A stretch of DNA of 42,388 nucleotides, from the NCBI RefSeq assembly GCF_001194135.2, contig NC_068986.1:8640128-8682515 (forward strand). The letters run 5' to 3'. The stretch comes from Octopus bimaculoides (Eukaryota). Under the pieces are notes generated by a model. It was not told the DNA's origin. It saw only the letters and a program-made list of their open reading frames with translations, and did no database searches. Shown in pieces: positions 1 through 42,388 of this stretch (position 1 is its first letter; every line of letters starts with the position of its first letter). Made by a program: the position numbers and the translations under genes.

Positions 1-280
1 TATATATATATATAACACTATGTATATAACTAACTTTAGTTACATTTTAACGCTATAAAACATTTCCATATATTCTTCCACTGCAAAGCTTCGTCCATTT
101 TAACACTACAACCACATAACGTAATTTGCCAACTAATCAGCATACTATAGATCTCCTTTCATCCAGTCTAATGAGATATTTTATACCCCATCAGCATCAC
201 CTAAAGGAATTATAATAGTAACTGTGAACATACTCTATTGGAGTTGCTCAGTTTTATTACCCAAGGCTAAAACTTTTTCT

Positions 281-340
281 GTTTCAACAACGTCACTTTG
301 ATGGTGGTTTCAACAACGTCACTTTGATGGTGGTTTCAAC
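281..340. repeat. 26-bp tandem repeat, about 2.3 copies (GTTTCAACAACGTCACTTTGATGGTG)
   Basis: Identical unit at 281-306 and 307-332, plus a partial third unit at 333-340. Confidence 0.9.
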
Positions 341-373
341 TCCGTTAACCTCTCGTTTTCTCGCGTAATATAC

Positions 374-814
374 TTCTTGCACGCGTTCCTCTATAAAACA
401 AACACACAAACGATTCACCATCAGACTAGAAACGTTCCTAGGGGTTCTTACCTAACCCAATACGTATTTCATTGTACAAAAGAGATAGTCTACCCCGCAC
501 CCAGAATGTTAATTATATTTAATCTTCAGCAGAAAAAAAAATCAAATACAACTTTCTAATCTTTCTTAAAACTTTTATATCTTACATTCAAATTCTTGCA
601 CGCGTTCCTCTATTAAACAAACACACAAACGATTCACCATCAGACTAGAAACGTTCCTAGGGGTTCTTATCTAACCCAATACGTATTTCATTGTACAAAA
701 GAGATAGTCTACCCCGCACCCAGAATGTTAATTATATTTAATCTTCAGCAGAAAAAAAAATCAAATACAACTTTCTAATCTTTCTTAAAACTTTTATATC
801 TTACATTCAAATTC
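374..814. repeat. Near-perfect 219-bp tandem duplication
   Basis: 374-592 and 593-811 match except for two substitutions that I found (ctataaaac/ctattaaac; cttacct/cttatct). Confidence 0.95.
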
Positions 815-1332
815 ATTTTTAACGAATCGCAAGTGAAACAAATTTTTGATAAAAGTGGCATCAAGGTGAGTTAGAACTGTGTAAAAATATATCAGCGGTT
901 TAGTAAGAATTACTAAAGAGCTATTCCGAACAACATTCGGTAAACGGATTATAAAATTAAGACAAAAGAGATCTGTTTAGAAATGAAAATTTTCAAACAA
1001 AAATCAATCAAACGAAGGTAAAATGTTAGGTCAGTAACATAGAATCAATATTCTATTGGCTGAGCTAAGAAAGATTTAAAATCTGTTATCTCAATTTTAA
1101 ATCCATCAACAAGAATGAAGTGAATTCCAAACCATTATTCATATACGTGTGATACTCGAAGGAACCCTATTTTAACCACTTCGACATCAACTGGTCAATT
1201 AGCATTCACAACATGCAAAACAATTCCAGCAATACGCTACAAGAAATGTCCTGCAATGACCAAATATCCGATACATTAAGCAACGAATCAGGGATAACAT
1301 CAAAATGCCGTCATGAAGACTTATTTGACTGA
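374..1332 (+). mobile_element. Decayed Penelope-like element (PLE), linker and GIY-YIG endonuclease end
   Basis: Manual translation gives PLE C-terminal motifs: RMLIIFN...NTTF*SFLKLL (from 503; cf. R.R.IIWFNPP...TNIG..FL.LL), QIFDKSGIKVS*NC (from 839; cf. KIFN..TVKVSYSC), RFKICYLN, LFIYV*YSKE...FDINWSI (~1135-1200; cf. LS.YVW.LKE...I.WSI) and ITSKCRH (~1296-1316). Many stops and frameshifts. Consensus motifs are from memory. Confidence 0.65.
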
Positions 1333-1786
1333 TAAATTACAATAGCATTGGTGTATTGGTCGTAAACAAATAGGATCAGTTAAATGTTCACAACATACAC
1401 CTATTATTGCCCTTATCAATATAGGCAATCCGCCATATCCACTGGCCAGAGGTAATAACTTTTGAGTTTACTTTTTTCGAACTTATGAACAACTGACCGA
1501 TTGTGTGTATGTGTGTGTGTGTGTGTGTGTGTNNNNNNNNNNNNNNNNNNNNNNNNNNNNNNNNNNNNNNNNNNNNNNNNNNNNNNNNNNNNNNNNNNNN
1601 NNNNNNNNNNNNNNNNNNNNNNNNNNNNNNNNNNNNNNNNNNNNNNNNNNNNNNNNNNNNNNNNNNNNNNNNNNNNNNNNNNNNNNNNNNNNNNNNNNNN
1701 NNNNNNNNNNNNNNNNNNNNNNNNNNNNNNNNNNNNNNNNNNNNNNNNNNNNNNNNNNNNNNNNNNNNNNNNNNNNNNNNNNNNNN

Positions 1787-1819
<33 letters not shown>

Positions 1820-1955
1820 TCTCTTGATCCCCTCCATTTTTGCTATATATATATATATATACACACACTCACACACGCAATCTTACTAGCCTAAGACTTT
1901 ATTTGATAAAAATACCGAACACACCACGGAACGGTACACACTACCAGTCACCATC

Positions 1956-2068
1956 ATATACATATATACATACACACATACATACATGCATACATACATA
2001 CATGCTTGCATATATACATACATACCTGCGTACACGCATACATACATACATACATACATACATACACA
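1956..2068. repeat. (CATA)n-type microsatellite
   Basis: Direct reading. Confidence 0.9.
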
Positions 2069-2611
2069 TGTTCCCAATCAAATACATCCTCAACTGGTGT
2101 AGATATTCACTCAAAAACTGGCGAACATTCAAACAATTCATGAAGGTCTTTGTTTTCAGGGGTGGTGGTCCGATTTGTATCATCTCATGTAATAACGACA
2201 ATAATAATAGTAATAAAAGGGAGGGCAATAGGGAGGGGAATAAGATGGGGTTTCAATGAATATTTTATGCGGTGAGGGAAAAAGACGGAAAGAGAGAGAG
2301 ATTAGGGATATTAGGGAATCGCTCAAGTAATGTAAAGTTGGAATGACGAGGCGAGGGAAGGGGTCAGTCGCTGTTCACATTTATCCTAATCTTGTGAGGC
2401 TTCTGGTTGATGTCACCAGATTTTGGATTTCCTTGTTCGGCTTACTGTTTTCTGTGTTGAATTTCTTTCCATTCCTTGTATCATGGCTACGATCTATAGA
2501 ACTCTGTACAAGCTGGAGCATGTCATTCTAGTGATATGAGAAGCCAACCGAATATTTACAGTAACGATTCTCAAACCTTAGAGTCTTCTCAGAATTCTTT
2601 ACTCCATTTCT

Positions 2612-2712
2612 CGTCGATTAGATAAGTACCAGTTACGCACTGGGGTCGATGTAATCTACGAGTCCCCTTCCCACAAATTTCAGGCCTTGTGCTTATAGTA
2701 GAACGGATTATT
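2612..2712 (+). mobile_element. tRNA-derived SINE family C, 5'-truncated 3' part
   Basis: gataagtaccagttacgcactggggtcgat...aggccttgtgcttatagtagaa matches the body and tail of the other family-C copies in this window. Confidence 0.8.
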
Positions 2713-2729
2713 ATATATTTTTGTTTTTA

Positions 2730-3955
2730 TCTCAGGTTTTGTTGGAACTCTTGGAGTCTTGCATACATAACGGGTTTGTTGCTTATAGCCCACGGTACCA
2801 TGTTAGGTGGTCAGTCTGTTGCCAGCATTCTCTGAGTGCGGATTAGGTATGCCGTGGATCCTAATGCGCAGAAACGCATTATGAATGGTGAGCGCGTGTG
2901 GGCTCCGTTTGTGAGGCACGTCTTTCCGCAGCTCGTCTCCTTGGCGGAGTTGCTGTCCTGGATGAAAAAAAGACCGAGATTAGGCGCCTGGCACTTAAAG
3001 TGTCGTCAGACACTCACAGCCCTCTACCAGTTGCGCAATGGGATCCGTGGGTATTCCGCTTTAGAAACTTATAGAGGATTAGTGGCGGGGAAGTGCGACG
3101 ACGTGCTCGGAAAGACTCCGGGCTCCGTCGCGAACGAACTGGCTAGTCTGTTTCGGAGGACTTACCGGTCGGGAACTAACATAGATAACTTCCAGATGTC
3201 CTTGGTCTGGCAATGCTACCGGGGGTGAGGCGCTACCGGTTCAAGATAAACTCTACGGGCACAGGTGTGCTGTCAGACGGGCTTGTCCGAGGTGCGCGCA
3301 GAGTGACGAAACTGTTCTGCATGCCCTCCTTAAGTGTCCGGGCATTACTGACTTGTGAGGTTATGTTTAACAGCTTCTGTCACGCGTGGAATGGATCCGT
3401 CTGTCGGCCGAGTCTGTAGTGATGATCACACTGCCGCACTCCTTACATCGGGCAGGCAAGGCAGTTTTCCTTTGCCTGGTGGCTGTGACAAAAGAGGTTG
3501 TTTGGTGGGCAAGGCTGAAAGGTATGAGGATAGATACATTCCTCTTTGGTATAGCTCTCATTGACTTCATCAAGTTTCATTTGAAACGGAAATTGAGAGT
3601 GGAGAGGGAAATGCTGTCCTCGAGTGTGTTTATTGAAAGGTGGGTGAAAGTTGCGAAAAGTGTAGACCTGTGAGTCGCAGAGAAGGAATTGGAGAGGGCA
3701 CTTGCTCTGAGGTTTCAGGGAAATCCCGGACAGTAGGGTTCCTCGATTATCCCTAGAGGCCTTCCTGTTACATCTCTATCATCTTCCCCTTCACCTTTTT
3801 TTTTAAAAATTCCTTTGTATGTTATGCATATGTCCCTTCTTTTTCAATGTAGACTTACTTTCTCTTTTCTTATCATTTCATTATATGTAAACCCCCATAC
3901 TTTATGTGTCTTTGTATTGTCCTCCTCATCCTTCACACTTGTGGCAAATAAATGA
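2730..3955 (+). mobile_element. L1/Tx1-clade non-LTR retrotransposon, 5'-truncated 3' fragment (pseudo-ORF2 C-terminus plus 3' UTR)
   Basis: GLGMP post-RT motif (2840-2854). Cys/His knuckle WQCYRG / ALPVQDKLY...CPRC...ETVLHALLKC (~3208-3340). Frame ends KVAKSVDL* at 3673, followed by a pyrimidine-rich 3' UTR and AATAAA at 3947-3952. Several stops and frameshifts. Confidence 0.8.
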
Positions 3956-3956
3956 A

Positions 3957-3960
<4 letters not shown>

Positions 3961-4039
<79 letters not shown>

Positions 4040-4040
4040 C
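3961..4040. repeat. (TTA)n microsatellite between two tail-to-tail retroelements
   Basis: Direct reading. Confidence 0.95.
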
Positions 4041-4166
4041 ATTAGTATTGAGTGAGAGAGCAACGCAGCCCATCAAAGTGACATTGGGGTAGAAATATAC
4101 GAAGCTTAATATTCCTATCATCACTACTCATCTGAAAAGGATACACCAGGCACATGCATCACAACC

Positions 4167-4450
4167 CTTGACTGCGGCGGACGGCGTTTTCGAGTCGTGA
4201 CCGCCTCTCGACCGGACGGGGCTCCGGGATGATGGGATCCCGGGGTCGCATTGTGTGTTCGAGGTGTCGATGTTCACTGAGTCCTGCAAATCGCATCAGT
4301 TCACGCGGATAGCCGCGCTCTTCATCGACGGACGAGCCGAGTGATCCCCCGCCCAGGGTTTCGGTATTTGCTACTACAACTACTGACCACCACGTACTGA
4401 AAGGGATGCGGTGCGGCGCGGCGCGATGCCGCTCGTTGTCTGCGAAACAT
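4167..4450 (-). other. rDNA/pre-rRNA fragment: about 90 bp ITS1-like + 5.8S + about 33 bp ITS2-like
   Basis: GC-rich flanks on both sides of the 5.8S are not part of family A (absent from the 7021-7222 copy). ITS identity is inferred from position. Confidence 0.7.
4200..4360 (-). rRNA. 5.8S rRNA: Orphan 5.8S rRNA copy, apparently full-length and probably a pseudogene
   Basis: The reverse complement reads AACCCTGGGCGGGGGATCACTCGGCTCGTCCGTCGATGAAGAGCGCGGCTATCCGCGTGAACTGATGCGATTTGCAGGAC...CATCGACACCTCGAAC...CCGGGATCCCATCATCCCGG...GAGAGGCGG. This is colinear with the conserved metazoan 5.8S motifs (GGATCACTCGGCTCG, CGATGAAGAACGCAGC, TTGCAGGAC) and the 3' GC hairpin. No 18S or 28S sequence nearby. 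Confidence 0.92.
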
Positions 4451-4893
4451 ATGGTGGTCTCATATCAAGATAAACAGCGCATGACCTCGCAGGTGGGGCC
4501 CAGTTACAATTGTCTTCAGGTAGAGTAGCCCAACCCGCTCAAAAGTTCCCTGAATAAGGGTTAGTTAAGGGTGTTGAACGAAACACCCATATTTCCAGAG
4601 GTGACTTATCCAAACCCCAAAGAATTCCTCTCATCACATGGCTATGATGCTCCCCCACTACTTCTGCTCGTGATCAGAGATGCACATATTGTCAGCCACT
4701 AAGGGACATGCACAACTGGTTAAGGTCAAACAACTGACAAGCAAATATGTGATATTGAACAGAATATTTGCTTTGGCCCATCTTTGTATACAAGACAAAA
4801 CAATATCCATGATAACACCTCCAATTAGTTAAGATGAGAAGCCATGAGAGCCACTACCTGGTACTGCATCAGGGTAGACATATTATTATTATT

Positions 4894-5170
4894 CCTATTT
4901 GACGAAAACTCTCAGCTTATTTTGCTGGGTATGATGGGAAGTGTCAGCTGTCTCCAGCCAGCAGACTAAGGTGACGCTTATTGATCATGCTCCAAGAACC
5001 CTGCGGTGAACTCTTGCAGTTCCAATCAATGACGATTTTTGTAGGTGTTCTATCTTTACATTTGTACCAATGTTTTTGAGTCACGTTGGCAGAATGGATG
5101 CTGATACTCTCAAGTGCGCCAATCACTCTTGCTCTCACGACCATTCTCTTCATTGCCCAAAACCTGTGTA
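4894..5170 (-). mobile_element. R4/Dong-clade (restriction-like endonuclease) non-LTR retrotransposon, 3' fragment with (AAT)n tail
   Basis: The minus strand gives WAMKRMVVRARVIGALES, then after a frameshift IGTNVKIEHLQKSSLIGTARVHRRVLGA* (stop at 4985-4987), the typical R4/Dong C-terminus (..GALG...LQK.ALLGTARILR.VL). 3' UTR 4894-4984, then AATAATAATAAT. Confidence 0.8.
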
Positions 5171-5174
5171 TTTC

Positions 5175-5249
5175 CGACGAGCACTGGGGGCGATATAATC
5201 GAGTTACCCCAACCCCGCGAAATTGTAGATCTTGTGCCAAAATTTTAAG

Positions 5250-5250
<1 letters not shown>
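5175..5250 (+). mobile_element. SINE family C 3' fragment
   Basis: gagcactgggggcgatataatcgagttacccc...ttgtgccaaaattt matches the family-C tail. Confidence 0.65.
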
Positions 5251-5334
<84 letters not shown>

Positions 5335-5918
5335 TACCACTACGACTACTACTACTACCACCACTACTACTACTACTACTACTTCTACTACTACTACTAC
5401 TACTACTTCTACTACTACTACTACTACTGCTACTGCTACTGCTACTACTACTACTACCACCACTACTACTACTACTATTACCACCACTACTACTACTACT
5501 ACTGCTACTACTTCTACTACTACTNNNNNNNNNNNNNNNNNNNNNNNNNNNNNNNNNNNNNNNNNNNNNNNNNNNNNNNNNNNNNNNNNNNNNNNNNNNN
5601 NNNNNNNNNNNNNNNNNNNNNNNNNNNNNNNNNNNNNNNNNNNNNNNNNNNNNNNNNNNNNNNNNNNNNNNNNNNNNNNNNNNNNNNNNNNNNNNNNNNN
5701 NNNNNNNNNNNNNNNNNNNNNNNNNNNNNNNNNNNNNNNNNNNNNNNNNNNNNNNNNNNNNNNNNNNNNNNNNNNNNNNNNNNNNNACTACTACTACTAC
5801 CACCACTACTACTACTACTATTACCACCACTACTACTACTACTACTGCTACTACTTCTACTACTACTTCTACTACTACTACTACTACTACTACTACTGCT
5901 ACTACTTCTACTACTACT

Positions 5919-5976
<58 letters not shown>
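5251..5976. repeat. (CTA/CCA)n trinucleotide array spanning an assembly gap
   Basis: Direct reading; gap at 5525-5786. Confidence 0.95.
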
Positions 5977-6552
5977 ATATAATGTTACATATATAGTGTT
6001 AGCAGTTGTTTAGCACAACGTTACATCAGTTTATGTGAGGTGAAATCGCTGAACGAATTCGTAGACAACATTCGCGACTAGCCTCGTGTTTTGGTTTCAC
6101 TTGTAACTGGTTCAGTGTGTTGCAACAACACTCCCCTACACATAAGTATAATCAGAGAGAGTGGGGGAGGGGGAGAGGAAGAGGGAAAGAGGGAGAGGGA
6201 GAGAGTGCGAAAGAGAGACTATTGAATTGGCGAGAAACATGAGAAGCTGTTCGTTCACGCATATTTCATTAAAAGCACGAGTTTAGTGTATTTTTCAATA
6301 TATATTTTTAATTTATTGCGTTCTTTTGTTGTTCCTTTGATGCTATTAGGAGCGTGTATAAATGTTTCACCAGCTCTATAATAAAAGATAAACTACACCT
6401 GTACACACCTTCGCATACACGTACACATACACCGTATATAAAGCAATATTATATAACATAAAACAACAGCAACTATAATAATAACGATAATAATTATTAT
6501 TATTATTATTTCAAATTTTTTCCACATGGGCAGCTTGGGGAAGGTGGGGATG

Positions 6553-6707
6553 AGGCGATTGCATCGACCCCAGTATTCAACTGGTACTTAATTTATCGAC
6601 CACGAAAGGATAAAAAGCAAAGTCAACCTCGGTGGAATTTGAACTCAGACGAAATACCGCTAAGCATTTCGTCCGGCGTGCTAACGATTCTGCCAGCTCG
6701 CCGCCTT
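6553..6707 (-). mobile_element. tRNA-derived SINE family C with intact head
   Basis: The minus strand begins AAGGCGGCGAGCTGGCAGAATCGTTAGC (A-box-like) and contains GAGTTCAAATTCC (B-box), followed by the family-C body. Confidence 0.85.
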
Positions 6708-6708
<1 letters not shown>

Positions 6709-6793
<85 letters not shown>

Positions 6794-6801
6794 TGATGAT
6801 G

Positions 6802-6853
<52 letters not shown>

Positions 6854-6876
6854 TAATAATAATAATAATAACAATA
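6709..6876. repeat. (TAA)n/(TGA)n microsatellite
   Basis: Direct reading. Confidence 0.95.
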
Positions 6877-7020
6877 CTTAAGAATGATCTCTAGCTTACC
6901 ATCCATGCAGGAAGTGCAAAAGATTGTTAACCAGTTCGTCACTCATATTGAGAAAAAACATTGTCGCTGTAAATTTTCTTTCCATTTTCCGCCTTTATTT
7001 GTTTACTTTTATATTTCTTA

Positions 7021-7222
7021 GAAAATTCTAACTGGGCCCCACCGTTAAGGCCATGCGCTGTTGATATGAAATCGCCATGTTGTGCACATACAGTTGTGAT
7101 GCTTGTGCCTGGTGTACCCTTATCAGACGGGTAGTCATGAGAGGTATATCGGGTTTCGTATATTTGTACCCCAATGTCATTTTAATGGTATGCACTGCTC
7201 TCTCGCTCAATAATAATTATAA
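7021..7222 (+). mobile_element. Family A, 5'-truncated 3' fragment with (AAT)n tail (uninterrupted)
   Basis: The reverse complement aligns to 4049-4166 joined directly to 4451-4515, i.e. without the rDNA insert. Confidence 0.85.
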
Positions 7223-7859
7223 TACTATATGGACCCCTGTTAAGAACTAATGTTTTAAAGTATATAGTGTACAATAGTAAATATCTATTGGCAAATAATT
7301 TTGTATGTTATGACGAATCTAAACAACTGTACCACACAATATTATGTTCCATGATAGTGAAAAAAGGTGATGCGGAACTGTTTGACTCTCGTTGGAATTC
7401 TATGATAACAGCTGTGCACCCACCCTAACTATTCAAGAACACACTACTTATAAACCCAGTAATGTTAGGAGGTAAAGTACTCTGGATAAACCAATTTGCA
7501 TATTCAAATTGGTTCTTGGTCCGCTGAGTCTTCAATCTGTCTTTTCTTCTGCTCTTTAAAGTATTCTCTGCACCTCACAGATTATTTAGGGCTCTTGTAA
7601 CTCTTAGTTATTTCCATCCAACTTGTTTCATCTCTATTGAAACATATTCTGACAACCTCCTCCCCATCCCAGACAGTAATAACTAGTTCTTCCAATCCTT
7701 TCCCCAGCAAATGTCAACCCTCTGGAATTCTTTCCGTGTACAAGTTTTCTCTTTTGCTACCAACTTGTAAATCTTCAAACAAAATATATATGTATATTAA
7801 CTACATTGATTTTACCGTCTCGGAGGGACAACGGAGGACTAGCGGAAGCCACAGGTACA

Positions 7860-8440
7860 GCACTTTCCATCAATGATTCAGGGAATTCGGGATAAATATC
7901 ACAGTTTGCATAAAATGAAGAGAACACCAAAAATAAAAGTATTTAAAAAAATCAGAAGATATCAACTCGATTATGGCTGGGAGATAACAGTTTCCTCAAA
8001 GTAGCCACCATCAGCTTCCACCCGGAAGCCTCAAGACGGCTCCGGAACTTGGTTCATGGGTTCTTCATTGTGTCCCAAAGAAAATCTTCGGACACTTCCT
8101 TCCTCTTGGTCACCAGCTTGGCCTTTGTGTTGCAGGTAGAGTGGTTGGTGTCTTTCTCAACCACATCCCACACATAGGATTACCATGGAAGAATTAGGAA
8201 GCCAAGAATTGGGGCTGATGAAGTCGAAGAAATTCTCCAACAACCAAATTTAACTCTTCTTCCCGGAGGTGTGGCAAGCAGCCGAGCCTCGCTTCAGCAA
8301 CGCATATGGCTTACCAGCTGCAACCTTCTCTAACCAGGGATTGATTACCTGTCCCTACGGGTTTCATATAGCCGTATAAATTGAGACTAAAGTCATGTTC
8401 AAAAGAGTGGGGGTGAATACCGGCGTGTGGACATAGTCAG
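7860..8440 (-). mobile_element. Tc1/mariner superfamily (maT/DD37D-like) transposase remnant
   Basis: Minus strand: PWLEKVAAGKPYALLKRGSAACHTSGKK (cf. PW...VA.GRPYV.QQDSAP.H), WLLENFFDFISPNSWLPNS, YVWDVVEKDTN, KFRSRLEA...EADGGYFE. The PDLNPLD segment is deleted; stops and frameshifts present. Confidence 0.75.
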
Positions 8441-8592
8441 GACGCCGCTGTGTCCCTGCTGGTCGTAGTCTCCGTTGCAGCTGTCTATGTCACATCTTAC
8501 AACCTTTACACTGTCTACAGAGCATTGAGAAGCAGTCGTAATGTCGGCATTTTGATATCCGGCGCGAGTTATCGTGACTGTTTTCCACTATT

Positions 8593-8770
8593 CAGACGGG
8601 CAAAATGCTGAGCTGCATTTCGTCCGTCTTTACGATTTGAGTTCAAATTTCGCCGAGGTCGAGTTTGTCTTTCAACATTTTGAGGTCGATAAAATTAGTA
8701 CCAGTTGATCACTGTGTGATCGATATAATCAACTTCTCCACCCCCACAAAGCTGCTGCACTTGTAGCAGT
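8593..8770 (+). mobile_element. SINE family C (degenerate, B-box retained)
   Basis: gggcaaaatgctgagctgcatttcgtcc...GAGTTCAAATTT cgccgaggtcg...gtcgataaaattagtaccagttg. Confidence 0.8.
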
Positions 8771-8970
8771 CCTACGTGTCACTAAACTTTTCCTAAGGTA
8801 TAACTTTAATCTTTATGCTCTCCCACGCTGTTGTCTGTTCACCAATACAGCAAGCAGCTATTCCTGGCAAATTTAGCCCGAACATCCTCTACATACATAG
8901 AGAGAGGGGGAGAGAGAAATACACACACACACACATGCATGTATATACTCATATTTATATATATACACAC

Positions 8971-9018
<48 letters not shown>

Positions 9019-10275
9019 NNNNNNNNNNNNNNNNNNNNNNNNNNNNNNNNNNNNNNNNNNNNNNNNNNNNNNNNNNNNNNNNNNNNNNNNNNNNNNNNNN
9101 NNNNNNNNNNNNNNNNNNNNNNNNNNNNNNNNNNNNNNNNNNNNNNNNNNNNNNNNNNNNNNNNNNNNNNNNNNNNNNNNNNNNNNNNNNNNNNNNNNNN
9201 NNNNNNNNNNNNNNNNNNNNNNNNNNNNNNNNNNNNNNNNNNNNNNNNNNNNNNNNNNNNNNNNNNNNNNNNNNNNNNNNNNNNNNNNNNNNNNNNNNNN
9301 NNNNNNNNNNNNNNNNNNNNNNNNNNNNNNNNNNNNNNNNNNNNNNNNNNNNNNNNNNNNNNNNNNNNNNNNNNNNNNNNNNNNNNNNNNNNNNNNNNNN
9401 NNNNNNNNNNNNNNNNNNNNNNNNNNNNNNNNNNNNNNNNNNNNNNNNNNNNNNNNNNNNNNNNNNNNNNNNNNNNNNNNNNNNNNNNNNNNNNNNNNNN
9501 NNNNNNNNNNNNNNNNNNNNNNNNNNNNNNNNNNNNNNNNNNNNNNNNNNNNNNNNNNNNNNNNNNNNNNNNNNNNNNNNNNNNNNNNNNNNNNNNNNNN
9601 NNNNNNNNNNNNNNNNNNNNNNNNNNNNNNNNNNNNNNNNNNNNNNNNNNNNNNNNNNNNNNNNNNNNNNNNNNNNNNNNNNNNNNNNNNNNNNNNNNNN
9701 NNNNNNNNNNNNNNNNNNNNNNNNNNNNNNNNNNNNNNNNNNNNNNNNNNNNNNNNNNNNNNNNNNNNNNNNNNNNNNNNNNNNNNNNNNNNNNNNNNNN
9801 NNNNNNNNNNNNNNNNNNNNNNNNNNNNNNNNNNNNNNNNNNNNNNNNNNNNNNNNNNNNNNNNNNNNNNNNNNNNNNNNNNNNNNNNNNNNNNNNNNNN
9901 NNNNNNNNNNNNNNNNNNNNNNNNNNNNNNNNNNNNNNNNNNNNNNNNNTAATAAACCTTTAAGATGGAATTGATTTAAACTGACTCATCACTTAAAGAC
10001 AATTCCATACCCCAAAAAAACTCTTATCTCAAGGAATAAATAGATCTAGCTGATGTTTGTCAATTGAATCTCTTCTCCATTTTCTTCCTTGCCTTATATA
10101 AATTCTGGATAAACTTTTGTTTACATCCACTTTTGCCTATTATTCAATTGTGCTATTGCCTTGCAACAATAAACATTTGGATATAAATGGATATTCCTCC
10201 AGTAGTATACTGGATATTTATTATCCCTTGGATAGTTGTCTAACCTCTAACTCATATATACTTATATATGTTTGC

Positions 10276-10324
<49 letters not shown>

Positions 10325-10596
10325 CGTCTTATGCGATGTCCTTGGTCATCGTCAATAACGACAGATGAACTATTAATACATATATGTGTGTATGAATGTG
10401 TGTGTGTGTATGTGTGTGTATGTGGGGTTTTTTTTTGTTATTGTTGTTATTGCTGTGTGATTTACAGTTTGACGTTAACTTGATCTTAATATCTTATTAA
10501 GATGGATGAGCAAAAACGATCAGACATTTTGCTCTTACGTTTTTGATGAGTAATATTCGCTTTGTTTCTTTATATAATCCAAGTTCCATTTGCTCC

Positions 10597-23811: not shown

Positions 23812-24674
23812 TTTATCTTTATTTATATGGGTACGTATGTATACGTATTGATGTTAGATGTGTTATGTCTATAAAACTAGGCTTCGTTTCTGAATGTCTG
23901 AACACATTAGTTAAATACTCGCTCTCAACTTGACGTCTGCTTTTGTTTTGCTTTTTTGTTATTGAACAGTTTTGTCGATTTGTTTTACATGACAAATTAA
24001 CTCACAGTTGTATGTGTGATAGATACATTTCTATTCAAACAATGCAAAATTTGGTAGAAGCCGAGTAAATCTTATTGAAATGAGGATTATGCGGTGATAT
24101 GTATATATGTAACCGAAACCTCGCCTTTCTGTGCCCTTCTCTATGTCAAACTATAGAAATTTCGATAAGTAATCATTTTAAGGACAAAAAAGAAGGACGG
24201 TAACACTCCGAAACTGGGACTTGGAAGAAGAATCTTTAGAAAATAAGGAAAATGCTCTCCTCCCAAAGCAATTCCGACCACCTATCTACAGATCGATACT
24301 TTGTAGTAATATATATTTGGTATCATCAAAATGATGAAATATATTAAATAAAGGTTTAAAAAAACATTATTCTTAATTTAAATGTAACTCAAGATATAAC
24401 AGGTTTGTTGTGTTTTTTCTTTTTTGCAATTTTGCAGCTTTTCAGTTACACGCGTTTGATTTGCATAAATAATACAAGAGCGGTAGTTTTTCAGAACTTC
24501 TAAGCATCAAACTCTTTTACCATTATTAGTCTGTCCACCTTTCAACTGATTCTCTTCACGTTCTCTCCCAGCATCAAATCCACACTTCACTTCCTAATAA
24601 TCAATTCTGGATTTAAATGACAACACTTCTACATACTTTCTGTCTTCTTTCTTTCTTTCTTTCCTTCTCTCTTT

Positions 24675-24705
24675 CTGAAGAAGAACAAGTGTCCGAAACG
24701 TTAGA
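24675..24705 (+). ncRNA. Candidate minimal type-I hammerhead ribozyme core (Penelope pseudo-LTR type)
   Basis: CTGAAGA (24675-24681), A, GAAC/AAGT/GTCC (stem II with one mismatch), GAAA (24695-24698), CGT, T, AGA. ACGT is palindromic (stem III); AGA can pair with upstream TTT (stem I). Confidence 0.45.
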
Positions 24706-24814
24706 CTTTCATTCCTCCCCACGACATAAGGTTTATTCCACTGTTTTAATATATATATACATACGCACGAACACACACACACACACATACACGCATACAT
24801 ACATACAAACATAC

Positions 24815-24860
<46 letters not shown>

Positions 24861-26606
24861 TGAAAACAAAACAAATAATGTTATTCCGAAAGCTTTTAAT
24901 ACGTACATTTCAGATGGTTACGTAATATATAGGAAATAATTCCTTTATTAGACGAAAAAAAATATCGCCAAGATAGATTTTTCGGCTTGTTTATCGGATG
25001 GCATGTAGATATTTTTTGCCTGTTTTTTTACTCGTATTTCACTGCGAACAGAGCACGAGTGAAAGATCGAACTTGAATTTCGATCCCATTTAGAAGTATA
25101 TACTCCTCCTTTTCCTCCTCTTCCTCTCCTTGCCATAGATTAATACGAAGCTAATGGCTCTCTAAGCCCGCCGAATAGGGGCATTGTAAGCGAATTGTAT
25201 ATATCAATATACATTCAGACGTACAAATATATGTGTGAACGTGCGTGTGTGTATGTATGTTTATGCAAAATGTACACACTAATACCATATTTTGTTGTTT
25301 GACCTAATTTTAAAAACATATTAGCGTCTTAATTTTCTGTGCCACATTCTTCCTTGATATTTAAATCACGAGAAGTGAATCATTTTCACTGTATTATGTA
25401 TTTATCATGAACATTCTGGATTACCACTCTTTGCAAAACAACTTCTCAGTTTTAGGACAATATCTCTTTTATCTTCAGTACAATTTAGCCAAACAATTAA
25501 TTTTCTTTGTTGTCTTTACATTATTAATCAGTAAAACAAGTCGACTGGTTTAGCATCCAGCTATAATCATTTAAAGATCTTCTAAAAATCAATACTATTT
25601 ACTCACCTCTACAACATTACAATTCTTTAATCTTTCCTGTACACATCATGTCTGAGACCATCCTTAATGTTCAACAGAAAATCGGTTTCTATTATTTTCT
25701 AAAGTATTGGTAATTTTCATAAAAAATTCATTGTGATAATATCATTGTTTCAGAGTGTATATGTGTCCATAAACAGCTGCGAAGCATGATGACTTTTAGA
25801 CGAATGGAGTTAGCAGATGTGTTTCGATTCTTTGTTGAAATAGCTTAACACAGTTTCACGAAAACAGATTCTCTTTATCCCACCTCTTTCATTTTGTTTC
25901 ATGATATAAATAACTCTATTGTCCACCAGAAACAACAAAATATTATTCCAAGTTATTCTTGACGAACCAAGAAATAAATGACTGCATTATTCTTTAGGTC
26001 TCCTTCAGGGAATTAGGCTGGGAAGTGAATAATTACAGTAACCACTTCTTTTCTAAAGACACCGCCAAACACTCTTTCTACGACAGTATCACACATGTGA
26101 AATATTCACAATCCTACCAGAACTCTCAAAAGTTAGAAACCCCCTTTAAACCGTGGCCTACCATTTTGAAAAGACGCAAAGCAGGGATTGCAATTTCGGA
26201 TAGACTCGTTCTGGAAATAAAACGGAATCGTCAAAGCTTTAATCTTTTAATTTCTGGTCTGGGGTTTCTACTTGATCGTGGCTGATTTATGACTTCGCAT
26301 CTGTTATATTCCCGCACCCTTCCCCGATACTCTTTTCAATATTCGCTTCTACAAAGAAATTATGTTCCCCGATTCGCTGCCGTATTGCGCTTTGAAAACA
26401 ACTCCTTCATAGCACTGGGCGTTACTTGAGAGTCATAGACACCTCCAGGCGAGTTGTCTCGCTTGTCTATGCCTCTTTCATGTGCTTTAACACCCAGCGT
26501 AATGAGTGAGTCGTCCCCCCAGGCGCTATGCCGTAGCGAACCGGCGAACAGGAAAAACACATACACTCAGTACGCGCGGTCGATAATATATATATTTGTG
26601 TGTATG

Positions 26607-26637
<31 letters not shown>

Positions 26638-26670
26638 ATATGCACATATATACATACATATATAAATATG

Positions 26671-26712
<42 letters not shown>

Positions 26713-27206
26713 TATATATAGAGAGAGAGATTTATATATACATGCCTGTATGTATGTATACATGTGTGTGTGTGTATGGCTTGGGCTTGTATTAGACAAA
26801 GCTCAGTGCCATGCTTTGTTGACTACAATTGAGTAAATCGGCTTTTGTGTATTAATTATGCTTATTCTATATTCTTTGGCAGAGACTAAACTGGAAATGT
26901 CAAAATGGCGACGGTTAGAACTGGAAGGGCTTACATATGTAATATATTCTGCTTGTTCAGCCGCCGACGCCACCCTTAACATATAATGCGGCTATTGTTG
27001 TGTAAAATCTATGGAGATCGTTAACCCAAGAAAAATATCATAGAAAGTAGCGAGAGAATGGTAAAATGGTAATAGTTTAAAGATATTCATTGAAAATGGT
27101 TAACATCAATGATTCGTTTACTTATCATTTGTTAACAGAAAGCGAAACCGTATGCAGTCCAGTTAGAGAATGCTTCATTATGTTCCACTACCTAGCCCTA
27201 TAGGTA

Positions 27207-27620
27207 CAGGCGTTGCTGTGTGATAAGAAGCTTCTTCCCAATCACATGGTTCTGGGTTCAGTCCCTCTGTGTAGTACTGTTGGCCAGTGTCGTCAGCTAT
27301 AGCCTCCAGCCGACCAAAGACTTGTGAATGGATTTAATAGATGGAAACAGAAAGAAGCCCCTTATATATGAGTGTGTGTTTGTGTCTGCGTGCGAGTCTT
27401 TGTGCCCGTTTGTCCCCCACTACTACCTGACAACCGTTGCTAGTGTCCTTAATGCCCCGTAACTTAGCCGTTCGGTAAAAAAAAACGATAGGATAAGTAC
27501 AAGGCTTTTGAAACAATAAGTACTGTGTTTGATTCATTCAACCAAAAACAAATTTTTCGAAGCGATGCTCCAGCATGACCGCAGTCTAATGACTGAAACA
27601 AACAAAAGGTAAAGGATAAG
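27207..27620 (+). mobile_element. tRNA-derived SINE family D
   Basis: CAGGCGTTGCTGTGTGATAAGAAGC...GGTTCTGGGTTCAGTCCC head. Homologous to 15291-15670. Confidence 0.8.
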
Positions 27621-28014
27621 TTCTAGACCCATCGACGACACACTTGAATTGCGGGATCGATAAAATATTTTCGATAATAAAGTAGGATCGTGCGATCAAT
27701 ATTGGTTTGTGCAACATGCACGGAATTTTAAAATTGGAAAGAAGTCTTTCGGAAGTAATAAATGACAGCTAATTATTAGCGGAATGTTTGACTTGAGACG
27801 TTGCTCGTCATCTCACACCTCACTGAATACTAGAAGATGTGCTTGAAATATAAAACATGGCTAATTAGTTAGTTAGGTTGACAGCTTAAAGGACACACAG
27901 TTGACAGCTAAAGCTGGCACTGTTTTTCATTTAAAGATATTCAAGTATCAGGTACTGAAGCAGAGAAATGCGGGGAAAGGAGTGATATTCTGCGTCGGCG
28001 AAAGATAGACACGG

Positions 28015-28072
28015 AAACATTATGTCGTGAGAAAGAATGGAAGTCTAACGTTTTGATTACCTGAACTTCACC
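28015..28072 (-). mobile_element. Second, more degenerate copy of the 24675-24734 (PLE pseudo-LTR-like) sequence
   Basis: The reverse complement AAACGTTAGACTTCCATTCTTTCTCACGACATAATGTTT matches 24696-24734 AAACGTTAGACTTTCATTCCTCCCCACGACATAAGGTTT. Confidence 0.65.
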
Positions 28073-28399
28073 TGCTCTGTTAAACTGTTTGGATACCTGA
28101 ACAGTGCTGAATAAAGAAACACCCAGCTCACACAGTAGAGTGGTTGGCGTTATGAATGGCATCCAACCGTAGAAACCATGCCAAGGCCCTGGAGCTCAGT
28201 GAAGTCTTTTGGTTATGTCGGTTCCTCTCAAACGGGCCAACCCAAGCTAACATGGAACACGAATGTTGAATGCTGACGATGGCGATGACGATGTTGATGA
28301 TGATGACGACGATGACGATGATAATAATGGCGATGATCTTCAGAAAGAGCGACAGTGTGTATACATAGGAGTGTTGTTGTTTAGTTTAAATCATTATTA

Positions 28400-29622
28400 A
28401 TGAGGGACGTAGAAGAATGATATTGAGAACCTGGTTGAGTCAAACGGTTTTTTCATAATCTTTTCAGATGATTTTCAGCAACTTGTGTCTCCGTGAAATA
28501 TCATTAATTTGATACAACTTGTTTTTCAATCCTTGTTGAATTGCTTATCCTTCATTTTCACAATTAACAAATAAATATTAGTTCTTCATTCTTATTTTAC
28601 AACTTTGATAATGGGTGATGAAAAAATGGCAGTTAGACTCATTTTATGCAACCTAAGAAAAGAAGAACTGAATGTAAGGGCAGCGACAAAAGAAATTGAT
28701 GATATGGAAGGCTCAGGAACTGTCAATAAACGTGTGGCACAAAACTGGTTCAGACGTTTCAAGGACGGTGATACCAGCCTCGAAGACAAACCCAGCTCAG
28801 GGAGACCTTCTGTAGTGGAAGATGAGATCTTACTTGAAATGTTTGAACAACAGCTAAGCACAAGCACTCGTACATTGTCCTCAGTACTTGGTCCTTCACA
28901 TAGCACCGTAAATCTCGACACCTCCATCGCTCGGTCTTGTGAACAGACACTATCAAGAAGCTACTCCTGAACTGACCAATGACCAGGTTCAACGACGTGT
29001 GAACATTTGCAAACAATTGCTTGCAAATCCCTGAGGTGCTTGTTTTGGGCGTCGAATTGTAATTGGGAACGAAAATTGGATCTGCAGTTAAGGTGACAAT
29101 CTCAGTGTTTTGGGAGATCCAAAATACATTGTTCTTGTTGACTATCTTCAAAAGAGCCACACCATCAAGGAAGAGTACTATACCAACTTGCCGAGGCAGT
29201 TACGAAAGGCTATCAATGACCAATCACCCAGGAAAACTGATGAAAGGGGCCTTGCTTCATCAGGACAATGCTCCAGCACACAAGTCCTTGGTTCAATGGC
29301 TGCTGTGCATAACTGTGATCTTGAACTGGTTGATCAGCCCCCCGTTCTGTTGATTTGGCCTCATCTGGCTAGCATCTGTCCCCTAACATGAAAAACACTT
29401 GGCTGGGAACCAATATCAAAGTGATGATGTTGTCCCATCTGCTTTTGATGACTTTTTTGACCAACAGGACGAGAGCTTCTTCACCAGCGGGATCCAAGCA
29501 CTGCAGCACCAATGAAAGAAGTGTGTGGACAGCAAGGAGGACTGTGTAGAAAAATAAACCTCATTTGATCACATTCCATGAGAATATCTCGGGCAGCCTA
29601 TTAACTTTTCAGCCGACCCTCG
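28400..29622 (+). mobile_element. Mariner (DD34D) transposon, decayed, internally deleted and apparently chimeric
   Basis: HTH region MGDEK...WFRRFKDGDTSLEDKPSSGRP (from ~28611); PELTNDQVQRRVNICKQLL...RRIVIGNENW (first D motif, degenerate); then SAVKVTISVFW, LLHQDNAPAHK, PPCSVDLASS, KKCVDSKEDCVEK*. The right end CTTTTCAGCCGACCCTCG is followed by TA (29623-29624); the left end is TA-ATGAGGG (28398-28406). Confidence 0.9.
28611..29558 (+). pseudogene. Mariner transposase pseudogene
   Basis: Frameshifts near 28910, 29110, 29230 and 29340, in-frame stops, and a ~40-aa segment missing after the first catalytic motif (junction ~29080). Confidence 0.85.
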
Positions 29623-29634
29623 TACATATATATA

Positions 29635-29708
<74 letters not shown>

Positions 29709-31846
29709 NNNNNNNNNNNNNNNNNNNNNNNNNNNNNNNNNNNNNNNNNNNNNNNNNNNNNNNNNNNNNNNNNNNNNNNNNNNNNATTAGCAGATGTACT
29801 CAACTGATTTGGTTCTACAGAAATCGTGTTCTCAAAGTTGTCCCTCAGGTTTTTAATAAAATACAATTCCCAATAGACGAAATGTGCCAAGTTCCGTATT
29901 ACAAGGCAGTTTACCTCTTGTTCATTCCTAAGATTGGTATTGTGAGGAGGTAAACACCCAAAAAAACACTGTAAATTTGCCTGGACGAATCATAAAGAAT
30001 TCCATTTGGTTCCACATGACGGACACATGAAAATGCTGGAATGGTATCCATTGAGTGACATCTTAAAATGGAGTTTAAAGAAATAAACATTTTTATGGCA
30101 AAGTAGAGCAACATGATTGAGCAAGTTTCGGCGTTGCATGATTATTGACTGAACTATTCCAATGTAGAACACCTGGTCTTCATTGCATTCCATGTTTATT
30201 TCTTCGTGTTGGCAAATATAAATAACAGACAATTCTTGGTACTCCATAGGTAGAGAAATGACCAGAATCGCCCACCACTTCCTCTTCGTGAGGACAAAAT
30301 ATCCCATGCTGCGAGTGATTCCTAACAGGAGATTTTTGTTGAGGAAATCACAAATGATGTTGAAATGTTCGCTGGATTATTTGTTGAAAGCTAAGTTCAC
30401 AAACTAACAGAGTACACTTGCACGCTGGGTACATGATACGGAAAAAAGTGCATGGAGTGGGAATGAAATGGGTGCTAAAACATTTAGCGTTGATGAAAAT
30501 AAAACAGTTTGTGTGAAAACTGAGAATGTAAATGACAAATGAGTGTTTTGACAGAAACAAAATTACTATTGTAAATCACGTCAACAGCGAAAAATTCCAT
30601 ATTCGCTATTAATATATTTTCTATACACGATGCTCTTCTAAACGATAACACGAGATATTTTGTTTTAAAAAAAATCATCACATACCACGTCATAAGTTCG
30701 ACGTCTAACAATTAATACAAAGAATGTCGGCGTGTGGGGAGCTTAATAAGGCAATAATAGTAAAGATTGGTCTCTACATTTCTAACACAAAGGGTACAAG
30801 ACTTGGTTGAGGAAGATCGGACAGAATGTAATAAACCGTTTGTGGAAAAAACAACAAAATCGTCATAAGAAAATAAAGTTACGAATGATGAAAATATAAA
30901 ATATAATTGGAGGAGGAAGTTGTTTGGAATCAGTAAAGTATGTCGGTGAGAGTGAGTTGAATTGCGGTGAGAAGCAGGAAGATGGTGATATTTCCAACTC
31001 ATTGCAGTAACTACATTCACTGGCAGATAAAAAAGATACGGTAACAACAACAACAACGAACACACTGACGACATAGAAGTTGATTAGGTTGAACAACGAG
31101 AATGGAATGCTCTTATGTGACCAACAATTCCGTGAATTGAATTCCGACAATTATAAATTCTGGCTTGGGTAAGAAGACGAAGTGTAAGTAACAACATTTG
31201 TTATAGAAGAGTAAGTTAATATCACTAGAAATACTGACAGGAAAATCCACCATTGCAACATTATAGAAGATAAGTATCGCCTTTGTAGTGTTTTCTGGAA
31301 CAATAGAGCACGTTGTATCAGTGAAATCTACTTGGAAGTACAATAATGAAACAAAAATACTTCTATATACGCCGGACCAACAAATCTCAACTCCTTTATC
31401 TGTGATATTTAATGAGCTTCTACCTGTCTTAGAAAATGACAATACGATAATCCTGTGGAACATGACTACCAGCAGCTAAGATTAGCGATAAATGTGACAA
31501 TGGCATAGTAATTATCGATGCAGCAACAGCAAATGTCTGTATTGTTGTGATGAAGAGAAGTAAAAGAAGCGGAATTAGATCGATTTTCTTGTTGAATTAC
31601 AAATATTACGCCTGTTAAAAATGTGTCTATCAGACCTTTTGTTATTTATGCAGCTGGAATGATGAAGGCATTGCCTTTGTTGACTCAAAGGATAGACATC
31701 GACAGGTTTCAGGAAGAAGCACTACAAGGACCTGTGAAAAAGATATTACCGTTTGTTATCACTCAGAATCTGTTAGCTTTTATCTTAATGTTTGGGTACC
31801 TTTCCGAAATGTACCAAATTCTTTTGACGTAAGAAAGATAAATGTT

Positions 31847-32020
<174 letters not shown>

Positions 32021-32026
32021 AAGTTA

Positions 32027-32104
32027 ACAAGTGTCACATTAGTCTGCTGGCTGTGGGCAGCTGACACTTTCCATCATACCCAGCAAAATAAGCGGTGAGT
32101 CTTC
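32027..32104 (+). mobile_element. R4/Dong 3' UTR fragment (same family as 4894-5170)
   Basis: ACAAGTGTCACATTAGTCTGCTGGCTGTGGGCAGCTGACACTTTCCATCATACCCAGCAAAATAAGC closely matches the reverse complement of 4914-4982. Confidence 0.8.
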
Positions 32105-32337
32105 AAAAAAGAAGAAGCAGAAGAAGNNNNNNNNNNNNNNNNNNNNNNNNNNNNNNNNNNNNNNNNNNNNNNNNNNNNNNNNNNNNNNNNNNNNNNNNNN
32201 NNNNNNNNNNNNNNNNNNNNNNNNNNNNNNNNNNNNNNNNNNNNNNNNNNNNNNNNNNNNNNNNNNNNNNNNNNNNNNNNNNNNNNNNNNNNNNNNNNNN
32301 NNNNNNNNNNNNNNNNNNNNNNNNNNNNNNNNNNNNN

Positions 32338-32411
<74 letters not shown>

Positions 32412-33710
32412 GTGCATGCGCGTAAAGAACTCGAATAGGGTTTAAAATTTACTACAGCTGCTTTGGTACAGAATTTTTTTGATGTATTCATAGATTACAT
32501 CAGAGCATAAATCCACCATCTTCAGGTGAAATTTTAAACAGGTATAACTAGATGAAATAAGAGCTTGATGATGTCCAATCCAACAAGCAACATGAAGAAT
32601 AAGTATATACCTGAGAAGAGAAAAGAAGAAATGCTTTGAGAGTTTTAACATGAATAAAAAAAAGGAAACATTCATACGTTGATGCGTTACTGTTGCGATG
32701 TGTCATCGGTAAATTGATATAAGGGGGTGAGATCATAACATTTGGTTATTTCTTTACGGCATATGCATCTATACGATCACCATCTAAACAAGGAAGCAAC
32801 TTTCATAATGCTGTGATCCAAAGTCCACTTCGGTATAGCAATGTAGTTAGTCAGACAAGACACGACTACCTATGACCCACTACCCCACCTGCTCGACGTC
32901 ACAGTATTTGTAACGACTATCACTTACCACTCGCCACGTGGAAAGGGGTGTTTCGTTATTACTATTATCCCCATAGTACATAACTAAAAGTCGACTACTT
33001 CTAGACTACTATGGGAGAGAAAAGACAACAACAACTACAGCTACTACTACTGATAGTGCTCTGTTACTATCGCTACAACTACTACTACTTCTGCTATAAC
33101 AATTACTACTAATGCTACTTCTACTAGTGAAACTTATAGACCACTACTACAACGGTCACTACCATTACTGCCGTTATTATTATTGCCACCACCTTTAAAC
33201 AATTCCCACTGCTAATAGCAACATCGCTAGTAAGGAACATAAGACGACTGCCGCTACTGAAACTGTTACTACTACTACCACTACTACAACCCGGCGGCCA
33301 GCAGAAGGTAAACGACCGGCACCATGTGAACTTTGGAAGAAAAACTTCCAAAGCTAACATCATAAAAGATTAATTCAATTTATTTCGATTTATTTCCCCA
33401 TCTCTTGCAGCCTGACTATCCTGACTTAAAGCAATTGAAACCGGTAGCGTATTTGGACAAAAATAGCTTTCCCTTCTTTTATTAATAAAGTTCTCTAAGC
33501 ATTCTCTTCTTTTTTTCTTAATGTGAATTTACTCGCATGAATCTATTTAACCTTTTCTATATATACATACATGCATAAACACACACGCATGCACACGCAC
33601 ACGCACACACAAACACACGTATACATACGCATAACTTTCTCTCTCTCTCTCTCTACCTTTCAGCCCCCCTCTCTCCATCTCATCTCGGTCTCTCGGTCTC
33701 TCTCTCGCTG

Positions 33711-33759
<49 letters not shown>

Positions 33760-34537
33760 NNNNNNNNNNNNNNNNNNNNNNNNNNNNNNNNNNNNNNNNN
33801 NNNNNNNNNNNNNNNNNNNNNNNNNNNNNNNNNNNNNNNNNNNNNNNNNNNNNNNNNNNNNNNNNNNNNNNGTGTGCGTGTGTGTGTGTGTGTGTTCTGT
33901 GCGTGCGTACGTGTGTGTGTGGGGGTGGGGTGAAAAGCTAATCTTGAAAAATACATATTATCACTCAAAAAAATAACTATCTAGAAAGGGAGTGAAACTT
34001 CAACAATCGTTGTTATGCTTGGTTGAGTTCTGGCAATTGTTAGATAAAAACTGACCGTTTGTTATTATTTTTGCGAAATAGGACAATTAAAAATATTCCT
34101 AGGCATAAAGAAAAAATATGAAGCGTGAAATATGGTTGGTTGAACGCCACTCTAATTGCTTGTTGAACGAATCTATTAGCTCAAAATAGCTTCGGCTGCT
34201 TGATGTAACGCTGCTATACAAACTAAACTTCAAAACTAGTTTTTGCACTCTTTCTAATACATAAAAGCCTTGCTTAAACACCAACCTGACGTTTATTTTA
34301 GGACTTTTACAAGGCAGCCAATATTACATTTCAAACGAAAGCCTTATATTTTCTAACCATTACCAAAGCGATCGAAGAAGCATTGATTTTTGTTTTTTAC
34401 ATGAATATGAGTCATGTTTTTTGTGCGAAGGAAAACACGATGTTGTGACGTTGATCCTTTCCTAATAGACACTGGTGATGTTGCAGAAATAAAAGATTTT
34501 TAAACCCCCAACATTATCATAATCAGTTGTTTCATTT

Positions 34538-34680
34538 GTGCGAAGGCGTGTGGCCTGGTGGTTAGGGTGTTGCACTCACGATCGGCAAATCGTCAGTTCG
34601 ATTCCAGAACTGGGTGACGTGTTGTTTTCTTGCGCAAAATACTTCATTTCATGTTGTTCTGGTGCTGTGTGGAGACTGAC
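34538..34680 (+). mobile_element. tRNA-derived SINE family B head and partial body
   Basis: GTGCGAAGGCGTGTGGCCTGGTGGTTAGGG (A-box)...AGTTCGATTCC (B-box)...GTGTTGTTTTCTTGCGCAAAATACTT. Confidence 0.75.
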
Positions 34681-34879
34681 ATGTCAAAGAAGGGACCCAA
34701 CGTTTTCTCTGCTAGGATTTGCACTCCGACCTCGTAAGACCCTCTCCAGCAACGACTACCCAGACAGACCCATGGGTTAGAGGGTTGTCGCCTGGGTGGT
34801 GCAAAGGTGTCATCCGTGGATGCAGCGACGCACGGTTACAGTACATGCCTCCATACAATTATAACTTGCAGTAAAAGCT

Positions 34880-34929
34880 ATCACGAAAGAGAGGTCAGCT
34901 GTCACGAAAGAGGTCAACTGTCACGAAAG
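34880..34929. repeat. Short tandem repeat, about 2.5 units of 19-21 bp (TCACGAAAGAG(AG)GTCA(G/A)CTG)
   Basis: TCACGAAAG occurs three times. Confidence 0.8.
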
Positions 34930-36279
34930 CCGTTTTAATTTTCATTTCGATTATTTATGGAACTAATGTCTTTTAGAGAAGGATTACATGTCACACAATC
35001 TCAAACTTCCACTTCCACACACGCACACTCACACACACAAACACACACATACATTCATATGTATATATGCATGTTCTCTTTTTAATTATTGAAAATCTTC
35101 CCATGGGGAAGGAACTGATTTATAACAAAGATAGAAAGATCCATCGTTGGAATCTAAGTGTTTTCGTTTTAGGTAGCTGTGGTCTACGTCTCTGTTTATG
35201 TAGAAATTATGTGTGCTTGTTAGTATTTTTCGGGTTTTCACATCAATGACTCGGATCTCATCAAGCGTCCAATCAAGCTGTATGTATGTATGTATGTATG
35301 TATGTATGTATGTATGTATGTTTGTATGTTTGTATGTATGTAGGTATGCATGTATGCATGTATGTACGTACATATGTATGTATAAATGGATGGATGAATG
35401 GCTGAATGGATGTTTGCATGCATGTATGTATGCATGAATGTCTCTTAGGAAACTTAGACTGGAGAAAATTTACTCGACCAGCAAAACTCTTAGAAGACAA
35501 GAAATAAGGAAACTTGAGTTTGAGAGGAAATTCCTTAATGAATTAAAATCTTGTAGAATGGTAAACAAGATAGTCGTTGTAGGAGGGCTCTCAGAAACGA
35601 AAACCTAACATCTTTTCCTCTTCAAAATGGTTCCCTCAACAACTGATACACCACTCTATTTTTTCCTTTTCCTCTTTTTCTTTGCTAGTTTCGGAACGCA
35701 TTTTCAGAAGCAGTGTGAATTTTCTTCAAACTCTTCTATCTTCTAAAATCGGTGGCATTTCAGGATGAATTTCAACTTAACGAACAAAAATAAAAACATT
35801 CGCAGGAACCAAATCCAAAACACAAAAACATGAGTTGAACAAGTTTAGCAGTTCTTCCACCGCTGTAAAGAATTCGTGTACAGTACAACTTCGTTGATAG
35901 GGTACAAACCATAAATATTCTGGCCTGTAAGGAGACACCGTAGACACATTGAGAAATCTTCAGTTAGACAACCAACTGGGAAATGTTAAAGATGTGTTAA
36001 GTCAAATTGTTTTCAGATTTCAACTTGGAGTCTCATTTAAACACGTCAAGACAATTTAATGGTGTCTGGTTTTCAGTTTGTTTATTTTTTTATTTTCCCT
36101 CGTTTTGTTTGTTTGTTTTTAAGCCAATGATGTCTCTTAATAGCAGCAGTTTTTTCCAGACATTTCTCTTAAAATATTGTTTTAATTGCTCGACTTGTCG
36201 GCTCTAGTATTAATTATTTCTTCATCATGACAAGTAAATTAATTGACAAGCTAACGAAGGCCTCTACGTGATTACTTGA

Positions 36280-36430
36280 GTTACTAGAAAAAGCAGCTTA
36301 ATCTCCTTTAAACCACACCTGACTATCTTTTAAGAAAGGCACCGCTCGAGAAAAGTACGAGGTGAACATGGTTTGATTATCTTTGATCATAGGTTTGGTC
36401 GACTAGGATTGACCCAGGGTTAAACAACAG
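36280..36430 (+). mobile_element. Unclassified interspersed repeat family E (degenerate)
   Basis: Similar to 17248-17418. Confidence 0.5.
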
Positions 36431-36734
36431 TAGCCAAGATTATATTTCCGAAGAACATGGAGTAAAATATAAAGGCTCACATTGTTTCGATATAACATGA
36501 TAAATGAATTAATAGTCAACAGTTTAGCAGTTCAAATCACGCCAAAACTTGTCACGTCTTTATTATATTCAGGGTCGACAAAATAAATATTTAATCAATG
36601 ATTAACGGTGAAAACAGATCAATAAACATTTGCATGATTGAGTGTTTAGCGTCAGAAAACTAATCTTAAACCTCGTGTTAACATTGAGGTATAAAAAAGC
36701 TTAATCTGTTTTAGGTGCATGGCAACGAACATCA

Positions 36735-36751
36735 TCATCAACAGCAGCAGC

Positions 36752-36826
<75 letters not shown>
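36735..36826. repeat. (CAT)(CAG)(TAG)n microsatellite
   Basis: Direct reading. Confidence 0.9.
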
Positions 36827-36827
<1 letters not shown>

Positions 36828-37088
36828 TGTTGTTACCAGAGGCAGTAGAAAGCCAGAGTAATTTATTTTGAAGCATTTCCTTTCATCTCTTTTCTTTTAA
36901 AGCCCTCGGGGTTTCAGTTTTCCTCTCATTTTCACGGGCTCAATAAGGGTCCATTGTAAGAATCTATCCTTCCCTACAAAATATCCAGCTCTACCAATTA
37001 CTGTGTGTTCCGAATATCCTATGAAATGTGACGTGTGGAGTTATTCTTATATCTCCATCTCCCCCTTGCAAATAAATGAAATTATCAA

Positions 37089-37162
<74 letters not shown>

Positions 37163-37467
37163 GTGAAGGCGCATGGCTCAGTGGTTAGAGCGTCGAGTTT
37201 ATTGCCTATCCCGCTCAAAAGGTCCCTGAATAAGGTTTGTTTAAGGATGTTGAGCAAAACACCCATGTTTCCAAAGGTGAATTATTCAAACCCCGAAGAA
37301 TTCCTCTCAACACATGGCTATGATGCTCCCCCACTACTTCTGCTCATGATCAGAGATGCACATATCTTCAGCCACCAAAGGACATGATCAACTAGTTAAA
37401 GTCAAACAATTGGCAAGCAAATCTGTGGTATTCAGCAGAATATTTGCTGTAGCCCATCTTTTTATAC
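37163..37467 (+). mobile_element. SINE-B head (37163-37198, + strand) fused to an internal family-A fragment (37204-37467, antisense)
   Basis: GTGAAGGCGCATGGCTCAGTGGTTAGAGCGTCGAG, then a sequence colinear with 4526-4790. Flanked by (TTA)n on both sides. Confidence 0.8.
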
Positions 37468-37483
37468 CTTATTATTATTATTA

Positions 37484-37539
<56 letters not shown>

Positions 37540-38618
37540 TATTATTATTATTATTTTTTATTATTATTATTTTTTTTTTATTATTATTATTATTNNNNNN
37601 NNNNNNNNNNNNNNNNNNNNNNNNNNNNNNNNNNNNNNNNNNNNNNNNNNNNNNNNNNNNNNNNNNNNNNNNNNNNNNNNNNNNNNNNNNNNNNNNNNNN
37701 NNNNNNNNNNNNNNNNNNNNNNNNNNNNNNNNNNNNNNNNNNNNNNNNNNNNNNNNNNNNNNNNNNNNNNNNNNNNNNNNNNNNNNNNNNNNNNNNNNNN
37801 NNNNNNNNNNNNNNNNNNNNNNNNNNNNNNNNNNNNNNNNNNNNNNNNNNNNNNNNNNNNNNNNNNNNNNNNNNNNNNNNNNNNNNNNNNNNNNNNNNNN
37901 NNNNNNNNNNNNNNNNNNNNNNNNNNNNNNNNNNNNNNNNNNNNNNNNNNNNNNNNNNNNNNNNNNNNNNNNNNNNNNNNNNNNNNNNNNNNNNNNNNNN
38001 NNNNNNNNNNNNNNNNNNNNNNNNNNNNNNNNNNNNNNNNNNNNNNNNNNNNNNNNNNNNNNNNNNNNNNNNNNNNNNNNNNNNNNNNNNNNNNNNNNNN
38101 NNNNNNNNNNNNNNNNNNNNNNNNNNNNNNNNNNNNNNNNNNNNNNNNNNNNNNNNNNNNNNNNNNNNNNNNNNNNNNNNNNNNNNNNNNNNNNNNNNNN
38201 NNNNNNNNNNNNNNNNNNNNNNNNNNNNNNNNNNNNNNNNNNNNNNNNNNNNNNNNNNNNNNNNNNNNNNNNNNNNNNNNNNNNNNNNNNNNNNNNNNNN
38301 NNNNNNNNNNNNNNNNNNNNNNNNNNNNNNNNNNNNNNNNNNNNNNNNNNNNNNNNNNNNNNNNNNNNNNNNNNNNNNNNNNNNNNNNNNNNNNNNNNNN
38401 NNNNNNNNNNNNNNNNNNNNNNNNNNNNTGTGTGTGTGTGTGCTTGTGTGTTTGTGTCTGTATGTCTGTGTGTGTGTGTGTGTTTGTGTGTTTTATGTTT
38501 GTGTGCGTGTGGGTGTGTGTGTGTGTGTGAATTGAAGGATAAAATTCATATCCCCCGACAAGTTTTTTCTCTATTTTTTTATTACTGTAATTTATGTCAT
38601 GTATCAACAGTGAACTAT

Positions 38619-38649
38619 AGCCAGACCCAGCCAGACCCAGCCAGACCCA
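38619..38649. repeat. 10-bp tandem repeat x3 (AGCCAGACCC)
   Basis: Direct reading. Confidence 0.9.
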
Positions 38650-38908
38650 TCAACCAGTTATAATCCAGAAATTATTCCAGTGTAGCCAACACACTACGGG
38701 CAACAATATGCCAAGCTAATCTCAGTATATGTAGTAGCGTATCTTATTTACATCAAACACCTGACGAGACACAGCCTGTACTTACGGATGCAACACAACT
38801 AGATTTACTATATCCCACCCGTAAGTGGCAGATGGCAGATGCCAGATGGGTCGAAACTATCATTATGCTGAATAAAGATTCTTGCTAAATCCATTTTCCG
38901 TCTCCCAC

Positions 38909-39151
38909 GTACATTGGTCCTCAAATAAGTCATTTCGTTACTCAAGACTAAAATATACTTATTTTTCCTGAAGATAGATAGATTCATACATACATACATA
39001 TATACATACATACATATATATATATATGTATATATCTATGTATGTATGTACTTATAAATTAAGAATGTAATCATTAAAATTATTATATCAGTGGCTAGCG
39101 TATAAAAATGATCCAGACATATATGTACGTGAATACACACAAACGCGCACG

Positions 39152-39212
<61 letters not shown>

Positions 39213-40034
39213 NNNNNNNNNNNNNNNNNNNNNNNNNNNNNNNNNNNNNNNNNNNNNNNNNNNNNNNNNNNNNNNNNNNNNNNNNNNNNNNNNNNNNNNN
39301 NNNNNNNNNNNNNNNNNNNNNNNNNNNNNNNNNNNNNNNNNNNNNNNNNNNNNNNNNNNNNNNNNNNNNNNNNNNNNNNNNNNNNNNNNNNNNNNNNNNN
39401 NNNNNNNNNNNNNNNNNNNNNNNNNNNNNNNNNNNNNNNNNNNNNNNNNNNNNNNNNNNNNNNNNNNNNNNNNNNNNNNNNNNNNNNNNNNNNNNNNNNN
39501 NNNNNNNNNNNNNNNNNNNNNNNNNNNNNNNNNNNNNNNNNNNNNNNNNNNNNNNNNNNNNNNNNNNNNNNNNNNNNNNNNNNNNNNNNNNNNNNNNNNN
39601 NNNNNNNNNNNNNNNNNNNNNNNNNNNNNNNNNNNNNNNNNNNNNNNNNNNNNNNNNNNNNNNNNNNNNNNNNNNNNNNNNNNNNNNNNNNNNNNNNNNN
39701 NNNNNNNNNNNNNNNNNNNNNNNNNNNNNNNNNNNNNNNNNNNNNNNNNNNNNNNNNNNNNNNNNNNNNNNNNNNNNNNNNNNNNNNNNNNGTACATTGG
39801 TCCTCAAATAAGTCATTTCGTTACTCAAGACTAAAATATACTTATTTTTCCTGAAGATAGATAGATTCATACATACATACATATATACATACATACATAT
39901 ATATATATATGTATATATCTATGTATGTATGTACTTATAAATTAAGAATGTAATCATTAAAATTATTATATCAGTGGCTAGCGTATAAAAATGATCCAGA
40001 CATATATGTACGTGAATACACACAAACGCGCACG

Positions 40035-40076
<42 letters not shown>
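38909..40076. repeat. Identical ~285-bp direct repeat on both sides of a gap (38909-39193 = 39792-40076), probable assembly artefact
   Basis: No differences seen, including in the embedded microsatellites; offset 883 bp; the second copy starts exactly at the gap edge. Confidence 0.85.
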
Positions 40077-40078
<2 letters not shown>

Positions 40079-40272
40079 CACACACAACAGAGCAGACCGG
40101 TTCGCATTCTCCAGAGACACTCGATCACAGAAAGTGAACATCTGTGAAACATTTCAGTGTTTCTCCATTCGAGGTTCCTGGGATGAACATATATGCGCGA
40201 CCACATACACATATAGACAATATATGCACACAGACACACATTTACATACACACACACATAAAAGGTATTGAA

Positions 40273-40323
<51 letters not shown>

Positions 40324-40720
40324 TGTTCAACTAAGATACGTCCACTTGCGATTGCAAGTTCATCCACGCCATGCCCACACCCACAACACGCACACATTCA
40401 TGAATACATCGACCAATTTGGTTGAGTAGAGAAACAGCCGAGAATTGCTTCGACTCATTTTATTAGCGAACGGTTTGAATTCTGCAAAGGAAACAACTTG
40501 AAATATATTCCAAAAGCATTCGCACATACATACATAGTTACACATATGCACATGCATACATACAGACATACATACATACATACATACATGCATGCATACA
40601 TACATGCATGCATGCATACATATATACATACATACGTACATACATACATACATACATACATACATACATACATAGAAACATACATACATGCATGCAAACA
40701 TACATACATACATACATACA

Positions 40721-42388
40721 TGACGACGACCGCTCCATCTTGACAGACNNNNNNNNNNNNNNNNNNNNNNNNNNNNNNNNNNNNNNNNNNNNNNNNNNNN
40801 NNNNNNNNNNNNNNNNNNNNNNNNNNNNNNNNNNNNNNNNNNNNNNNNNNNNNNNNNNNNNNNNNNNNNNNNNNNNNNNNNNNNNNNNNNNNNNNNNNNN
40901 NNNNNNNNNNNNNNNNNNNNNNNNNNNNNNNNNNNNNNNNNNNNNNNNNNNNNNNNNNNNNNNNNNNNNNNNNNNNNNNNNNNNNNNNNNNNNNNNNNNN
41001 NNNNNNNNNNNNNNNNNNNNNNNNNNNNNNNNNNNNNNNNNNNNNNNNNNNNNNNNNNNNNNNNNNNNNNNNNNNNNNNNNNNNNNNNNNNNNNNNNNNN
41101 NNNNNNNNNNNNNNNNNNNNNNNNNNNNNNNNNNNNNNNNNNNNNNNNNNNNNNNNNNNNNNNNNNNNNNNNNNNNNNNNNNNNNNNNNNNNNNNNNNNN
41201 NNNNNNNNNNNNNNNNNNNNNNNNNNNNNNNNNNNNNNNNNNNNNNNNNNNNNNNNNNNNNNNNNNNNNNNNNNNNNNNNNNNNNNNNNNNNNNNNNNNN
41301 NNNNNNNNNNNNNNNNNNNNNNNNNNNNNNNNNNNNNNNNNNNNNNNNNNNNNNNNNNNNNNNNNNNNNNNNNNNNNNNNNNNNNNNNNNNNNNNNNNNN
41401 NNNNNNNNNNNNNNNNNNNNNNNNNNNNNNNNNNNNNNNNNNNNNNNNNNNNNNNNNNNNNNNNNNNNNNNNNNNNNNNNNNNNNNNNNNNNNNNNNNNN
41501 NNNNNNNNNNNNNNNNNNNNNNNNNNNNNNNNNNNNNNNNNNNNNNNNNNNNNNNNNNNNNNNNNNNNNNNNNNNNCTCATTTGGGCCAGGATAATATGT
41601 TTTTCAATTGAGCTACAGTGCGCCCTGCGCAAAACCTCTGTATCTGCTACGAAACTCTTCCATTTTACTCCGAGGATGCGTCTTAGGCACTTTTGATGAA
41701 ACCTTTCTAGCATCTTTACATGACGCTTGTAGGTGGTCCATGTTTCGCCCGAATAAAGAAGTGCAGTCAATACACACGCTTTGTAGATGCTGATTTTTGT
41801 CTGCAGGGGGATATTTCTATCAGCCCATACTCGCTTTTCAAGCTTTCCAAATGCAGCACTTCCCTTCGCTATTCGATGGTATATTTCTGCATCAAGACCA
41901 CCATCCCTTGACAGTGTGGTTCCAAGGTAAACGAAGGTGTCAATGACTTCTAGTATTGTTCCATTCACGAAGATGTTTGGTTCAGTGTATATTTGTCCAG
42001 GTGTGGGGGTCAACATTACCTTGGTTTTCCTCAGACTTACTGTGAGTCCAAAATATGTACATGCAGTGGAAAATCTATCCATTAAATGTTGCATATCTTC
42101 CTCTGTATGTGCCAGCAAGTCAGCATCATCAGCATAGAGCAATTCTCTGACAAGTACTCTGAAAACCTTTGCCTTACATTTAAACCTGGTCAGATTAAAT
42201 ATGCTACCAGATGTCCGGAATCTGATTCCAATTCCCCTGTTACAATCCTCAAATGCATACCAAAGCAATGTGGCAAAATATATAGAGAAAAGTGTAGGGG
42301 CAGGAATATCTCCCTGTTTTACACCGTTGTCCACTGAAAATTCATCAGATAGATTACCATTAAAAACTACCTGAGCTTTCATGTTGCT
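40721..42388 (-). mobile_element. RTE-clade LINE (BovB-like), running off the window end
   Basis: RT motifs GVKQGDIPAP and LLYADDADL, K.KVM, YLGTTLS, post-RT LLYSGETWT...LERFHQKCLRRILGVKW. Putative 3' end at 40721-40748 followed by (TGTA)n; gap at 40749-41576. Confidence 0.93.
41577..42382 (-). CDS. RTE reverse transcriptase (partial, open reading frame, about 268 codons visible)
   Basis: No stop or frameshift between the window end and the gap; YADD catalytic motif intact. Confidence 0.9.

What the first reader, a model, noticed from the sequence alone, without database searches (positions are those of the whole stretch)
4049..4874. ITS1-5.8S-ITS2 rDNA fragment captured inside a retroposon, with an in-window empty-site control
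Seen: a complete-looking 5.8S (4200-4360, minus strand) with GC-rich flanks occupies 4167-~4450, splitting a family-A repeat. The family-A copy at 7021-7222 reads GCATCACAAC-TGTATGTGCACAA-CATGG (reverse complement) straight through this site. Here GCATCACAACC (4156-4166) is separated from ATGG (4451) by the insert, about a dozen element bases are missing, and there is no target-site duplication. Established: LINE-mediated template switching onto cellular RNAs produces chimeric retrocopies, and 5S- and 28S-derived SINEs exist. Inference: the flanks imply a pre-rRNA or rDNA template rather than mature 5.8S. If family-A orientation is as inferred, the 5.8S is in the same sense as the element, which fits a double template switch (element to pre-rRNA and back). 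If the chimera is multicopy, it would be a 5.8S-carrying retroposon subfamily. Templated double-strand-break repair is the alternative.
Basis: partly seen in the sequence, partly recalled or inferred. Interest (0 to 1): 0.75.

Follow-up and report, generated by a model that had tools for sequence, protein, structure and literature searches.

The report
5.8S rDNA fragment patched into retroposon
A 284-base piece of the ribosomal RNA gene unit (whole 5.8S plus bits of both spacers) sits as a decaying pseudogene inside one copy of an octopus retroposon, most likely as a one-off patch from DNA break repair, which is a known kind of event rather than a new mobile element.

Summary
Rfam finds a full-length 5.8S rRNA at 4202-4360 on the minus strand (100 bits). 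It lies in a 284-nt GC- and CpG-rich insert (4167-4450) that splits one copy of a repeat. Two uninterrupted copies read straight through the site: window 7020-7227, and a full-length copy I fetched from Octopus bimaculoides chromosome CM046622.1. The filled copy lost 13 host bases. It has no target-site duplication and no tail at the insert.

An rDNA unit from a related genome (GCA_024449705.1) has the same unusual 5.8S (152/159 identical). The first 28 nt of its ITS2 align with the insert. The ITS1 side could not be verified.

The window's 5.8S carries seven substitutions. Three of them break helix pairs that are perfect in the functional gene. It is therefore a real, decaying pseudogene and not an assembly error.

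The host is a single ~570-nt element (4041-4890) flanked by (TAA)n microsatellite.

The junction anatomy best fits break repair with a captured rDNA-derived patch. Double template switching stays possible.

The parts
3960..4040 (.). (ATT)n microsatellite (about 27 units) abutting the host element. It is either the element's (AAT)n tail read on the minus strand or the remainder of a (TAA)n target.
   Evidence: Read directly. The same arrangement occurs at the O. bimaculoides copy (L002 71105-71146) and in degenerate form at 7213-7227.
4041..4166 (.). Host retroposon, left arm. It ends ...GCATCACAACC at 4166.
   Evidence: Aligns to window 7227-7092 (83%) and to L002 70985-71146 (87.7%).
4167..4173 (-). 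Seven junction bases (AGTCAAG on the minus strand) of unassigned origin. They may be the species' own ITS2 or filler.
   Evidence: The alignment to the L001 ITS2 stops at 4174. The host alignment resumes at 4166.
4174..4201 (-). First 28 nt of ITS2.
   Evidence: 21/28 identical to L001 4397-4424, starting exactly at the 5.8S/ITS2 boundary. 0.2% of 2000 shuffles reach the score.
4202..4360 (-). Complete 5.8S rRNA pseudogene.
   Evidence: RF00002, 100.2 bits, full model. 152/159 identical to the 5.8S of rDNA unit L001. Three helix pairs are broken that are intact in L001, which scores 117.4 bits with no non-canonical pair.
4361..4450 (-). 90 nt directly upstream of the 5.8S, presumed to be the 3' end of ITS1.
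   Evidence: Contiguous with 5.8S model position 1. GC 57%, CpG o/e 1.52, unlike the host. No significant match to the L001 ITS1, so the assignment rests on position only.
4451..4890 (.). Host retroposon, right arm. It starts ATGGTGGTC at 4451, includes the SINE body shared with 37204-37467, and ends ...CATCAGGGTAGACAT followed by (ATT)4.
   Evidence: Colinear with L002 70971-70537 (83%) and, for 4528-4791, with window 37204-37467 (87.5%).
7020..7227 (.). Partial, uninterrupted copy of the host element in reverse orientation relative to the filled copy. This is the in-window empty-site control.
37163..37467 (+). Related shorter SINE copy. It begins with a tRNA-like head (GGCGCATGGCTCAGTGGTTAGAGCG) and is flanked by (ATC/ATT)n and (TTA)n. 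It bears on the orientation of the host.
   Evidence: An exact 16-nt D-arm is expected 6e-6 times by chance in the window. Rfam's tRNA model does not reach E<=10 there.

Best explanation
A resident copy of a ~570-nt non-autonomous retroposon suffered a break, or a stalled repair or replication intermediate. It was mended by end joining that lost 13 host bases and captured a 284-nt patch from the 45S rRNA transcription unit: the last ~90 nt of ITS1, all of 5.8S, and the first 28-35 nt of ITS2.

The patch was either a fragment of rDNA itself or a cDNA made from a pre-rRNA fragment by one of the genome's many reverse transcriptases. The second option is the 'class 2 templated sequence insertion' or endonuclease-independent route.

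The patch has no function. It has since decayed as a pseudogene at about the same rate as the surrounding repeat.

Shown: the insert, its rDNA origin on the 5.8S and ITS2 side, the empty sites, the 13-bp loss, the absence of TSD and tail, and the pseudogene decay.

Inferred: that a break and end joining were the cause, and whether the patch was DNA or cDNA.
For: - The insert is bounded by the two halves of one element copy, in order and orientation. 13 nt (GTCGTGCACATGT in the L002 copy) are replaced by 284 nt.
- No host bases are duplicated at the junctions. No poly(A) or (AAT)n follows the insert's 3' end. Possible junction overlap is at most a few bases.
- Microdeletion, no TSD and no tail are the criteria given for class 2 templated insertions, that is, break repair with a patch derived from a distant region (PMC5110952).
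- The mechanism works whichever strand the host element is on. That matters because the host's orientation is unresolved.
- rDNA origin: a full 5.8S, 152/159 identical to a cephalopod-type rDNA unit, with the ITS2 start aligned.
- Real and old, not a misjoin. There are seven substitutions relative to the functional-type 5.8S. Four are G->A, two of them at CpG. Three break pairs in helices that are perfect in L001. The score drops from 117 to 100 bits.
- Dispersed rDNA-derived pseudogene fragments, including spacer sequence, are documented in the human genome (PMC5381670).
Against: - No genome-wide or read-level check was possible. If many loci share both junctions, a one-off repair event is wrong.
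- The insert's divergence (7/159 = 4.4%) cannot be told apart from the host copy's private divergence (34/552 = 6.2%; Fisher p = 0.56). Co-insertion with the element is therefore not excluded.
- If the element is on the minus strand, the 5.8S is in the same sense as the element, as template switching predicts.
- The species' own ITS1 and ITS2 were not available. Junction microhomology and filler could not be scored.
Confidence: 0.6

Rival explanations
1. Double template switch during retroposition. While copying the element's RNA from its 3' end, the LINE reverse transcriptase left it at the position of 4166. It copied a pre-rRNA fragment from ITS2 +35 back to ITS1 -90, then returned to the element RNA 13 nt further upstream and finished the copy. 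The chimera was born with this copy or in a master copy.
For: - If the host is a minus-strand element, the 5.8S is in the same sense. Evidence for the minus strand: the apparently 5'-truncated copy at 7020-7227 keeps the CTCAAT(AAT)n end, and the longer (AAT)n runs lie on that side in three copies.
- The ages of insert and host copy are statistically indistinguishable.
- Sense-oriented rRNA segments joined to LINE-1 by template switching or ligation are known for 28S (10.1101/2025.02.02.635956).
- The uninterrupted site folds into a modest hairpin as RNA (-8.8 kcal/mol in the L002 copy). This could stall a reverse transcriptase.
Against: - Known template-switch chimeras carry the foreign RNA at the 5' end after a single switch. 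An exit and re-entry 13 nt apart on the same template, without evident homology, is not a described outcome.
- The related SINE copy at 37163 has its tRNA-like head on the + strand. If the host shares that sense, the 5.8S is antisense and the model fails.
- No second chimeric copy was seen, though the sample was tiny.
Confidence: 0.2
2. Replicative template switching at the DNA level (FoSTeS/MMBIR-type). A stalled or broken fork in the repeat invaded the rDNA array, copied 284 nt and returned.
For: The junction features are the same as for the best explanation: a small deletion, no TSD, and at most a few bases of overlap. It is independent of the host's orientation.
Against: Nothing here separates it from capture of a free fragment. 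Microhomology cannot be scored without the species' ITS.
Confidence: 0.1
3. Assembly or gap-filling artefact. High-copy rDNA reads were wrongly placed inside a repeat.
For: The window is a gap-rich scaffold with 14 runs of N.
Against: - The insert lies in an N-free stretch (1787-5524).
- Both junctions fall at adjacent positions of the same repeat copy.
- The 5.8S is not the functional sequence. It carries helix-breaking and CpG-type substitutions, which abundant rDNA reads would not supply.
Confidence: 0.03

Closest known systems
Class 2 templated sequence insertions, and endonuclease-independent, RT-assisted break repair (Onozawa et al.; Morrish et al. 2002; reviewed in PMC5110952)
   Same: A patch of a few hundred bases from a distant transcribed locus, with no TSD, no poly(A), and a microdeletion at the recipient site.
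   Different: The donor here is the rRNA unit with spacers. The recipient is a retroposon copy in an octopus. An RNA origin is not demonstrated, because there is no splice junction to prove it.
Dispersed rDNA-derived pseudogene fragments outside the arrays (Robicheau et al. 2017, PMC5381670)
   Same: Degraded rDNA sequence, including spacers, lying away from the rDNA arrays and evolving neutrally.
   Different: Here the fragment is a small, cleanly bounded 284-nt piece with empty-site controls that define both breakpoints to the base.
LINE-mediated chimeric retrocopies (U6/L1, 5S/L1, 28S/L1; 10.1101/2025.02.02.635956)
   Same: A structural RNA is joined to retroelement sequence. 28S segments of 50-482 nt are mostly in sense.
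   Different: Those chimeras put the foreign RNA at the 5' end after one switch and are flanked by TSDs. Here the rRNA piece is internal with host on both sides, and 13 nt are lost. That paper never mentions 5.8S (a text search found no occurrence).
rRNA-derived SINEs (5S-derived SINE3/AmnSINE1; 28S-derived SINE28; table in PMC10946416; PMC4994717)
   Same: rRNA sequence inside a non-autonomous retroposon.
   Different: Those are multicopy families in which the rRNA part is a head or module. Here only one copy is known, the 5.8S has no polymerase III promoter, and multicopy status is untested. The text found in that review's table of rDNA-derived TEs lists 5S, 28S and IGS and shows no 5.8S entry.

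Membership tests
5.8S rRNA (Rfam RF00002) | Sequence and secondary structure reach the family's gathering score over the full model. | tested here: met
   100.2 bits against a gathering score of 42, model 1-154/154.
Functional 5.8S gene | Embedded in an 18S-ITS1-5.8S-ITS2-28S unit, with intact conserved helices. | tested here: not met
   No 18S or 28S in the window. No other rDNA similarity. Three helix pairs are broken that are intact in L001.
rDNA-derived insert including transcribed spacers | Flanks of the 5.8S are homologous to ITS1 and ITS2 of the species or a relative. | tested here: inconclusive
   ITS2 side: 21/28 identical, anchored at the boundary, 0.2% of shuffles reach the score. 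ITS1 side: no significant match to the relative (39% of shuffles reach the score). The species' own rDNA could not be obtained.
Break-repair patch (class 2 templated insertion) | No target-site duplication. | tested here: met
   Three-way alignment with two empty copies.
Break-repair patch (class 2 templated insertion) | Microdeletion at the recipient site, and no poly(A) or tail on the insert. | tested here: met
   13 nt lost. The insert ends in ITS2-like sequence directly against host sequence.
Break-repair patch (class 2 templated insertion) | Single locus; donor locus intact. | not testable with these tools
   No octopus genome or reads could be searched.
LINE template-switch chimera | Foreign RNA in the same sense as the retroelement. 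| tested here: inconclusive
   The host's strand is unresolved. The evidence conflicts between (minus; plus).
LINE template-switch chimera | Foreign RNA at the 5' end of the retrocopy, with the whole chimera flanked by a TSD. | tested here: not met
   The insert is internal, with 440 nt of host on one side and 126 nt on the other. The element's own flanks are microsatellite, so its TSD cannot be read.
rRNA-derived SINE subfamily | Many copies at different loci sharing the same rRNA-element junctions. | not testable with these tools
   Four host-family copies were found in about 128 kb (window plus L002), and one is filled. Protein-database searches with junction-spanning frames found no second chimera, but octopus DNA is barely represented there.

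The most novel reading that the evidence does not exclude
The chimera is a member or founder of a 5.8S-carrying retroposon subfamily. It would have been made when a reverse transcriptase jumped from the element RNA onto a discrete pre-rRNA processing intermediate (5.8S with a ~90-nt 5' extension and a ~30-nt 3' extension) and back. The insert's ends would then record natural pre-rRNA ends in an octopus. No 5.8S-derived or 5.8S-carrying mobile element appeared in the literature I could search.
Probability: 0.06. Interest if true: 0.65.

Novelty: new member of a known kind. Interest (0 to 1): 0.28.

Why it matters
As a single event this is a tidy natural example of a genome patching a break with ribosomal-gene sequence. 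Both breakpoints are defined to the base, because two uninterrupted copies of the same repeat are available. It adds a cephalopod case to a phenomenon described mainly in mammals and yeast, and little more.

It would matter more in two cases. If the chimera proved multicopy, it would be the first 5.8S-bearing retroposon. If its ends matched pre-rRNA processing sites, that would point to an RNA template and to reverse-transcriptase involvement in repair, in a genome with very active LINEs.

Tried and rejected
No junction-spanning reads or RNA-seq were examined.

2. The species' own rDNA.
- I translated the stop-free 101-aa frame across the insert and searched the protein collection. That gave one cephalopod-type rDNA unit from another genome (L001) and otherwise generic 5.8S ORFs.
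- The other five frames gave only generic antisense 5.8S ORFs.
- A metagenome scan for the cephalopod-type 5.8S signature found nothing.

3. More host-element copies.
- A metagenome scan for a conserved 25-mer found nothing.
- Exact look-ups of four window ORFs, two spanning the junctions and two in the host's right arm, found nothing on record.
- A protein search with the element's open frames gave one hit, which yielded L002 and one full-length copy.

4. The idea that family A is 5S-derived. I thought I saw similarity by eye, but Rfam in E-value mode shows no 5S or tRNA hit in 6950-7300 or 36900-37594. Rejected.

5. The organism of L001. Paper searches for the accession and the WGS prefix found nothing. 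It remains 'a genome with the same unusual 5.8S'.

6. Host orientation. I tried TSDs (unreadable in microsatellite), T-runs, tail lengths, the tRNA-like head and LINE fragments (no RT ORF in the window or L002). The evidence conflicts and the question is left open.

7. A hairpin at the lost 13 nt as the cause of a polymerase jump. The fold is modest (-8.8 and -4.8 kcal/mol) and the deletion does not match the stem. Not used as evidence.

Full report
**What is there**

Rfam's 5.8S model (RF00002) matches window 4360->4202 on the minus strand over the whole model. The score is 100.2 bits against a gathering score of 42, E=3.4e-24. It is the only Rfam family found in the 42 kb.

The 5.8S sits in a 284-nt block, 4167-4450. 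The block has 61% G+C and a CpG observed/expected ratio of 1.37. The repeat on either side has 41-43% G+C and CpG o/e of 0.25-0.38.

**The host and the empty sites**

- A self-comparison shows that 4031-4166 matches 7227-7092 in reverse complement (83%). It also shows that 4451-4515 matches 7078-7020, and that 4528-4791 matches 37204-37467 (87.5%).
- I translated the open frames of the uninterrupted copy and searched the protein collection. One hit came back: an annotated Octopus bimaculoides PP2A B55-alpha isoform that reads through a copy of the repeat.
- The gene locus of that isoform is L002 (GCA_001194135.2, CM046622.1:4880259-4965955). It holds one full-length, uninterrupted copy at 70537-71146.
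- That copy is colinear with window 4890->4451 and 4166->4005.
- The host is therefore a single element of about 570 nt, at window 4041-4890. It is not 'family A' next to another repeat.
- Read on the minus strand of the window, the L002 copy has CACCAT GTCGTGCACATGT GGTTGTGATGC at the site. The 7020 copy has CGCCAT GTTGTGCACATACA GTTGTGATGC. The filled copy has CACCAT [284 nt] GGTTGTGATGC.
- So 13 host bases were lost and nothing is duplicated. The insert's 3' end has no tail and lies directly against host sequence.

**Is the insert rDNA with spacers?**

- The minus strand of the insert is free of stop codons in one frame for 101 codons. I used that translation as a handle.
- It retrieved a spurious ORF on contig JAANSU010002027.1 of assembly GCA_024449705.1 (L001). 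This contig is an rDNA unit: 18S at 1080-3944, 5.8S at 4238-4396, and 28S from 4844.
- Its 5.8S has the same unusual sequence as the window's, 152 of 159 bases identical. The alignment runs on for 28 nt into ITS2.
- The ITS2 stretch is 21/28 identical. It is anchored exactly at the 5.8S/ITS2 boundary, and 0.2% of 2000 shuffles reach its score.
- The 90 nt upstream of the 5.8S show no significant similarity to that unit's ITS1; 39% of shuffles reach the score. ITS1 evolves fast and L001 is another species, so this does not count against an ITS1 origin. The assignment rests on contiguity and composition only.
- The last seven bases of the insert (4167-4173) are unassigned.
- I could not identify the organism of L001.

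**Real locus, not a misjoin**

- L001's 5.8S scores 117.4 bits with no non-canonical pair.
- The window's copy scores 100.2 bits and has three broken pairs. One is in the short GAACGCA helix and two are in the 9-bp GC hairpin, which is perfect in L001.
- Of the seven differences, four are G->A, and two of those are at CpG.
- Abundant functional rDNA reads would not produce this sequence.
- The insert lies in an N-free stretch (1787-5524).
- Both junctions fall at adjacent positions of one repeat copy.

**Age**

- In three-way alignments the filled host copy has 34 private substitutions in 552 aligned sites (6.2%).
- The 5.8S has 7 in 159 (4.4%). The two rates do not differ (Fisher p = 0.56).
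- The insert is therefore old, of the same order as the host copy. Age cannot tell whether the two arrived together.

**Orientation of the host**

This matters because template switching needs the 5.8S and the element to be in the same sense.

- For the minus strand: the copy at 7020-7227 keeps the CTCAAT(AAT)n end and lacks the other end, as a 5'-truncated retrocopy would. All three copies that include this end have the longer (AAT)n run on that side, up to about 27 units.
- For the plus strand: the related shorter copy at 37163-37467 begins, right after a microsatellite, with GGCGCATGGCTCAGTGGTTAGAGCG. This contains a perfect 16-nt tRNA D-arm, expected 6e-6 times by chance. That is how a tRNA-derived SINE starts. 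However, Rfam's tRNA model does not reach E<=10 there.
- The two full-length copies and the 37163 copy have TAA/ATT microsatellite on both sides.
- That fits a microsatellite-targeting LINE partner of the Dong/R4 type. Dong elements target (TAA)n, including in a snail (PMC3812793). Dong-R4 accounts for the most recent LINE insertions in O. vulgaris (PMC13282606).
- It also makes the element's own target-site duplication unreadable.
- I leave the orientation open.

**Mechanism**

A microdeletion, no duplication and no tail define the break-repair class of templated insertions. They are the opposite of the LINE-mediated class (PMC5110952).

This route works whichever strand the host is on. It allows either a DNA fragment of rDNA or a cDNA of a pre-rRNA fragment as the patch.

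Known template-switch chimeras place the foreign RNA at the 5' end after one switch and carry TSDs (10.1101/2025.02.02.635956). An internal insert with re-entry 13 nt upstream would need two switches on the same template without evident homology.

I put break repair at about 0.6. A DNA-level replicative switch gets a further 0.1.

**Copy number**

This was the point on which the finding's interest turned, and it could not be tested.

- No second chimera appeared among four host-family copies in about 128 kb.
- None appeared in protein-database searches with junction-spanning frames. Octopus DNA is almost absent from the searchable collections, so this says little.

**Comparison with what is known**

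Dispersed rDNA pseudogene fragments are documented in the human genome (PMC5381670). rRNA-derived mobile elements are known for 5S and 28S. I found no 5.8S example in the review table or in the LINE-1 chimera survey that I could search.

As a single locus this is a new example of a known kind of event. Only a multicopy result would make it a new kind of retroposon.

Noticed in passing
window 3960-4040, 4881-4893, 37086-37162, 37468-37594; L002 70537-70550 and 71105-71146: The two full-length copies of the host element and the 37163 copy are flanked on both sides by TAA/ATT microsatellite. This suggests that a microsatellite-targeting (Dong/R4-like) LINE mobilises this SINE family. No LINE reverse-transcriptase ORF was present in the window or L002 to test this.
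   Followed up: partly
window 3930-3960 and 37055-37085: The same motif, (C)TTG..GCAAATAAATGAAAT, lies immediately upstream of the microsatellite that precedes two different SINE copies. It contains an AATAAA-like signal. It may be the extreme 3' end of another, heavily 5'-truncated element whose tail was later used as a target.
   Followed up: partly
L002 70961-71485 (O. bimaculoides CM046622.1): The annotated PP2A B55-alpha isoform (P0010) reads through the retroposon copy and its (AAT)n run, giving a poly-Asn stretch, before joining a genuine PP2A exon. This is either exonisation of the repeat or an annotation artefact.
   Followed up: no
window 28575-28967 (+): An open frame with a Mos1-type transposase HTH domain (Pfam HTH_48, 31.4 bits against a cutoff of 24.1). 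It is a mariner-like transposon remnant.
   Followed up: partly
window 39007-39067 and 39890-39950: A ~60-nt stretch is repeated on either side of the N run 39213-39791. This looks like a gap-edge duplication from scaffolding. The long 'inverted repeats' reported around 37849-39791, and several others, are N runs matching N runs.
   Followed up: no
L001 1080-3944: The 18S of the related rDNA unit spans 2865 nt against a model of 1831 positions, so it has very large expansion segments. Its 5.8S departs from the metazoan consensus at many normally conserved positions but keeps all helices.
   Followed up: no
window 4883-4982 and 32026-32125: Another repeat family begins directly after the (ATT)4 that ends the host element (81% identity, reverse orientation, next to an N run). 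The region is a chain of elements joined by ATT microsatellites.
   Followed up: no
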